Assembly: GCA_050486305.1 (NCBI GenBank) | Contig: JBJHDA010000001.1 | Location: forward strand, 115,071 to 179,070 | Reading direction: 5' to 3' | Origin: Candidatus Saccharimonadota bacterium | GTDB lineage: Bacteria; Patescibacteriota; Saccharimonadia; Saccharimonadales; SLHW01 | DNA length: 64,000 nt | Shown: positions 1 to 64,000 of the stretch, piece after piece | Numbering within the stretch: position 1 is the stretch's first letter | Layout of the letters: every line of letters begins with the position of its first letter | Notes under the pieces: generated by a model | What the model was told of the DNA's origin: nothing | Databases searched by the model: none | Seen by the model: the letters and a program-made list of their open reading frames with translations, nothing else | Program-made: the position numbers and the translations under genes

Positions 1-1
1 G

Positions 2-508
2 ATGCTTGTTAAGGAGGCGCTGGAACTTTACGACGAAAAAGAGTTCGCTTTTACGGCTGAGATTATGCGAAAAGTTGAGCGGGACGTATATCTGCAGGTT
101 TTGGATAATCTTTGGATGCAACACCTGGAAAACATGGATCACTTACGCGAGGGTATCCACTGGATCAGTGTTGGGCAGCGCGATCCGTTGGTTGAGTATC
201 GCCGACAGGGCCAGGTACTGTTCGAGACGATGCAGTCCAGCTTGCGGCATGATGTACTTCGGGCGCTGTTCCACGCTCAGCCTGTCACTAAGGAAGAGCT
301 AGCTCGTCCGGTAGAGACCGAGCTGACCAAAGCAGCCCGGCACTCTATCAATAACGCCAAGCAAATCCAGCAAGCAGAGCAGCATGACGAATCAGAATAT
401 ACCTCAAAGCGCAAAGAAGTTCGGCAAAAGCAAAAGCAGCAAATACAAAAGAAAAAGTCACGGAAGGCCGAGCGGCAGCGCAAGAAAAAGGCCAACCGCA
501 GGAAGTAG
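2..508 (+). CDS. secA: Preprotein translocase ATPase SecA, C-terminal fragment (5' end outside window)
   Basis: Frame is open to the window edge. The translation DNLWMQHLENMDHLREGIHWISVGQRDPLVEYRRQG matches the conserved SecA C-terminal scaffold region. It ends in a Lys/Arg-rich tail rather than a Cys-rich zinc motif. Confidence 0.85.
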   Translation: MLVKEALELYDEKEFAFTAEIMRKVERDVYLQVLDNLWMQHLENMDHLREGIHWISVGQRDPLVEYRRQGQVLFETMQSSLRHDVLRALFHAQPVTKEELARPVETELTKAARHSINNAKQIQQAEQHDESEYTSKRKEVRQKQKQQIQKKKSRKAERQRKKKANRRK

Positions 509-518
509 GAATGTAGGC

Positions 519-1811
519 GTGCAGCATAGTGTCAGCGAACTAGTTTTACCGAATGGCGTCAGAGGGCTATTAGTACATATCCCGACGGCAACAGTCATGT
601 ATAGCGAATTCAACTTTCGGGCCGGTGAGTATTTGGTAGATAAGAAAAAATGGGAAACACCTCATCTTATGGAGCACATGGTGCTCGGCGCGAACGAACT
701 TATACCAAAGGCCCGGACGTTTCAGGCGGAATTTGAGAAGAATGGGGCTTACAGTAATGCCAGCACCGGCAGCTATGACATCAGCTATGAAGCCGAGTGT
801 GCGGACTTTGAGTGGGACAGAATACTTGATTTGCTGCGCATCGCGATAACCAAGCCGTTGTTTCTGCCAGAAGAGTACGAGGCAGAGTTCGGTAACGTCC
901 GCGAAGAATTAACCTCACGCTCGAACAATCACTTTCGCAATCTGAGTTTGGCGATGCGAAAAGGCTTTGGTTTTTACGCGATGACGGACAAAGAGCGGCT
1001 CAAGCTGATGGACAATGTATCAGTGCAGGATATCAGGGACCATTTCAATAACACGCACACCACGAGCAACCTGCGTTTCATTATTGCAGGTAAGCTGCCG
1101 ATGAAGCGCCGTAAAGTGATCAAAGAGCTGCTGGGCGGGCTCGAACTGCCAAAAGGTGAGGGTCGGGTCGACTTACCTGACGAAGAACCCCAGACATTCA
1201 CCGAGCCATTATATATCCATAATAATACGGTGAAGAATCTTTATTTTTATATCGATACATTTTTAAATCGCCGGATGCGCGACCCCGAACAGGACGCACT
1301 GAACCTCGTAAACAGCATGCTAACAGCGACATTATACTCACGCATCCTAGGTACTGCCCGCGAAAAGGGCCTCGTATACGGCATGAACTCTGGCGTAAAC
1401 CAAACCAAGCTAGCGAGTAACTGGTGGTTTGGCTCACAGGTCATGCCGCAAAATGCCGAGGCACTGTTTGATATTATTCGCCGGGAACTGCAAGCTGTCT
1501 TCGAAGGAAAGATCAGCGAGGAAGATACGCACGAAGCGAAGCAGTACGCACTTGGGCGGTTTCAGCGGAGCGGGCAAACGGTGGCTGGTGTCGCGATTGG
1601 CTATGCGAATCGCTATTTCTTTGATGACGAAATCGAAGACTATTACAAGATGCCGGAGCGAATTCGGGCGGTTTCAAGGAATCGCATCGTTAGTATCACG
1701 CAAAGCATGTTCCACGATAACGTTTGGGGTATTGGCGTCCTCGGCAGCAGCGGTAAGGACTTTACCCATAAGCTGGAGCAAAAGCTACAGCCACTGTGGC
1801 GCAAGCCGTAA
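519..1811 (+). CDS. M16 (pitrilysin/insulinase) family zinc peptidase
   Basis: Inverted zincin motif HLMEH (HxxEH) lies near the N-terminus, and the ~430 aa length fits M16. The track ORF starts at 384 but overlaps secA; in-frame GTG at 519 just after the secA stop was chosen (start uncertain). Confidence 0.75.
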   Translation: MQHSVSELVLPNGVRGLLVHIPTATVMYSEFNFRAGEYLVDKKKWETPHLMEHMVLGANELIPKARTFQAEFEKNGAYSNASTGSYDISYEAECADFEWDRILDLLRIAITKPLFLPEEYEAEFGNVREELTSRSNNHFRNLSLAMRKGFGFYAMTDKERLKLMDNVSVQDIRDHFNNTHTTSNLRFIIAGKLPMKRRKVIKELLGGLELPKGEGRVDLPDEEPQTFTEPLYIHNNTVKNLYFYIDTFLNRRMRDPEQDALNLVNSMLTATLYSRILGTAREKGLVYGMNSGVNQTKLASNWWFGSQVMPQNAEALFDIIRRELQAVFEGKISEEDTHEAKQYALGRFQRSGQTVAGVAIGYANRYFFDDEIEDYYKMPERIRAVSRNRIVSITQSMFHDNVWGIGVLGSSGKDFTHKLEQKLQPLWRKP

Positions 1812-1871
1812 ATTATTGCACTTACGCTTATTCTGTGCTAGTATAACCCCTTGTAAATAGCAAAAACAAAC

Positions 1872-2708
1872 ATGTCCGCAGAACAAACGAACGCAGAAGC
1901 AGTAAGCGCAGCGCCAGCTCAGCCGTCAGGCTACGACCCCGTCCGGCTTGCCCGAGAGCGAATGGACGCGTTCGTGCTAGCCCTAACAATTACATTTGTT
2001 CTTAGCTTCTTTTTTCTTACCGGCGTGATTTTTGATGCTGGGTTTGTCGTATCGTTCGTTATTATTCTTGCAGTTATCTTGCTGTATATCCGGCTGTACC
2101 AGATTAAATTCTTGGGTAACGCACTGCGAGTCCAGACCGGACGCCATGCCTATCTGCTAGAAATCGTAGATGAGGTATCTGGTCGGCTCAATATGCCGAA
2201 AGTAGATGTGTTTATCGCCCAAGACCCATACCTTAACGCTTTCGCGGTCGGCTACCATCATCCGTATACGATCGTATTGCACTCGGCAACGGTGGATGAG
2301 CTGACGCCAGAGGAGCTAAAGGCGATTCTTGTGCATGAAATGGGACATATTAAATACAAACACACCATTATCATGGCCTATATTCAGCCAATGTCTGTGC
2401 TTGTGCCGGTACTTGGGCCGATTGTGGCCTGGTCTTTTGGGTTCTGGTCTCGGCGGGCTGAGCTTGCTTGCGACCGCTTAGCTACGGCATATATGAACGA
2501 TCCGCACGTTGTAGCGAGTGCCCTCATGAAGGTGCATGTCGGTTCAAAATTTGCTGCTTATATGACAGAAGAGGGTGTGTATAAGCAGGACGTGCAGAGT
2601 AAGGGTGTTATGCGGCTTTTGTCGCAGTCGCTCGCGACGCATCCGTTCCTGGTGACCCGTGTCAGCGAGATTATGAACTTTTCTAAACGGGCAAAAATTA
2701 CGTTATAA
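1872..2708 (+). CDS. M48 family (HtpX-like) membrane zinc metalloprotease
   Basis: HEMGH (HExxH) motif follows two hydrophobic N-terminal helices; further TM segments follow. The layout is typical of HtpX/Ste24-like peptidases. Confidence 0.75.
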   Translation: MSAEQTNAEAVSAAPAQPSGYDPVRLARERMDAFVLALTITFVLSFFFLTGVIFDAGFVVSFVIILAVILLYIRLYQIKFLGNALRVQTGRHAYLLEIVDEVSGRLNMPKVDVFIAQDPYLNAFAVGYHHPYTIVLHSATVDELTPEELKAILVHEMGHIKYKHTIIMAYIQPMSVLVPVLGPIVAWSFGFWSRRAELACDRLATAYMNDPHVVASALMKVHVGSKFAAYMTEEGVYKQDVQSKGVMRLLSQSLATHPFLVTRVSEIMNFSKRAKITL

Positions 2709-2756
2709 TACGAAACAATTACGAAAAACAAAAAGTAAAAACGAAAGGCATAGAAA

Positions 2757-3920
2757 ATGCAGCCGCAAGAGCCAAACCAAAACACAAATAATGTCCCGTC
2801 CGGCCAAGGACCTCCTTCGCAGCCAGCGCCCGGTCCTGCGCCAGTGATGCAGGGTCAGCCAGGCAGCCAAATTCAGCCAGATACTCCAGCTGGAGGGGCA
2901 GCTGCTGCCCAACAGCAGCCGGCAGCATCGCCGTTGCAGCCGGTTCAGCAGCAAGCGACTGTTATCGGCCCTTCGCCGACAGAGCAGGGACAGCAAGCAG
3001 CACCAGCAGCAGGTCAGCCGCCTATGCCTCAGCCGACTCCCGCCGCATCGCCGCCGCAGCAGCCATCTGAGCCGACTCCGGCCACTCCACCACAGCCACC
3101 GCAACAGCCTGCAGCCGTAAACAGCGCTCCCGGCAACCCTGGGTCGCCGATGCAGCCAGTGACGGGTACAGGATCGATGCCGCAGCAGCCACAACCGATG
3201 GCTCCGCCTCAACAGCCAACACAGCCAAACTTTAGCTATCCGACTGAAGCTACCAAAAAGTCACCGCTTAAAAAGGTGCTGATTGCGGCTGGAGCGGTTG
3301 TACTCGGGTTCGCTGTTTTAGGTGGCAGTCTCGCGCTTTTCGGCGGACTGCTCGGTGGTAATGTCTCGTACGGTGATATGACGCGGACAGCCACAACAGC
3401 AGATGATCGGGCAAATATATCAGTAGAACATCCTGTTGAGATGGAAGAAGTCTTCACTGGTCCGAGCAGGCTGGAGGTCAGGCACAAAGGGGAAGATGGA
3501 CAAGGAATGTACTCTGCCGTTAATGTGGATTCGGTTTTTGTCGGCAGCGAGTCGATGGCAGAGTTTAAACAGGAGTTCATCGGCGATTTAACCGACACAT
3601 CTAGTGATACTTACAAACTGTTTATTGATGAGATGAACCGCTCAGCTGCTGATAATGATCTTGACGATTTGCAGATTGGCGCATTCCAGACGTATGAAAA
3701 TGATGACGGCTCTATCGCCGACGGGCTGTTTGCCGAATATACGGGCAGCATACCTCGGGTTGATAATGAATCGAGCCTTGTTCCGGTCCGCGGTGTATTC
3801 ATTCTCGTCTTTAACGACGAAGGCTATCTGCATACGATTGATGTGGCCGCTCTTGAAGAGGTCTGGGATGCAAACAAAACAACCTTCGAAACGGTAGTCG
3901 CGAGTGTTCGGCTTGAATAA
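2757..3920 (+). CDS. Membrane-anchored protein with long P/Q/A-rich N-terminal low-complexity region; function unknown
   Basis: 387 aa ORF with about 160 aa of Pro/Gln/Ala-rich sequence. This is followed by one TM helix (VLIAAGAVVLGFAVLGGSLALFGGLLGG) and a ~190 aa non-repetitive C-terminal domain. Confidence 0.6.
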   Translation: MQPQEPNQNTNNVPSGQGPPSQPAPGPAPVMQGQPGSQIQPDTPAGGAAAAQQQPAASPLQPVQQQATVIGPSPTEQGQQAAPAAGQPPMPQPTPAASPPQQPSEPTPATPPQPPQQPAAVNSAPGNPGSPMQPVTGTGSMPQQPQPMAPPQQPTQPNFSYPTEATKKSPLKKVLIAAGAVVLGFAVLGGSLALFGGLLGGNVSYGDMTRTATTADDRANISVEHPVEMEEVFTGPSRLEVRHKGEDGQGMYSAVNVDSVFVGSESMAEFKQEFIGDLTDTSSDTYKLFIDEMNRSAADNDLDDLQIGAFQTYENDDGSIADGLFAEYTGSIPRVDNESSLVPVRGVFILVFNDEGYLHTIDVAALEEVWDANKTTFETVVASVRLE

Positions 3921-3957
3921 AAAACACTTACGTCCGACAGTTGCTATACTATGACTC

Positions 3958-5046
3958 GTGAACCAGTTAAAAAAAGATACTGAGCAGTTACGGCGTGAAG
4001 TGCAGCAGGCGTGCGATAAGCTTGCTATTGCGAAGCTTGCGAAAGAACATCAGCAGCTGACAGAAGAAATGGCCCAACCGACGTTTTGGGATAACAGCAG
4101 TGAAGCTCAAGAGAAGTCAAAACGTCACGCCCGGCTGAGTGAGCAAATCACGCCGTGGCTAACACTCCAGGCAAACACAGACGAAATACTGGAGCTAATT
4201 GAGCTGGGCGACCCTTCACTGACATCTGATCTAAATGCTCAGCTCGGGCAGCTGCAAAAAACATTCTTGTCACTAAAGGACCAGCTCAAGTTTACCGGCC
4301 AGTATGACCGGCACGATGCAATCATGACGATCCACGCCGGTGCAGGCGGTACTGATGCGCAAGACTGGGCAGAGATGCTGCTTCGGATGTATGTCCGGTG
4401 GGCAGAGAGCGAAGACATCAACGCTTCTATCTTAAACGAATCTGCCGGCGATGAGGCTGGCATAAAGAGTGCGACGCTTGAGCTGTCCGGTAATTTCGTC
4501 TTCGGGAGATTAAAAGGCGAGCACGGTGTACACCGTTTGGTTCGGCAGAGCCCGTTTAATAGCGATAATTTACGCCAGACGAGCTTTGCTATGGTAGAAG
4601 TTATTCCAAAGATAGATCAGCCAGAGGAAGTAAAGATCGACGAGAAAGACATCAACGTCGATGTTTACCGCAGCGGAGGAAAGGGCGGTCAATCGGTTAA
4701 TACGACGGATTCAGCTGTTCGGGTAACACACCTGCCGACGGGCATCAGCGTAGCGATACAGAACGAACGCTCGCAGATTCAAAACAAGGAGACAGCTATG
4801 ACGATTTTGCGCTCTAAATTAGCACAAATGCAGTTAGAGCAGCATGCGGAGAAAATAGAGAACCTCAGAGGTCCGAATACTTCAGCAGAGTGGGGAAACC
4901 AAATTAGAAGTTACGTACTCCATCCGTACAAACAGGTAAAAGATATACGGACCCGCTACGAAACCAGTGACCCGGACAGAGTCCTGAATGGCGACCTGAA
5001 CGAACTCATTGAATCATACATGGAGTATTCACTCGGTAAGAAGTAA
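3958..5046 (+). CDS. prfB: Peptide chain release factor 2
   Basis: GGQ motif (SGGKGGQSVNTTDSAVRVTHLPTGI) and the RF2-specific SPF tripeptide (RQSPFNS) are both present. It is a single uninterrupted ORF from GTG 3958. Confidence 0.93.
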   Translation: MNQLKKDTEQLRREVQQACDKLAIAKLAKEHQQLTEEMAQPTFWDNSSEAQEKSKRHARLSEQITPWLTLQANTDEILELIELGDPSLTSDLNAQLGQLQKTFLSLKDQLKFTGQYDRHDAIMTIHAGAGGTDAQDWAEMLLRMYVRWAESEDINASILNESAGDEAGIKSATLELSGNFVFGRLKGEHGVHRLVRQSPFNSDNLRQTSFAMVEVIPKIDQPEEVKIDEKDINVDVYRSGGKGGQSVNTTDSAVRVTHLPTGISVAIQNERSQIQNKETAMTILRSKLAQMQLEQHAEKIENLRGPNTSAEWGNQIRSYVLHPYKQVKDIRTRYETSDPDRVLNGDLNELIESYMEYSLGKK

Positions 5047-5086
5047 AATTATAATAATATTATAATGTTATTATAATAAAATTATT
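5044..5086. repeat. 43-nt almost pure A/T tract (one G), related to the tract at 32408-32462
   Basis: TAAAATTATAATAATATTATAATGTTATTATAATAAAATTATT begins at the prfB stop codon. It shares the exact 18-mer TTATTATAATAAAATTAT with 32420-32437 and contains several TATAAT hexamers. Confidence 0.8.
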
Positions 5087-5208
5087 GAAGATAAATCGCC
5101 TCAAGCAATTCGCATCAAACAGCATAATCGGCCAAAGCCAAGGACGATAAATGCGGGCTAAATATATGTATAGTCTTTCTGCTTATTTATGTATAATAGG
5201 AATCGCTA

Positions 5209-5889
5209 ATGATTTTGCTAGACAGAGTATCTAAGGTATACGGCAAGGACGTAACCGCACTTGAGAATATTTCGCTGCACGTTGAGCAGGACGAATTCGT
5301 TATTATAATCGGTAGCTCCGGAGCCGGTAAGTCCACGCTGCTTAAGTTACTAACAAGAGAAGAAAAGCAGTCTACCGGAAAAATTGTCATCGGTAACATC
5401 GACTACGATAAACTCCGGGATAAGGAGATTCCTTACCTACGCCGAAAAATCGGGGTAGTGTTTCAGGACTTTAAGCTATTGCCGAACAAAAACGTATTTG
5501 AGAATGTCGCGTTCGCGCTGGAGATAGTCGGTCATTCAAACAGAGAGATTAAGCATATCGTACCGAAAGTATTGAATGTCGTTGGCTTGCGCGGAAAAGA
5601 AAAGCGGATGCCGCCGGAGCTGTCCGGCGGAGAGCGGCAACGGGTCTCGATTGCTCGGGCAATCGTCCGCCAGCCGAAGATTTTGATCGCTGACGAGCCG
5701 ACCGGTAACCTCGACCCAGGTCACGCTTGGGAGATAATTCGAATCTTAGAAAAAATTAATCGTTTTGGTACGACAGTAATCTTAACGACGCATAACCAGG
5801 AAATTGTCAATAAGCTAAAGCGGCGGGTTGTGACGATTCGTGACGGCAGAATTACCAGCGATAAGGCCCACGGAGAATATAGTAAATAA
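5209..5889 (+). CDS. ftsE: Cell division ABC transporter ATP-binding protein FtsE
   Basis: Walker A GSSGAGKST, ABC signature LSGGERQRV and Walker B ILIADEPTGNLD are present. It is immediately followed by ftsX. Confidence 0.92.
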   Translation: MILLDRVSKVYGKDVTALENISLHVEQDEFVIIIGSSGAGKSTLLKLLTREEKQSTGKIVIGNIDYDKLRDKEIPYLRRKIGVVFQDFKLLPNKNVFENVAFALEIVGHSNREIKHIVPKVLNVVGLRGKEKRMPPELSGGERQRVSIARAIVRQPKILIADEPTGNLDPGHAWEIIRILEKINRFGTTVILTTHNQEIVNKLKRRVVTIRDGRITSDKAHGEYSK

Positions 5890-5890
5890 G

Positions 5891-6847
5891 ATGAAGAAAG
5901 ATAAGAATTTAAAGCGAATCTTGATAACAGGGTACCGCCTGGGCTTGACGGGCGTTTATAACCTGTTTCGCAACGCGTGGCTGAGCGTTGCGGCTATGGC
6001 CGTGATGTTTGTGGCGTTAAGTATTTTGCTGTTTTCGGTGGTACTGAACATTACGACCAGCAATGCGATTACGGAGCTTTCGCGCAGCCTGCGTGTCTCT
6101 ATCTATCTAGAAGATGACGTTACCGAGGACGATCAGTTCACCCTGGAGAACGCTCTGGCGTCAAGTGAGCATGTCGATACGATTGAATATATCTCAAAAG
6201 ATGATGCCCGCCGTCGGTTTACTGAAAGCTTCCGGGATGACGATGCACTACTTGAGGGGTTGTTGCTTGTCGGGAGCGATTCGCTGCCGGCTTCTTACGA
6301 GGTAAGCGCGACGACGCTGGAGAATTTCGACAAAATAGAAGAAATCGCCCTGCAAGAGGAGTTTGAAGATGCCGTTGAGAGCATTACGCTCGGCCGGACC
6401 GACGCCCGACGGACGATAGAGCGCGCTGCTTCTGCTCAGCGATTTATCACCTCGGCGAGCGCGTTAGCGGCCTTGATATTTACGGTTATTTCGGTGCTCA
6501 TTATCTTTAATACGATCCGGATTGCTATATTTACCCGAAGCGAAGAAATACGGAACATGAAGTTGATCGGCGCCACACCATGGTATATTCGTGGTCCTTT
6601 CATTGTAGAGGCGGCTATTTACGGTATCATAGCCGGCTTACTGGCAACCGCAGCAGTCTACGCCATCATATACTCGATTGGCCCGAACATCGCCAGTCAA
6701 GATGAGTTCGCTGAGACGTATCAATTATTGACAGAGGCAGGAACGATGGCAATCGCTACGATTGCGACCGTTGCTGGCGGTATCATCGTCGGTGCGTTTT
6801 CAAGTATGCTGGCGATGAGCAAATACCTTCGCCTGAAACGCTGGTAG
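5891..6847 (+). CDS. ftsX: Cell division permease-like protein FtsX
   Basis: ATG lies 2 nt after the ftsE stop. The protein has an N-terminal TM helix, an extracytoplasmic domain and three C-terminal TM helices, the typical FtsX topology and position. Confidence 0.85.
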   Translation: MKKDKNLKRILITGYRLGLTGVYNLFRNAWLSVAAMAVMFVALSILLFSVVLNITTSNAITELSRSLRVSIYLEDDVTEDDQFTLENALASSEHVDTIEYISKDDARRRFTESFRDDDALLEGLLLVGSDSLPASYEVSATTLENFDKIEEIALQEEFEDAVESITLGRTDARRTIERAASAQRFITSASALAALIFTVISVLIIFNTIRIAIFTRSEEIRNMKLIGATPWYIRGPFIVEAAIYGIIAGLLATAAVYAIIYSIGPNIASQDEFAETYQLLTEAGTMAIATIATVAGGIIVGAFSSMLAMSKYLRLKRW

Positions 6848-6939
6848 CCTGCACGGGATAGCTACCCCTGATAAAACTGCTTGTGTTTAGTAGGTATGTT
6901 CGGTATAATTTTAGTCGCAGCAACAGAAAATAAAAATCT

Positions 6940-8148
6940 ATGCAAAAAACTCAAACTTATCTTAGTCTGCAACGCTGGTTACTTATTGGATTAACCGTGC
7001 TTGTTTCGTTTGGTCTTTTTATCGGGAGTATATCTGGCATATTTGCCCAGGGCGCTCAGCAGCTGCGTAATGAATCAGAGGATATACAGCAGGAGCTACA
7101 AGAAACGATCGCTGAAGCTGAGCGGTTACAGGACCAGGCGGTAAGCCTTGAAGAGGCAATTGAAGAGCTGGATGAGGAAATCGAGGATGCTACCAAAGAG
7201 ATAAAGCGATTGAGCAAAAAAGTTGAGGGCTTGCAGGCCGAGCTTGACGTTGCCCAAGCCGAACTTGACAGGCAAAAAGCCTTGCTCAGGGCGAATATGC
7301 GCACGCTTTATAAGCGGGGCGGAGCGAGCACGGTTGAATTGCTTGCCTCGAGCGAAAGCTTTTCTGAGTTTATCGATGAACAAGAGTACCTGGAGCGGCT
7401 AAAGACGGCGATCCAAGAGTCAACGAAGGTCGTGCTAGGCATCCAGCTGGAAATACAAGCCCAGCGCAACGAGCAGCAAGAGCTTTTACATCAGCAAGAG
7501 TCAATTAAGCAGCTGCTAGCTGATACACGGGCTGAGCGGGAGCAGTTGCTAGATGAAACGCTCTCTGAGGAACAGCGTCTGCGTGAACACAGCCAAAGCC
7601 TAGCCGAGCGCCAACGTGAAATAAATCGCGAGTTTATGCGGATGAGCCAAATCGTAACGACAGAAGGAACGGGCGGGTATCCGTGGGCGAATGCACTGTG
7701 CGTTTATACGGATTTACCTGTCGGACCGTGTCGCCACCCAACTGACAGCTGGGGTGATTTTGAATGGTATATCGGCAACAAGAATAATCGGCGGGATAAG
7801 TGGGAGAACTTCTATCGGAACTGCACATCGTACGTGGCGTGGAAGAGTGCGAACATGGGCTTTGAGATAACGCCGCTCGGGCCGGGCAGAAGCGGGCTTG
7901 GTGATGCTGGCTCTTGGCATATCAATGCAAGCCGGTTTCCGGAGCTAACGGTGGGCAATGAGCCGAAGGTGGGCTCGTTTGCTGTCTTTGCTTCCGGGCC
8001 ATTTGGCCACGTGGCGTATGTTGAAAAAATTACAGGCGACAGGGTTTTGATTAGTGAGTATAATCTAGTGGCTGACGGGGTGTATTCCGAGCGCTGGATA
8101 CCGCGCTATCAACCGACTGCCTATATCTACACACCGTTTTCGAACTAG
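6940..8148 (+). CDS. Coiled-coil + CHAP domain peptidoglycan hydrolase (PcsB-like architecture)
   Basis: Signal/TM segment followed by ~220 aa of heptad-like E/Q/L-rich coiled coil. The C-terminal CHAP domain has the Cys motif NCTSYVAWK and the His motif GHVAYVEK. Confidence 0.8.
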   Translation: MQKTQTYLSLQRWLLIGLTVLVSFGLFIGSISGIFAQGAQQLRNESEDIQQELQETIAEAERLQDQAVSLEEAIEELDEEIEDATKEIKRLSKKVEGLQAELDVAQAELDRQKALLRANMRTLYKRGGASTVELLASSESFSEFIDEQEYLERLKTAIQESTKVVLGIQLEIQAQRNEQQELLHQQESIKQLLADTRAEREQLLDETLSEEQRLREHSQSLAERQREINREFMRMSQIVTTEGTGGYPWANALCVYTDLPVGPCRHPTDSWGDFEWYIGNKNNRRDKWENFYRNCTSYVAWKSANMGFEITPLGPGRSGLGDAGSWHINASRFPELTVGNEPKVGSFAVFASGPFGHVAYVEKITGDRVLISEYNLVADGVYSERWIPRYQPTAYIYTPFSN

Positions 8149-8170
8149 ACACTTTTCAGGGGGGAATGCG

Positions 8171-9448
8171 ATGAGTGGTGGTAAAAATTCTGGCTTTGCG
8201 CGCATGCGTGAGCTTTTACAAAAGATACGTATTGCAATGGGCAAGCGTAAGCGATATAATAATGCTACTGTTTCTAAAACAAAAAACAGACAAAAAATGG
8301 CGAAGCAAAAAACACAGGTTAATCAGTATTTTCGACGTCTCTCGATGTTTGTCATCGCGGGGTTTGTCGTCGGCAGCTCACTGTCTGTTATTACGTTAGT
8401 TTCTTTCGGTGGCGCCCAAAGTATTGAGGATCTGCGCCAAGAATCAGAGCAGCTGCAGGAAGAGATTGAGCGGAGCGATCAGCGGGCAGACGAGCTGGCT
8501 GAGCGGGCGTTTACACTTCAGGATGCAATTAGCGGCTATGATACGCAAATCGCAGAGGCGAACCGGCAAATTGAACAAATAAGCAACGAAATTTCCCGGC
8601 TGAAAAAGGAAATCAAGGAAGCCGAGGCCGAACTTGAGCGGCAAAAAGAGTTATTACGAATCAATATGCGTGCCCTCTATCGGCGGGGTGGCGCCTCAAC
8701 CATCGAGCTATTAGCTGCCAGCGATAGCTTTTCCGAATTTATCGATGAACAAGAGTACCTAGAGCGACTGAAGAGCTCTATCCAAGATTCAGCAAATCAG
8801 GTCATCGTACTGCAGGAGCAGCTGGAAGAACAGCAGGCCGAACAGGAAGATTTGTTAAGCGAGCAAGAGTCTGTCCGTAGGACATTAGCGGATGCCCGGG
8901 CAAGCCGGCAGCAGCTGCTGGATCAGACACGTGGCGAAGAGGCTCGTTTCCGTCAGCAGGTAGAAGCTTTGCAGGAAAAGCGCAAAGAAGTAGAAGAAGA
9001 ATTGCGACGAATGATTCTGGCCGGCTCAATTGCGAGCCAAGGCAGGGTTGAGGCCGGGCAAATGATCGGCCGGGTCGGTATGACCGGCTTTACCTTCGGT
9101 CCTCACTTGCACTTTGAGGTACGTAACCTTAGCACGTGGGCTCCAATGAACCCGAATTATGGCGGCGGTGAAAGTATCGGTTATGGCAAAGTTTGGCCGG
9201 TGAACGGCTCGAACTGGCTGTCGCAGAATTATGGCTGCCAGTCGCGTATCGCCTACGCAACCTCATGCGGGCCGAACTCTTGGCTTCATACTGGGCTGGA
9301 TATTGCAGCGCCGATTGGAACGCCAGTAGTGGCCGCTAAGGCTGGTGAGCTGCGCATTCCCGGTGATCTTGGTGACGGCTACGGTATCCGGGCAATCGTG
9401 GAGCACGATGACGGAACCGCGACATTGTATGCACACTTGAGTCCGTGA
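8171..9448 (+). CDS. Coiled-coil + M23/LytM-type metallopeptidase (EnvC-like architecture), catalytic segments in non-canonical order
   Basis: The coiled coil is paralogous to the preceding gene (LLRINMRALYRRGGASTIELLAASDSFSEFIDEQEYLERLK vs LLRANMRTLYKRGGASTVELLASSESFSEFIDEQEYLERLK). M23 motifs GPHLHFEVR and HTGLDIAAPIGTPVVAAKAG...LYAHLSP are present but in reversed order. Confidence 0.8.
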   Translation: MSGGKNSGFARMRELLQKIRIAMGKRKRYNNATVSKTKNRQKMAKQKTQVNQYFRRLSMFVIAGFVVGSSLSVITLVSFGGAQSIEDLRQESEQLQEEIERSDQRADELAERAFTLQDAISGYDTQIAEANRQIEQISNEISRLKKEIKEAEAELERQKELLRINMRALYRRGGASTIELLAASDSFSEFIDEQEYLERLKSSIQDSANQVIVLQEQLEEQQAEQEDLLSEQESVRRTLADARASRQQLLDQTRGEEARFRQQVEALQEKRKEVEEELRRMILAGSIASQGRVEAGQMIGRVGMTGFTFGPHLHFEVRNLSTWAPMNPNYGGGESIGYGKVWPVNGSNWLSQNYGCQSRIAYATSCGPNSWLHTGLDIAAPIGTPVVAAKAGELRIPGDLGDGYGIRAIVEHDDGTATLYAHLSP

Positions 9449-9503
9449 CCCGTAGTAGATAAAGGACTTACCAATTTAAATCGCTTCTGTATAATGTGAG
9501 TGA

Positions 9504-10736
9504 TTGGAGATGGATATGGGGAATGAATTTCAGTCAGACAGGCAGCCAGGTGCAAAGAAATCCCAAGGGGTTTCGTGGCGTCAGGTCGTCGCTGCAGCAG
9601 CGATATTTTTTATCGGTACTGCGTTCGGACTCGGCTTACAGGACAGTACATATTTTACGTCCACGGATGTAGCGAACGAAGAGCTGCCAGAACGCCTGGA
9701 TTACTCCTCTGTTGATGAAGTATATGAATCGCTTCGTCAGAAGTACGACGGCGAACTCTCTCTAGAAGATCTTATGAACGGCCTGAAGCAGGGCTTGGCG
9801 CAAGCGACCGGTGACCCGTACACGGAGTACTTGAGCGTAGAAGCCTCTCAGGAGTTTGACGATGACTTAAGCGGTACCTTTAGCGGTATCGGCGCGGAGC
9901 TTGGCAGAGAAGACGATGCGATCATCGTTGTTGCGCCGCTTTCTGGTTTTCCGGCAGAAGAGGCCGGGCTTCGTTCGCGCGATGTTATTTTGCAGGTAGA
10001 CGGCGAATCAACGGCAGGCTTATCGATTACAGAGGTTGTCCAGAAGATTCGCGGGCCGGTCGGGACGGATGTTACGTTGACGGTGGCCAGGGATTTTGAG
10101 CGGCTTGAGTTTACGATAACGAGAGAGACGATTACTATCCCAAGTGTCGAGCACGAGATTGTGAATGATACCATCGGCCACATTACGGTAAGTCGGTTTG
10201 GCGAGGATACGGTACCGCTCGTGCGCCAGGCGATCGAAGAGTTCAAGCAGGCAAACGTAAGCGGGATTATTCTAGATATGCGCACCAATCCGGGCGGTTT
10301 ACTTAACGCCTCTGTAGAGCTGGCAGACTTGTGGTTACCGCGCGGTGCAGCAATCGTTGAGGAGCGGAGCGGCGATGAGGTACTCCAGACGTTTGAGGCT
10401 CGGAACAGCTCTATTGTTGATGATATTCCGACAGTCATACTTATTAACGAAGGGAGCGCCAGTGCCAGCGAGATAGTAGCCGGTGCGCTGCGCGACAACG
10501 ACAAAGCAACGATTATCGGCATGACCTCTTTCGGCAAGGGGAGTGTTCAGCAGCTGGATCGATTGCGATCCGGCGGCACGCTGAAGGTTACTATCGCAAG
10601 GTGGTACACGCCGGACGGCCTGAATATTGACCGAGAGGGAATCGAACCTGATATAGAGGTCGAGCGGACCGAAGAAGACTTCCGTGAAGAGCGCGACCCG
10701 CAGCTACAGCGAGCAATTGAGGAATTGACGCAGTAA
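9504..10736 (+). CDS. S41 family C-terminal processing peptidase (Ctp/Prc-like) with PDZ domain
   Basis: N-terminal TM helix, a PDZ-like region (GFPAEEAGLRSRDVILQVDG), the Ser nucleophile context NEGSASASEIVAGAL and the Lys context FGKGSVQ. The start could be ATG 9510 or 9516 instead of TTG 9504. Confidence 0.88.
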   Translation: MEMDMGNEFQSDRQPGAKKSQGVSWRQVVAAAAIFFIGTAFGLGLQDSTYFTSTDVANEELPERLDYSSVDEVYESLRQKYDGELSLEDLMNGLKQGLAQATGDPYTEYLSVEASQEFDDDLSGTFSGIGAELGREDDAIIVVAPLSGFPAEEAGLRSRDVILQVDGESTAGLSITEVVQKIRGPVGTDVTLTVARDFERLEFTITRETITIPSVEHEIVNDTIGHITVSRFGEDTVPLVRQAIEEFKQANVSGIILDMRTNPGGLLNASVELADLWLPRGAAIVEERSGDEVLQTFEARNSSIVDDIPTVILINEGSASASEIVAGALRDNDKATIIGMTSFGKGSVQQLDRLRSGGTLKVTIARWYTPDGLNIDREGIEPDIEVERTEEDFREERDPQLQRAIEELTQ

Positions 10737-10811
10737 AAAGTAATCTTTTTCTTGCACCGATGGGGAATTGTCGGTAGCATACATAGGTAGACAAAAAGAG
10801 GTAAAGAAGCG

Positions 10812-12431
10812 GTGGTTAAACAGCCGACTAAATATGTGTTTGTAACTGGAGGTGTCTTGTCCGGACTCGGCAAGGGTATAACAGCCGCCTCTATTGGAAA
10901 CCTCTTAAAAGCCCGTGGCTTAAACGTAAATATACAAAAATGTGACCCGTATCTAAATGTTGACGCCGGAACACTTAACCCAGCAGAACATGGGGAGTGC
11001 TTTGTCACGGCCGACGGCGCTGAAACAGATCTTGACCTAGGGCACTACGAGCGTTTCTTGGATCAAGAGCTCACACAAGCCAGCAGCCTGATGAGCGGCC
11101 GCGTGTTAAAAAATGTTATCAATGGTGAGCGTGGCGGGAAATACTTGGGTAAGACCGTGCAATTTATCCCGCACGTTACCGATGCAATCCAGAGCGAGAT
11201 ACAAAAAGCAGCCACCGGTTATGATGTGCATATCGTTGAAATCGGCGGTACGGTCGGGGACTACGAGGGCCTCAGCTTCTTAGAGGCAATCCGTGAGCTT
11301 TCGTTCCAGGTCGGGCATGAAAATGTAGTGTTTGTGCACGTGGTGTACGTACCTTATCTGGGAGCTAGCAAAGAGTTCAAGACAAAGCCTGCGCAAAATG
11401 CTGTTCGTGAGCTCAGAGGGCTTGGCATAAGTCCGGATGTGTTGGTGGTACGGAGCGAAGAACCAGCCGGAAAGGAAGTTGTGCGTAAACTCAGCTTGTT
11501 TTCTGGTGTTTATCCTGACTCCATCGCACTTTTACCGAATGCTCAGACGATTTACGAAGTCCCGTTAACACTTGAGGATACGAACATCGGCAAAGTGATT
11601 GTTGATCGTCTTGGCCTGAAGGCGAAACGGCCGTCATTGAAGGCATGGCGCTCTGTCGTAGAAAAAGCAAAAACAGAGTACGACAGAACGGTTACGGTCG
11701 GACTCGTCGCCAAGTATTTGGATAATCAAGATACGTACATGTCAGTCGTTGAGGCACTTGAGGCTGCTGCTCACTGGAGCGGCACAAATATAAAGATAAA
11801 ATGGATCAATGCCGAAGAGATAGACAGCCAGAAGAAGACGGCCTCTAAAGCGATTGCGGGCTGTGATGGTGTCGTGGTACCTGGCGGTTTTGGCACCCGT
11901 GCATTAGAGGGTAAAATACGTGTCGCTCAGTACGCGCTGAAGCGCGATGTGCCGTATCTCGGCCTTTGTCTCGGCTTGCAGATGGCGGTAATCGCTGCTG
12001 CGCGAAACGGCGGGCTAAAAGATGCTACTACCGCTGAAATCGACCCGTTGGCAGCAAATCCGGTTATTCATACGATGAATGACCAAAAAGGCAAAGAAAA
12101 CACAGGCGGCACGATGCGGCTTGGAAACTATGCATGTGAGCTCGAAAAAGGGTCTCGGGTTGCTAAGCTATACGGGGCAAAGACTATATATGAACGCCAC
12201 CGCCACCGATATGAGTGTAATAATGCCTACCGTTCGCGCTATGAAAAGTGGGGCATTCGACCAGTTGGCATAAACCCTGACAAAAACCTGGTTGAAATTA
12301 TTGAGGGCATAAATCATCCGTTTTTCATTGCCAGCCAATTCCATCCCGAGTTTACGTCGCGCCCAAATCGCCCGAACCCACTCTTTCTTGGTTTTATCGA
12401 GGCATTAGCACCCCAAGCACAAACGAAGTGA
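10812..12431 (+). CDS. pyrG: CTP synthase
   Basis: N-terminal VTGGVLSGLGKGI motif and a C-terminal glutamine amidotransferase domain with GLCLGLQ and HRHRYE; 539 aa. Confidence 0.95.
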   Translation: MVKQPTKYVFVTGGVLSGLGKGITAASIGNLLKARGLNVNIQKCDPYLNVDAGTLNPAEHGECFVTADGAETDLDLGHYERFLDQELTQASSLMSGRVLKNVINGERGGKYLGKTVQFIPHVTDAIQSEIQKAATGYDVHIVEIGGTVGDYEGLSFLEAIRELSFQVGHENVVFVHVVYVPYLGASKEFKTKPAQNAVRELRGLGISPDVLVVRSEEPAGKEVVRKLSLFSGVYPDSIALLPNAQTIYEVPLTLEDTNIGKVIVDRLGLKAKRPSLKAWRSVVEKAKTEYDRTVTVGLVAKYLDNQDTYMSVVEALEAAAHWSGTNIKIKWINAEEIDSQKKTASKAIAGCDGVVVPGGFGTRALEGKIRVAQYALKRDVPYLGLCLGLQMAVIAAARNGGLKDATTAEIDPLAANPVIHTMNDQKGKENTGGTMRLGNYACELEKGSRVAKLYGAKTIYERHRHRYECNNAYRSRYEKWGIRPVGINPDKNLVEIIEGINHPFFIASQFHPEFTSRPNRPNPLFLGFIEALAPQAQTK

Positions 12432-12610
12432 ATCCAGGGCGATTATCTAAGTGAGACAAAAGCATTCAGGCCGAGCAAGACATCCATCTTGTTGGTTGCC
12501 AGGTAAGTCGTGCAGGTTTTTTACCGCTCGGGCGCGGCCTGAAGCACTAACTTTTGTATTAGGGGTGCTATATATTGCGCAAGTAGAGAAAACGTACTAT
12601 CATTAGCGTT

Positions 12611-12997
12611 ATGGACGAACAAAAGAAAGCAAAAAAAATACTACTTGTCGAAGATGACGATGCACTTGCAAGCGTTTACGAAACCAGGCTGCAAGCCGAA
12701 GGGTTCGACTTAAAGCGGGTACCGAATGGTGAAGATGCGTTGGCAGCGGCTACAGAGTATAAGCCGGATCTCGTATTATTGGATGTCATGATGCCGAAGG
12801 TAAGCGGTTTTGACGTGCTTGATATTTTGCGCAACACACCTGAAACCGCGAACGTAAAAGTTATTATGTTGACGGCACTCAGCCAAGATAGTGACCGTGA
12901 GCGGGCAGAGAGCCTTGGTGTTGATGACTACCTCGTTAAGTCGCAAGTCGTAATCTCTGACGTCGTCGACAAAATTCGCGAACACTTAAATATATAA
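12611..12997 (+). CDS. Single-domain response regulator (receiver only)
   Basis: All receiver hallmarks are present: VEDDD, the phospho-acceptor context DLVLLDVMMP, MLTAL and YLVKS. At 128 aa it has no output domain. It is a close paralog of the receiver domain at 58446-60281. Confidence 0.9.
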   Translation: MDEQKKAKKILLVEDDDALASVYETRLQAEGFDLKRVPNGEDALAAATEYKPDLVLLDVMMPKVSGFDVLDILRNTPETANVKVIMLTALSQDSDRERAESLGVDDYLVKSQVVISDVVDKIREHLNI

Positions 12998-13056
12998 GCC
13001 TACAAGTTAATCATCGATAACCCCTGGTAGGCTCCTGGGCAATTAATGTATGTGTA

Positions 13057-13085
13057 TTGACAAAAAACGCAAAAAATGCTAATAT
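13057..13085 (+). promoter_or_regulatory. Sigma70-type promoter candidate
   Basis: TTGACA (13057-13062), a 17-nt spacer, then TAATAT (13080-13085), about 30 nt upstream of the ATG at 13115. Confidence 0.6.
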
Positions 13086-13114
13086 GTAAGTCGTAATACA
13101 CTAAAATAAAAATT

Positions 13115-13912
13115 ATGAACAGAAGCCCCGAACACGGACCACGACCACAATACGAAGCCGCACAAGAGCACGAGTTACCGCCGGAGTTGCCAGGTGCTGA
13201 GCTATTGCCCGAGCATTTGATTAGTGGGGAAGTGAGCGTCGTCCGGACCTCAGGACATAAAGAAGCTGGCTGGATGGTAGAAGGCGCTCACGAGCTTATA
13301 GACGAGAAGACGGGCGAAAGTATCGTTGTAGTCGGTGTATCAGCTGAAGCGCCGGAAGACAGCGGGCACGAGGTGCTGTATAAGCAGGTGAGACTCAGCG
13401 ACCTAGAGGAGTGGAATAAGCCAACCGAGCAGCAGGCAGACAACCTCAACGAAGAACCAGTGGCCTCACCTGAGGAGCTGCGCGCAATCGCTAAAGAAGC
13501 AAACCGGCAGCGTGAAGTAGGATCAGCGGCCCTTGCTGGCAGTGGTGCAGAAGGTTCACGACACCTGCCAGAATTAATTAAAGGGGTGCCAACCGCCGCA
13601 GAATTACAGGCAAGGCAAGAAGCTGAATCGATTGAGGCAGAAGATAAACTGCGCGAACAGCTCGACAGCATGGTAGAAGGGTTGAATGAGTCAGACAGGC
13701 TAAATGTTTGGCGATATTCCGCTGGCCTGGTAAACAAACGAGAAGCACAATTCAGAGATGATGGCGAAGGGTCGATAATGCATGAACAGAATGCTGGCCA
13801 GGCACGTAGAGCTTTGTCGCCTGACGGACTGGAAGTCGTCGATAAATATTATAGTACGTATGTCCGATTGCAGAATTTGCGTGCAGCACGGAATAGGAAT
13901 AAAGGCAGGTAA
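13115..13912 (+). CDS. Hypothetical acidic protein
   Basis: 265 aa ORF downstream of a consensus promoter. The sequence is E/A-rich and no family was recognised. Confidence 0.55.
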   Translation: MNRSPEHGPRPQYEAAQEHELPPELPGAELLPEHLISGEVSVVRTSGHKEAGWMVEGAHELIDEKTGESIVVVGVSAEAPEDSGHEVLYKQVRLSDLEEWNKPTEQQADNLNEEPVASPEELRAIAKEANRQREVGSAALAGSGAEGSRHLPELIKGVPTAAELQARQEAESIEAEDKLREQLDSMVEGLNESDRLNVWRYSAGLVNKREAQFRDDGEGSIMHEQNAGQARRALSPDGLEVVDKYYSTYVRLQNLRAARNRNKGR

Positions 13913-13915
13913 AAA

Positions 13916-14206
13916 ATGCGCGAACAGCAACATGAAAACCATCCCCATGTACTACCAAAGGGGGTTCAAGAAGCAGAAAGGGCAGCTTTTTCCGATATTG
14001 TGGACGAGGCGCCAGCTCCGGAAAACGGAATAAATTATGGCTACTACGATATTGCCGATCACCCGATCGTTACCGGAGAGAAGCCGCTGCATCAGAAGGC
14101 GCTGACACGTGTTAGCCAAGTAGGCCGAGCTATCATCAGGCAAGTCAGCGAAGCTAATAGGTCCGTAGGTACGCAGACCTGGCAGTCAAAGCAAAAGGAT
14201 AAATAA
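13916..14206 (+). CDS. Hypothetical protein
   Basis: 96 aa ORF starting 4 nt after the previous stop, so likely co-transcribed. No motif recognised. Confidence 0.45.
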   Translation: MREQQHENHPHVLPKGVQEAERAAFSDIVDEAPAPENGINYGYYDIADHPIVTGEKPLHQKALTRVSQVGRAIIRQVSEANRSVGTQTWQSKQKDK

Positions 14207-14360
14207 TCTAGCTTGCAGACGGTAAGCGCTACCTGTAAAGCATGACGTTTTTCGGGCGCGACTCAGCGTGAATTGATGCAAAAACTGATATAGCAGCCGT
14301 CAGTTATTACTCAACGACGGCTATCATACACTAAATAAAAGAGCAGCAGCTTGCCGCTTC

Positions 14361-14633
14361 TTATTCAACGACGACTTCGGTGCGGGGAACCGTCTTACCG
14401 GTAAACCGCTTAACGCGACGTTCGTTATAGCGGACGATGCCGTCTTTTTGAGCGTGAATCGTGTAATCACGGCTCATGAACGTGCCTTTGCCGGATCGTT
14501 TTGTGGCGCCAGCTTGGCGGACGATAACTTGTCCGGTTTTTACGGCTTGACCACCGTAAAGCTTGATGCCGAGGCGTTTTCCGGCACTGTCGCGATTATT
14601 CTTGCTTGATCCACCTGCTTTTACTTTACTCAT
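14361..14633 (-). CDS. rpmA: 50S ribosomal protein L27
   Basis: MSKVKAGGSSKNNRDSAGKRLGIKLYGGQ... is the conserved L27 N-terminus. ATG at 14633 was chosen; the track ORF extends 15 codons further upstream. Confidence 0.93.
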   Translation of the reverse strand: MSKVKAGGSSKNNRDSAGKRLGIKLYGGQAVKTGQVIVRQAGATKRSGKGTFMSRDYTIHAQKDGIVRYNERRVKRFTGKTVPRTEVVVE

Positions 14634-14823
14634 TTTGTTCCTCTTGCCAGTCGGCCTGCTTGATAGCGGAGCTATCAACTCCGCCGACTTCTTGGCGCAC
14701 CACTGTGTCAGAAGTTCCGTGTCTCACTCACCGTACCACTAGTACGGCTCGTTAGAGCTACTCACTTCTTCCTTGTGTTGCATCCAAGCAAGAGGCCAAA
14801 AACTGCGCTATTAAATTACGTAT
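14634..14823 (-). promoter_or_regulatory. Structured 5' leader of rpmA (candidate ribosomal-protein leader)
   Basis: The 190-nt untranslated spacer, read on the minus strand, contains four structural elements. These are CCGUAC-UAGUG-GUACGG, mutually exclusive hairpins CGGAG/CUCCG and UUGAUAG/CUAUCAA, an outer stem AGUCGGC/GCCGACU, and a 5' CCUCUUGC segment complementary to GCAAGAGG, which overlaps the Shine-Dalgarno. Confidence 0.4.
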
Positions 14824-16011
14824 TTACTTCCTTGTTAGGACGATGAGCTCACGGCCAACGATTTGATCTGGTCTGTGGTAGATGAGATCGTTATCAGCTG
14901 CGTGAGCAAAACTCGTCCGAGTATAGCCTAATTTCTCGAGAGAATCAAGTGTTGGCAAGCGTAAAAACTTATTATTATCGCGCCAGGCAGGCACGGCTAA
15001 ACAGATCTTAAATCCTGGCTCGGTTTGCGCAGCGAGGTTTTGCAGGAATTTTTTATGAATCGTGTCGACATCGCGCATGACTTTTTTTAGCTCTGCTTGC
15101 TTTGGCCGGGAAGAGAAAGGGCGCCCCAAGTACGTTTCACAAGCGACATAGTCTGGCTTCGGCTCCCACGTATGTTCGGTCGCATCGCCTAGCTCTAGCT
15201 GTGCCGTATCAGAGGTGGTTGAGTCAAGCCACATGAGGTTTTGTCGTGAATACTCTATCATTCGCTGGTCGATATCCGTGCCATATGGCTTGTACCCCAT
15301 GAGGAGTGCCTCCTGAAGCACGACTCCCGTTCCGCAGAAAGGGTCTAGCACGGTCAAAGGGGTTGCGCTCATGTCTTCGCTACTTCGCTTTGGCAGTGGT
15401 CCGGTTGCCAGGTTGATGATAATTTGCGCCAGTTTGGGCGGGAGCATACCGACCTTGGCATCCCGCTTTGGCCGCTCTTGGTCACGGGCGGTATAGGAGT
15501 CAATATTTTGTACCGCTATGGTTTTGCCGATATAAAGCTGGTTATCGTTGCCCTTGCAAATTACGATTTCGGCACCGTTTTCATCGGTAATATTATTATG
15601 GAACACTTGTGCGCTGGAGAGTGCCAGGTGTTTGTTCGGTATAATGCGCACCGATTTTCCGCTGGCTTTCAGTGCTCGTTTGATAGCAAATGTTGTTTTC
15701 TGCAGGCTTTTTAGCGGTACATGCATGCCATAAACACTGAGCCCAAAGTGAATCTTCCTATCAGGCATATCCGCCAATTGGACGGGAAGTGTTTTGGTTA
15801 AGTACGTTTCGGTGTCTTGCCAGTTCTTTGCAGGAATGACCGTATAGAGCCGCGCAAGTTTTTGTGAGCCGCCCAGACGGTCTTGGTCGGGTTGCGCGTC
15901 AACAAGAGCTGCCTCGTTATTCAGCGGCATAACTGCCTCGCCGCCGTACAGGCTTTCCAGTTCAGCTATACCAATGGCGGGTTGCCGCCCTAACAAACAG
16001 ATAGTTTTCAT
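14824..16011 (-). CDS. SAM-dependent methyltransferase (UPF0020/Trm11-like RNA or DNA methylase)
   Basis: SAM-binding motif LDPFCGTGVVLQEALLMGYKPYGTDID. ATG at 16011 (MKTICLLGRQPAIGIAELESLYGG) was preferred over the longer track ORF. Confidence 0.6.
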   Translation of the reverse strand: MKTICLLGRQPAIGIAELESLYGGEAVMPLNNEAALVDAQPDQDRLGGSQKLARLYTVIPAKNWQDTETYLTKTLPVQLADMPDRKIHFGLSVYGMHVPLKSLQKTTFAIKRALKASGKSVRIIPNKHLALSSAQVFHNNITDENGAEIVICKGNDNQLYIGKTIAVQNIDSYTARDQERPKRDAKVGMLPPKLAQIIINLATGPLPKRSSEDMSATPLTVLDPFCGTGVVLQEALLMGYKPYGTDIDQRMIEYSRQNLMWLDSTTSDTAQLELGDATEHTWEPKPDYVACETYLGRPFSSRPKQAELKKVMRDVDTIHKKFLQNLAAQTEPGFKICLAVPAWRDNNKFLRLPTLDSLEKLGYTRTSFAHAADNDLIYHRPDQIVGRELIVLTRK

Positions 16012-16116
16012 TCTGTTAGGTATTGTACCGCGAAAAAGTACTTGTGCCGTCTTCGGTGTTTGCTCAACAGTGGTATATACTACTTTGAGGGAAAGCTTAC
16101 GAGAGGCATAATCTGT

Positions 16117-17154
16117 ATGACAAAACGACAGCGCCAACAGCGGATCAAGATTTTTATTACGGTTTTTACCTTTCTTGTGCTGGCGCTAATTACCTACGGG
16201 ATTCGTGATCAGATAGCAGAGACGATACTGAATCTTCGTGCGGCAAATCCATGGCCGATACTCCTGATAATACCGCTCGCATTCCTAAACCACCTCTCTC
16301 TTGGAAAACTGTATCAAGGGGTGTTTCGTATTCTTGGCGATCGGTTCCGAACAAAATCCATGATCCGTTTGAGCCTAGAGTTAAACTTCGTAAATAACGT
16401 GTTTCCGTCGGCTGGCGTTAGCGGCTTTTCGTACATCGGGTTGCGAATGAAGGGTGAGCATGTTCCGGCTGGTAAGTCTGCACTGGTGCAGGTAATGCGT
16501 TTTACACTTTTGTTTGTATCATTTCAGATTTTGCTCGGGCTTGGGTTGGTGTTTTTGGCAATTGCCGGCAACGCTAATAATTTTGTAATAATGGTTACCG
16601 CTTCGCTCGTAACGCTTCTGTTTGTTGGCACTGGCATCGGTATGTTTGTCGTTAGCAGTAAGCGTCGTATTAACGGCTTTTTTACTGGGTTAACCAGAGT
16701 AATTAATCGCGTAATACAGCTGTTGAGGCCAAAGCACCCGGAGACGATTAATATCGGCAGAGTAGAGCGTATTTTTACCGAGCTGCATGATAACTACCGT
16801 CGTATTCGGAAGAATATTACGGACCTAAGGAATCCGCTGATTTATGCATTACTATCAAACATTACAGAGGTTGCCTCGATCTATGTGGTGTTTTTGGCGT
16901 TCGGCTCTGCGGTTAACATCGGAGCGGTTATCATTGCCTATGCCGTAGCAAATTTTGCAGGCATACTATCGATTCTGCCTGGCGGCGTCGGTGTGTACGA
17001 AGGGTTAATGGCAGGTGTACTCGTGGCAACTGGCGTGCCAATCGCTATCAGTTTGCCGGTTATCGTCACGTTTCGTATTGTCAGTATGGCAGCGCAGATT
17101 CCTGTCGGGTACTTTTTTTATCAAAAGAACTTGCGTGAACAGCAGATTTTATGA
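16117..17154 (+). CDS. Integral membrane protein, UPF0104 / lysylphosphatidylglycerol-synthase-TM-region-like family
   Basis: About 8 TM helices and a C-terminal LPGGVGVYEGLMAGVL motif characteristic of the family. ATG 16117 chosen. Confidence 0.65.
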   Translation: MTKRQRQQRIKIFITVFTFLVLALITYGIRDQIAETILNLRAANPWPILLIIPLAFLNHLSLGKLYQGVFRILGDRFRTKSMIRLSLELNFVNNVFPSAGVSGFSYIGLRMKGEHVPAGKSALVQVMRFTLLFVSFQILLGLGLVFLAIAGNANNFVIMVTASLVTLLFVGTGIGMFVVSSKRRINGFFTGLTRVINRVIQLLRPKHPETINIGRVERIFTELHDNYRRIRKNITDLRNPLIYALLSNITEVASIYVVFLAFGSAVNIGAVIIAYAVANFAGILSILPGGVGVYEGLMAGVLVATGVPIAISLPVIVTFRIVSMAAQIPVGYFFYQKNLREQQIL

Positions 17155-18290
17155 GGCAGGAGCAAGTTTACACCCCAACGGACTTTGTAACGGTGCTCAA
17201 CCAAACGCTGGAGTACGCGTATCCATCTGTGCTGGTACAAGGGGAGTTGGCTGATTTTCGGGTAAGTAAGGGCCGCTGGCTGTACTTTAAGCTTCGGGAT
17301 GAGCACGCGTCTGTACATTTTTTTGGTACCGTCAGCCAGGTCCAGCATGAATTGCGTGAAGGGATGATGATACAGGTCCGCGGGTTTCCGCGGCTGCATC
17401 CGCTATACAACTTCAGTATCCAGGTGCAGTTCATGCAGCCGGTTGGCGAAGGCTCAATTAAAAAGGCAGCCGACTTGCTGATGGAGAAACTGAAAAAAGA
17501 AGGGCTTTTCGATCCGGCGCGGAAGCGCCCGATCAAACTGCCGCCCAGACGGCTTGGTCTTATAACATCAGGCGAGTCCGCCGCTTATCATGACTTCGTA
17601 AAGGTGCTCGGGCAGCGTTGGGGTGGACTATCGATTGACCTGTATGATGTACAGGTTCAGGGTGAGCCAGCGGCGGAGCAAATCGTTCGAGCGATGAAGT
17701 ATTTTAACGCCCAGAAAGAGGTGCCGGATGTGCTCGTTTTGACTCGAGGCGGCGGCAGCCCGGAGGATTTAGCAGCGTTTAGCACAGAGTCAGTTACCCG
17801 GGCAGTAGCGGGGAGCACTATTCCTACTGTCGTTGCGGTGGGCCATGAAACAGACGTTAGCTTGGCAGAGTTAGCCGCCGACCTTCGGGCCAGTACGCCC
17901 AGCAACGCCGCCGAATTATTGGTGCCGGATAGACGCGATGCAAAGCAGCAGCTTGCGGTTGATGCCGAGCGCGCGGGCAAATATCTTCATTCAGCACTGG
18001 TGGCGCAGCAGAATTACGTACAGGATGCCAAGCGGCAAATCTCTGATGCAGTAAGCAGGTTTATTACAGATCAACGCAGCAGGCTAGAATACGCTCGGCA
18101 GCTGCTTGGGGTACTGCATCCACACAATGCGCTGGATAGGGGCTATGCGATCGTTCAGACACGAGATGGGCAGGTAGTACGGTCTGGTCAGCAGCTCAAA
18201 AGCGGCCAGCACGTTTCCTTGCAGCTGCGTGACGCAACTGCAGAAAGCCTGATACAATCGGTGAAAGTGAGGAAACGCAATGAGCAGTAA
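17151..18290 (+). CDS. xseA: Exodeoxyribonuclease VII large subunit
   Basis: N-terminal OB-fold region (YPSVLVQGELADFRVSKGRWLYFKLRD) and the LTRGGGSPEDL motif. It is followed by xseB with an 11-nt overlap and has an ATGA overlap with the upstream gene. Confidence 0.9.
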   Translation: MRQEQVYTPTDFVTVLNQTLEYAYPSVLVQGELADFRVSKGRWLYFKLRDEHASVHFFGTVSQVQHELREGMMIQVRGFPRLHPLYNFSIQVQFMQPVGEGSIKKAADLLMEKLKKEGLFDPARKRPIKLPPRRLGLITSGESAAYHDFVKVLGQRWGGLSIDLYDVQVQGEPAAEQIVRAMKYFNAQKEVPDVLVLTRGGGSPEDLAAFSTESVTRAVAGSTIPTVVAVGHETDVSLAELAADLRASTPSNAAELLVPDRRDAKQQLAVDAERAGKYLHSALVAQQNYVQDAKRQISDAVSRFITDQRSRLEYARQLLGVLHPHNALDRGYAIVQTRDGQVVRSGQQLKSGQHVSLQLRDATAESLIQSVKVRKRNEQ

Positions 18291-18489
18291 AAAACAGGTC
18301 GATTACGCAAAGCTTCGCGCTGAACTAGAGATTTTACTCAGTGAGCTGCAGGCGGGTGATCTCGATATAGACAAGGCCATGAAGAAGCACGACAGGGCGC
18401 TCGAGATTGTCAGCCAGCTAGAGACGTATCTGGAGTCGGCAGAAAATAAGATAAACGCAGTTAAAAAAGACTCTGGCACAGGTAAATAG
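18280..18489 (+). CDS. xseB: Exodeoxyribonuclease VII small subunit
   Basis: 69 aa helical protein (LEILLSELQAGDLDIDKAMKKHDRALEIVSQLETYL) directly after xseA. Confidence 0.85.
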   Translation: MSSKKQVDYAKLRAELEILLSELQAGDLDIDKAMKKHDRALEIVSQLETYLESAENKINAVKKDSGTGK

Positions 18490-18495
18490 GCGCTT

Positions 18496-19005
18496 ATGGC
18501 AATGGCTATCGTGCTGGTTGCAGCGCTGATTATACTGTTTGGGTTCGTGGCATGGGTAGGCCCGCCGTACGTACCGACACTGAAACAGCAAATTAAATCT
18601 GCATTGGATTTGCTAAATCTTCAGCCGGGCCAAACGATATTTGAGCTTGGGAGCGGTGACGGGCGATTCGCCCGGGCAGCTGCAAAGCAGGGCATACGGG
18701 TGGTCGGTTATGAACTGAATCCGATGCTGGTCATCTATAGCAAAATCGTTACTTGGCGATACCGTGACCTCGTAAAGATACGCTGGGGAAACATATGGAG
18801 CAAGCGGTGGCCAGAGGATGCAGATGCCATTTACGCGTTTTTACTTGATAAATTTATGCCAAAATTGGATAAAAAAATTACCCAGACATATCCTAGAAAA
18901 AACATCAAACTTGTGAGCTTTGCGTTCGAAATACCTGGTAAAAAGCCAAAAAAGACGAAAGACGGGCTGTTTTTGTACGAGTACAGGCAAACAACCCGCA
19001 GCTAA
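18496..19005 (+). CDS. Small class I SAM-dependent methyltransferase with N-terminal TM helix
   Basis: Glycine-rich SAM motif IFELGSGDGRFARAAAKQGIRVVGYELNP; 169 aa. Confidence 0.65.
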   Translation: MAMAIVLVAALIILFGFVAWVGPPYVPTLKQQIKSALDLLNLQPGQTIFELGSGDGRFARAAAKQGIRVVGYELNPMLVIYSKIVTWRYRDLVKIRWGNIWSKRWPEDADAIYAFLLDKFMPKLDKKITQTYPRKNIKLVSFAFEIPGKKPKKTKDGLFLYEYRQTTRS

Positions 19006-19064
19006 CAAGAGTAATATAGGCTAGCCCGGCAGAATCTGCCTATGCTATTATAAGCGCAAGTATT

Positions 19065-19820
19065 ATGCAGCCAGACAACCAAACAAACCCTCAAGTGCAA
19101 CAGCCGTATCAGCAGCCAGCAGCGCCAGCTCCTACCGGGGCTGCGCCTGAGTATCAGGCAGCGTCACAGTCAAAGCACAATCATTCGAAGCTGTTTCTGA
19201 TTCTCTTTATCGTGTCAACACTGCTGTTCCTTGGTGCCGCAGGCTTTGGGACATGGGCGTTTTTGGAGCGGAACGAGTATAAAAACGAGACCGATGCGAT
19301 TGTCGCTCAAGAAGTAGAGGAGGCAGTAGCTGAAAATACCGCAGAGCTTGAGGCAGAGTTTATTGAGCGCGAGAAAGAGCCGCTTACGTCATACACGAGC
19401 CCGGCAGCTTATGGCGGGGTACAGATAGATTACCCGAAAACGTGGTCGGCATACGTAAAAGAGAGCGACAGAGGCAACCGGCCGGTTGAAGGGTATTTTC
19501 ACCCGAACTTTGTGCCTGATGAGAATGGGGATACGCTCATTGCCTTAAAGGTGGAGGTGACTAACACAGACTATCAACGATCGCTCCGCAGCTTTGAAAG
19601 CGCAGCTCGGAATGAGCGCGTGACAATAAGGCCTATAGAGGCGCAAAACGTTGACGGTGTCGTTGGCTCACGTGTCGATGGCGAGATAAGCCGCGGCGTC
19701 CAGGGGACTGTCGTTTTGTTTGAGCTTCGCGACAAGACGCTGATACTTACGACCGAGTCCACCGAGTTCCGAAACGATTTCGACAACATTATATTGGCCA
19801 ACCTCTCCTTCAATCCATAA
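19065..19820 (+). CDS. Membrane-anchored protein, unknown function (P/Q-rich N-terminus, one TM helix, extracytoplasmic domain)
   Basis: It has one TM helix (LFLILFIVSTLLFLGAAGFGTWAF). The YPKTWSAY motif resembles YPDTWSLF in the product of 31435-32250, which suggests a paralogous family. Confidence 0.6.
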   Translation: MQPDNQTNPQVQQPYQQPAAPAPTGAAPEYQAASQSKHNHSKLFLILFIVSTLLFLGAAGFGTWAFLERNEYKNETDAIVAQEVEEAVAENTAELEAEFIEREKEPLTSYTSPAAYGGVQIDYPKTWSAYVKESDRGNRPVEGYFHPNFVPDENGDTLIALKVEVTNTDYQRSLRSFESAARNERVTIRPIEAQNVDGVVGSRVDGEISRGVQGTVVLFELRDKTLILTTESTEFRNDFDNIILANLSFNP

Positions 19821-19940
19821 AGCCGGTACTATCGGCTACCGAGAGAGCCTGCCCGTTTGCCGCAAAACATGCGGTAGCATCTGTTTGATTGCTGCGGTAT
19901 ACTAGCGTGTATAACGGGGGTAATAAATACCAAAAATCAC

Positions 19941-20636
19941 ATGGGTATTGAACAAAAATCTGTAACAGCTGAGAGGGACTCCCGCCAGGAGCGGTCATTG
20001 GCGCTGCAAGTGCAACAGGCATTGTTACAGATATCCCAGTATGCCCAGATTGGCACGGATAGCGGCGAAGAAATCGACATCGTTGCCCGGCGAACGCTAG
20101 ACATGGTTAATTGTTATCTGCTCGGCAGCCAATCAGAGCATCAAATGCAGCTGCAGCTTGAGTCGATATCACTTGGTTCAATTGCACAAGACGTCTTGCA
20201 CCATTTAACCCCTACGGCGCGGCAATATGGCTGTAAGCTCCAGTTAAAATCTGCTGGGTCGGGACACCTGATTTTCGCAGACAAGCAGATGACAAAGGCA
20301 GCATTGGTATCGCTTGGTCACAGCCTGATTGAGCAAGCGGCTACCAGTAGCGATAACGGCGAAATCGTTCTTGCGTTACGGGGCAAGACCGAAACACAGA
20401 CCGCCGGTATATTTTCGCCGAACGTCAGCGTGAAGGCACGGTCGCTCAATCAGCTCCGCTTGCTTACCGGCATGGCATCAAAGCAGTGCGCGCCATTTGC
20501 AGGCACCGGTACAGGGATAGCCTTGGCGGATGCGCTGCTGCAGAAGATGGACAAACAGTTGTTCGTCTCTCGGTTTCAGCGTGCTTCAGGCTTTGCGGTA
20601 TCGTTTGATCAGAGCAAGCAGCTACAAATCGTTTAG
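19941..20636 (+). CDS. Degenerate histidine-kinase-like cytoplasmic protein (no H-box His, N-box not conserved)
   Basis: A helical DHp-like N-terminus lacks the HExxxP box. The C-terminal ATPase-like region retains a G2-like GTGTGIALADALLQKM motif and has ALVSLGHSLIEQA in place of the N-box. Confidence 0.5.
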   Translation: MGIEQKSVTAERDSRQERSLALQVQQALLQISQYAQIGTDSGEEIDIVARRTLDMVNCYLLGSQSEHQMQLQLESISLGSIAQDVLHHLTPTARQYGCKLQLKSAGSGHLIFADKQMTKAALVSLGHSLIEQAATSSDNGEIVLALRGKTETQTAGIFSPNVSVKARSLNQLRLLTGMASKQCAPFAGTGTGIALADALLQKMDKQLFVSRFQRASGFAVSFDQSKQLQIV

Positions 20637-20644
20637 TTACCAAA

Positions 20645-21031
20645 ATGGCACATATTCTTATCATCGAACCGGACAAAATCCTTGCCAAGCAGTATTCTCA
20701 AGCTTTGCTTGATGATAATCACAAGGTTTCTCTCGCTACTGGAGCAGAGTCCGCACTACCGATTCTAGATGAGAAGGTAGATGTTATCGTGTTGGAGCTC
20801 CAGCTCGGTCAGCATAATGGCCTGGAGTTTCTGTACGAGATACGCAGCTACGATGACCTAGCAGATGTGCCGGTAATCATCTTAAGTAACGTAAACCCAG
20901 TGCATGTAACATCTGCCGAGACGTACAAGCTGCTCACTATTGCAGCATATCTATATAAGCCAGAGACGAAGCTTTCTAAATTACGCGATACCGTTTCGGA
21001 TACATTGCAGGCCCGCGCAGGGAAGTCATGA
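20645..21031 (+). CDS. Atypical receiver-domain protein (Glu at the phospho-acceptor position)
   Basis: The receiver fold motifs are recognisable (ILIIEPD, PVIILSN, YLYKP). However, the canonical Asp is replaced: DVIVLELQLG versus the usual DxxxxDxxxP. At 128 aa it has no output domain. Confidence 0.7.
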   Translation: MAHILIIEPDKILAKQYSQALLDDNHKVSLATGAESALPILDEKVDVIVLELQLGQHNGLEFLYEIRSYDDLADVPVIILSNVNPVHVTSAETYKLLTIAAYLYKPETKLSKLRDTVSDTLQARAGKS

Positions 21032-21726
21032 AGCGAATCGTCACCACCGGAATAGTGTTGCGGCGGGTGGATTACGGCGAGGCAGACAGAATCGTTTCGG
21101 TCCTTACGCATGACCAAGGCAAAGTAACGCTGTTTGCCAAGGGCGTACGTAAGCCAAAGTCCAAGCTGGCTGGGGGAATCGAGCTGTTTTCGGTAAACGA
21201 TCTGACGTTCATCCCCGGTAAAGGATCTATGGTAACGTTGGTATCCAGCCGGCTGCTTGAGCATTTTGGCCATATTATCCACGACTATGACCGCATGATG
21301 TATGCCTACGCACTGCTAAAGGCAATTGATAACGTAACCGAAGATACAGCCGGGGAACCGTATTTTATATTTATGCGCGAGGCGCTCGCAGGCTTGGATG
21401 ATGATGCGCTCTCGCTCGATAAAGTCCAGCTTTGGGCGAGCACCAGGCTGTTGGCTATCCTTGGGAATGTGCCGAACCTGCTGACCGACACAGCAGGAAA
21501 CCAGCTGCAGCAGGAGGCAATGTATCAGTTCTCGCTAGAGGACATGGGTTTTATGGCACATGAGAGTGGCCTGTACGATGCGAACACTATCAAGCTCATC
21601 CGGTTCGTAGCCGGCGCGGAGAGCCCGCTCCAGCTCAAGCGGCTCCAGGCAGATGCAGCGCTTTTCCAGCCAGCGCGTCTACTCATGCAGCAAGTCGCTA
21701 GCGAAACACTGCAGCTAGAGCTTTAG
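21028..21726 (+). CDS. recO: DNA repair protein RecO
   Basis: The N-terminal OB region GIVLRRVDYGEADRIVSVLTHDQGKVTLFAKGVRKPKSKLAGGIELFS is typical RecO. It has an ATGA overlap with the preceding gene. Confidence 0.85.
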   Translation: MKRIVTTGIVLRRVDYGEADRIVSVLTHDQGKVTLFAKGVRKPKSKLAGGIELFSVNDLTFIPGKGSMVTLVSSRLLEHFGHIIHDYDRMMYAYALLKAIDNVTEDTAGEPYFIFMREALAGLDDDALSLDKVQLWASTRLLAILGNVPNLLTDTAGNQLQQEAMYQFSLEDMGFMAHESGLYDANTIKLIRFVAGAESPLQLKRLQADAALFQPARLLMQQVASETLQLEL

Positions 21727-21770
21727 GCGGTGGTATTTTCTCCTCCTTACAGATATACTAATCAGTAATT

Positions 21771-23138
21771 ATGAGTAAAAATACATCACTAGAAGACATT
21801 GTTTCGCTGTGTAAGCGGCGCGGTTTTATTTATCAGGGTTCAGAAGTGTACGGTGGTCTCGCCGGTACGTGGGATTACGGCCCGCTCGGGCTAACGCTCA
21901 AACGCAACATCATGAACCTCTGGTGGAAGACGTTCGTCGAAGACCGCGAGGATATGTACGGGGTGGATGCTGCGATTTTAATGAACCAAAAAGTCTGGCA
22001 GGCCAGCGGCCATGTAGATACGTTTAACGACCCTTTAATCGAAGATGTCGAGACGAAGAAGCGCTACCGCCTTGACCACTTGCTTGAAGACAACGGCGTA
22101 AAAGCCGAGGGAATGTCGCTTGAACAAATGACCCGAGCGCTCAAAGACAACGACATAAAAAGCCCAGACGGCAATGAGCTCGGCAACCCAGCCTTATTCA
22201 ATATGATGTTCGAAACTGCAGTCGGTCCGGTAAAAAACGAACATAGCAGGAGTTATCTACGGCCGGAGACAGCACAAGGAATTTTTACCAATTACAAAAA
22301 CGTCGTAGACAGCTTTTACCCAGACATGCCGTTTGGTATTGCACAAATGGGCAAGGCGTTCCGCAACGAGATTTCTCCGCGCGATTTCGTGTTCCGTAGC
22401 CGCGAGTTCGAGCAAATGGAAGTAGAATACTTCGTCCATCCAAATAATTGGGAAGAAAACTTCGATAAATGGGTTACAGACATCAAGAGTTTTTTGAGCC
22501 AGCTTGGCCTACCAGAAGACAGCGTACACGAGCACGAAGTGCCAGAAGAAGACCGGGCCCACTACAGCAAGCGCACCATCGACTTTATGTTCGATTACCC
22601 GCATAAAACGGACGAGCTACTCGGCCTGGCCTACCGCACAGACTTTGACCTAAAGAACATCCAAGACCACAGCGGCAAGAGCATGGAGTACATCGTAAAA
22701 GGCGGCGGCGAACGGTTTATCCCGCACGTTATTGAGCCAAGCTTTGGTGTAGAGCGGGCACTTATGGCCGTACTCGTCAGTACCTATACAGAAGACGAGG
22801 TAAACGGCGAAAAGCGCGTATTCCTTAAGCTCCCAGAGCACCTCGCTCCAGTTAAGGTAGCTGTCAGTCCATTGCTAAAGAACAAGCCAGAGCTGGTAGA
22901 AAAGGCCAGGGAAGTCTACGCTACACTTAAAAAAGAATTCGGTAATGTTATGTGGGACGACAACGGTAACATCGGTAAACGCTACCGCCGACAAGACGAG
23001 ATTGGCACGCCATACTGCGTCGTCATAGACTTTGACACGCTAGAAGATGATACGGTGACGGTTCGGTATCGGAATACAACCGAGCAGAAGAGGGTAAAGA
23101 TTGATGAGCTGTCGGTCGAGCTTTCAGTGGAGCGATAA
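21771..23138 (+). CDS. glyQS: Glycine--tRNA ligase (dimeric class II type)
   Basis: SLCKRRGFIYQGSEVYGGLAGTWDYGPLG, the motif 2/3 regions and a C-terminal anticodon-binding domain; 455 aa. Confidence 0.93.
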   Translation: MSKNTSLEDIVSLCKRRGFIYQGSEVYGGLAGTWDYGPLGLTLKRNIMNLWWKTFVEDREDMYGVDAAILMNQKVWQASGHVDTFNDPLIEDVETKKRYRLDHLLEDNGVKAEGMSLEQMTRALKDNDIKSPDGNELGNPALFNMMFETAVGPVKNEHSRSYLRPETAQGIFTNYKNVVDSFYPDMPFGIAQMGKAFRNEISPRDFVFRSREFEQMEVEYFVHPNNWEENFDKWVTDIKSFLSQLGLPEDSVHEHEVPEEDRAHYSKRTIDFMFDYPHKTDELLGLAYRTDFDLKNIQDHSGKSMEYIVKGGGERFIPHVIEPSFGVERALMAVLVSTYTEDEVNGEKRVFLKLPEHLAPVKVAVSPLLKNKPELVEKAREVYATLKKEFGNVMWDDNGNIGKRYRRQDEIGTPYCVVIDFDTLEDDTVTVRYRNTTEQKRVKIDELSVELSVER

Positions 23139-23257
23139 GTGTAGCTTACTTCTTATTAGGCGAAGTGGGACTGGGAACGAGTTCTATGATTTGAACAACT
23201 GTATTTTTTTAAAGCAAATAAAAGTGTTGGTTGTTGATACCAAAGAAAAGCATAACG

Positions 23258-23569
23258 ATGAGTAAAGTAAATTATTTATTTAATTCTAGTGGTCAGTGGA
23301 TTGCTTTCAAGCTGGGTAGGTTCGTTTTTAATAAGAGTGGTAACTGGATAGGCTGGGAGCCATGGGGTGACGGATACATTGTTACCAAAGATGGAAAATA
23401 TTTAGGAAGCATAACCGGAAACAGGTTATATCGTTTTCACAGCCAACCCTACAGAGGCTACCCCGGCTACCCCGGCTATCCCGGCTACCCCGGCTATCCC
23501 GGCTATCCTGGTTACGCAGGGTATTCACCTTTGCCACCTGGTGCAGAAGATATCGCGGGGTTAGTGTAA
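23258..23569 (+). CDS. Small protein with 4-fold-beta-flower-like N-terminal domain and C-terminal (GYP)n repeat
   Basis: SGQWIAFKLGRFVFNKSGNWIGWEPWGDGYIVTKDGKYLGSITGNRLYRF shows repeated G-x-W/Y-hydrophobic units. This is followed by GYPGYPGYPGYPGYPGYAGY. ATG 23258 chosen. Confidence 0.55.
   Translation: MSKVNYLFNSSGQWIAFKLGRFVFNKSGNWIGWEPWGDGYIVTKDGKYLGSITGNRLYRFHSQPYRGYPGYPGYPGYPGYPGYPGYAGYSPLPPGAEDIAGLV
23456..23524 (+). repeat. In-frame 9-nt tandem repeat (GGCTAYCCC, about 7.5 copies) encoding (GYP)n
   Basis: GGCTACCCC GGCTACCCC GGCTATCCC GGCTACCCC GGCTATCCC GGCTATCCT GGTTACGCA GGGTAT, read directly from the sequence. Confidence 0.9.
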
Positions 23570-24228
23570 TGCCAGAACTAGTTACGTCCATGCCTTCAAT
23601 CCATGACGACTGCACCTGTCAAGTAGCCGGCAAGGTATATGAGACCGGGAAACAGACTTGCGAGAAATTATATGAATTATCGTGTTCGCAGTCAGAGAGC
23701 AAAGATGATTTACTCAGGGCAACGCTAGTTTTTGCTTGTTCAACAATAGACTCTGTAGGTAAGCAACTCGCAAATGACTGCCTTAAGGAGTTAATTGATA
23801 TTGATACAGGCGCACAAGAGTCCTTTGAAAACTATATCGCAAGAACAATTGAAAATGAATCGAAGAAGATTCTATCCCGAGCACTAGCAAGTCCTGACTA
23901 TAGAGGAGAGCTTATAAAAACACTAATAGAGAGCCTTGAAGCGAAGAGCCTACAGTCTCATGAGCAACTGAGTAGATTAACGGCGTATTTTGGAGTTATG
24001 ACAGATAAAGTGGTTTCTGTTTCCGATGCTAAAAAAATATTTGAAATAAGACAAATTATTATTCATGAGATGGATATTGAGCCAGCTAATTCTACTGGTA
24101 CGCCTGCACAGAGAAGGCAAAGAGCAGAAAACGAGCTGAAAGAGCATACAGAAAAAATATTAGTTGCCTCAAAAAATCTGATCCAGGAAGTTCATAATAA
24201 GATTCATGAGCCCAGAGCCGAAGGGTAA
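23569..24228 (+). CDS. Hypothetical protein with HEPN-like Rx4H motif (RiboL-PSP-HEPN-like candidate)
   Basis: All-helical 219 aa protein. It carries KKIFEIRQIIIHEMD (R-Q-x3-H) in the C-terminal third, the position and form of the HEPN RNase motif. The start overlaps the previous stop (TAATG). Confidence 0.5.
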   Translation: MPELVTSMPSIHDDCTCQVAGKVYETGKQTCEKLYELSCSQSESKDDLLRATLVFACSTIDSVGKQLANDCLKELIDIDTGAQESFENYIARTIENESKKILSRALASPDYRGELIKTLIESLEAKSLQSHEQLSRLTAYFGVMTDKVVSVSDAKKIFEIRQIIIHEMDIEPANSTGTPAQRRQRAENELKEHTEKILVASKNLIQEVHNKIHEPRAEG

Positions 24229-24532
24229 CGACACCTAATATCAAAATCTGATCCAGCCGATGGCTAACAATGGCTCTTTTCGCTAGCTTTTGCTTGATAA
24301 TTGCCATACTTTTCTCTGTATTGACAGGAGTACGTAAAACAACGCAGGCGGCAGGGGTTTCGTGGCGTATCTGTTGATGCAAAACAGGCTTGCTGTGGAA
24401 CTTGGAAATAACTTGTCACTGGCAAATTGTCACCTTCGAACAGTCCTCGCAGCCAAGCGCGCCTCTTTTGCACAACATCTGCCCAGGAAATCCCTGAGCC
24501 TGGAGGAGTGATGGAGTGTTATTATTTAACTA

Positions 24533-25936
24533 ATGAAATTATTTGATAAACCGGAATACCTAGAAGAAGTAGATGAGATTGATGAAATCGGCGGGGGTCA
24601 CGGTAAAGATAAGAATAGATTAGTCGAACATGTTGATTACTGGCTTGAATTAGGCACAAACAGGATAGTTGCGTATGTTGGGGCGTTTGGCTCGGGCAAA
24701 ACAGTCGTCCTCAATCGAGCAAAAGATGAATTTATTAAAAAGAAAAATGCTAAATGGGTGGACTTTGACATATGGCGATATTCAAACCGACAGCAAATAT
24801 GGGACGGGTTCGTAATTGAAACCATTTACCAACTATCCAGCAAAAAACGTAAAACAAAAAAAGATATCGCAAATGATCTTGACGCACCTCTGCTTCAAAG
24901 GTCCTCACTAGTTTATTCATTTATCAAGCGATTTTTTATTAAAAATAAAGGCCTAGACGGTGAGATTGCCACCTATCTTATATTATGGGCTATTTTAAGC
25001 CTAGCTCTCTGGGCACTTACACTAAATTATGAGGTCGCCTTCTTGAGAGCGTTTCTTATATATTCAGTTCCGGTATTTTTTATTGCATTGGCGCTAATGG
25101 GAATAAGGAGCCTAGAGGCGCGACGAGGCCTGCCAATTAAGAGGGTATTTTTATTAGAAAATGAACTGCGGAAAAAGCTGAAACGAGCCAAAAAACCAAT
25201 CGTTGTCGTTGTCGAGGATGTTGATAGGTCAGGTGAAGACGGGATGATTTTTATGGAGACATTGAGAAACTTTTTGAAGAAAGAAAGCTTTAATAAGCCC
25301 GTTGTAGTGATTGCCCCACAAGATAGAACATACTTTAATATTCTTCAAGAAAATTTTTCGGTCAGTCTAGATAGGGCGATTAAAATTTATGATGATGTGA
25401 TATATTCAAAAACCTCTAGAATTACAGGGAGCAGTATCGAGAATATACTTGACGGAGCAAAAATCAATCCAGAATATCGGGAAAAATTCGAGGAAATAAT
25501 CAGAGCTACGTTAAAAGGGTTCAATGCTCAAATGAATATACGAAAGCTGAAATTTATTTTGCGTGAATTAAACAATTTTGTAGAGGCGTATGATGGAGTT
25601 AATCCTGCGCTATGTCTTGTTCTTTTGTTTTCCAGGTATGTGTATGCGGAAGAAGGCAGGAATAATAACAAGAACAAGGTTCGCGTTTCACAAAGCCTCA
25701 ATGGGAAGAAAAAAGTCCGGCGCAAAAAGTCCAGCTTCGCAAGCAATAATTATGTTATACCATTTGGTAAGCTGATTTATAACATGTCAGGAGCAACAGA
25801 TGATTATGATGAATATGCTTTAAAGTACCGAGAAGGGCAATCAGAAGAAATTGAGACCGAGCAACAGAAGAGCGAAGTCGGCAATGTGATAGGACTAACT
25901 ATCTACTTGAAAGATAAATATAAGATGTTGTTATGA
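24533..25936 (+). CDS. KAP family P-loop NTPase with transmembrane insertion
   Basis: Walker A is VGAFGSGKTVV and Walker B is PIVVVVEDVDRSGEDG (KAP-type DxDR). Two to four TM helices (ATYLILWAILSLALWALTL..., LIYSVPVFFIALALMGI) are inserted between them, which is the defining KAP feature. Confidence 0.8.
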   Translation: MKLFDKPEYLEEVDEIDEIGGGHGKDKNRLVEHVDYWLELGTNRIVAYVGAFGSGKTVVLNRAKDEFIKKKNAKWVDFDIWRYSNRQQIWDGFVIETIYQLSSKKRKTKKDIANDLDAPLLQRSSLVYSFIKRFFIKNKGLDGEIATYLILWAILSLALWALTLNYEVAFLRAFLIYSVPVFFIALALMGIRSLEARRGLPIKRVFLLENELRKKLKRAKKPIVVVVEDVDRSGEDGMIFMETLRNFLKKESFNKPVVVIAPQDRTYFNILQENFSVSLDRAIKIYDDVIYSKTSRITGSSIENILDGAKINPEYREKFEEIIRATLKGFNAQMNIRKLKFILRELNNFVEAYDGVNPALCLVLLFSRYVYAEEGRNNNKNKVRVSQSLNGKKKVRRKKSSFASNNYVIPFGKLIYNMSGATDDYDEYALKYREGQSEEIETEQQKSEVGNVIGLTIYLKDKYKMLL

Positions 25937-26400
25937 GGGTTCAATACAGGGATAATAATTTAGAAGGGTGGAGGCCGAGTCGGGCGGAGGTTTTTGAATT
26001 TTTGAATGGGCAGCCGCTGGGTGTGTTGGCGAGCGTGGACAAGTCGGGCCAACCGCAGGTGGCAACGGTCGCGTTCTCGCAAACACCAGAATTATCACTT
26101 ATCATCGGTACGGACGAGCAGTCACGAAAAGCGGTAAACATTGTAAACGATCCACGCGTTGCGTTCGTAGTAACAGATGCTGAAGAGCGCTATACCGTAC
26201 AGCTAGAAGGCGCCGCCAAAATCCTCTCGAAAGAAGAGTTTGCAGCTTATGAGCAAGCACATTACGACAAGTTGCCGGCATCTGCACCGTTTAAAGACAT
26301 AAAAGGGCAGTGCTTTATCATAATCGAGCCGCACTACTTACGCTTTAGCGACTGCAACCCGCACCCGTGGGTCCTCACCGAGTTCACATTCGAAAAATAG
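25933..26400 (+). CDS. Pyridoxamine 5'-phosphate oxidase-like FMN-binding split-barrel protein
   Basis: 155 aa with LASVDKSGQPQVATVAF...LIIGTDEQSRKAVNIVNDPRVAFVV, the pattern typical of the PNPOx-like family. It has an ATGA overlap with the KAP gene. Confidence 0.65.
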   Translation: MRVQYRDNNLEGWRPSRAEVFEFLNGQPLGVLASVDKSGQPQVATVAFSQTPELSLIIGTDEQSRKAVNIVNDPRVAFVVTDAEERYTVQLEGAAKILSKEEFAAYEQAHYDKLPASAPFKDIKGQCFIIIEPHYLRFSDCNPHPWVLTEFTFEK

Positions 26401-26419
26401 CCCTCGCAACAGCCAAGCG

Positions 26420-26449
26420 CTAAACACGCAAGTCGACTTGCGTGTTTAG
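26420..26449. terminator. Perfect 30-nt palindrome (hairpin), member of a 3-copy palindromic element family
   Basis: CTAAACACGCAAGTCGACTTGCGTGTTTAG lies downstream of the PNPOx-like gene. Degenerate copies are at 26951-26979 and 62698-62722. Confidence 0.6.
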
Positions 26450-26496
26450 TCGCGCTCGTGCTTTTAATCTCTCACCAGTGCTGTATATTTTTACAT

Positions 26497-26919
26497 ATGA
26501 GTAAAGAGCAGCGTGTTACCTACTTAAATTCAAGGCTCTATGGCAAGCACGAACCCGGCAGAATAATGGAGGACAGACTTGAAATGGAGCTGCCGTATAC
26601 ATTTATGGCGCGGCTAACTGGCGGTGAGCACGAGGCGCTGCAAACGAGCATAAAAGTAGTCGGCAAAGAAGTGGTTGATAAGCTTGTGGTCGTTAATTTT
26701 GTATACCTGAATAATGACCTGGAAGATATGGACCGAGCTACAGGAGCATTTTGGAACGGCTACATTATTCCGAGAGGAAACCACACCTTTGTGTCCGATG
26801 AGCGAAACAGTTCTGACACGTTAGAAATCGGGTATCTGCGAGATTACTTTGACGTACAGTTTGGCGATATGTTGCGATACTATGCCGAGGATGCGCGCCC
26901 ACCCCAGGCAGGCGAATAA
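26497..26919 (+). CDS. Hypothetical protein, module gene A1 (paralog of 28452-28862)
   Basis: LYGKHEPGRIMEDRLEMELPYTFMARLTGGEHEALQTSIKVVGKEVVDKLVVVNF aligns with EYRRHEPDRLGFDDIETGELYTLMAKLDSTERQAARNTVRLLGVTATDRLVTVMF. ATG 26497 chosen. Confidence 0.6.
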   Translation: MSKEQRVTYLNSRLYGKHEPGRIMEDRLEMELPYTFMARLTGGEHEALQTSIKVVGKEVVDKLVVVNFVYLNNDLEDMDRATGAFWNGYIIPRGNHTFVSDERNSSDTLEIGYLRDYFDVQFGDMLRYYAEDARPPQAGE

Positions 26920-26950
26920 TAAAAATTAAAAATATATTACTCAAAATCAT

Positions 26951-26979
26951 TTAGCACACAAGTTGACTTGCGTGTTGAG
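26951..26979. repeat. Degenerate copy of the CACGCAAGTCGACTTGCGTG palindromic element
   Basis: TTAGCACACAAGTTGACTTGCGTGTTGAG lies just downstream of gene A1. Confidence 0.55.
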
Positions 26980-27054
26980 TAACCCTTTTGCGGCAAGCCC
27001 AGCGCCTGTGGTGCGTATGCTATTATATTGGGACATTTTAGAGAAGAGTTAATT

Positions 27055-27645
27055 ATGGAACGTTACGAACGCGCCGGAAGAATTTATACGGGAGAGCCAG
27101 ACCCTGAGGTAGAGGCTAGGATATGGCCGCCGTCAGAACGGCGGCTTAAAGTAGACCCGAACAGTCTGTTTGGCATTTTTGCCGAGGCAATTGGCATAAA
27201 AACCTTTGGCGATCTGCGGTATATTGAGCGCAACGCCAAGCTACAAAAAACCAAAGCGGATAGAATAAACGCGACCGTACTTGATGTCATGACAGAGATG
27301 AGTAGAAGCAGCGGCAGCGGTGTCGTTGCGGAAAGTGAGTATGGTCAAATGGAGCGCTTGCTGTATCGGAAACAAACGCCTGGAAACAACGATGATTCCG
27401 TGCAATTTTACGTTGTGCGAGTGGATGAGGCGGGCGAGACAACCAAGTGGTATGGCGCACCGACCCATCATGTGCAGCCAGAGAATGAAGTCGTACCTTT
27501 GCCAGGAGCAGGTGAGCCAACGGTTGCGTTTGACTATGTTCAGTTTGATACGCCGCGCCAGCTCGTTGTGTTCTTGAATAATCAAGCAAAGGTATTGCGT
27601 AATGCATTAAGCGAATGCAGCCTTGGCAAAATGGCAACAGCATAA
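27055..27645 (+). CDS. Hypothetical protein, module gene B1 (paralog of 28941-29477)
   Basis: Both paralogs start MER... and share FY..V..AGE..(K)WYGAP.H......E..PLP and a conserved C-terminal region. No known family recognised. Confidence 0.6.
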   Translation: MERYERAGRIYTGEPDPEVEARIWPPSERRLKVDPNSLFGIFAEAIGIKTFGDLRYIERNAKLQKTKADRINATVLDVMTEMSRSSGSGVVAESEYGQMERLLYRKQTPGNNDDSVQFYVVRVDEAGETTKWYGAPTHHVQPENEVVPLPGAGEPTVAFDYVQFDTPRQLVVFLNNQAKVLRNALSECSLGKMATA

Positions 27646-27658
27646 AGCAGAAGAGTAA

Positions 27659-27991
27659 ATGATATACGGATTACCAGAAAAACAGCCAGATAGAGAAATA
27701 AGCGTCTTAAACCGGGTTATTGTCGGGAGCGCTGCGGCGTTTGCGATTTCTACTTCGGTACTGGTAGTGTCTGATAGTGCGCAGTTCAGGCCTGACTGCG
27801 AAGAGTTTGTTAGCGAGGCGAACGAGGATAACTTTGTGTTATGTGCTACCGGCAGATTCGGATTTGGGTTCGAGACGAGTACTGATGCCGTAATCGCACT
27901 AACCAGCTTTGTCGGCTCGGGATTTTTGGGTGTTTCGGCGATTGGGTGGCGCCGCGAATTAAACAAACGCGGTGATAGCAGTAAGGAGTAA
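27659..27991 (+). CDS. Small membrane protein (2 predicted TM helices)
   Basis: Hydrophobic segments VIVGSAAAFAISTSVLVV and AVIALTSFVGSGFLGVSAIGW. It starts 13 nt after B1. Confidence 0.5.
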   Translation: MIYGLPEKQPDREISVLNRVIVGSAAAFAISTSVLVVSDSAQFRPDCEEFVSEANEDNFVLCATGRFGFGFETSTDAVIALTSFVGSGFLGVSAIGWRRELNKRGDSSKE

Positions 27992-28039
27992 CTCGCCCAG
28001 CTTTCGCTAACCGCATAAACTTCTGGTACAGTTAACCGT

Positions 28040-28378
28040 ATGAAAGAAGAAAACACGCCGGCAAATGATTTGCCACCTCAAAGATTTAGCAAAATAGTAA
28101 AATACGCCCGCTACGTATCAATCGTTATCGTATTTAGTGGTGCAGCGTTCTTCGCTTACGCGGGCTATGCGCTAAGGGATGACATCGCCGTGACCAGCCA
28201 GGTGTCGTATGTGTTCGCTGCGGTGATGGCGGCAATATTTTTGTTTATGCTGTATCCGTGGGAGCGGGCAGTGCAGACAAGGCCAGCGCTCTTTAAGGTA
28301 TTTCTGGCGCTTTCGATACTCAGTATTTTTAGTGCTTTGCAACTCCTGTTACTCGCGGCTTATTACGCCTTGCTCTAG
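28040..28378 (+). CDS. Small membrane protein (3 predicted TM helices)
   Basis: Hydrophobic segments YVSIVIVFSGAAFFAYAGYAL, VSYVFAAVMAAIFLFMLY and LFKVFLALSILSIFSALQLLLLAAYYALL. Confidence 0.5.
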   Translation: MKEENTPANDLPPQRFSKIVKYARYVSIVIVFSGAAFFAYAGYALRDDIAVTSQVSYVFAAVMAAIFLFMLYPWERAVQTRPALFKVFLALSILSIFSALQLLLLAAYYALL

Positions 28379-28451
28379 CTCATCTTAATCTGGCGTCAGC
28401 TGCAACGACAGGCTTATGCTTGTCCGTAGCAATCATAGTAAAATATATGGC

Positions 28452-28862
28452 ATGGCATTTTTAGAGCCTCTCGCATTTTGTAGCATCGAAGAATACCGTC
28501 GGCACGAGCCAGACCGTCTTGGTTTTGATGATATCGAAACCGGGGAGCTCTACACGCTCATGGCGAAACTAGACAGCACTGAGCGGCAGGCAGCCCGTAA
28601 TACGGTTCGCCTGCTGGGGGTCACGGCTACTGACAGATTGGTAACCGTCATGTTCTATGACGATAAGATGAATGACGCGCTGGAAAGAGAAGTATATTTC
28701 ACTGAGGATAATTATTTAGCACCGATTGACAAGCTAGAGATTTACGATTCGAGACACAAGCAAGCCGTCCTGATGGCAGGCCTGTATTTGCGAGATCATT
28801 TTCAGGAAATGTACGATCAAATGCTACGCGAGACAGAATCTCTACAACTAGCAACTGCATAA
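28452..28862 (+). CDS. Hypothetical protein, module gene A2 (paralog of 26497-26919)
   Basis: See A1. It also shares a C-terminal GLYLRDHFQEMYDQMLR, matching GYLRDYFDVQFGDMLR in A1. ATG 28452 chosen. Confidence 0.6.
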   Translation: MAFLEPLAFCSIEEYRRHEPDRLGFDDIETGELYTLMAKLDSTERQAARNTVRLLGVTATDRLVTVMFYDDKMNDALEREVYFTEDNYLAPIDKLEIYDSRHKQAVLMAGLYLRDHFQEMYDQMLRETESLQLATA

Positions 28863-28940
28863 AGCGGCCACTTATGGTTTGGTTTTTATACAGTGTAGGG
28901 TATATTTTAGAGACCAAAAGAATGAAGGGAGCATAACGGA

Positions 28941-29477
28941 GTGGAACGCAGAAAGTATCAGGATCAGGACAATCCGGAAGTTGCTCCATCCCGCCTGATA
29001 GGTGAAAAAAAGAGCATGAACGCTAGTTTGTTGGGCATGCTATATCGGGTGAACGGTGTTCAGTCATCACATGACGCTCTCAGACTGGAGGGCATGGCCG
29101 CTAATCCAGAGACACCGCAAGATGAGCGAAACGCCAGACTACTTGATGTCATTAATGAGTTAGGTAGTGAGTACGAGTTACTATTTCTTGAAAAAGGTGT
29201 TCGTTACTCACGTTATTGCTATCGGCGTGGAGGCCAGGACGGACGGATAGCAGTAAAGCAATTTTATCTAACACTTGTGCAAAGCGCTGGGGAGGCAGAG
29301 TGGTACGGTGCACCAGCACATGAGGCCAACTTAGAGCTTGAGTATCCGCCGCTGCCAGAAGAGGTGCATGCAGTGGATGTTCCATTCGAGTATGTGCCAC
29401 TCCACACCCCAGAAGCACTAATAGACTTTATCTACGAGCAATCCGGCGCAGTCGACAAGCTAATAACAGATGCCTAA
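28941..29477 (+). CDS. Hypothetical protein, module gene B2 (paralog of 27055-27645)
   Basis: GTG start preceded by AAGGGAG. EAEWYGAPAHEANLELEYPPLPEE corresponds to TTKWYGAPTHHVQPENEVVPLPGA in B1. Confidence 0.6.
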   Translation: MERRKYQDQDNPEVAPSRLIGEKKSMNASLLGMLYRVNGVQSSHDALRLEGMAANPETPQDERNARLLDVINELGSEYELLFLEKGVRYSRYCYRRGGQDGRIAVKQFYLTLVQSAGEAEWYGAPAHEANLELEYPPLPEEVHAVDVPFEYVPLHTPEALIDFIYEQSGAVDKLITDA

Positions 29478-29498
29478 CTGCGATATACTTTTACATAT

Positions 29499-30146
29499 AT
29501 GAGTGATTTTGCTACAGCACGGGTAGAGAGCGTATTTTTAGCCGAGCGAGCCGATGATTTTTACTCTGAGCCACGGGAATCACTAACGTTTGATCTGGAT
29601 GGCATAGCGGGCGACCAGCGTCATCGCGGCCGGACAATGGTGGCTGACGTGCGGATAAAGCCGTACCAAAAAGGCCAGGATGAGGTGCTTAATCGTCAGA
29701 CGGTATCAGTTATCGATAGTGGCAGCTTGGATGTTATTGCAGATTCACTCGAGCTGGATAGCGGGGGAATCGAGGAGCGATACGGCGTAAGCCGGCGAAC
29801 ATTTCTTGCTCAGTGCATTGGTGCGAATATTTTGTTTGATAATTTTCGTGGCAGCGAACAAATTCCTGAGTTCTATGATACGCCAAACGCAACTGATGTT
29901 GGCCCATATTGCCCGGACACGAACAAATTTTCTGCCGCCGCTCTAATGGTTACTCGTTACAATTCGCCCTGTATTCATCCTGGCAAAAAAATCGAAGCTC
30001 ACTATCCAAAGCGCGTGGATGGCCTCGCCCAGCGATTTGTCCAGGCGGCAGAAGGGAGGCGAGGCTTTGTTGCTATGGTGGTCAAGCCAGGGGTGATAGC
30101 CGTTAATGACGAAGTCATGTTCCGCCCGTTGCCCTCAGCAAGTTAG
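29499..30146 (+). CDS. MOSC-domain-like protein (tentative)
   Basis: LDGIAGDQRHRG resembles the GLxGDxxxxxxxHGG segment of YiiM/MOSC proteins, and the C-terminal VKPGVIAVNDEVMF resembles the MOSC beta-barrel end. The match is weak. Confidence 0.45.
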   Translation: MSDFATARVESVFLAERADDFYSEPRESLTFDLDGIAGDQRHRGRTMVADVRIKPYQKGQDEVLNRQTVSVIDSGSLDVIADSLELDSGGIEERYGVSRRTFLAQCIGANILFDNFRGSEQIPEFYDTPNATDVGPYCPDTNKFSAAALMVTRYNSPCIHPGKKIEAHYPKRVDGLAQRFVQAAEGRRGFVAMVVKPGVIAVNDEVMFRPLPSAS

Positions 30147-30156
30147 TTTCCTAAGG

Positions 30157-30762
30157 CTACTCGTCTATACCGTCAAAAATGCCGGCAAGTTCCTCGCCGT
30201 ACTGCTCGTTAAGCGAGGCGATGCTGATTTTTCTCGCTGCTATTGCTCCTGGGTTAAGCGCTTGTTCAGCGAGCGCTTCGGCATAGCCAACGCCGGCTTG
30301 CATAGCTTGGGGGTCAAACCTATCTCCTGGGTGAACGAACACGGCGTATGAAGCGCAGGTAGACATTTCCGGGTCATGCTTGAGCATAGCATTGCCTAAC
30401 CGCATTGCTGCTGCTGCGATCGTTTCTTCGCCTTCACCTTTGCGATAATCATGAAGGGCATCGTAATGCCCGTAAAACATCTCTTCATCTATAGCGACTT
30501 CTGATGACTTTAAGGCCACGAAGGCAAGCCCAAGACAAGCGCCGCGCTTAAATGAGCGCTCTTGTGCGGGGGACTCCATGCGTAGTGCCATGCGATGAAA
30601 ATGAGAGGGCAGTAGCACTGTGCTTGACTGTAAAATTTCTCTGCCAATGTTGACTATGAAAGACTTATCACTGTAAACGAGTAGATCTACGGCCTGCTTT
30701 ACGTGCTGGGTCTCGAGTTTCGCGTATTCCGGCTCTGGAAATGGTGCTATATTTTCAGCCAT
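30157..30762 (-). CDS. Hypothetical protein
   Basis: 201 aa minus-strand ORF with a plausible composition. No motif recognised. Confidence 0.5.
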   Translation of the reverse strand: MAENIAPFPEPEYAKLETQHVKQAVDLLVYSDKSFIVNIGREILQSSTVLLPSHFHRMALRMESPAQERSFKRGACLGLAFVALKSSEVAIDEEMFYGHYDALHDYRKGEGEETIAAAAMRLGNAMLKHDPEMSTCASYAVFVHPGDRFDPQAMQAGVGYAEALAEQALNPGAIAARKISIASLNEQYGEELAGIFDGIDE

Positions 30763-30864
30763 GTCTTTTCCTTCATCTGTTAAACTTACGGTATCAGATT
30801 ATAATTACTAATATCATAATATTGACAAAGAGTAATCCTGTGTACATAGTACAATACAAACAAT

Positions 30865-31440
30865 ATGATTGAAAGATGTGAACATGACTCTTGTGAGTTC
30901 GAAAATCGGTTGATTTACTGCAATGCTGAGGCCAGGGACAGTCAATCAGCCGAGATAGTAGCAGCTGTTATAGATGAGGTGCTGTTTGCGACGGATGATA
31001 TAACCAGCGAGCTGTATCGGTATCATACCGATGAAGAGAGCGGGGTGTCACAACGGGCCTTTATGTTTACATCAGTTGAGGGTGCCTCTAGGCAAGAACT
31101 CCAGGTTTGGCTTGCTCATAAGAGCAAGTCTACACCTTACAGCGCTGAGCTATATGATATCGAGATAGCCCGCCGATACTCGACATTAGCCGAAGACGGG
31201 CAGTATTGGCAGGCGAACCGTTACCAGCTTGATATTTACCCTACCGGCGTGGCATTCGCCACAATTCGGCGGTTTTATCCAGAGATAACAGCAAACGGTT
31301 TGTTCCGGCCGTCTGAACGCACTGAAAACATGACACCGTACGATTATCTTCAGCTATTCGAAGAGCTGACAGCGGTTTGCAGCCTGCATGACCTAGAGCA
31401 GCAGGATAAAGAGAACAGCTTCCGCGCTGCGAACCTATAA
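30865..31440 (+). CDS. Hypothetical protein
   Basis: 191 aa ORF downstream of a TTGACA-containing A+T-rich divergent intergenic region. No motif recognised. Confidence 0.5.
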   Translation: MIERCEHDSCEFENRLIYCNAEARDSQSAEIVAAVIDEVLFATDDITSELYRYHTDEESGVSQRAFMFTSVEGASRQELQVWLAHKSKSTPYSAELYDIEIARRYSTLAEDGQYWQANRYQLDIYPTGVAFATIRRFYPEITANGLFRPSERTENMTPYDYLQLFEELTAVCSLHDLEQQDKENSFRAANL

Positions 31441-32250
31441 GATTCGAAGTGTTTTTATAATATCGAGCGCTTGTTCAAAGGCGTTGGTCGATCGAAAGTA
31501 TTCTGCAGAAACCGGGTGCATCTGCAGGTCATCCTCGAGTTCTGGTGACGTATAGCCACCAGCAATAATATAGGCGTCAGCTTCACGGCCATAGTCCGGA
31601 CCAAGCGTATCGCCAGGCGAGAGCTGGAAGTTACCAGCAATCAGAAAGAAAGCGATGTGATCACTGGTATCGAGCCCAAAGTATTGCAGATTCGTGTCTT
31701 CACGTTGACCAAGCGCTGGATCGCTGTAGGTAATTGTTTGCGATGCTAACGCTGCAACGCCTCTTCCTATATAGCTACTGTCGACTTCACGGGCGCCTTG
31801 CCGGAAGTATAGTTTAAACGAGCCGTCGTCTACCTCCTGGCCGGTACGGGTTGTGTAGCTAAATGCTGGCGATTCAAGTACTACAGCGTCGTCTTGTTCA
31901 AATAGTGACCAGGTGTCAGGGTAGGTAATTTCCAGACGAGGTCTTGTGGTTCGTTCGGTCTCAAGCTCGAACGTTGAGGTTATATCTGCTCCGGCTGCTA
32001 CCAGATCATTTTCCGGGATATCTTCTTCGTTATTTGTTTGTTCTTGAGCTGTTTCATCTGGGGTATCGCTACTAGTAAAGAATAACCAGCCACCGTAGCC
32101 AATTCCTCCAAGCGCAAATAGCGCAAGGATAATAAGAACCGGTTTGGTAAAATTACGCTTGTTATGCGGAGAAGGGGGGCGATACTTGTCGTCATCGGGT
32201 AAGTCGAGCGGTTTTCCGTATATTTCATCTTCTGTTGGTTTATTCTGCAT
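31435..32250 (-). CDS. Membrane-anchored protein, unknown function (family of 19065-19820)
   Basis: N-terminal cytoplasmic tail and a TM helix (VLIILALFALGGIGYGGWLFF). The extracytoplasmic domain carries a YPDTWSLF motif. Confidence 0.6.
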   Translation of the reverse strand: MQNKPTEDEIYGKPLDLPDDDKYRPPSPHNKRNFTKPVLIILALFALGGIGYGGWLFFTSSDTPDETAQEQTNNEEDIPENDLVAAGADITSTFELETERTTRPRLEITYPDTWSLFEQDDAVVLESPAFSYTTRTGQEVDDGSFKLYFRQGAREVDSSYIGRGVAALASQTITYSDPALGQREDTNLQYFGLDTSDHIAFFLIAGNFQLSPGDTLGPDYGREADAYIIAGGYTSPELEDDLQMHPVSAEYFRSTNAFEQALDIIKTLRIL

Positions 32251-32407
32251 GCTACGTACCCTGTTTTATAGTTCTATAATACCACTGCAGCAGTAGAAAA
32301 GAATACGATTTAACGTTAATTAACGTAAGCAACACTATGATTACAAAGAACAGAAGGGTAAAAGATTAACTGTTGAGCCACGCTTAATATAAATGAAACA
32401 GAAGAGG

Positions 32408-32462
32408 AAAATATAATAATTATTATAATAAAATTATAATATTATTATAATAATGTTATAAT
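32408..32462. repeat. 55-nt almost pure A/T tract (one G), related to 5044-5086
   Basis: AAAATATAATAATTATTATAATAAAATTATAATATTATTATAATAATGTTATAAT. ATTATTATAATAA occurs twice within it, and it shares the 18-mer TTATTATAATAAAATTAT with the first tract. It runs into the ATG at 32461. Confidence 0.8.
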
Positions 32463-32664
32463 GGAAGTTATGGAATCAAAGTCATTACAAAAAGTCATTC
32501 ATGTCGGCTCTAGTATCGGCGTAACCATTCCGGCTCGTGAGGCCCGCTTTCATGGGATACAGGCTGGCGATAAGGTCCAGCTGTCTATTGTCCGAGATTC
32601 GGGTGGCAACGTGGTACTGCAAGTTATCCGTCTTTCCTGGCTGCGGCGTATATTCAGTAAATAG
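32461..32664 (+). CDS. AbrB/MazE/SpoVT-type swapped-hairpin DNA-binding protein (antitoxin-like or small regulator)
   Basis: KVIHVGSSIGVTIPAREARFHGIQAGDKVQLSI fits the SpoVT-AbrB domain pattern. At 67 aa it has no adjacent toxin-like ORF. The start may be the second ATG at 32470. Confidence 0.6.
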   Translation: MEVMESKSLQKVIHVGSSIGVTIPAREARFHGIQAGDKVQLSIVRDSGGNVVLQVIRLSWLRRIFSK

Positions 32665-32716
32665 CGTTACGTACTATTTCGCAGGCATTACGTTAACGTC
32701 ACGCGAGGGAATAGCC

Positions 32717-33298
32717 CTATTGTGCGTTAACGAGCATTTCGGTTGCCATGTGACCGAGGGCTATCGCATTGCGGTACCCAATATGAACTGCTTCGTTGTG
32801 GTGTCGTGGGTCATCTATCTGTGCTGTCAGCCGGTCGGCCAGATCGTTTAAAATGTGCTGTTCAATTGGGTCATATCGCACTTCTTCGTCTGGCATTTCA
32901 TCGTAAGCCAAATTCGTAGCGAAAGATAAAACGAAGTCACTACGGGCTTCTTCCCACATGTGGTCTGGTGTTGACAATGCTGTTTTTGTTAGTCCAATTT
33001 TACTGCCGAGCCCGTAGATGTCCTCTAGATTTTGTGCGCGGGAAGGGGACGAGGCTTTTTGGGCTGCGTATTCTTCAGCAAATCTTTCTAGTACGATAGA
33101 GCATGCTGGAAAGTATGTGACGCCGACTCTTCCGATGATATGAACGAGTCGCTCTTCTGCCTTTTTGTAGAGTTCGCCATCGAAACAAGCAAGCTCTGCA
33201 TCTACTAGTCGTGGATCGCTATCCTCGCCTATAGGAGCTAGAAGCTGGTCAACAACCTCAACTAAGGGCATTTCGCCATTTTTTACAGGTAAACTCAT
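32717..33298 (-). CDS. Hypothetical protein
   Basis: 193 aa acidic minus-strand ORF. No motif recognised. Confidence 0.5.
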   Translation of the reverse strand: MSLPVKNGEMPLVEVVDQLLAPIGEDSDPRLVDAELACFDGELYKKAEERLVHIIGRVGVTYFPACSIVLERFAEEYAAQKASSPSRAQNLEDIYGLGSKIGLTKTALSTPDHMWEEARSDFVLSFATNLAYDEMPDEEVRYDPIEQHILNDLADRLTAQIDDPRHHNEAVHIGYRNAIALGHMATEMLVNAQ

Positions 33299-33438
33299 GA
33301 CACTATCCTAAATTACGTTGTACTATGCTATAAAAATATAGAAAAATCAAGCATTGCAATAAAATTCACTCTGGTGAGTAGAATTGCTGCCAAAAATCCA
33401 ACAGCGTGGTTGTGGTGGTGCGGCTATACTTCTTGACC

Positions 33439-34272
33439 ATGCAAGACGGCAGCATGAAACACTATTCGCTTCGTGATGGCAGTGAAATACCGGCCATAGG
33501 GTTTGGAACATGGAAGCTAGCTGACGGTCCGCAAGCGTATGAGGCTACACTGCACGCTCTGAAGGCCGGCTATCGGCTTATTGATACGGCAGCACAGTAC
33601 GGAAACGAACAGAGCGTTGGGCAGGCAGTAAACGTGTCTGATGTTGACAGAGAGGACGTGTTCGTGACGACGAAACTCTGGACCAGGGATCTCGGATATG
33701 ATAGTGCGATAATCGCTTGCCAGGCGTCACTGGAGCGATTGGAGCTGGAGTATATCGACTTATATCTTATTCACTGGCCGACGCGCCCGGAACGCGTTGA
33801 AGCTTGGCGGGCTTTAAACACACTGAAGCAGGACGGACTTGTAAGGCACATAGGCGTATCGAATTTTACCCCAGAGCATATAGAAGAGCTCCGTGGGGTA
33901 GCTGAGGAGATGCCCGAGGTAAACCAAATAGAGCTGCACCCGCTGGTTTATGAGGAGCAAAAAGATATCCTGGAATACTGCACGGAAAACGATATTTTAG
34001 TAGAAGCATATAGCCCGCTCGCTCAAGGCATGGCGCTTGATAACAGTAAAGTTATGGCAATCGCCGAGCACCACAAAAAAACACCGGCGCAGATATTGGT
34101 GCGGTGGGCAATACAGCACGAGACCGTGGCGCTTCCTAAGGCGTCAACCATCGAAAAAATGATAGAAGACATTGATGTATTTGATTTTGAGCTGTCTGGA
34201 GATGAGATGCACGAATTGAACACACTGAGCAGCGGAGACCGGGTAACCTCGGATCCGCATGAAATAAAGTAA
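33439..34272 (+). CDS. Aldo/keto reductase (2,5-diketo-D-gluconate reductase-like)
   Basis: IPAIGFGTWKL, LIDTAAQYGNE, LDYIDLYLIHWP-type (YIDLYLIHWP) and IGVSNF motifs. The start is ATG 33439 or 33454. Confidence 0.9.
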   Translation: MQDGSMKHYSLRDGSEIPAIGFGTWKLADGPQAYEATLHALKAGYRLIDTAAQYGNEQSVGQAVNVSDVDREDVFVTTKLWTRDLGYDSAIIACQASLERLELEYIDLYLIHWPTRPERVEAWRALNTLKQDGLVRHIGVSNFTPEHIEELRGVAEEMPEVNQIELHPLVYEEQKDILEYCTENDILVEAYSPLAQGMALDNSKVMAIAEHHKKTPAQILVRWAIQHETVALPKASTIEKMIEDIDVFDFELSGDEMHELNTLSSGDRVTSDPHEIK

Positions 34273-34332
34273 GAGCAAGATTTTATAAAAAGCGTGATGA
34301 AACAATCCGGCCAAGCCTATACAATGGGGTGA

Positions 34333-35859
34333 ATGGATCAGGCGTTAGCGATTGAAATTTTATTAGACGGTCAGCATGTACTGCTGACCGGTCCGGCTGG
34401 CTCTGGTAAAACACATGCCCTGCGTACATTCATCAGTGAAGCGAAGCGAGAAGGGAAGGTGGTTTCCGTAACGGCGACAACCGGTTTGGCGGCTTCGCAT
34501 TTAGGCGGAACGACTATTCACTCGTGGAGCGGTATCGGCATTGCCGATGAGCTAACGGACGCTATCTTGGGCAATATGTCGAAAACTCGGCGCGATATGA
34601 TAAATAAAACCGATGTTCTTATCATTGATGAGATATCTATGCTGCATGACTATCGACTGGATATGGTTGATCAGGTGGCAAGAATCGTTCGCGAAAACCC
34701 CGATGAGCCGTTCGGAGGGCTGCAAGTTGTTTTGTGCGGTGACTTTTTTCAGCTGCCGCCAATCAGCCGTAGCGGTGAGCTGCCAAGCTCTTTTGTCGTG
34801 ACGGCTCAGTGCTGGAGTGAGCTCGACCCGGTGGTGTGCTACCTGAATGAACAGTATCGTCAGGATGATGAAGCCTATCTAGAAATACTTGAAGCGATGC
34901 GGAACAATGATGTCCGCCGACACCACGCAGAACAGTTATTGGCACGACAAGAGTTTGATGAAACTGAAGAGAACATTACTGAATTGCACGTGACGAATGT
35001 TGATGTTGACGCGATAAACGTTAAGAAGCTTGCCGAGATTGATGAGCCTGTACATACATTTGCTATGGAGACGACGGGCGGGCGGCAATATGTTGAATCG
35101 CTAAAGCGCTCCTGTCTGGCTCCGGAGACACTGGAGTTAAAGAAAGGGGCGCTCGTCATGTGCCTAAAGAATAATCAGGAAAAACGGTATGTTAACGGGT
35201 CGTTGGGCGTGGTGACTGGGTTTGATACAGAGAGCGGCTATCCAGTCGTTGAGTTAAAGAGCGGACGCAGTGTAGTCGTAGAGCCAGAAACGTGGGAGAT
35301 GCGTGACGGAACTAGAAAGCGGGCTGGCTTAACACAAGTGCCGCTCCGCTTAGCGTGGGCGATTACGGTACACAAAAGCCAAGGTATGACACTGGACGCA
35401 GCGCGGGTAGATCTGCGGCGGGCGTTCGTGGAAGGGATGGGCTATGTAGCATTATCTCGGGTGCGTAATTTACGTACGTTGAGCCTTGCGGGAATAAATA
35501 ATATGGCGTTGAAGGTAAGTCCGGAGGCGCTTTTGATTGACGAGCAGCTGCGCAATAAATCTACTCAAGACGCAAAGCACCTAGCGCACTTGCGAGAGAA
35601 GGGGGAAGCCAGAAAAGCGGCAGCGAGGACAAAAAAACGAGACACTGGACCATGGCAAGAAAAGGTGGCGAAAATGCGCCGAGAATACCCCAATGCCTTC
35701 CGGCCGTGGAAGCCTGAGGATGACGAAAAGCTCGTGAAGTTGTTTTCGGGCAAAAAGACGCTGAGCGTTGACAAACTGACGAAAGAATTTGGGCGGCACC
35801 CCGGCTCAATACGGGCACGACTAAAAAAGCATTTTGGCGAAGACGCTGTAGTAAGTTGA
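34333..35859 (+). CDS. PIF1/RecD-family ATP-dependent DNA helicase with C-terminal helix-turn-helix extension
   Basis: Walker A LLTGPAGSGKTH, Walker B VLIIDEISML, LCGDFFQLPPI and AITVHKSQGMTLD. The basic C-terminal tail carries an HTH-like segment. Confidence 0.88.
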   Translation: MDQALAIEILLDGQHVLLTGPAGSGKTHALRTFISEAKREGKVVSVTATTGLAASHLGGTTIHSWSGIGIADELTDAILGNMSKTRRDMINKTDVLIIDEISMLHDYRLDMVDQVARIVRENPDEPFGGLQVVLCGDFFQLPPISRSGELPSSFVVTAQCWSELDPVVCYLNEQYRQDDEAYLEILEAMRNNDVRRHHAEQLLARQEFDETEENITELHVTNVDVDAINVKKLAEIDEPVHTFAMETTGGRQYVESLKRSCLAPETLELKKGALVMCLKNNQEKRYVNGSLGVVTGFDTESGYPVVELKSGRSVVVEPETWEMRDGTRKRAGLTQVPLRLAWAITVHKSQGMTLDAARVDLRRAFVEGMGYVALSRVRNLRTLSLAGINNMALKVSPEALLIDEQLRNKSTQDAKHLAHLREKGEARKAAARTKKRDTGPWQEKVAKMRREYPNAFRPWKPEDDEKLVKLFSGKKTLSVDKLTKEFGRHPGSIRARLKKHFGEDAVVS

Positions 35860-36426
35860 TTATCTTCGTAAGCGCTGAAGGCCACTCGCGACACGAGCAG
35901 CTTTGTGTTCCATCTCTTCTGACCAGACTGACATCTCGTGATCGAGCTGAGCTGCGTCCTCTGGCGTGAGCTGCATTCTAACGAGGGGCTCAATTTTTTG
36001 CAGGGAAGTATCCCAGGCGTTTAAATCCTGATGCGCATAGCTGTCTAGCTGCCCGAGGGCATCCCGACGAGTTAGCTCTGACTTGATTGCGCGGCGTACG
36101 ATCCTGTCGTTTTCAAGGTCGATAAATTTGCCAAGGCAAGCAGGCAAGCCGAGTTCGCGCATGGCTTTTATCGCAAGCGATTGCAGCCCTCCTTGGCGTG
36201 ATTCCGGGTCACCGTATTCAATGGCTTCAATCGCATACCTGTCTTCAAGCAGCCCCATAAGCTGGCGATCGTCTGCGATATTTCCGTTCATTTCCGTCTC
36301 GCATCCACCTGTATATGGCTTATCTGCCACTAAATCATGCTGTCGCTGGCTGGCTGAAGGATCGGCGCATTCGGTTAAGAATACATCTCTTGGTAGTGTT
36401 TCAGCTTGTAGATCTATTGGCGCCAT
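35860..36426 (-). CDS. Hypothetical protein
   Basis: 188 aa minus-strand ORF whose stop abuts the helicase stop. No motif recognised. Confidence 0.5.
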   Translation of the reverse strand: MAPIDLQAETLPRDVFLTECADPSASQRQHDLVADKPYTGGCETEMNGNIADDRQLMGLLEDRYAIEAIEYGDPESRQGGLQSLAIKAMRELGLPACLGKFIDLENDRIVRRAIKSELTRRDALGQLDSYAHQDLNAWDTSLQKIEPLVRMQLTPEDAAQLDHEMSVWSEEMEHKAARVASGLQRLRR

Positions 36427-36703
36427 AATAAAAAAACCCGCTCAGCTGAGCAGGGCCTCCTTTATGTTTGTTGTTTGGGGGCAAACCATTTTATTTTGGT
36501 CTGTATTTATGATTTGTTTCATTACGTAGTTTTAACTACTTACCCCTAGTAATACGCCTATGTTTAACAATTGTCAATGCCAAAATTATCACAAGTAAAA
36601 AACAGTAGCTACGCGGAGCAGCAAACAAGGGAATCGCCGTATTTTCTGCTCCCGCTTTTGTGGCTGACTCACCAGGCGTGAGAAGAGATGGTATGATAGC
36701 CGT

Positions 36704-37360
36704 ATGCCAAAAGTAACTATTACACCGAAATGGAAGAAGCAGAAGAAGCAAAAAAAACTACCGACTTACGCTTTTATAGATAGCCAAAACTTGAACCTTG
36801 GTATACAGCGGCTTGGCTGGAAGCTTGACTGGAAGAAGTTCAGGGTATTCCTAAAAGACACGTATGGGGTTACCAATGCATTCATGTTTATTGGGTATAT
36901 GCCGGAATACGAGGATTTGTATATGCAGCTGCATGAGGCGGGCTTTCAGATTGTATTGAAGCCGACGTACGATATGACGAAGCCGCAACCGGATATGGAT
37001 CCAAGCGCAGCAGAAAAAAACGGCGAAAAAAAGGATAAGGCGGGCGAGGAGAGCGAAAAACACATTAAGGGTAATATCGATGCCGATTTGGTGCTATGGG
37101 CAATGAAGGAAATGCCAAATTACGGCAAGGCGATTATTGTTTCCGGTGATGGTGATTTTTATACGTTGGTTGAGCATCTGGAGCAAAACGGCAAGTTGCT
37201 CCACATTCTCACCCCGAACCAGCATTATTCCGGGCTGTTTAATGCATTTGATTCTTATGTGGTGACGTTAGATAAGATGAGGGATAAGCTCGCTTACCGC
37301 GATAAACGCTCTCGACGCAAGGGGAGTGGCAGGACACAAAAGGGCAAACCGAAAAAATAG
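36704..37360 (+). CDS. NYN (LabA-like) domain protein
   Basis: AFIDSQNLNLG near the N-terminus and IIVSGDGDFYTLVEHL match the NYN/LabA acidic motifs. The protein has a Lys-rich insert and tail. Confidence 0.75.
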   Translation: MPKVTITPKWKKQKKQKKLPTYAFIDSQNLNLGIQRLGWKLDWKKFRVFLKDTYGVTNAFMFIGYMPEYEDLYMQLHEAGFQIVLKPTYDMTKPQPDMDPSAAEKNGEKKDKAGEESEKHIKGNIDADLVLWAMKEMPNYGKAIIVSGDGDFYTLVEHLEQNGKLLHILTPNQHYSGLFNAFDSYVVTLDKMRDKLAYRDKRSRRKGSGRTQKGKPKK

Positions 37361-37385
37361 ACGTTAACTGCTATACTGGCAAGCA

Positions 37386-38651
37386 ATGAAAGAAGACAGA
37401 AACCTAGATATATTTCCTGAGCAGTTTTTTTGGGGAGCGAGCACAGCGAGCTATCAGGTGGAAGGCGGCAATACAAACCAATGGTCAGAGTGGGAGTTAG
37501 CGAATGCGAGTGAATTTGCGCAGCTCGCACACACAAGACTCGCCGATTTGCCTGACTGGCGATCTATACGAAACGACGCCCAGACTCCGGAAAATTACGT
37601 TTCCGGCAGAGGCGTAGAACACTACAGCCGCTATAAACAAGATTTTGATATCTTAAAAGAGCTAAACCTGAACTCGTTCCGCTTCGGCGTGGAATGGTCG
37701 CGGCTTGAGCCGGAAGAGGGAAAGTGGAACGCGGCAGCGTTTGAACACTACAGAACCTACATAAAAGAGTTGCGGAAGCGTAATATCGAGCCGTTTTTAA
37801 ACTTATGGCATTGGACGGTGCCTACTTGGTTTGCTGAAAAGGGCGGGTTTGAGAAGCACAAAAATTTGGCGTATTTTGATCGGTTTGTACGGAAGGTATC
37901 CGAGGAGCTTCTCGATGACGTAACATATATCATTACGCTGAACGAGCCGAACGTCTACGCTAGTTTTAGCTATTTGACAGGGGAGTGGCCGCCACAAAAA
38001 AAGAGCATCATTTCTTTTCTTCGGGTCTATTGGAATCTGACACGAGCGCACCGGCGAGCCTATAAAATATTGAAAAACGTAAAACCTGCACTGCAGATCG
38101 GGCTGGCTGCTCAGCTCGCAAATATCCAAGCGAAGCATCCGCACAACATGCTTGATCAGTTTTCGACGAAATGGATGCGCTACTTTTGGAATTGGTGGTT
38201 TTTGAACAGGGTCAGGAATTATCAGGATTATGTTGGATTTAACTACTATTTTACCGATTATTACACTGGCATGATAAAGCGGAACAATCCAAGTGTGCCG
38301 GTTAGCGATCTTGGCTGGTATATGGAGCCGGAAGGGCTTTATCCAATCTTGCTACGAGTCTGGTCCCACTACAAGAAGCCGATTATTGTGACAGAGAATG
38401 GAGTGGCCGATAGTGAGGACCAATATCGCCGCTGGTGGCTGGAAGAGACGATCGTTGCAATGGAGCGGGCCCTGAGCCAAGGCGTTGATTTACACGGCTA
38501 CCTTCATTGGAGCCTATTGGATAACTTTGAATGGAAGTATGGCTGGTGGCCGAAGTTTGGGCTGGTTGAGGTTGACCGTAAAAATGGCATGAAGCGTAAG
38601 ATCCGCCCGAGTGCCAAATGGTACGCCGAGCGAATAAAAAATATATCCTAG
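37386..38651 (+). CDS. Glycoside hydrolase family 1 beta-glucosidase
   Basis: FFWGASTASYQVEGG, acid/base TLNEP, nucleophile VTENGVAD and the C-terminal HWSLLDNFEW. Confidence 0.92.
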   Translation: MKEDRNLDIFPEQFFWGASTASYQVEGGNTNQWSEWELANASEFAQLAHTRLADLPDWRSIRNDAQTPENYVSGRGVEHYSRYKQDFDILKELNLNSFRFGVEWSRLEPEEGKWNAAAFEHYRTYIKELRKRNIEPFLNLWHWTVPTWFAEKGGFEKHKNLAYFDRFVRKVSEELLDDVTYIITLNEPNVYASFSYLTGEWPPQKKSIISFLRVYWNLTRAHRRAYKILKNVKPALQIGLAAQLANIQAKHPHNMLDQFSTKWMRYFWNWWFLNRVRNYQDYVGFNYYFTDYYTGMIKRNNPSVPVSDLGWYMEPEGLYPILLRVWSHYKKPIIVTENGVADSEDQYRRWWLEETIVAMERALSQGVDLHGYLHWSLLDNFEWKYGWWPKFGLVEVDRKNGMKRKIRPSAKWYAERIKNIS

Positions 38652-38736
38652 CAAGTATAAATAACGGCCGAAGATACGATTAAAAATATAATGCTTGCCA
38701 AGCGGTGCGTAGTGGTTGTTATAGTGCTGGTTACGT

Positions 38737-39732
38737 ATGGCGAACAAAAAATCTAGTAAACGTGTTGTAGTGATTGGCGGTGGCACTGGTAGTTTTGAGC
38801 TTCTTTCTGGCCTAAAAAAGTATTTTTCTGACATTACCGCGCTTGTAAATATGGTGGATGATGGCGGGTCGACCGGCGTACTTCGTGATGAGCTCGGCGT
38901 ACTTCCGCCTGGCGATGTGCGGCAATGCTTAGTGGCGCTAAGCGATGCGCCAGATGTCATGCGACGACTGTTTAATTTCCGTTTTGCACAGGGGACGTTC
39001 GCAGGGCATTCATTTGGGAATATATTTTTGAGCGCAGTGGAGCGAATGACTGATAGTTTTGATGAAGCGGTATCTATGGCAGGAGACGTGCTTAATATAT
39101 CTGGTAAGGTTCTTCCGCTTACGACGGATAATTGCCAGCTTATAATGAAGGCAGACGATACCGTTGTTAGGGGTGAATCTGCAATTTCAAACACGACGAT
39201 ACCGCCAAAATGTCGGCCGGAATTCTGGATTGAGCCGCCTGCACGGATAACGCCAGCGGCAAAAAAGGCGCTTATAGAGGCAGAGCTCGTGGTTATCGCA
39301 CCAGGCAATTTGTACTGCTCGCTTATTCCATCTCTTATTATTGATGGCGTGGCTGAGACTCTGAAGCAAAGTACGGCACCGCTGGTGTACGTAGCCAACC
39401 TCGTTAACAAGCCAAACCACACGAATGATTTCACTGTTGTGGAATATGTGCAAGAATTGGAACGGTTCTTAGCAGGCAAGCGGATCGATACCGTGCTCTA
39501 TAATACTGATCAGCCGACCGATTACTTGATGAAGCGGTATGCGCTTGACGATGAGTATCCTGTTATTATTGATGCAAATCGTCTCGAGAAAGCCCGTTTT
39601 ACAGCAGTCGGCGGACACTTCTTGCAAAAAGGCACAATAGAGCGGAGCAAAAACGACACGCGAATCAAGCGGTCGTACATACGTCACGATGCAGAGGCGA
39701 TTGCCCAACAGCTTTCAAAGCTCATATCGTAG
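38737..39732 (+). CDS. yvcK: YvcK/CofD-like (UPF0052, gluconeogenesis factor) protein
   Basis: VVVIGGGTGSFELLSGLK and VNMVDDGGSTGVLRDELGVLPPGDVRQCLVAL are family hallmarks. Confidence 0.85.
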   Translation: MANKKSSKRVVVIGGGTGSFELLSGLKKYFSDITALVNMVDDGGSTGVLRDELGVLPPGDVRQCLVALSDAPDVMRRLFNFRFAQGTFAGHSFGNIFLSAVERMTDSFDEAVSMAGDVLNISGKVLPLTTDNCQLIMKADDTVVRGESAISNTTIPPKCRPEFWIEPPARITPAAKKALIEAELVVIAPGNLYCSLIPSLIIDGVAETLKQSTAPLVYVANLVNKPNHTNDFTVVEYVQELERFLAGKRIDTVLYNTDQPTDYLMKRYALDDEYPVIIDANRLEKARFTAVGGHFLQKGTIERSKNDTRIKRSYIRHDAEAIAQQLSKLIS

Positions 39733-39744
39733 AAGGCCATAATA

Positions 39745-39773
39745 TTGACATAAAAGTAATCTTATGCTAATAT
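39745..39773 (+). promoter_or_regulatory. Sigma70-type promoter candidate, probably giving a leaderless or near-leaderless mRNA
   Basis: TTGACA (39745-39750), a 17-nt spacer, then TAATAT (39768-39773). The in-frame ATG at 39782 lies 8 nt after the -10 hexamer. Confidence 0.6.
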
Positions 39774-39781
39774 ATATGCCA

Positions 39782-40162
39782 ATGAATGAATCACATAAAC
39801 CGCAATATAATCCGGAAACAAAGCACCCGACTGGCAGGTTAAGACGTGTCGCTGCGACAGCAATGACTGGTCTTGCATTGTTCGGAGTCTACAAAGCAGG
39901 TGGAGAGTTCGTAAGTCATGTTCGACAGCTTGAGTCGCATCCAATCGAGTTTGGCAATGAGGATAATACACACCACACTGTTAAGGCCGGTGAAAACCCA
40001 TGGACGATTGCTCGCGGTATCTTAGGAGAAGATGCTGATGTCCGGCATCTCGTTAACGGGATAAAAGAACAGGCCGGAGAGAACGGTGTATTTATGCCTG
40101 GCCAGGTTATTGAGCTTCCACCACAGAAAGTATTAGAAGAAATGAAATCCTCGGCCGAATAG
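39782..40162 (+). CDS. Membrane-anchored LysM-like domain protein
   Basis: It has one TM helix (AATAMTGLALFGVY). The segment HTVKAGENPWTIARGILGEDADVRHLVNGIKEQ...GQVIELP resembles a LysM repeat. The start could be 39776. Confidence 0.5.
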   Translation: MNESHKPQYNPETKHPTGRLRRVAATAMTGLALFGVYKAGGEFVSHVRQLESHPIEFGNEDNTHHTVKAGENPWTIARGILGEDADVRHLVNGIKEQAGENGVFMPGQVIELPPQKVLEEMKSSAE

Positions 40163-40246
40163 CGCACGGATACATAGTTGACTTGATTCAAGCCATCTAA
40201 TGAATGCAGCCAATCGCATCTTTCTATTAGCACTATTGCAAGACTA

Positions 40247-40275
40247 TTGACACAATTACAAATTGAGAGTATGGT
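40247..40275 (+). promoter_or_regulatory. Sigma70-type promoter candidate
   Basis: TTGACA (40247-40252), a 17-nt spacer, then TATGGT (40270-40275), upstream of the ATG at 40322, which has a GAGAGG Shine-Dalgarno. Confidence 0.5.
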
Positions 40276-40321
40276 TTATCTTATAGTAAGCTATATTAGC
40301 AAGATAATTGAGAGGTTATTT

Positions 40322-41173
40322 ATGTCGTTTGAATCGCGGAGTCCTGAAATTGAAGATAATGGCCAGGCTACGGAAAATAGTTTTTTTGAGAGATTGCGCC
40401 ACAACACGAAGGCGAGGAATCTATTAATTGGTACCGTTGCACTCGGAGCGGTTGGATTTGGGGTGAAGAGCTATTTTGACGCGAGCCATAACAGTAAAGT
40501 TGATGTCGCACAACTGTCAGACCGAATAGAGGCAGGTGTACTGGAGAGCTTCGGTGAACCAGATGGGGTCGAAGTGTTTGATCGAAACGTAATACTTACC
40601 GAAGGCGCAACATTTTACGATGCGCCGCACGAGGTGATTGATCGTCGGCTTGGCGGGCTTGTCCGAAATAGCAATGTTGTCGAAACGCTTGATGCGGACC
40701 AGGTTCGTAGTGCAGAGACTGTTCTTACGATTAACGGCGAAGGGGGAAAGACGTGGTTAGGCGTACGGCCTGAGAATAATAGTCCAGAAGCGGCAGACGA
40801 GGCCGAAGAAGTGGACGCCGGGGAAGAAGAGCAGGCAACAAACGACGCTGATATAGCAAAGTTCGCCCTAGGAGAGCTCGTATGGACTCCGGTAGATGTC
40901 TCGGAAGAATCTGGGCTGCCTACCGCATATTTTGCGAATACCGATGAATCAGTAAGCCAAATCTCTGTTGATTCTATCTCAGTAAGTGCAGATATGGTAA
41001 CGGCTACGGGTTCTGAAGCATCAAATCTGGCCGCCTCGACTGATTTATCTCTGCCGTTTGCCGACGTGCTGGCATTCAACAATGCCTTTTATGGCGAAGG
41101 CATAACAGGGGGCTTTTTACCGATGGATATGGCAGAGCTTCCGAACACCGCTCACGCGCCTACGGCAGATTAA
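40322..41173 (+). CDS. Membrane-anchored acidic protein, unknown function
   Basis: It has one TM helix (LLIGTVALGAVGFGV) followed by a D/E-rich extracytoplasmic region. ATG 40322 was preferred over the TTG at 40247, which lies inside the promoter. Confidence 0.55.
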   Translation: MSFESRSPEIEDNGQATENSFFERLRHNTKARNLLIGTVALGAVGFGVKSYFDASHNSKVDVAQLSDRIEAGVLESFGEPDGVEVFDRNVILTEGATFYDAPHEVIDRRLGGLVRNSNVVETLDADQVRSAETVLTINGEGGKTWLGVRPENNSPEAADEAEEVDAGEEEQATNDADIAKFALGELVWTPVDVSEESGLPTAYFANTDESVSQISVDSISVSADMVTATGSEASNLAASTDLSLPFADVLAFNNAFYGEGITGGFLPMDMAELPNTAHAPTAD

Positions 41174-41256
41174 GTAAGCGACTTGATGACAAGTTGTGAG
41201 GTGGGCATCTCTTGACAGGTTAATGTAGAGACAATAGCGTCTGGGCTTTTACTTAT

Positions 41257-41281
41257 CCACCACATCTAGTGGTGGTTTTTT
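41257..41281 (+). terminator. Rho-independent terminator
   Basis: CCACCAC-ATCTA-GTGGTGG hairpin followed by TTTTTT. Confidence 0.7.
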
Positions 41282-41346
41282 CTATCGCAAAAATTCTGTG
41301 GAAAACTAAGCAACTTTAAGAGAAAAAATAAGAAAAAGGCTTGCAT

Positions 41347-41392
41347 GTGGGTGGAGGTGGGTAGTATGCTGGGGTTAGTGGGTAATCGTGGG
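41347..41392 (+). promoter_or_regulatory. Array of five (G)TGGG direct repeats with ~10-bp phasing: candidate MraZ operator
   Basis: GTGGG occurs at 41347, 41357, 41378 and 41388, plus CTGGG at 41369. The array sits 65-110 nt upstream of mraZ and follows TTGCAT at 41341. Confidence 0.6.
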
Positions 41393-41457
41393 TAAGGCAA
41401 AACAGCTTACCACCGACAAAAAATAAAAACCACTGTAATTTTAAAAACCTATCAACT

Positions 41458-41817
41458 ATGGCCACGATAGACTACTTTGAACGTAAACTAGATGACAAGC
41501 GGCGGTTAACCATACCGGTTGAGCTTCGAGACGAGTTTACATCTGGGGTAGTTGTCACTCGTGGATTTCGGAAATACTTGCACCTGTATCCAAAATCGGT
41601 ATGGGACGAGCAGGTCGAAGCAAAGCTCCAAGGAGACATTCTTGATGAGCGGATTGCTGATCTGAACGTGCAGTTTCGAACCGGCAAGACGGAAGCCTCT
41701 CTGGACCAGAAGCAGGGTCGTGTCGCGATTGAGAAGCATTTGCTCGATTATGCAGGTATAGATAAGTCACTGGTTGCTATCAGGGTCGGCCGTTATTGGC
41801 GACTGGTTGCAGCATAA
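41458..41817 (+). CDS. mraZ: Transcriptional regulator MraZ
   Basis: Two SpoVT-AbrB-like repeats with DDKRRLTIPVELRDEF and DQKQGRVAIEKHLLDYAGI. It is the first gene of the dcw cluster. Confidence 0.85.
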   Translation: MATIDYFERKLDDKRRLTIPVELRDEFTSGVVVTRGFRKYLHLYPKSVWDEQVEAKLQGDILDERIADLNVQFRTGKTEASLDQKQGRVAIEKHLLDYAGIDKSLVAIRVGRYWRLVAA

Positions 41818-42174
41818 CGCTGACCTAATCCGGAAATAGCTTTTGATAGCTGTTCTTTAACAATAACAAACAGATAGATAACAAAACGACTCGAAGTTAG
41901 CTATCTGGCAGTCAACATGTGGACGAAGGTAACCACACGAAAAACCTTTGATCTTTACACTAAAACACCTCCCAAAACTCCACCTCACACATAAGTCTCT
42001 CAAAACTTGGGTTCGGAAGAGTAAGGAAGTAGGGTATTACAGGATTTTTAAAATCTTACATTAGTAACTACCTGCACATACGGCCTTCTCGGATGAGCCT
42101 ACACAAAAACAAAAACGTATAAAAAACAAAAAGTTGACTGCTGGATAGGTGACTTTGTAAAAAACAAAAACAAA

Positions 42175-43092
42175 ATGCACCAAAACAAAAACAAAACAAC
42201 AAACAGGCATCAGCCAGTACTTTTAGGCGAAGTTCTGCAGTACCTTGAACCAAAAGCGGGAGATTCATATCTTGACTTAACGGCAGGTTACGGCGGACAT
42301 GCTAGTGAAGTACTTCATCGTTCTAAAGCGTATGATTCGGCAGTACTAGTCGATCGCGACGAAGAGGCGATAGAATATTTACAGGAGAAATTTGCAGGCA
42401 AGCCAGTGAGCTTACTGCATAACGATTTTCTGGCGGCAGCAGAGCAACTGCAGAAAGCCGGTAAAACATTCGACTGTATATTGGCTGACCTTGGTGTATC
42501 GTCACCGCACCTTGACAAGGCGAGTCGTGGTTTTAGCGTTCAAGTGGATGAGCCGCTTGATATGCGTATGGATCAACGCCAAAAACTGACAGCAGAAGTA
42601 GTTCTGAACACCTACGGCGAAGCAGAATTAACGAGACTGCTCAGGGAATATGGCGAAGAACCAAAGGCAAGACAAATTGCCAAGCGTATTATTGCGGACC
42701 GACCCGTTACCACTACCAAGCAGCTCGCAGACATTGCGCAGTCTGTCTGGAAGAGGAGTAAACGGCATCCAGCAACCCGAACGTTCCAGGCAATCCGCAT
42801 AGAAGTGAACGATGAGCTGAGCCTTCTAAAAAAGGCGCTACCAATTTGGCTGGAATTACTTTCACCAGGCGGTAGAATTGCAGTCATCAGTTTTCATAGC
42901 CTAGAAGATAGGCTTGTGAAGAAGGCGTTTGCAGCCAGAGGCGGCAATCGGTATGATGCGGAGCTTACAGTACTGACCAAAAAACCAAAGACCGCTCGCC
43001 ATGAAGAATTAGTTTTTAATCCGCGTTCCAGGAGTGCAAAACTCCGGGCCGCAGCGAAAATAAACACCAAAAACCAACCAGAAGACCAGTAA
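42175..43092 (+). CDS. rsmH: 16S rRNA (cytosine1402-N4)-methyltransferase RsmH
   Basis: HQPVLLGEVLQYL, YLDLTAGYGGH, LADLGVSSPHLD and ISFHSLEDR motifs. Confidence 0.92.
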   Translation: MHQNKNKTTNRHQPVLLGEVLQYLEPKAGDSYLDLTAGYGGHASEVLHRSKAYDSAVLVDRDEEAIEYLQEKFAGKPVSLLHNDFLAAAEQLQKAGKTFDCILADLGVSSPHLDKASRGFSVQVDEPLDMRMDQRQKLTAEVVLNTYGEAELTRLLREYGEEPKARQIAKRIIADRPVTTTKQLADIAQSVWKRSKRHPATRTFQAIRIEVNDELSLLKKALPIWLELLSPGGRIAVISFHSLEDRLVKKAFAARGGNRYDAELTVLTKKPKTARHEELVFNPRSRSAKLRAAAKINTKNQPEDQ

Positions 43093-43276
43093 AAGGTGGT
43101 CTTCAAAAGAAAGGGGGCGAGGATGCCTATTCAGGTCAAAAACCTCTCCCGAGCTTACAAAGTACGCGTACGCGTAATGTAGTAGGCACACAGGGTGTCT
43201 TGGCGCTTTTTACTGTTTCCTTTTTAGCGCCAAGCTCCCTTAAAAAAACAAAAAGAAAAACAGGCGAAGAAAATAT

Positions 43277-43621
43277 ATGACATATTCAAGCACACTTGCT
43301 GTTGGACGCTCCCGCGCGATGGGCAGAAACAAAAATGTTACGTCACATCTACGGCAGGCGCGAACGATTGGGCCCGTCAGTAATACAATTATTCTAGTAG
43401 TTTTGGCATGTTTGCTCGGACTTTTGTATTTATCGCAGATCACGAAGACGAATGCGTACGGGTTTCATATTGACGATTTGCAGTCTCGCCATTCATCGCT
43501 CCAGGCAGAACATGCCGAACTAGAGTTAAACGCAGCACGATTGCAATCGGTTGACCGCATCAAGGACAGCGGAGTTGCCCAAGGCCTGGTTTCTACTCAG
43601 CCTCAGGCAGTTGTTGAATAA
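43277..43621 (+). CDS. ftsL: FtsL-like cell division protein
   Basis: 114 aa bitopic protein with one TM helix (IILVVLACLLGLLYL) followed by a coiled coil. It sits in the conserved position between rsmH and ftsI. Confidence 0.6.
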   Translation: MTYSSTLAVGRSRAMGRNKNVTSHLRQARTIGPVSNTIILVVLACLLGLLYLSQITKTNAYGFHIDDLQSRHSSLQAEHAELELNAARLQSVDRIKDSGVAQGLVSTQPQAVVE

Positions 43622-43686
43622 ACCTAGCATTGGCGGTTTGTACCCACTACCATATAGAAAGCCTCACGATGAATAGATAGAGCCGT

Positions 43687-45462
43687 ATGCAGCATCAAAA
43701 ATATACCCCCAATATTCTCACACGTACACGACTTTGGTACGTGCTGATTTTGTTGTTATCAAGTGTGGTGCTCGTACGGGTGTTTTATCTTCAGGTTATA
43801 CAGCACGATTATTATAAAACTGCTGCGCTGGTCGGCCAATTTCGGGAATATGAGATTCCTGCATCTCGGGGAGTTATAGAGGCACACAATGGCGATGCGG
43901 TCGTTCCAATTGTATTAAACGAGCCGAAGTTTACGCTCTTTGTTGATCCGCTAAATATAGAATCGGCTGAACAAACAGCAGATGCCGTTTTGGAGGTTAT
44001 ACCGACGCTTGAGCGCGACGATGTCATGGAGAGCATGGAGGCAGATAGCAGGTATCAGGTGCTAAGAAAGAAGCTGACTAAACCAATCGCTGAGCGAATC
44101 GAGGCGCTAGAGTTGCCTGGGGTAGGAATTCGTGAGGAGCCGTATCGGACGTACCCACAAGGGGAGTTAGCGGCACATATTCTCGGTTTTGTTAATGATG
44201 ACGGCGAAGGTAAGTACGGTATTGAGCAGGCGCTTGATGACGTACTGCAAGGAACGCCAGGTCAGCTTCGAGCGATTACTGATGCTCGAGGAATACCGCT
44301 AGCAGCAAACCGCGACAATACACTGATAGAGCCGCAGGCAGGGAAGCGGGTACGCTTGACGATAGATGTGAGTCTACAGAAGCAGCTCGAAGATATTCTA
44401 GAGGCAGGGCTGGAGCACGCGCGGTCTGACTCTGGGGGCGCTTTGATTATGAATGCCGATACAGGGCAGATTAAAGCAATGGCGAATTACCCGACATTCG
44501 AACCGGGAAAATTTTTTGACGTATCGGCAGATGAGGTCGAGGTGTTTCAGAATAACCTGATCGCCTCTCCGCTTGAGATTGGGTCAATAATGAAGCCGTT
44601 GACAATGGCCGCAGCGCTTGATCAAGGTGTCGTCAGCAAGAGTACGACGTATCATGATCCGGATCAATTTACGATTGACGGCGCTACGGTTTACAACGTG
44701 GAAGAGTCAAGCGGCGTCGGCACAAGGTCAATGGAAGACATTCTGCAATTATCACTAAATACTGGTGCAACTTGGCTCTTGAAGCAGATGGGAGATGGCG
44801 AAGTAAATGAAAGAGCTCGTGTTGTTTGGCACCAATATATGACCGAGCACTTCTTTTTTGAAGATCCGACTGGGGTCGAGCAGGGGTATGAGGCAGCAGG
44901 ATCAATACCGTCGCCGACAGAAGGCTTTGGTCTTAATATTCAGTACGCTAACACTGCATTCGGCCAGGGCATGACAGCAACGCCGCTGCAAGCAGTTTCT
45001 GCATTAGCGGCGGTAATAAATGGCGGGACTTATTATCAACCGAGGTTGGTTGACGCATTGAGCAATAGTGACGGGGAGATGGAGCCATCTGAGCCGATAG
45101 TTAGGAAAGAGGGTGTTGTATCATCGAGGGTGAGCTCTGACCTTCGTGATCTCATGGAGCGGGCATTTGCAAAAAACTATCGTACGTATGGCATGGAGCG
45201 GCTAAGAGACGGCTTCTCAATTGGCGGGAAAACCGGTACCGCCCAGGTCCCGAATCCAGAAACGGGTGGCTACTACGACGATCGGTACAACGGAACGTTT
45301 ATGGGTTATGTTAGCGGCGACAGTGAAACGTATGTAATTATTGTACGTGTTGATGAGCCATCAATAGGCGGTTATGCGGGCTCAACGGCAGCTGGACCTG
45401 TTTTTGTTGATTTAGTTGAAGCGTTGATTGATTCTTACGGTGTGCAGCCGAAGGTGAATTAA
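43687..45462 (+). CDS. ftsI: Penicillin-binding protein, class B transpeptidase (FtsI/PBP2-type)
   Basis: N-terminal TM anchor, SxxK (GSIMKP), SxN (LSLNTG) and KTG (GKTGTAQ) motifs. Confidence 0.9.
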   Translation: MQHQKYTPNILTRTRLWYVLILLLSSVVLVRVFYLQVIQHDYYKTAALVGQFREYEIPASRGVIEAHNGDAVVPIVLNEPKFTLFVDPLNIESAEQTADAVLEVIPTLERDDVMESMEADSRYQVLRKKLTKPIAERIEALELPGVGIREEPYRTYPQGELAAHILGFVNDDGEGKYGIEQALDDVLQGTPGQLRAITDARGIPLAANRDNTLIEPQAGKRVRLTIDVSLQKQLEDILEAGLEHARSDSGGALIMNADTGQIKAMANYPTFEPGKFFDVSADEVEVFQNNLIASPLEIGSIMKPLTMAAALDQGVVSKSTTYHDPDQFTIDGATVYNVEESSGVGTRSMEDILQLSLNTGATWLLKQMGDGEVNERARVVWHQYMTEHFFFEDPTGVEQGYEAAGSIPSPTEGFGLNIQYANTAFGQGMTATPLQAVSALAAVINGGTYYQPRLVDALSNSDGEMEPSEPIVRKEGVVSSRVSSDLRDLMERAFAKNYRTYGMERLRDGFSIGGKTGTAQVPNPETGGYYDDRYNGTFMGYVSGDSETYVIIVRVDEPSIGGYAGSTAAGPVFVDLVEALIDSYGVQPKVN

Positions 45463-45484
45463 GGTACACTAAGGAATAGATTGT

Positions 45485-46528
45485 ATGACCGAAACAATAG
45501 AAATTATCGCCGAAACAAATGTAGTTCTCCAGACATTATTGTTGGGGTTCTTAGCATTTGTAATCAGCATGATACTAACCCCGATTTACACGAATATCGC
45601 TTTTCGCTATAGATGGTGGAAGCAGCAGCGAACTGAAGCATGGTCAGGCGGCGAAGCGAGTGTTTATAAGCAATTACATGCCAGTAAACACAAGCGCAAT
45701 ATCCCGACGATGGCCGGAATTATTTTTGTTACGAGCGTACTCATCGTTACGCTTTTTCTTAACCTTGACAGGGGTCAGACCTGGCTGCCGCTTGCTGCTA
45801 TGGTCGGCTCAGGGCTTATCGGTTTTGTTGATGACTGGATAAATATTCGCGGAAAGAAAAAGCTGATAGCCGGTATGCAGGCGAAGATAAAGTTCTTTCT
45901 CCATAGCGCCGTTGCGTTAGTTGGTGGCTGGTGGTTCTTTGCGCGGCTCGATGTTACGAGCATAAGCTTACCGTTCGTAGGCGAGTGGGTGATAGGGGCG
46001 GGGATTATATTGCTGTTTTGGTTTGTCGTTATCGCGACAGCTAATGCAGTGAATATAACCGATGGCTTAGATGGATTGGCTGGCGGGCTGCTTGTAGCGT
46101 CTTTTTCGGCATATACGGTAATTTGTGTCATCCAGGGTCAATATGCGCTTGCTGGATTCTGTCTGAGTGTTGTTGGGGCATTACTGAGCTACACATGGTT
46201 TAATATTTATCCCGCACGGTTCTTCATGGGCGATATCGGCTCTTTTTCGCTTGGAACTGCGCTGGGTGTTATCGCGATGCAAACCGATACGGTGTTTGTG
46301 TTGCCGATTATTGGCTTGGTGTATGTTGCAGAAACGGGGTCGGTTATAGTAAACCGCACTTCAAAGAAGCTGCGCAAAGGAAAGAAGGTCTTCCGCTCTT
46401 CTCCGATACATCATCATTTTGAGGCGCTTGGGTGGCCAGAAACAAAAGTGACGATGCGCTTTTGGATACTCGGCCAGGTGTCTGCTGTGCTTGGATTGAT
46501 TGCATATCTATTGGGCAGGGTGTTCTAG
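45485..46528 (+). CDS. mraY: Phospho-N-acetylmuramoyl-pentapeptide transferase
   Basis: NAVNITDGLDGLAGG, a polytopic membrane profile and PIHHHFE near the C-terminus. Confidence 0.93.
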   Translation: MTETIEIIAETNVVLQTLLLGFLAFVISMILTPIYTNIAFRYRWWKQQRTEAWSGGEASVYKQLHASKHKRNIPTMAGIIFVTSVLIVTLFLNLDRGQTWLPLAAMVGSGLIGFVDDWINIRGKKKLIAGMQAKIKFFLHSAVALVGGWWFFARLDVTSISLPFVGEWVIGAGIILLFWFVVIATANAVNITDGLDGLAGGLLVASFSAYTVICVIQGQYALAGFCLSVVGALLSYTWFNIYPARFFMGDIGSFSLGTALGVIAMQTDTVFVLPIIGLVYVAETGSVIVNRTSKKLRKGKKVFRSSPIHHHFEALGWPETKVTMRFWILGQVSAVLGLIAYLLGRVF

Positions 46529-46536
46529 GGGTTAGC

Positions 46537-47829
46537 ATGCCTTCATATAGACCTGCTCGTAGACGGTCGCCGTTAGTCAGCCAGGGTAACGGGAATCGGC
46601 GGCATAAGCCTGACTATACGCTGAGTATTATTTGCTTGGTCTTACTGATAATCGGATTGATTGTCGTTTATGCTATCAGCCCTGGGCTTGCGGCCCAAGC
46701 TGATCAGCTTACAGAATCGCATTTCGTGCAACGTCAGATGCTTGCAATCGGCTTGGCAGGAATCACGTTTGTAGTAGTTTCGAAGATTCCGTTGAGTTTT
46801 TGGTCATCGATGGTCAAGCCGCTACTCGCGCTAACAGTTATCGCATTACTGGCAACGCAGTTTATCGGAACTGGGGAGGCAAATGCAGCCCGATGGGTGC
46901 AGATTGGCGGATTGTCTTTTCAGTCGGTAGAGCTTCTTAAGTTTACGTTAGTTATATGGCTAGCGGGATTTTTAGCGAAACGCTACCACGAGGGTACGGT
47001 TGATAATTTCCATCAAACGATTAAGCCGATCGCGCTGGTGCTTGCTGCTGCTGGCTTTATTGTGGCGGTAATGCAGAGTGATCTGGGCTCCATGGGTGTA
47101 GTAGCTGGGATTGTTGCCGTGATGCTGTTTGCTGCAGGTATCTCATGGCGTTGGCTGGGCCTCGGTGTAGCATTTCTGTTGCTCGCAGGAGCATTTTTGA
47201 TAGTCGGCAGCCCATACCGGCAAGATCGTGTGACCACATTTTTAAACCCTGGAACTGACTGTCTCGGGGAGGGGTACCAGGCCTGCCAGGCATTAATTGC
47301 GGTTGGCTCCGGCGGACTGTTCGGTAAAGGGATAGATAGAAGCGCACAAGCCTACGGCTATTTACCAGAAGCCGCGAACGACTCTATTTTTGCTGTCCTC
47401 GCTGAGATGTTTGGTTTTGTTGGAGTGACGATTGTAGTCGGTTTATTGATTGCGCTTTTTACCCGCCTACACAAAATTATTGAACGGGCTCCAAATATGT
47501 ACACCAGGCTGATAACGGTCGGCGTATTAACCTGGCTCAGCACACAAGCATTTATAAATATAATGGCCATGATAGGACTGTTCCCGCTAAAAGGGATTAC
47601 ACTGCCGTTTATTAGTTATGGCGGGACGAGTATAATCTTTGTTACGGCTGCAGTTGCTCTGGTATTTAATATCTCTCGATACACAACCTTTTCGGTAATC
47701 GAGCAGTCATCAGGCCTGAAGCAGCGGATACACGATAATTTGTCCAGGAAGGAATATACCCGTGACGATACTTCTCAGCGGCGGCGGCACCGGCGGTCAC
47801 ATCACTCCAATACTTTCCGTCGCCCATGA
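46537..47829 (+). CDS. ftsW: SEDS family peptidoglycan glycosyltransferase FtsW
   Basis: About 10 TM helices, the PEAANDSIFAVLAEMFGFVG motif and GITLPFISYGGTS. ATG 46537 was chosen just after the mraY stop. Confidence 0.88.
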   Translation: MPSYRPARRRSPLVSQGNGNRRHKPDYTLSIICLVLLIIGLIVVYAISPGLAAQADQLTESHFVQRQMLAIGLAGITFVVVSKIPLSFWSSMVKPLLALTVIALLATQFIGTGEANAARWVQIGGLSFQSVELLKFTLVIWLAGFLAKRYHEGTVDNFHQTIKPIALVLAAAGFIVAVMQSDLGSMGVVAGIVAVMLFAAGISWRWLGLGVAFLLLAGAFLIVGSPYRQDRVTTFLNPGTDCLGEGYQACQALIAVGSGGLFGKGIDRSAQAYGYLPEAANDSIFAVLAEMFGFVGVTIVVGLLIALFTRLHKIIERAPNMYTRLITVGVLTWLSTQAFINIMAMIGLFPLKGITLPFISYGGTSIIFVTAAVALVFNISRYTTFSVIEQSSGLKQRIHDNLSRKEYTRDDTSQRRRHRRSHHSNTFRRP

Positions 47830-48943
47830 TATAAAGCAAAAAGATCCTGGCGCGAAGGTGGTTTATGTAGGGGAGCGTGGCGGTTCGTTCGGATCGCTAT
47901 TTAAGCAAGCTAATGACATTGACCAGTCTTTTCAAATTTTTGCTGGAAAGTTTCGTCGCTATCATGGGGAATCTTGGCTTCGACGACTGCTTGATATAAA
48001 AACGATACTGTTAAATACGCGTGACGTATTGTATGTTTCCTTGGGTTTTTTCCAGGCATTATCTGTATTGAGGAGAGTTCGCCCCGATGTCATATTTTTA
48101 AAAGGAGGATTTGTAGGGGTTCCTGTGGGGTTAGCTGCGAAATTATACCGGACACCTATCGTGACGCATGATTCTGATGCGGTCGCAGGTTTAGCGAACA
48201 AGCTAGTCAGCCGCTGGGTAACCCTTCATGCGACAGCGTTTCCAGCCGAACAATATCCATATCCGCCCGACCGAACAAGGCAAGTTGGTGTGATTGTCAG
48301 CAAACATTACAAAAAAGTTGACCCTGAAGCCAAGAAGAAGTTCCGTAAAGATATAAGCGTACCAGCAGAAGCACAATTATTGCTGGTAACAGGGGGGAGT
48401 AGCGGTTCAATCGTTATCAACAAAGCGGTTGAGGAGCTCTACGATAAACTCCTAAATAAATATAGTAATTTATACATCATCCATCAAACCGGAAAGGGGA
48501 AAGCAGGGGAGATAACGTTACAGCACCCCGAACGTATAATTCGAAAGGAGCTTCTTGACGATTTTTATAAGTATAGCGGCGCAGCGGACGTAATCGTTAT
48601 GCGGGCAGGGGCAAATACATTAGCAGAATTTGGGGTTCAGGCTAAGGCATGCATCGTTATCCCGAGCCCGTTTCTTCCGGCAGGACATCAGCTCGAGAAT
48701 GCACAGTACCTCTTAAGGAACGAGGCGGTTCGGCTTGTTGAACAAGCCTCTCTCGAAGCTTCTGGTGATGTCTTGTATGAGAATATTAGAGACTTGCTAG
48801 AGCATGACGATAAAAGAAGTAAGCTAGAAAAAAACATTCACGCGCTGGCGACTGATTCAGCGAGCAAAACAATAGCTGACCAGCTGCTTCAACTTGGCGA
48901 CAATAAAAAGAAAACACTTTCATCAACGGTTGGTGATGCCTGA
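47762..48943 (+). CDS. murG: UDP-N-acetylglucosamine--N-acetylmuramyl-(pentapeptide) pyrophosphoryl-undecaprenol GlcNAc transferase
   Basis: The N-terminal SGGGTGGHITP loop sits right after GTG 47762, which is preceded by AGGAAGGA. The C-terminal GANTLAEF is typical of MurG. It overlaps the ftsW 3' end by 68 nt. Confidence 0.9.
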   Translation: MTILLSGGGTGGHITPILSVAHDIKQKDPGAKVVYVGERGGSFGSLFKQANDIDQSFQIFAGKFRRYHGESWLRRLLDIKTILLNTRDVLYVSLGFFQALSVLRRVRPDVIFLKGGFVGVPVGLAAKLYRTPIVTHDSDAVAGLANKLVSRWVTLHATAFPAEQYPYPPDRTRQVGVIVSKHYKKVDPEAKKKFRKDISVPAEAQLLLVTGGSSGSIVINKAVEELYDKLLNKYSNLYIIHQTGKGKAGEITLQHPERIIRKELLDDFYKYSGAADVIVMRAGANTLAEFGVQAKACIVIPSPFLPAGHQLENAQYLLRNEAVRLVEQASLEASGDVLYENIRDLLEHDDKRSKLEKNIHALATDSASKTIADQLLQLGDNKKKTLSSTVGDA

Positions 48944-49911
48944 TGAGGCTAGGAAAGAAAAAAGTGGCGGACAACAGGCGACGGACCGTAACGGGAAACT
49001 CCTCCTTTTCTAAAAGTGTCAATACATGGGCGCAGCCAAGAGTCAGTGAGCGGCGTGATGCTTTGCATAATCAGCGCGGTAAAAGGGCTAAGCAAGCTCC
49101 GGCTAAGCGCTTTGATGCAGCGGTCATCGTACCGAATCGTTCGGTGTGGAGGCTGTTACCTTCTGCGCTCGCTATGATTGTGATAGCCGGCAGCATTCTA
49201 TACGCGTTAAGTCTTGATGTTGACTCAGCGAAAGTCCGTGTCGTCCAGTGGGACGGCGCTACATTTATTGAGCAAGAAGAGACGACCGTCTTTAATGAAG
49301 CGAGCTACGCTGCGTCGTTTCAGCAGCAGTTAGGAGACAGTATTTTGAATAAAAACAAGCTTACAATAAAGTCGGGTTCCATCTCAGAACATATCGAAAG
49401 TAATTTCCCAGAAATTTTAGCTGCTGAAGTTCGGTTCGGCTTAATTGACAGGACGCCAATTTTAAATATTGTACCGAGAGAGCCTCACCTAATCGTGGAA
49501 GTAGAGGACGGCACAAAACACTTGCTTGATAGAGATGGATTCAGTATGTCCGAAGTTGCTGCAACGAGCGGACTCTTGGATGAGTTGCTTATCATCAATG
49601 ATCAGGTGGGACTGCAAATTGCACATGGCGCCCAAGCCCTGCCTCAGGATACGATTAAGTTTATTGACGCAGTAGTTTATCAATTGCATTCGGCTGATTT
49701 GACGATAGATTCAATGGCACTGCCTGCAATCGCAAATGAGCTGCACGTGAAGCTAGCAGGGGAAGCGTTTGTTGGCAAATTTGACGTGACTGCAGACCCT
49801 AGAACACAGTCAGGTGCTTTTATTGCAAGTTATCGTCAGTTAAGCGAAGAAGATGTCATACCGGATGAGTATCTTGATGTCAGGGTCGACGGCAGAGTGT
49901 ATTATCGTTAG
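48943..49911 (+). CDS. ftsQ: FtsQ-like cell division protein (POTRA-containing)
   Basis: Bitopic protein with a basic N-terminus, one TM helix (LLPSALAMIVIAGSILYAL) and a POTRA-like region. It holds the conserved position after murG, with a TGATG overlap. Confidence 0.65.
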   Translation: MRLGKKKVADNRRRTVTGNSSFSKSVNTWAQPRVSERRDALHNQRGKRAKQAPAKRFDAAVIVPNRSVWRLLPSALAMIVIAGSILYALSLDVDSAKVRVVQWDGATFIEQEETTVFNEASYAASFQQQLGDSILNKNKLTIKSGSISEHIESNFPEILAAEVRFGLIDRTPILNIVPREPHLIVEVEDGTKHLLDRDGFSMSEVAATSGLLDELLIINDQVGLQIAHGAQALPQDTIKFIDAVVYQLHSADLTIDSMALPAIANELHVKLAGEAFVGKFDVTADPRTQSGAFIASYRQLSEEDVIPDEYLDVRVDGRVYYR

Positions 49912-50814
49912 ACTCTCCTGCTCTCACCTCTATGTTCGCAAAATGTTCACATAGTTGAACACGTTGATTTGGCAGAAAAACTATACGCCAATACAAAAGT
50001 AGGGGATTGTCAAATAATATATATACAGAACAGGAAAGTAGGGAAATTGCAAATTTTGAAATCAAATATAGAAAAAAGCAAATGTTTTCACGACAAATAC
50101 AATCGAGCTGTGGATAAGTCAAATCATATTGTATATTCCATAACGAACTGATGGTCGGTAATGCTTCGTATGAAAGCTCGGTTAAAGCCAGAAGGATGTG
50201 CACCTTTTATGATCGGGCGAGTGACAGGCTGAATATACGCCAAAAACGAAAATCCCCCTTCGGGGTACAGGTGCTATTTATCACACAAGGTTAACAGATA
50301 TATAGTCGTAAAAGATATATTGTGCGACATTGCAGTTAGCACTCGGGGGGAGTGCTCTGCTGGCTTCTGCTGTTCTGTATTTTTTATTTTTGATGTTTTC
50401 TTGGCCCCTCATTACTCGTGCTTGTATTTTTTGTGCCCTACTGCGCTTTCGTCCCGACCTTTCTATTGTACGTACTTTCCATACAGATGTTCTTCCAGCT
50501 TGTGTTATTTTGACGAAATGATCGTTTACTCCCAGGCGTATTAAGTTCGTATTTTGTTCATGTATAATTAGGAGCTTTTGCACAACTACGGTTATAGCTG
50601 CACGAGCTGTATGAAGAATATAGTGCACGCGTCGCAAGAACGATAGCAGACTAAGCTTTAAGATATTGTTCGTGCTGTCTCTCGTATTTTACTGCCCTGC
50701 CTGCGATGCTCGGGGCGCTACACAAAACGCACTCTTCCTTTTATAGCGCGTAGAAGGGCTCTTTTATGCAGTGTATATGGTTACTTTGTGCGGAAAAAAC
50801 AGGTAATGGTGCAG

Positions 50815-51855
50815 TTATTGCTGTTCAGCAAGATCGTAGGTTGCTTTTGCTACACGTTTGAACTGGGGCTTGCCCTGGAGATTGAGGAGAATTGTAGTTT
50901 CTTTGACGTAACGACTCTTTAGGACCTCACGGACAATATCGTCACGGTGAAGTGGGCCGCCAGCTTTTTGAAGTACTTCTGTTATGATATCTGCGACGGT
51001 TCCTTTTTTATAGCCCCACTCTTTGAGCGCATAAATTCCTCGACCGACGAGAACGAATCGCTTGTCTTTTATGAGCTCGTTGTGAATCGCTTGTACGGTT
51101 ACGTCTTTGCGTTTAAAACTACTCTTCTTAATAGCCTCAGCGATTTCATTAAAGTGCATGTGTTTACCATTTTCATATAGGATAACGTAAATCTTATCCC
51201 GGATGTTTTTGGGATTTACCATAGGCCACTTAGTAAGCCCCCAGCGGTTATTTAGCGTTGCTATCTGCTTAGATGCGGAGGCAAGCCCTTCAACATGCTG
51301 GACGTCACTCATACCTGCTTCTTTTGCAACTGCCTCGATAGTTGTAGGTTTTCCTATGTTTTTTACGGCTTTTACAACGCTGTCAATTTGCGTTTTGAGC
51401 TTTTTCTCATCGTGGAGTTCGCGCAGACCGATGACGTTACTATAATGGTCGTTTTCATCAAGGGTAAGCAGCTTAGGACATAGTTGTGCAATAAAGGCTA
51501 TCCTTGCCTGCTCTACTTTATCTGCATCGCCGATAAAGTTATTGGCTACTTTTTGAACCGGAGCAACTTTTGTAGTTTCTTTCAGGAATGAAACTAACTT
51601 ACCTTCAAGTTCTTTGATGTGCGGGACATTCCCCTGCTCTGCTTGCAGCTTTAGCCTGATAACAACGGCTTTTTCTAGTTGCCTTACCCGTTCCCGGGTG
51701 ATGCCTAGCAATTCACCTATTTGCTCTAGTGTTTCCTTCCGGTCAAATAAACCGAATCGGCGTGAGACAATCTCCTGCTCTCGCTCTCTTTCGATGGTTC
51801 CAAGGATATCTGTAATGGTTTGCTTGGTATCTAGCGCCGATTCTTTGTCTGACAT
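50815..51855 (-). CDS. Sigma-70 region 4 domain protein with C-terminal HARE-HTH-like winged-helix repeats
   Basis: RRFGLFDRKETLEQIGELLGITRERVRQLEKAVVIRLK is a sigma region 4 HTH. FNEIAEAIKK...LVGRGIYALKEWGY resembles the HARE-HTH of the RNA polymerase delta subunit. Confidence 0.65.
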   Translation of the reverse strand: MSDKESALDTKQTITDILGTIEREREQEIVSRRFGLFDRKETLEQIGELLGITRERVRQLEKAVVIRLKLQAEQGNVPHIKELEGKLVSFLKETTKVAPVQKVANNFIGDADKVEQARIAFIAQLCPKLLTLDENDHYSNVIGLRELHDEKKLKTQIDSVVKAVKNIGKPTTIEAVAKEAGMSDVQHVEGLASASKQIATLNNRWGLTKWPMVNPKNIRDKIYVILYENGKHMHFNEIAEAIKKSSFKRKDVTVQAIHNELIKDKRFVLVGRGIYALKEWGYKKGTVADIITEVLQKAGGPLHRDDIVREVLKSRYVKETTILLNLQGKPQFKRVAKATYDLAEQQ

Positions 51856-51895
51856 GCCTTTTCGTTCCTTATCCGCACCCGCTTACGTTTTACTA

Positions 51896-51924
51896 ATTCT
51901 ATAACATATAATATAAAAAGTCAA
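51896..51924 (-). promoter_or_regulatory. Sigma70-type promoter candidate for the sigma-region-4 gene
   Basis: Minus strand TTGACT (51924-51919), a 17-nt spacer, then TAGAAT (51901-51896), about 40 nt upstream of the ATG at 51855. Confidence 0.55.
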
Positions 51925-52056
51925 CTCCGACTTTCTTTAAGTATATTTTAGCATAAAATAGACGGTCATGCTTAATTTATGACCTGTTAATATCACAGTA
52001 GTATAATTTGCCATCTGTTCAAGTTGTGGAAAAACTAGCTTTCTTTGTACTGTGTA

Positions 52057-54336
52057 TTATTTTCTTTTGCGGTACCGTTTTTTGGCTGGCTTAGCCTTTT
52101 CGAGGAGATTTGTTGCCTCCTCTTCAGTAATAGCTTTTGGATCAATCGACTTTGGAATACGGGCATTCTTTTTTCCGTTTGTTACGTATGGTCCGTATGG
52201 GCCATTCAGTACTGATATACCAGAGAATTCTTTTATGTGCTTGTTTTTCTCTATCTCGAGCTTCTCCTCATAGAATTTCTGGGCTTCTTCAAGCGATATG
52301 GTCATTGGGTCGTTCGGCTTAATTGAAACGTATAACGAATCAACCTTTATGTAGGGCCCAAAGCGCCCGATATTAGCGTAGATGTCCTTGCCGTCCTTTG
52401 TTTGGCCAACCAGTCTTGGTAATTTGAACATTTCAAGCGCATCTTCGAGTGTTACGGTATCGATCGTTTTACCTTCGGGCATAGGAGCGAACTCAGGCTT
52501 GTCTTCGCTATCGGTGCCGCCTCGCTGTAGCATAAGGCCATATTTACCAAAGCGTGCAAAGATCGGTTTGCTGCTTTTCGGATCGAGCCCGATTTGTTTT
52601 GTTTGGGTGCTTTCTTCTCGGGTAATGTGCTCGGATTTTTCGATGAGAGGAGTAAATTTATTATAAAAATCATCTAGCATTTTCACCCACTTGGTCTGGC
52701 CTGCTGCAATTTCGTCCAGAGTCTTTTCCGTATTGGCGGTAAAGCTATAGTCAACGATGCTTGGGAAGTGCTTTACGAGAAAGTCTGTAGTAACAAGGGC
52801 AACCGATGTTGGAATCAGCTTACTCTTGTCTGCACCGTAAGTTTTTATTTTGGTCGTTTGCTCAATCGTGTTATTCCGTAGTGTAATAATTGCGTGCTCA
52901 CGCTCCTCACCTTCAAGGTCGGCTTTCTCTATGTACCCGCGATCTTGGATTGTGGTGATGGTTGGCGCGTAGGTGCTCGGCCGGCCGATACCGAGCTCTT
53001 CAAGCTTTTTTACGAGGCTTGCTTCGGAGTAACGAGGGGGCGAATTACTAAATGTCTCTGTCGCGGTGACTGCTTGTTGCTTAATCGTATCTCCAATATG
53101 CAGCTCAGGCAGAATAACATCGTCTTTCGTGCCGCCGTAGACTTTCATAAAACCGTCGAATCGAAGTTGCTCACCCTTTGCGATAAACGGTTCATCAATA
53201 TTGTCGGGGATTATTGTTACCGTTGTACGGTCCGTTTCAGCCGGCGCCATTTGGGACGCGATAGTACGTTGCCAAATCAGCTGGTAAAGCCGCTTTTGGC
53301 TCTCGTTGTCTCCTGCGGTGCTCTTTGATAGATTGGTCGGTCGGATGGCTTCATGTGCCTCTTGGGCGCGTTGCTGCTTTGTCTTGAACTGGCGCTCTTT
53401 AAGGTATTTATCACCGTATTCAGATACAATGTATTGCTTTGCTCCGGTTATTGCGGTTGCTGAAAGTATCGTACTGTCTGTACGCATGTAGGTGATGTGA
53501 CCGTTTTCGTATAGTCGTTGTGCGACCGTCATCGTCTGTTTAACGCTAAAGCCAAGTCGGCGTGCAGCCTCCTGCTGCAGGCTGCTGGTAGTGAATGGAG
53601 GAGATGGGTTTTTGACGCTCGGGCGGCGTTTTATGTCTTTGACGGTAAGGTTAGCCGATTTCAGCTTTTCGAACAGAGCCTTTACGTCATTTTCAGTAGA
53701 AGGGTTCTTCTTTAGTTCAGCGGGAAGCTGGCTGCCATCGTTCGTTTGAAGATCAGCGGTCACCTTGAAAGTAGATTCTGGCGTATAGGCAGTAATTTCG
53801 CGCTCTCGCTCGACGATTAGACGTACAGCAACGGATTGGACGCGTCCTGCAGATAGGCCCGGCCGAATCTTCTTCCATAATACTGGCGATAATTTATAGC
53901 CAACAATACGATCGAGGATTCGGCGCGCTTGCTGAGCATCGACTAGCTCTTTATTAATTGTGCGAGGCGTTTTAATTGCGTCAGTAATAGCGTCTTTTGT
54001 TATCTCATGAAAAACGATCCGCTTAGTGCTCTCCGGGCTTACACCTAGCGCATAACATAAGTGCCAGGCAATTGCCTCTCCTTCACGGTCTTCATCGCTT
54101 GCTAGCCATATCTCTTTATCTTTTGCAGCTTTTTTTAGGTCTGCCACCACCTTTTTTTTGTCAGTGCTGATTTCGTACTTTGGCTCGAAGTTATTCTCAA
54201 TATCAATGCTTAGGTCTTTTTTTGGTAAATCACGTATGTGGCCAAAGCTGCTTTCTACCTGGAAATCTTTTCCGAGGTATTTTTTGATGGTTTTCGCTTT
54301 AGCAGGACTCTCAACGATGACTAGATTTTTTGACAT
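52057..54336 (-). CDS. topA: DNA topoisomerase I
   Basis: Toprim N-terminus LVIVESPAKAKTIKKYLG and the active-site Tyr context HITYMRTDS. The C-terminal G-x-Y/F-G-P-Y repeats contain no Cys4 zinc fingers. Confidence 0.95.
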   Translation of the reverse strand: MSKNLVIVESPAKAKTIKKYLGKDFQVESSFGHIRDLPKKDLSIDIENNFEPKYEISTDKKKVVADLKKAAKDKEIWLASDEDREGEAIAWHLCYALGVSPESTKRIVFHEITKDAITDAIKTPRTINKELVDAQQARRILDRIVGYKLSPVLWKKIRPGLSAGRVQSVAVRLIVEREREITAYTPESTFKVTADLQTNDGSQLPAELKKNPSTENDVKALFEKLKSANLTVKDIKRRPSVKNPSPPFTTSSLQQEAARRLGFSVKQTMTVAQRLYENGHITYMRTDSTILSATAITGAKQYIVSEYGDKYLKERQFKTKQQRAQEAHEAIRPTNLSKSTAGDNESQKRLYQLIWQRTIASQMAPAETDRTTVTIIPDNIDEPFIAKGEQLRFDGFMKVYGGTKDDVILPELHIGDTIKQQAVTATETFSNSPPRYSEASLVKKLEELGIGRPSTYAPTITTIQDRGYIEKADLEGEEREHAIITLRNNTIEQTTKIKTYGADKSKLIPTSVALVTTDFLVKHFPSIVDYSFTANTEKTLDEIAAGQTKWVKMLDDFYNKFTPLIEKSEHITREESTQTKQIGLDPKSSKPIFARFGKYGLMLQRGGTDSEDKPEFAPMPEGKTIDTVTLEDALEMFKLPRLVGQTKDGKDIYANIGRFGPYIKVDSLYVSIKPNDPMTISLEEAQKFYEEKLEIEKNKHIKEFSGISVLNGPYGPYVTNGKKNARIPKSIDPKAITEEEATNLLEKAKPAKKRYRKRK

Positions 54337-54383
54337 ATGCTCTTCAGTTTACAGACTTCTCTAGGTATTCTGCAAATGTTATT

Positions 54384-55247
54384 TTAACGCAGAGACCAAT
54401 TGTCGGCTCCAAGCGCACGAATTTTTCCAGATATTTCGAGCATAGTCATTGTCTGGCTAAAAGTTTCTGCCGAAAGCTCACTCTGTTCAAGCAGCGCTCT
54501 CCCTTCAAGTATTCCCGCCACTTCGAGCAAGCTCAGTATCGTTGCTTCTTCTGCCGTTTCCGCGAACGGAGCTTTTGATTTGTCATTTTGACTTATTGAA
54601 AATTCTTCCAGAATATCTTCAGCAGAGGTGACAGGTTTCGCGCCTGTTGCAATCAGCCTGTTGGTCCCCTTGGAAAACTGACTGGTGATATTGCCAGGTG
54701 CTGCGAGAACTGCTCTTCCCTGCTCTAGGGCAAAGTTTGCGGTATGCAGAGTACCACTTTTCTCAGCAGCCTCCGTAATCAAAACAGCCGTTGCGAGCCC
54801 TGAGACTATACGATTTCTAGCGATAAAATGTTGCCGAAGTGGTGGTGTTCCTGGGGGATATTCGCTTATAAGTGCGCCATTATTTTTTACTATCATCTGT
54901 GCGAGGCCGTGATTGGTCTGCGGATATATTTTGTCGGGCCCACATGGCAATACCGCGATAGTGCTGCCGCCAGCTTCCAGTGCGGTACGGTGGGCTATGC
55001 CATCGACTCCGAGCGCCAGGCCACTGATAATCGGTATCTGCTTACTGGCTACTTCTGTAACTAATTGCTGAGTTACACTCTTCCCATACGCTGTTGGTTT
55101 TCTTGTACCGATAACCGCCAGAGATTCTTTGCTTTGCAGGGCGTTAATTGAACCAACAACGAAGATATTTTTAGGCGGATTTTGTATCTGTCGTAACAGA
55201 TGTGGATAAGAGGGGTCAGAAACCGTAAGCTTGTTGACTTTATGCAT
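54384..55247 (-). CDS. dprA: DNA processing protein DprA (Smf)
   Basis: Rossmann-like core SGLALGVDGIAHRTALEAGGSTIAVLPCGPDKIYP and a C-terminal winged-helix region. ATG 55247 was preferred over the TTG at 55271. Confidence 0.88.
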   Translation of the reverse strand: MHKVNKLTVSDPSYPHLLRQIQNPPKNIFVVGSINALQSKESLAVIGTRKPTAYGKSVTQQLVTEVASKQIPIISGLALGVDGIAHRTALEAGGSTIAVLPCGPDKIYPQTNHGLAQMIVKNNGALISEYPPGTPPLRQHFIARNRIVSGLATAVLITEAAEKSGTLHTANFALEQGRAVLAAPGNITSQFSKGTNRLIATGAKPVTSAEDILEEFSISQNDKSKAPFAETAEEATILSLLEVAGILEGRALLEQSELSAETFSQTMTMLEISGKIRALGADNWSLR

Positions 55248-55651
55248 TAAATGTTCTTTTAGTATTGACAATTACGTACTTATTTGCTAAAGTATCAATT
55301 CGTAAACAGGTTTTATCTTGTTTACGTACCTTATATCCCCATTCTAGCAGAAATGCTGGAAGCAAAATTATTAGAATGTTTTAGAGCGCGCTCGTACATA
55401 TTTACGTATTACCCTCCACGTAACAATGCACACACAAAGGGCTTCTTGCTCTAAAACATGCTAATCCCTTTAACTTATACCTTTCCTACTATAAACCGTA
55501 GGTAAAGAGCCAAAAGTGCATCTGCAGTTGGCTCGGTCAAAATGGTGAGTACGTATTGTATTCCGAACTCTGCTTAGAAGGCAGGGGGATGGAGGCGCGG
55601 ACACGTAAATTAATGTGTATCCGACGCTTCACCGGGTGGGTTGAAGGGTGT

Positions 55652-55700
55652 AACGAGCCTCTAGTGGTGCCCACCCCCTCTAGAGGCTCGTTTTATTTTT
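55652..55700 (+). terminator. Strong hairpin + T-tract oriented for plus-strand termination, with no annotated plus-strand gene upstream
   Basis: A 13-bp stem AACGAGCCTCTAG / CTAGAGGCTCGTT (55652-55664 and 55680-55692) is followed by TTTTATTTTT. On the minus strand the hairpin is followed by UUACACCC, so there is no U-tract. Confidence 0.6.
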
Positions 55701-56340
55701 AGGTGATAACGTTGCGGGTTTCAATGGGTATAGTGCCATCCGCAAAGATTATTTCAGTAAGTAATGCCGTCACTTCTTTCGTTACGTCATTTAAAATGTC
55801 TTTTTGCGAACGAGTAAATGTGCCGAGAACAAAGTCTGAGCTATCAATGTCCTCCGGCTCTTTCGGTCCTATGCCGACCCGAATCCGGCCGAATTCTTCG
55901 CCGATATCAGAAATGATTGATTTTATGCCGTTGTGACCACCACTACCCCCGCCTAACCGGCTTCTTATTTGGCCGAGGGGGATATCGATATCATCGTGTA
56001 CGACGATACAGTTTTTCGTCTCAATAGTATGGTACCGAAGCAGCTGTTTTACCGCCCGACCGCTATTGTTCATTAGCGTGGCAGGCTTTTGAATGATGAT
56101 CTGGCTGTCACTCAGGTGGGTCTTCGTGATGTCCGCCTGTAGCTTTTTGCTGCTTTCCCACTTTGGAAATTGATGCTCGCGGGCAAAAGCATCTACACAT
56201 AAGAAGCCAGCGTTATGTCTTGTGTTCTCATATTTCTTTCCGATATTGCCGAGACCGATAATCGCAAAAGTATTTTCTGACGCGAGGCTATAAAGCGGAA
56301 TCGAGCTAAGGATCTGCGGTTTTTTCTGGAGTAGTCCCAT
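55699..56340 (-). CDS. pth: Peptidyl-tRNA hydrolase
   Basis: IIGLGNIGKKYENTRHNAGF, VVHDDIDIPLG and GGHNGIKS motifs. The ATG directly follows the der stop codon. Confidence 0.93.
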   Translation of the reverse strand: MGLLQKKPQILSSIPLYSLASENTFAIIGLGNIGKKYENTRHNAGFLCVDAFAREHQFPKWESSKKLQADITKTHLSDSQIIIQKPATLMNNSGRAVKQLLRYHTIETKNCIVVHDDIDIPLGQIRSRLGGGSGGHNGIKSIISDIGEEFGRIRVGIGPKEPEDIDSSDFVLGTFTRSQKDILNDVTKEVTALLTEIIFADGTIPIETRNVIT

Positions 56341-57690
56341 CTAAGGTTTGCCTCGTTTGCGTTTCTTTGGTGCTCTCGGTACGCTACTGTCGAAAAACCA
56401 GAATCGGATAGCGGTGCCATCAAAGCCGAACGAAGTGCGTAATTCACGCTCCATGAATCGTTTGTAGCTCCAGTGCAGAAATTTTGTATGGGTACCATAT
56501 ACCTTAAAGTTCGTTGGATTGTCAGACTCTTGGAGCATGTACTTAAGGGTTGGCTGATAGTTTTTTAAGCCAGCTGGAATGTGCTTTTGGGTTATACGCT
56601 TAAGCCAGTTGTTTAGTACACTTGTCTGTATTTGTGTCTGTCGATTTTTATGGATATCTAAGACAAGTTCGAATATTTTTGATACGTTCTGGCCGGTAAC
56701 GCTGCTCGTAAAGACGAGTGGAGCCCAGGGCACGAAGGTAAAGTCATGCTTAATCCTATTAGCGATGCCGTCTCTTGTATAGGCATCTTTTTCGAGCTTG
56801 TCCCATTTGCTCATGACAATGAGGAGGCCCTTGTTTGCTTCCTTCGCCATCCCGGCAATTTTTTGGTCTAACTGAACGCTTGGCTCTGTGCTGTCTACAA
56901 CCAAAATGCAAATATCGGACTCTTCAATTGCTGCCAGGCTTCTAAGTACGCTGAAATGTTCAATGCCCTTTTCAATCTTCCCGCTTCGTCGTATTCCAGC
57001 AGTGTCAGAGAGCTCAATCGGTTGGTTATGGAAGCGTATGGTTCGACGATTGACGTCACGGGTTGTTCCTGCAACGCTAGAAACGACTGCTTCTTGTTTT
57101 TTCAACAGTGAATTGAATAGACTTGACTTGCCAACATTCGGTCTACCTAGTAGTGCTACGGATATTTTATCGTCCTCTTCTCTTTTTGATACTTTTGGCA
57201 GCACTTCTGCAATCGTATCGAGAAGCTCAGGGATTCCCCGCTTTTGAGTAGTGCTAGTAGTGACCCTATCTTTTATCCCTAGGCGAGAAAAAGCGTCGAG
57301 GTCTGCCCCCTTAGCTTTATCAATTTTGTTGATCACGAGCAGAACCGGCTTCTTGCTTCGCAGAGCAATCTTTGCAACGTTGCGGTCTTCTTGTGAGACG
57401 CCTATGTCTGCCTCGGCTACCACAAGAATAATATCTGCACTTTCGGCTGCCTGGTGTATCTGCTCCTGAATTGTTAGCTCGAATTCGTCTTCAGCAGACT
57501 TCATGCCAGCAGTATCAACCAGCCAGAAGGAGTGGTTGTGGTGGCCTGCGAGCTGCCAAATTGCGTCTCGGGTCGTACCTGCTTCTCTGGCGACAATGGT
57601 TTCTCGCTTACCGATTATCGCGTTGAATAAACTTGACTTGCCAACGTTTGCCCGACCGACAATCGCTACAATCGGTATTTTCTTTTTCAT
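56341..57690 (-). CDS. der: Ribosome-associated GTPase Der (EngA)
   Basis: Two tandem GTPase domains with G1 motifs GRANVGKSSLFN and GRPNVGKSSLFN, DTAG motifs, NKxD motifs and a KH-like C-terminus. Confidence 0.95.
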   Translation of the reverse strand: MKKKIPIVAIVGRANVGKSSLFNAIIGKRETIVAREAGTTRDAIWQLAGHHNHSFWLVDTAGMKSAEDEFELTIQEQIHQAAESADIILVVAEADIGVSQEDRNVAKIALRSKKPVLLVINKIDKAKGADLDAFSRLGIKDRVTTSTTQKRGIPELLDTIAEVLPKVSKREEDDKISVALLGRPNVGKSSLFNSLLKKQEAVVSSVAGTTRDVNRRTIRFHNQPIELSDTAGIRRSGKIEKGIEHFSVLRSLAAIEESDICILVVDSTEPSVQLDQKIAGMAKEANKGLLIVMSKWDKLEKDAYTRDGIANRIKHDFTFVPWAPLVFTSSVTGQNVSKIFELVLDIHKNRQTQIQTSVLNNWLKRITQKHIPAGLKNYQPTLKYMLQESDNPTNFKVYGTHTKFLHWSYKRFMERELRTSFGFDGTAIRFWFFDSSVPRAPKKRKRGKP

Positions 57691-57743
57691 ATAAATACTA
57701 TTATCGCAGATAAAGGACTATTACTAAACCGTTCAAGGTTTTT

Positions 57744-58400
57744 CTATATTGTTGCGAACTCTCCTTGCTCAAGACCTTCGAGGGAATACGGGCCGAATGC
57801 GGTCCGGTGCAAGGATATGACCTTATATCTTTTTGCCTGGAAGGTTCGCCTGATTTGCCGGTTACGTCCTTCGCTCATCGTTATTTCCCACTGTTTTCGG
57901 GCCGGTGCCAGCTGTCGTAGCTGAAGAGCGCTCTTTCCATCGTCCAGCTCGACACCAGTAGTAATAGCAGACTCGTCTTGTTCTGTGAGCGCTCGATCAA
58001 GTACTACTATGTATGTCTTCCGCTTGTTAAACTTTGGATGAGTGAGTTCATGAGCAAGCGTGCCATCAGAAGTCATTATAAGTAAGCCTGAGGAATTTTT
58101 ATCAAGCCTGCCGACTGGATTGAGGTCATGGTAGTCGCGTGGAAGCAGGCGATATACAGTCGGACTCCCCTGTCCGTTGCGTGAACATACATATCCCACA
58201 GGTTTATATAGCATAATTGTCCTATCATGCGATTCTGCCCTGATTGTTTTACCGTTGACTTTAACAACATCGTTTGTTGATACGATTTGTCCGTGTACTG
58301 CAGGGACGCCGTTCACCTCTACTTGCCCTTGCTCAATGATCTTATCAGCTTTCCTTCGGCTAACCTGGAGCCCACGAGCAACATACCGATTAATTCTCAT
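57744..58400 (-). CDS. RsuA/RluB family pseudouridine synthase
   Basis: N-terminal S4 domain (RINRYVARGLQVSRRKADKIIEQG) and the catalytic Asp motif GRLDKNSSGLLIMTSDG. Confidence 0.88.
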   Translation of the reverse strand: MRINRYVARGLQVSRRKADKIIEQGQVEVNGVPAVHGQIVSTNDVVKVNGKTIRAESHDRTIMLYKPVGYVCSRNGQGSPTVYRLLPRDYHDLNPVGRLDKNSSGLLIMTSDGTLAHELTHPKFNKRKTYIVVLDRALTEQDESAITTGVELDDGKSALQLRQLAPARKQWEITMSEGRNRQIRRTFQAKRYKVISLHRTAFGPYSLEGLEQGEFATI

Positions 58401-58445
58401 ACGCTGTAGTGTACGCTATTCAGGAGTTTGAAGTATCTTCAATTT

Positions 58446-60281
58446 CTATAGAGCAATATTGGTTGGATCGTCATCAGAAGTTGTATTCTGTTTTTCCTGT
58501 TGTGTTCCGCCAGGCTGAATGACGTTACCAGGCTGAGTATTGCTTGGGGCTGAATCTGGGGTCGGTGGCGTAACTGTTTCGCCAGTTGGCGATACGACGG
58601 AAGAGGCCGGAAGCTCACTATTGGTTGGACCGTTTTCGGCTTCTTCTTCGGCGAGCTTATTCAGGTCGGGTGCTTTTGCATTAGTGTCGCTGATTGGCTG
58701 GATGACTCGTTGACCACCTGTTGCTGTGCTTGGTGCATTCTTATCCTCTTTTGAGGGAACAGCCGGGCTTGGGTCTTTCTTTTCTTCTTGCTGCGCTTCT
58801 GGCGGTGTAGTAACCTCGTTGGCGCTAGCTTCTTCGTTGGCTTGAGAATCTGTTTGTGCAGCCTCAGGTGTTACGGGTGAAGGCTGAACTGGCTGTTCGG
58901 CGACTGGTGATTCACTAGCACCAGTCGCAGGTGGCGACGTAACGGTCTCAGGGGTAGTGGTGTCGGAATTTGTTTGATTGGCATCACTCTGTTCTTGTGG
59001 AGCTTCTTTTACTGCAATGTTTTGTGCCGGTGCGCTGCTTGGCAGAGTAAAGCCATTACCTTGATCCAGCTGGTTGTTATTCTCTTGCTCTTGGGGCGCA
59101 GGTTCTGTGGGCTTAACAGCTGGCGTGTCAGCAGGTGCTGGTTCGTTGCTGTGGAGTTGATTTTTTACAAAATCATCAATTTTCGTATCAATTGCCGCCT
59201 CTTCCTCTGCCGTTGTCTGTGCTGGTGGCGTATTGGTTGGGACTTGTGGCTGACTCACGTCAGACGAAGCCGTGGAAGCCGTTGCATCTGCTTCTGCTGC
59301 TGAAGAGGTGTTGCTTTGATCGGTTGCTGCCGGATCTTCTGAGGGTGCTGCAGAGGGCTCGTCGTTGGTGGCTGTCTGTTGTTGACTGCTTGCTGTTGAG
59401 ACATCTGGCATTGTCGGTGCTGGTGGAGGAGGCGGAGTGGCTTCAGCGGATTGAAGATTCGCGGACGCCTCTTCCTCTGCCGTTGTCTGTGCTGGTGGCG
59501 TATTGGTTGGGACTTGTGGCTGACTCACGTCAGACGAAGCCGTGGAAGCCGTTGCATCTGCTTCTGCTGCTGAAGAGGTGTTGCTTTGATCGGTTGCTGC
59601 CGGATCTTCTGAGGGTGCTGCAGAGGGCTCGTCGTTGGTGGCTGGATTCGTGCTGCCCGGTGGCTGCTGACTCGTAGCCGGTTCTGGTGCTGGCTGTGGG
59701 GCGCTTGGCTGACTTGTTGTGGCAGCGGCTGCACTAGGGGTTGCATTACTCTCATCTGCTGGCTGTTGCTGATCAGTGGTCTGGTTCGAGGTGTCTTGCT
59801 GTGCCTCAGGCGTTGATGGTGGCTCAGAAACAGCGGGTGCTGTATCTGTCGTGACTGGTTCTGGTGGAACGCTTGTCGCAGGTTCGTCTGCAGGTTTTTC
59901 CGAAGACTCACCAGACCCGTTTAAGAGTTCGTCGGCAACTCTGGCAACATCCTCCAATGTAACTTGCGACTTTACTAAGTATTTGTCCGCGCCAAGCTTA
60001 TCTGCACGCTCTTTGTCTTCTGCTTGCGATAGCGCTGTCATCATGACTACTTTTGTATCTTCAATTCCTGGTGTGGTGCGGAGTATATCGAGCATATCAA
60101 AGCCGCTAATTTTCGGCATCATTACATCAGAAATAATAAGGTCGGGTTTTTGTTTTGTCGCGAGCGCAAGCGCTTCCTCGCCGTCTTTTGCAGACACAAC
60201 TTCATACCCTTCTGCGAGAAGGCGTGCTTCATATATTTCTCGTAGATTATTGTCATCTTCGACGAGCATTATTTTTGCCAT
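58446..60281 (-). CDS. Response regulator receiver domain fused to a ~480 aa low-complexity P/T/S/A/Q/E-rich tail
   Basis: The N-terminal receiver (VEDDNN, DLIISDVMMP, MMTAL, YLVKS) is a paralog of 12611-12997. The remainder is compositionally biased and contains two identical 59-aa blocks. Confidence 0.85.
   Translation of the reverse strand: MAKIMLVEDDNNLREIYEARLLAEGYEVVSAKDGEEALALATKQKPDLIISDVMMPKISGFDMLDILRTTPGIEDTKVVMMTALSQAEDKERADKLGADKYLVKSQVTLEDVARVADELLNGSGESSEKPADEPATSVPPEPVTTDTAPAVSEPPSTPEAQQDTSNQTTDQQQPADESNATPSAAAATTSQPSAPQPAPEPATSQQPPGSTNPATNDEPSAAPSEDPAATDQSNTSSAAEADATASTASSDVSQPQVPTNTPPAQTTAEEEASANLQSAEATPPPPPAPTMPDVSTASSQQQTATNDEPSAAPSEDPAATDQSNTSSAAEADATASTASSDVSQPQVPTNTPPAQTTAEEEAAIDTKIDDFVKNQLHSNEPAPADTPAVKPTEPAPQEQENNNQLDQGNGFTLPSSAPAQNIAVKEAPQEQSDANQTNSDTTTPETVTSPPATGASESPVAEQPVQPSPVTPEAAQTDSQANEEASANEVTTPPEAQQEEKKDPSPAVPSKEDKNAPSTATGGQRVIQPISDTNAKAPDLNKLAEEEAENGPTNSELPASSVVSPTGETVTPPTPDSAPSNTQPGNVIQPGGTQQEKQNTTSDDDPTNIAL
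59196..59644. repeat. Two 100% identical 179-nt direct repeats (59196-59374 and 59466-59644) inside the response-regulator tail
   Basis: A direct comparison of the printed sequence shows every base identical over 179 nt, at an offset of 270 nt. Confidence 0.95.
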
Positions 60282-60392
60282 GTGTCTGAGTGCTCCTTCA
60301 TATGTGATATGTTATATCGCTTATGTTGTTGGTATTGTACCATGTATTATCTCCCTTATTTGGTGAATATTTTCATGAGGCTCATTTATTGA

Positions 60393-62138
60393 TTAACTTC
60401 CTTCGGCTTGTTGTTTTTGGGCCTCAGCCGCCTGCTGGGAGGTAAGCCGGGGCAGGTTTATATAAAATGTACTGCCCTTTCCAAGCTTGCTCTCTACCCA
60501 GATTCTCCCTTTGTAGAGTTCAATAATCTTTCTACTGATAAACAGGCCAAGGCCAGTTCCGCCGATGGTTCGGGTTGCGGAGTTATCGACTCGATAGAAC
60601 TTCTGGAACATGTGAGGGATATCATCTTCGGGTATACCGACACCAGTATCTTTGATGAAAAGTTGCGCAACTTCGTTATTGCCAGTAAGTCCGATGGTTA
60701 TTTTGCCAGACTCGGTGTACTTCACTGCGTTGTCAAAAAGATTCGTAATAACCTCTCGTAACCTGTCTGGATCTGCCATTACATGATAGAGCGGCTTAAT
60801 AGTTTTGCCGCCTGCCGCGTTATTAGTATTCGTGTTGTCGGCAGAGCCAATAAGTCGCTCCACGAGCAAACCCTTCTTCTCTGCTGCGAACCGCAGATCT
60901 TCGGCTAATTGTTCTGTAAATTCGCCTAATTCGATGACAGTCGGATGGCTGACCAGCCGGCCATCTTCTGCTTTTGCGCTCGTGAGGAGATCTTGGAAGA
61001 GTTTACCCAGATGCTGACTGCTAGAGTGCGCTTTCATTAAGTAGCTACGTGCATTACTGTCGATTTTGCTTACTTTTTCATTTAGGGCAAGCGCTAGGTA
61101 GCCTTCGATTGCTGCGACAGGCGTACGCATTTCGTGACTCGCAGTACTTATGAAATCTGCGCGTCTTTTTTCTTCAGCATGGGCTTGGCTAACGTCACGG
61201 ATAACTGCGACAGCGCCAGCTAGTTCTTTTGATTCGGGAATGGTGACAGGAGATACGGCTATAGACACGATTAATTTTTTTCCGTTTCTGCCATTCAACA
61301 GCAGAGTGCGTTCAATTGATTGACGGTTCTTTAACACCTCGGAAAAGACATCTATTGTTTTGTTTATGTCTTTTTCATCTTCTTCTTGCAGCGAAACGAC
61401 ATTACGTACGTCTATGCCGATTGATTCTTCAACAGACCATTCTGTCATGTTCGCGGCTGCAGGGTTCATTACGGTAATTTTTCCAGCGGTTTCAGTAACG
61501 ATGATGCCGTCAGCTATCGACTGTATAAGCATGTCAGATATTTGCTTCCGACTTTTCAGTTGGCCGCTTAGCCGATCAAGCTCTACGTTTTCGCTATCGA
61601 TGTAATAACGCCTCCAGTACAGCCAGCTTGCAAAACATAACAGATAAGTGGAAAAAACAATAATGAGGCCATGGATATCTATGAGCGAGTGTTCACCACG
61701 AGCGCCATTAATGGCGGAAACTTGAAACAGTACGTAATAAAACGTTACCAGAAAAGCAGGAACGGTGCTAAGGGCGAGCCCTAATATGCCAACTGTCAAA
61801 CAAGACAAGAGCAAGACGGCCACCCATGGCGAGTGAAGTCCACCGTCTGCATGAACGATGCCTATGGTGTTAATCATCAGCATTGCTGCCAATATGGCAG
61901 GTGCTGCAGCCTCGTTTTTAATTGCCACAAATTTATAGATTAAAAATCCGAATATAATATGGCCGAGCGCGATAATCGCTACCAAGGGTGTTATTGGACG
62001 CAAGAAGGCCAAATATTCTCCTACGGCGCTATCAAGCGGTGTAACGGCAAAGGCAATAAACCCTATACAAAACAGGGACTGAATAGCCATGCTTGTGTAT
62101 CTGTAGAATTGAAGCCAGCGTCCGCTTGCGAGATGCAT
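60393..62138 (-). CDS. Membrane sensor histidine kinase (multi-TM N-terminus, PAS-like region, HisKA, HATPase_c)
   Basis: About 6 TM helices, H-box STASHEMRTPVAAIEG, N-box NLFDNAVKYT, then DTGVGI and GGTGLGLFIS. The start may be the internal Met (MAIQSLF). Confidence 0.9.
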   Translation of the reverse strand: MHLASGRWLQFYRYTSMAIQSLFCIGFIAFAVTPLDSAVGEYLAFLRPITPLVAIIALGHIIFGFLIYKFVAIKNEAAAPAILAAMLMINTIGIVHADGGLHSPWVAVLLLSCLTVGILGLALSTVPAFLVTFYYVLFQVSAINGARGEHSLIDIHGLIIVFSTYLLCFASWLYWRRYYIDSENVELDRLSGQLKSRKQISDMLIQSIADGIIVTETAGKITVMNPAAANMTEWSVEESIGIDVRNVVSLQEEDEKDINKTIDVFSEVLKNRQSIERTLLLNGRNGKKLIVSIAVSPVTIPESKELAGAVAVIRDVSQAHAEEKRRADFISTASHEMRTPVAAIEGYLALALNEKVSKIDSNARSYLMKAHSSSQHLGKLFQDLLTSAKAEDGRLVSHPTVIELGEFTEQLAEDLRFAAEKKGLLVERLIGSADNTNTNNAAGGKTIKPLYHVMADPDRLREVITNLFDNAVKYTESGKITIGLTGNNEVAQLFIKDTGVGIPEDDIPHMFQKFYRVDNSATRTIGGTGLGLFISRKIIELYKGRIWVESKLGKGSTFYINLPRLTSQQAAEAQKQQAEGS

Positions 62139-62283
62139 GTTTTAAATAGCCCACCAGTCGTTATTTTTTGTAAGCTTAGCATCCATTATACGATACTGGT
62201 AGTGCTTTTCATACCTGGACAATCGACACATCAAAGACTCAACTAAACCGGACATCGTATGTTAGTATATATGCGTTGATTCC

Positions 62284-62358
62284 GGCCTCATCGTCTAACG
62301 GCTAGGACGCCAGGTTCTCATCCTGGTAATCGGGGTTCGATTCCCCGTGAGGTCACCA
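62284..62358 (+). tRNA. tRNA-Glu (anticodon CTC), CCA encoded
   Basis: A cloverleaf can be read by eye. The acceptor stem is GGCCTCA/TGAGGTC and the D arm is GTCTAACGGCTAGGAC. The anticodon stem CCAGG/CCTGG carries the loop TTCTCAT. The T arm is CGGGG-TTCGATT-CCCCG, followed by discriminator A and CCA. Confidence 0.9.
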
Positions 62359-62360
62359 AT

Positions 62361-62395
62361 ATAAAAAGTTCATCGTAAGATGAACTTTTTATATT
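62361..62395 (+). terminator. Rho-independent terminator after tRNA-Glu
   Basis: A perfect 14-bp stem ATAAAAAGTTCATC-GTAA-GATGAACTTTTTAT with a U-rich 3' side. Confidence 0.75.
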
Positions 62396-62499
62396 GGTAG
62401 TTCGCCGCAGGCGAACATTGAACCTAGGTTCGAAGACAAGGCACACGCGCAGAAGCTTGCTTCGAGCATGGGCTGCAGTCGCATCGACCAACGGAAGAT

Positions 62500-62561
62500 A
62501 TTCCCCGTGAGGTGCCCATCGCAGGACGGGCTTTTATATTGGTAGTTCGCCTGTGGCGAAC
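62500..62561 (+). repeat. Second copy of the tRNA-Glu 3' end (14 nt) plus the 30-nt block that follows the tRNA terminator
   Basis: ATTCCCCGTGAGGT at 62500-62513 equals 62340-62353. TTTTATATTGGTAGTTCGCC-NNN-GGCGAAC at 62532-62561 equals 62387-62416 except for the 3-nt loop. Confidence 0.85.
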
Positions 62562-62697
62562 GAATCAAACCTCGGACGGCAGTTCGGGCGCCAACGAAGC
62601 CACTCGCAGTCCGCCTGAGGCGGACGAGCATGACCGAGCGGATATAGTCAGGCGCGAAAGCCCTGATGCTCTCCTCCGTGAACTTTCTCTAAAAAAT

Positions 62698-62722
62698 AAA
62701 CACGCTAGTCGACTTGCGTTCA
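62698..62722. repeat. Third, degenerate copy of the CACGCAAGTCGACTTGCGTG palindromic element
   Basis: AAACACGCTAGTCGACTTGCGTTCA; compare 26420-26449. Confidence 0.5.
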
Positions 62723-62800
62723 GGAATATATTACCGAACTAAAGAATTGCAAATGTGGTCGATCTCTATAATTACAATGCATATAGAGCACTTGATGCTT

Positions 62801-63199
62801 TTAAACTGAGTTTAAAAATTCTACGAGTTGCTTCGGTGTTATCTCTGCCTTAATGATATAGCCATCTGCTTGTTGCTCTAGCTGCTTTTTTGTCTCTTCA
62901 CTTTGCTCAAGGTTGGTTGTAATGACAATTTTGGCTTTAATCGGAGGCTGTCTTTGCCGTAATTGTGCAAGTATTTCGTTGCCGGTTAAGGTGGGAACCA
63001 TAATGTCAAGCAGGATAATATCAAAAGAATCTGTCAGTGCTTTCTGTAACCCGTCCTCGCCATCTACCGCGAGAATGACGTCGTAGCCTACTTTCTTTAA
63101 CGCACGGACGTATAGCTCACTGATAAAAAACTCGTCTTCTATGATGAGAATTTTTTTTGCTTGGGAGGTGCTATCTTCTTGTGGTGAATTGTTTTCCAT
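62801..63199 (-). CDS. Single-domain response regulator (receiver only)
   Basis: IIEDEFF, DIILLDIMVP, ITTNL and YIIKA receiver motifs. At 132 aa it has no output domain. It starts 4 nt after the upstream kinase stop. Confidence 0.88.
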   Translation of the reverse strand: MENNSPQEDSTSQAKKILIIEDEFFISELYVRALKKVGYDVILAVDGEDGLQKALTDSFDIILLDIMVPTLTGNEILAQLRQRQPPIKAKIVITTNLEQSEETKKQLEQQADGYIIKAEITPKQLVEFLNSV

Positions 63200-63203
63200 T
63201 ACG

Positions 63204-64000
63204 CTACCTTCGATACATAGAGTGATTTTTTACCCAGCCATGAGATTGTCGAATGATATCTTTGCTCCCGCTCTGTTTTTGCTCATCACTTAGTTGAGAG
63301 TATGGTACCACACTAAAGCCGAAGGTGCTCCCCTTGCCTTCTTTTGACTGCACCCAGACTTGACCGCCATGTGCAGAGATTATTGCTTTCGTTAAGTACA
63401 GTCCAAGTCCTGTTCCGCCAATCTTTCCTCTTGTGCGATGATTGCGATAAAATTTCTCGAACAAATTGGTAGTCACGCTAGACGGCATGCCGATGCCAAA
63501 GTCCTGAACCGTTGTTTCCACAAGGCCGTTTTTTCCAACACCGCTTTTTACGATAATTTTTTTCGAGCCTTTGCTGTATTTGATGGCGTTGTCTATGAGG
63601 TTCGCGACAACTTCGTACATACTTATGTTATCGATACCTACCGTCGGTATCGAATCATCAATTTCTCTTTCAATGACGATACCGCTGATTTGAGCTCGTA
63701 TATCCATATCATCGAGAATGGCATTGAGTGTTTTTGGCCAATCCGCCTCATGAAGACTCATCATCAATTGGTTCTGTTCAATTCGTGCGACATTTAAGAT
63801 GTTATTAACGAAAATAGTGAGCTGGCCTGCTGCGACGCTCATTTTATGCATAAAGTCTTTGAGTTCCTCATCGAGCTGATCGGACAGCTCGTCTTCGAAA
63901 ACCTCTATATACCCACGGAGCATCGTGAGCGGGGTTCGAAGCTCATGGACAGCCAGCGCGACAAAGCCGAGCGAATCATCGTCTTGACTGTAGCGTTCTG
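63204..64000 (-). CDS. Histidine kinase, C-terminal part (5' end outside window)
   Basis: The reading frame stays open to the window edge. H-box LAVHELRTPLTMLRGY spans 63924-63970, followed by N-box NLIDNAIKYS, DFGIGM and GGTGLGLYLT. Confidence 0.88.
   Translation of the reverse strand, partial: ERYSQDDDSLGFVALAVHELRTPLTMLRGYIEVFEDELSDQLDEELKDFMHKMSVAAGQLTIFVNNILNVARIEQNQLMMSLHEADWPKTLNAILDDMDIRAQISGIVIEREIDDSIPTVGIDNISMYEVVANLIDNAIKYSKGSKKIIVKSGVGKNGLVETTVQDFGIGMPSSVTTNLFEKFYRNHRTRGKIGGTGLGLYLTKAIISAHGGQVWVQSKEGKGSTFGFSVVPYSQLSDEQKQSGSKDIIRQSHGWVKNHSMYRR

Follow-up and report, generated by a model that had tools for sequence, protein, structure and literature searches.

The gap between dprA and pth very probably contains a gene for an independently transcribed, highly structured and previously uncatalogued non-coding RNA. 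The window that we analyzed is a stretch of 64,000 nucleotides from a Candidatus Saccharimonadota bacterium, and the predicted structured non-coding RNA of ~403 nt occupies positions 55298-55700 of its plus strand, opposite to the strand of both flanking genes. The original prediction had offered two readings of this interval, a novel RNA of about 400 nt or a multi-site operator controlling dprA. The former is now strongly supported by the conservation of a promoter and a terminator, covariation, more than 70 homologous loci, nucleotide identities of 73-76%, a G.U strand bias, and the lack of an Rfam family match; the latter did not survive the comparison with relatives.

A near-consensus sigma-70-type promoter at 55265-55293 would direct plus-strand transcription from ~55298. 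It comprises the -35 element TTGACA (55265-55270), a 17-nt spacer, and the extended -10 element TGc-TAAAGT (55285-55293), the TG of which lies at 55285-55286. We placed the 5' end of the RNA at 55298 based on an invariant A five nt past the -10 element, and the 3' end based on the U-tract of the terminator. This TTGACA-17-TAAAGT arrangement, as described in the original prediction, was recovered with 10/12 matches in a promoter scan of the window. Four promoter matches were found in 3 kb compared to 4.4 expected, and a match alone is not above chance; rather, the promoter is significant because its geometry, i.e. TTGACA followed by exactly 17 nt and then TAnnnT, is kept in each of the 62 full-length homologues. 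A five-species alignment shows no change in the block GTATTGACA...TTTGCTA.

At the opposite end, transcription would stop right at the pth stop codon (55699-55701, minus strand) owing to a factor-independent terminator (55652-55700), the U-tract of which (55690-55700) overlaps this codon. The G+C-rich 13-bp stem is formed by AACGAGCCTCTAG (55652-55664) and CTAGAGGCTCGTT (55680-55692) and carries a 15-nt loop with GGUGCCCACCCC. As originally described, this hairpin (55652-55692) is followed by a U-tract on the plus strand only (TTTTATTTTT; on the minus strand, TTACACCC). The hairpin had also been called the strongest in the window; its free energy of -24.9 kcal/mol places it among the three most stable, but a hairpin at 62355-62398 behind tRNA-Glu is stronger (-27.1 kcal/mol). 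It was missed by a terminator scan because the scan limited loops to 3-8 nt. A T-rich tail follows the 3' hairpin in most homologues and the U-tract is weak in a minority. Compensatory changes are present in nine of ten stem pairs, and not one homologue departs from GGUGCCCACCCC in the loop; with a stem that is free to vary and a loop that is not, the hairpin probably has a second role besides termination.

Because the homologue set was collected with one exact 21-base pattern, it is biased, and all figures on breadth are bound to that pattern: an exact-pattern scan with an interior block identified 72 metagenome contigs carrying homologues in addition to several Saccharibacteria MAGs, with 62 full-length copies, of which 54 are distinct, and lengths of 332-523 nt. 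A 'Candidatus Saccharimonadales' MAG carries the RNA with a score of 144 bits. The alignment of the 54 distinct homologues has 74 invariant and 41 nearly invariant columns. The region is conserved beyond the neutral level: its nucleotide identity to the window is 76% in locus L010 and 73% in locus L006 over about 450-470 nt, while the amino acid identity of Pth in the same loci is only 59-60%. The RNA is single copy, with only one match of our model R1 in the 64-kb window, and its interior pattern was not found in IMG/VR. The gene order topA<-dprA<-[RNA->]<-pth<-der defines a site with conserved synteny in more than 70 loci. The RNA persists beside topA in genomes without dprA at this site and, in some genomes, unrelated genes in either orientation lie between the RNA and pth. 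In the Saccharibacteria covered here (Saccharimonadales and relatives), the RNA family is kept at a single syntenic site.

We considered that the conserved feature could be the antisense arrangement and not the RNA itself. In every case, the RNA is encoded opposite to der, pth, dprA, and topA, and such a strongly transcribed antisense unit could act in cis to block or modulate read-through from der-pth into dprA-topA, either by transcriptional interference or by forming duplexes with the read-through RNA, the conserved structure being secondary. The local layout is compatible with this: only 18 nt separate the -35 element from the ATG of dprA at 55247, which means that any dprA leader must overlap with the RNA gene, and the terminator hairpin lacks a U-tract on the minus strand, so that pth transcripts could read through. 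However, interference requires neither invariant loops nor covarying helices nor 115 invariant or nearly invariant positions, and the RNA is retained where dprA is absent or where unrelated genes separate it from pth. We therefore consider a main role in cis unlikely.

The structured RNA itself is supported by its predicted folding and by its substitution pattern. The plus strand of the region folds with -150 kcal/mol (z = -7.3). For the covariation analyses, one alignment was used for the 5' domain and another for the 3' helices; RNAalifold on the raw full-length MAFFT alignment recovered only the helices in well-aligned blocks, and the variable hairpins were recovered after covariance-model realignment. 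Double-sided changes are present in 32 of the 49 modeled pairs of the 5' domain, where pairing is seen in 87.5% of 3002 cells. The covariation score of this domain is 0.285 compared to 0.126 in shuffled alignments, none of 500 of which reached 0.285, and slid controls scored at most 0.069. P3, P4, and the terminator jointly have 97% of cells paired with 170 compensatory cells, which was also not reached in any of 500 shuffles. In these two tests, slid controls were 4-5x lower than the observed covariation. The helices contain 245 G.U cells versus 92 A.C cells, favoring the plus strand as the transcribed one. We conclude that the RNA secondary structure is supported by compensatory substitutions. 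The remaining variation consists of hairpin indels of any length, some with UUCG-type loops.

In the predicted architecture, a 5' hairpin would lead into a linker that is conserved and rich in pyrimidines. Helix P3 would then close a three-way junction, and the adjoining helix P4 would surround a variable hairpin domain. The 5' hairpin P1 (55301-55326, plus strand; CGUAAACAGG / CUUGUUUACG) is identical to the inverted repeat CGTAAACAGG / CTTGTTTACG that had been pointed out previously at these positions. Eight of its ten pairs have compensatory changes on both sides, e.g. AACAGG/CUUGUU versus AGCGUC/GACGUU. The pyrimidine-rich joining region (55327-55349, plus strand; ACCUUAUAUCCCCAUUCUAGC) contains the first C-rich element; it is a conserved block in alignments A3 and A4 and unpaired in the consensus. 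In the clade of the window, UUCUAGCA (55342-55349) pairs locally with UGCUGGAA (55354-55361) in the MFE fold, and in other clades the joining region has UUCUAAC, a second copy of the partner of GUUAG; an alternative UUCUAAC/GUUAG pairing may, therefore, be possible. The linker could also be drawn as pairing with the G-rich 3' strand, but this alternative drew no support from covariation and was rejected.

P3 (55370-55465, plus strand) is a long and nearly invariant helix in which AUUAG-AA-UGUUUUAGAGCG (55370-55388) pairs with UGCUCUAAAACA-UG-CUAAU (55447-55465), enclosing the three-way junction. Of its 17 pairs, 12 are invariant and four have double-sided changes (GUUAG/CUAAC versus AUUAG/CUAAU), with 99.7% of cells paired; in locus L089, pairing is maintained through G.U. 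The hairpin P3.1 (55402-55423, plus strand) exposes the invariant loop AUUACCCUCC with the anti-Shine-Dalgarno-like CCUCC on a UUACGU/ACGUAA stem. Six of its eight pairs have changed on both sides, with most other clades carrying AAGU/ACUU as the stem, while UACCCUC of the loop is invariant in 54/54 homologues. P4 (55466-55648, plus strand) is a long-range helix between CCCUUUAAC (55466-55474) and GUUGAAGGG (55640-55648) that encloses the variable multi-hairpin domain. It is modeled with ten pairs and has 99.3% of cells paired, and 13 sequences switch from C-G to G-C at one pair jointly with a switch from U.G to U-A at another. Based on the model, P3 and P4 could stack coaxially.

A mutual-information scan for tertiary pairs yielded one extra hairpin plus phylogenetic signal, and nothing more. 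This 3'-domain hairpin (55594-55629, plus strand; GGCGCGGACAC ... GUGUAUCCGACGCU) has Watson-Crick covarying columns at 421/442 (GC20, CG14, AU7, UA3), 422/441, and 419/445. Downstream of it, the G-rich element GGGUGGG (55634-55640, plus strand) is a candidate pseudoknot partner of CCCACCC (55670-55676) in the terminator loop. The putative GGGUG x CACCC pairing (GGGGUGGG x CCCACCCC) is suggested by complementarity, both elements being essentially invariant.

To compare the RNA with known families, we searched the whole window with the 4227 covariance models of Rfam 15. At gathering thresholds, tRNA-Glu was the sole match, and the dprA-pth region matched no family. When filters were relaxed and matches up to E<=10 admitted, the search of the 651-nt region and of 16 homologous loci yielded only scattered miRNA, snoRNA, and sRNA noise, in which the only recurring name was MIR4378 on the long helix, with 22-25 bits compared to a threshold of 90 bits. 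A search of the literature for a description of this RNA found none. Altogether, the RNA appears to represent a new family of large bacterial non-coding RNA.

A length of ~400 nt, a strong promoter, conservation close to the level of rRNA, and long-range helices are nevertheless also the attributes of RNase P RNA, and we considered that a highly diverged RNase P RNA, 6S RNA, tmRNA, or SRP RNA might go unrecognized by Rfam in a CPR lineage. 6S RNA is notoriously hard to detect by sequence, which lends support to this possibility. Moreover, CPR RNase P RNAs are reported to be diverged and escaped the default Rfam thresholds in 10 of 35 circular genomes in a study that used a bit-score cut-off of 5 (PMC8172020); consequently, Rfam alone may miss a very aberrant known RNA. 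However, these diverged CPR RNase P RNAs, including those of two Saccharimonadia genomes, were still found with RF00010 and kept many conserved features. In contrast, the RNase P, 6S (RF00013), tmRNA, and SRP models at E<=10 matched neither the window region nor any of 16 diverse homologues. ARAGORN found no tmRNA in the window. Neither the tmRNA T-loop GGUUCGAAUCC (one mismatch allowed) nor the SRP domain IV motif (three mismatches allowed) was found in any of the 54 homologues. Of the two RNase P motifs that form the conserved P4 strands, CR-I (GGAAAGUCC, up to one mismatch) was present in one of the 54 homologues and CR-V (ACAGAA...GGCUUA) in none. Finally, the 5' and 3' ends of the RNA form local covarying hairpins and do not pair with each other, unlike in P1 of RNase P RNA or the closing stem of 6S RNA. 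These searches agree with the original remark that the region could not be matched to hallmarks of the four RNAs, and we consider it very unlikely that it encodes a diverged version of any of them.

The size and ornate fold of the RNA would also suit a role as guide or scaffold in a mobile element or defense system, as for an omega RNA, a tracrRNA-like RNA, a retron, or a bridge RNA, and a 10-nt identity of GUUUUAGAGC to the start of the type II-A CRISPR repeat was suggestive at first sight. Yet, the pairing partner of GUUUUAGAGC is a perfect internal complement and not a repeat array, there is no adjacent gene for a nuclease, transposase, or reverse transcriptase among the housekeeping neighbors that are syntenic in more than 70 loci, and the RNA is single copy in the window and absent from IMG/VR, making this explanation highly improbable.

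The operator reading rested on a dense array of TTACGT(A) motifs, taken as transcription factor sites controlling dprA. The sites in the interval are at 55272 (plus), 55322 (plus), 55402 (plus), 55418 (minus), and 55603 (minus), with GTACGTA at 55549; the positions given originally were exact for 55272, 55322, 55402, and 55549, and one base off for the two minus-strand copies (55417 and 55602). The reported local enrichment is real: at the window-wide density of 55 copies per 64 kb, a stretch of 337 nt should contain 0.29 copies while five are present (P(>=5) = 1.3e-5), and the motif is partly palindromic like many operators. However, the hexamer is over-represented throughout the window (55 copies versus 29 +/- 6 in shuffles). 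It is also not conserved in the orthologous regions: 39 of the 54 homologues have no copy, 14 have one, which is nearly always in the 3' strand of P1, and four copies are found only in the window. The P3.1 stem accounts for two sites, 55402 on one strand and 55418 on the other, the one at 55322 lies in the 3' strand of P1, and the one at 55603 in the stem of the 3'-domain hairpin; in other clades, the pairing is kept with different sequences, as for the AAGU/ACUU version of P3.1. Together with the retention of the RNA in genomes without dprA at the site, this leaves an operator next to no probability, and the TTACGT copies are instead incidental stem sequences of the lineage of the window. A small protein has an equally negligible probability: although the plus strand has ORFs at 55284-55454 (56 aa), 55556-55702 (48 aa), and 55265-55384 (39 aa), so that the earlier statement that no plus-strand ORF exceeds 37 codons holds for ATG starts and not for TTG starts, every one of these ORFs of 39-56 codons starts with TTG, the frames are interrupted by stop codons in the closest relatives, and the region varies by indels of arbitrary length and by compensatory base-pair rather than synonymous-site changes.

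How might a structured RNA at this locus function? We suggest that it would act in trans, as part of a housekeeping ribonucleoprotein or as a regulatory RNA, and that its working surfaces would be three invariant exposed C-rich elements, i.e. CCCCCA, the UUACCCUCCAC loop with CCUCC, and the CCCACCCCC terminator loop. The invariant C-rich loops UUACCCUCC and GGUGCCCACCCCCU are located in hairpins with covarying stems, and it is through these loops that action in trans is envisaged. The C-rich elements would bind G-rich partners, which could be the Shine-Dalgarno regions of mRNAs, or a protein; alternatively, they would lock the fold via the pseudoknot with the invariant GGGGUGGG. We note that any CCUCC loop is trivially complementary to GGAGG. 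On balance, we lean towards the view that this RNA is the first member of a new class of large ornate non-coding RNAs, which would be core and vertically inherited in Saccharibacteria, possibly also in further CPR, and would act in trans as a ribonucleoprotein subunit, a ribozyme, or a global translational regulator using anti-Shine-Dalgarno-like C-rich loops. If so, it would rank with 6S RNA or RNase P RNA as a 'housekeeping' RNA, but a lineage-specific one that is unrelated to either.

Several known RNAs provide a frame for this proposal. The OLE, ROOL, GOLLD, HEARO, and raiA motif RNAs are likewise stand-alone, multi-helix RNAs of several hundred nt that were found by comparative genomics and have many invariant junction and loop nucleotides without an obvious function. 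Like raiA RNAs, which often adjoin the competence gene comFC, the RNA described here has a competence gene, dprA, as a neighbor. It differs from all five in its conserved sequences and helices, its host phylum (Saccharibacteria/CPR), its context (topA-dprA / pth-der), and the lack of an Rfam match even at E<=10; also, ROOL and GOLLD are often prophage-associated, whereas the Saccharibacteria RNA is absent from IMG/VR. RNase P RNA (RF00010/RF00011) is similar in size, housekeeping-grade conservation, long-range helices, a possible pseudoknot, and a strong promoter of its own, but the CR-I/CR-V (P4) signature, the P1 pairing of the ends, and a model match are missing here. Like 6S RNA, the present RNA would be stand-alone, sigma-70-driven, presumably abundant, and easily missed by sequence models; however, 6S RNA is a ~180-nt rod that its 5' and 3' ends close and that has a bubble at its center, in contrast to the local terminal hairpins, three-way junction, and two adjoining long helices modeled here. 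For the proposed mechanism, RNAIII of Staphylococcus aureus, in which C-rich 3' hairpin loops pair with Shine-Dalgarno regions, serves as the model. Like RNAIII and the RsaE/RoxS-type regulators, the RNA described here has exposed C-rich loops; there are several of them, one of which is in the terminator hairpin. There is no sequence or structural homology to these RNAs and target pairing is here only proposed; moreover, conservation is far stronger in the present RNA, extending through helices and junctions and across a whole bacterial class.

Saccharibacteria, like the CPR at large, live as ultra-small epibionts and have pared-down genomes. Conservation such as that observed here is typical of ribozymes and ribonucleoprotein cores, and few large bacterial RNA classes of this kind are known. 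A ~400-nt RNA with about 115 invariant or nearly invariant positions at one locus is, as judged from its conservation, very likely important to the biology of Saccharibacteria. For TM7x, the cultivated model, validated small RNAs were still lacking as of 2022 (bioRxiv 10.1101/2022.03.25.485537). The defined gene ends, the secondary-structure model, the invariant loops, and the covariance model provide a handle for experiments.

Finally, the RNA is a recurrent breakpoint in metagenome assemblies, and its gene is missed by annotation pipelines or overprinted with spurious ORFs. A Pth-based search of genome contigs returned only four distant loci and was little informative because three of the four contigs stop within the RNA terminator. 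Locus L036 has an apparent second copy of the RNA in the form of a 97%-identical inverted duplicate with homopolymer deletions, which is probably an assembly artefact.

The non-coding gap between dprA and pth (55248-55698) contains a genuine RNA gene with clear boundaries; its product is a large, structured non-coding RNA conserved across Saccharibacteria. The predicted RNA (~403 nt, 55298-55700) lies on the plus strand and the four proteins around it, DprA (PF02481; Pfam match to residues 3-207 when started at the ATG at 55247), peptidyl-tRNA hydrolase (Pth; PF01195), Der/EngA and topoisomerase I, are all encoded on the minus strand. The proposed promoter, TTGACA-17-TAAAGT at 55265-55293, is present with an extended -10 TG and was also recovered by our promoter scan, although in that scan such a match alone is not above chance in the A+T-rich DNA of the window. 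Similarly, the proposed hairpin is present with arms AACGAGCCTCTAG (55652-55664) and CTAGAGGCTCGTT (55680-55692) and is followed by TTTTATTTTT on the plus strand only; the T-tract of the terminator reaches into the pth stop codon (55699-55701). At -24.9 kcal/mol, this hairpin is among the top three of the window and not, as the original prediction had it, the single strongest. The most stable local hairpin is a perfect A+T-rich 20-bp stem with a 4-nt loop at 62355-62398 (+; -27.1 kcal/mol), which overlaps the 3' end of the tRNA-Glu(CUC) gene (62284-62358) and is presumably its terminator. The statement that the gap lacks plus-strand ORFs of more than 37 codons does not extend to TTG-initiated ORFs, of which there are three with 39, 48 and 56 codons.

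The closest public relatives of the Pth are from Candidatus Saccharibacteria/Saccharimonadales. Contigs encoding Pth relatives at ~60% amino acid identity share 73-76% of nucleotides with the window across an intergenic stretch of ~450-470 nt, so that conservation here exceeds that of the flanking protein genes. With more distant relatives (Pth 48-50% identical), the alignment resolves into invariant blocks, and the hairpins between these blocks preserve their pairing despite changes in sequence and length. Using one interior invariant block, TCTAAAACATNCTAANCCCTTTA, as an exact pattern in a scan of public metagenomes, we obtained 72 contigs with 62 full-length copies of the RNA, 54 of them distinct and 332-523 nt in length. 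All 62 copies have TTGACA, exactly 17 nt and TAnnnT upstream and a 3' hairpin with the invariant loop GGTGCCCACCCC, which in most is followed by a T-rich tail. Of the 54 distinct sequences, 47 are <90% identical, and the mean pairwise identity is 63%; their alignment has 74 invariant columns and 41 that are nearly invariant. Because the Candidatus Saccharimonadales bacterium MAG GCA_035510355.1 contains the RNA (144 bits) with the long helix preserved via G.U pairs but lacks the exact pattern, the family is wider than the pattern-based sample. The RNA is single-copy within the 64-kb window, and the interior pattern had no match in IMG/VR.

The plus strand folds with -150 kcal/mol (z = -7.3 relative to shuffled controls). 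For the 5' domain, we derived a consensus by majority vote over single-sequence folds, built the covariance model R1 from it and realigned 66 hits. In this realignment, 87.5% of 3002 cells across 49 pairs are paired, two-sided changes occur at 32 of the 49 pairs (364 cells), and the covariation score is 0.285 compared to 0.126 ± 0.005 in shuffles (0/500 reach 0.285) and at most 0.069 when partners were slid by 1-3 columns. The helices comprise the 5' hairpin P1, which corresponds to the previously noted inverted repeat CGTAAACAGG-N6-CTTGTTTACG (55301-55326) and is indeed present; P2, an optional inserted hairpin; and the long helix P3 (window 55370-55465), in whose consensus GUUAG-AU-UGUUUUAGAGCG pairs with CGCUCUAAAACA-UA-CUAAC over 17 pairs, 12 invariant and with compensatory changes at both ends. 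P3 carries the arm P3.1 (55402-55423), a covarying stem with the invariant loop UGUUACCCUCC, and the variable hairpin P3.2. In the full-length alignment, the long-range helix P4 (55466-55648; CCCUUUAAC with GUUGAAGGG) is 99% paired with a C-G to G-C switch in 13 sequences, and compensatory changes affect 9 of the 10 pairs of the terminator stem, whose loop is invariant; one further covarying hairpin, in the 3' domain, emerged from a mutual-information scan. Because G.U outnumbers A.C in helix cells (245 versus 92), the plus strand is the folded strand. Sterically, GGGUGGG (55634-55640) could also form a pseudoknot with the terminator loop CCCACCC (55670-55676), which, because both partners are invariant, we can only infer. 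At the level of sequence comparison, these data demonstrate an autonomous promoter-RNA-terminator unit with a conserved, covarying fold and invariant loops; of the two original readings, the homologues, conserved signals and covariation support the novel RNA of ~400 nt.

The other reading, a TTACGT operator array controlling dprA, starts from an enrichment that is real: the region contains five exact copies with 0.29 expected (P = 1.3e-5). However, each copy has an ordinary explanation: those at 55402 (+) and 55418 (-) form opposite strands of the P3.1 stem (UUACGU/ACGUAA), 55322 belongs to the 3' strand of P1, 55603 (-) to the stem of a 3'-domain hairpin, and 55272 falls in the non-conserved promoter spacer. 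In other clades these stems are kept with other sequences (P3.1: AAGU/ACUU); TTACGT is absent from 39 of the 54 homologous RNAs and occurs once in 14, and the RNA of the window is the only one with four. We conclude that the enrichment is incidental, a consequence of self-complementary stems with ACGU in a single lineage; the 39 homologues without the motif and the stem origin of the copies rule out a conserved binding-site array. Moreover, seven loci (L026, L029, L035, L048, L064, L086 and L089) lack dprA and have the RNA directly next to topA, which speaks against a dprA-specific role. Across the 64-kb window, TTACGT occurs 55 times on both strands compared to 29.3 ± 5.9 in dinucleotide-preserving shuffles (0/100 reach 55); codon or oligonucleotide bias and a methylation- or restriction-related signal are candidate causes.

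We also considered known RNAs. Neither Rfam, at gathering thresholds or at E<=10 on the region, nor ARAGORN recognised anything in the gap. RNase P RNAs of CPR bacteria are divergent, yet RF00010 still detects them and conserved features persist, also in those of two Saccharimonadia genomes (PMC8172020). The RNA described here gave no RNase P hit, has CR-I in 1/54 and CR-V in 0/54 sequences, and its two ends do not pair with each other, so that RNase P RNA is unlikely. The defining features of tmRNA, SRP RNA and 6S RNA are likewise lacking here. The OLE, ROOL, GOLLD, HEARO and raiA models had no match, the RNA is not represented in Rfam 15, and we found no description of it in the searchable literature; for TM7x, a transcriptome preprint reports no validated small RNAs (bioRxiv 10.1101/2022.03.25.485537). 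By the customary yardsticks of bacterial ncRNA discovery, namely size, helix number, density of invariant nucleotides and breadth, the RNA ranks with the rare large 'ornate' bacterial classes.

Our working hypothesis is that the RNA acts in trans and that three C-rich elements, each invariant and exposed, would be its functional surfaces: the linker sequence CCCCCA, the UUACCCUCCAC loop with an anti-Shine-Dalgarno-like CCUCC, and the terminator loop CCCACCCCC. By analogy to RNAIII or RsaE, these may contact G-rich partners such as Shine-Dalgarno regions, or they may contact a protein; alternatively, they may hold the RNA in a compact tertiary fold together with GGGGUGGG. Pairing alone would tolerate covariation in the 12-bp P3 core, yet its sequence is invariant, which suggests that a protein recognises this sequence specifically or that the core pairs alternatively. 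In the alignments of homologues (A3 and A4), most RNAs contain the GUUAG partner twice, as UUCUAAC in the 5' linker and as ACUAAC in the P3 3' strand (55342-55348 and 55461-55465, compared against 55370-55374 in the window). Covariation backs pairing with ACUAAC; the linker copy could compete for GUUAG by forming an alternative hairpin, which would make a conformational switch possible. The window's clade has UUCUAGC at the linker position, and this copy forms a local pairing in its place.

In nearly all loci long enough to tell, the gene order is topA<-dprA<-[RNA->]<-pth<-der, with additional genes between RNA and pth in some; this stable position fits vertical inheritance. The pth-RNA slot is a variable insertion point adjoining a very stable RNA gene: a 105-aa ORF without Pfam hit is called there in two NCBI MAGs (L010, 3649-3966 (-); L011, 2478-2795 (-)), and in other relatives the slot is taken by one to three unannotated ORFs. 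The closest Logan relatives (L006/L007, 3643-4612) have no dprA call between RNA and topA; tblastn detected no more than a weak DprA-like stretch (42%) there, so that dprA may be degraded. In the window, dprA as listed among the ORFs begins at a TTG (55271 (-)) and would overlap the RNA -35 hexamer (55265-55270 (+)); the Pfam match agrees with the ATG at 55247. Because this ATG is only 18 nt from the -35, either any dprA leader or promoter must lie inside the RNA gene on the opposite strand, or dprA must be read through from pth.

The contigs of seven related loci (L001, L002, L003, L005, L008, L009 and L011) end within the RNA 3' hairpin (window 55652-55700), ~31-55 nt or roughly one k-mer length into the conserved element. 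These assemblies are independent (SPAdes co-assemblies, Logan and NCBI MAGs), and the ends look like a breakpoint from sequence common to co-occurring strains, as at rRNA genes, a side effect of extreme conservation. One metagenome contig (L036) has two inverted RNA copies, 1159-1373 (-) and 2911-3126 (+); the second is 97% identical and lacks single bases in homopolymer runs, and it is probably an assembly or read artefact rather than a true duplication.

Elsewhere in the window, 58446-60281 (-) encodes a 611-aa protein with an N-terminal response-regulator receiver domain and a tail of ~480 aa of P/T/S/A/Q-rich low complexity, within which a segment of ~75-80 aa (NDEPSAAPSEDPAATDQSNTSSAAEADATAS...) is duplicated almost exactly; its homologues in relatives likewise have the Response_reg call only. 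Finally, an inverted-repeat scan found clusters of overlapping A+T-only palindromes of the ATTATAATA type at 32419-32462 and 5044-5085, which could be promoter/operator DNA or simply low-complexity intergenic DNA.
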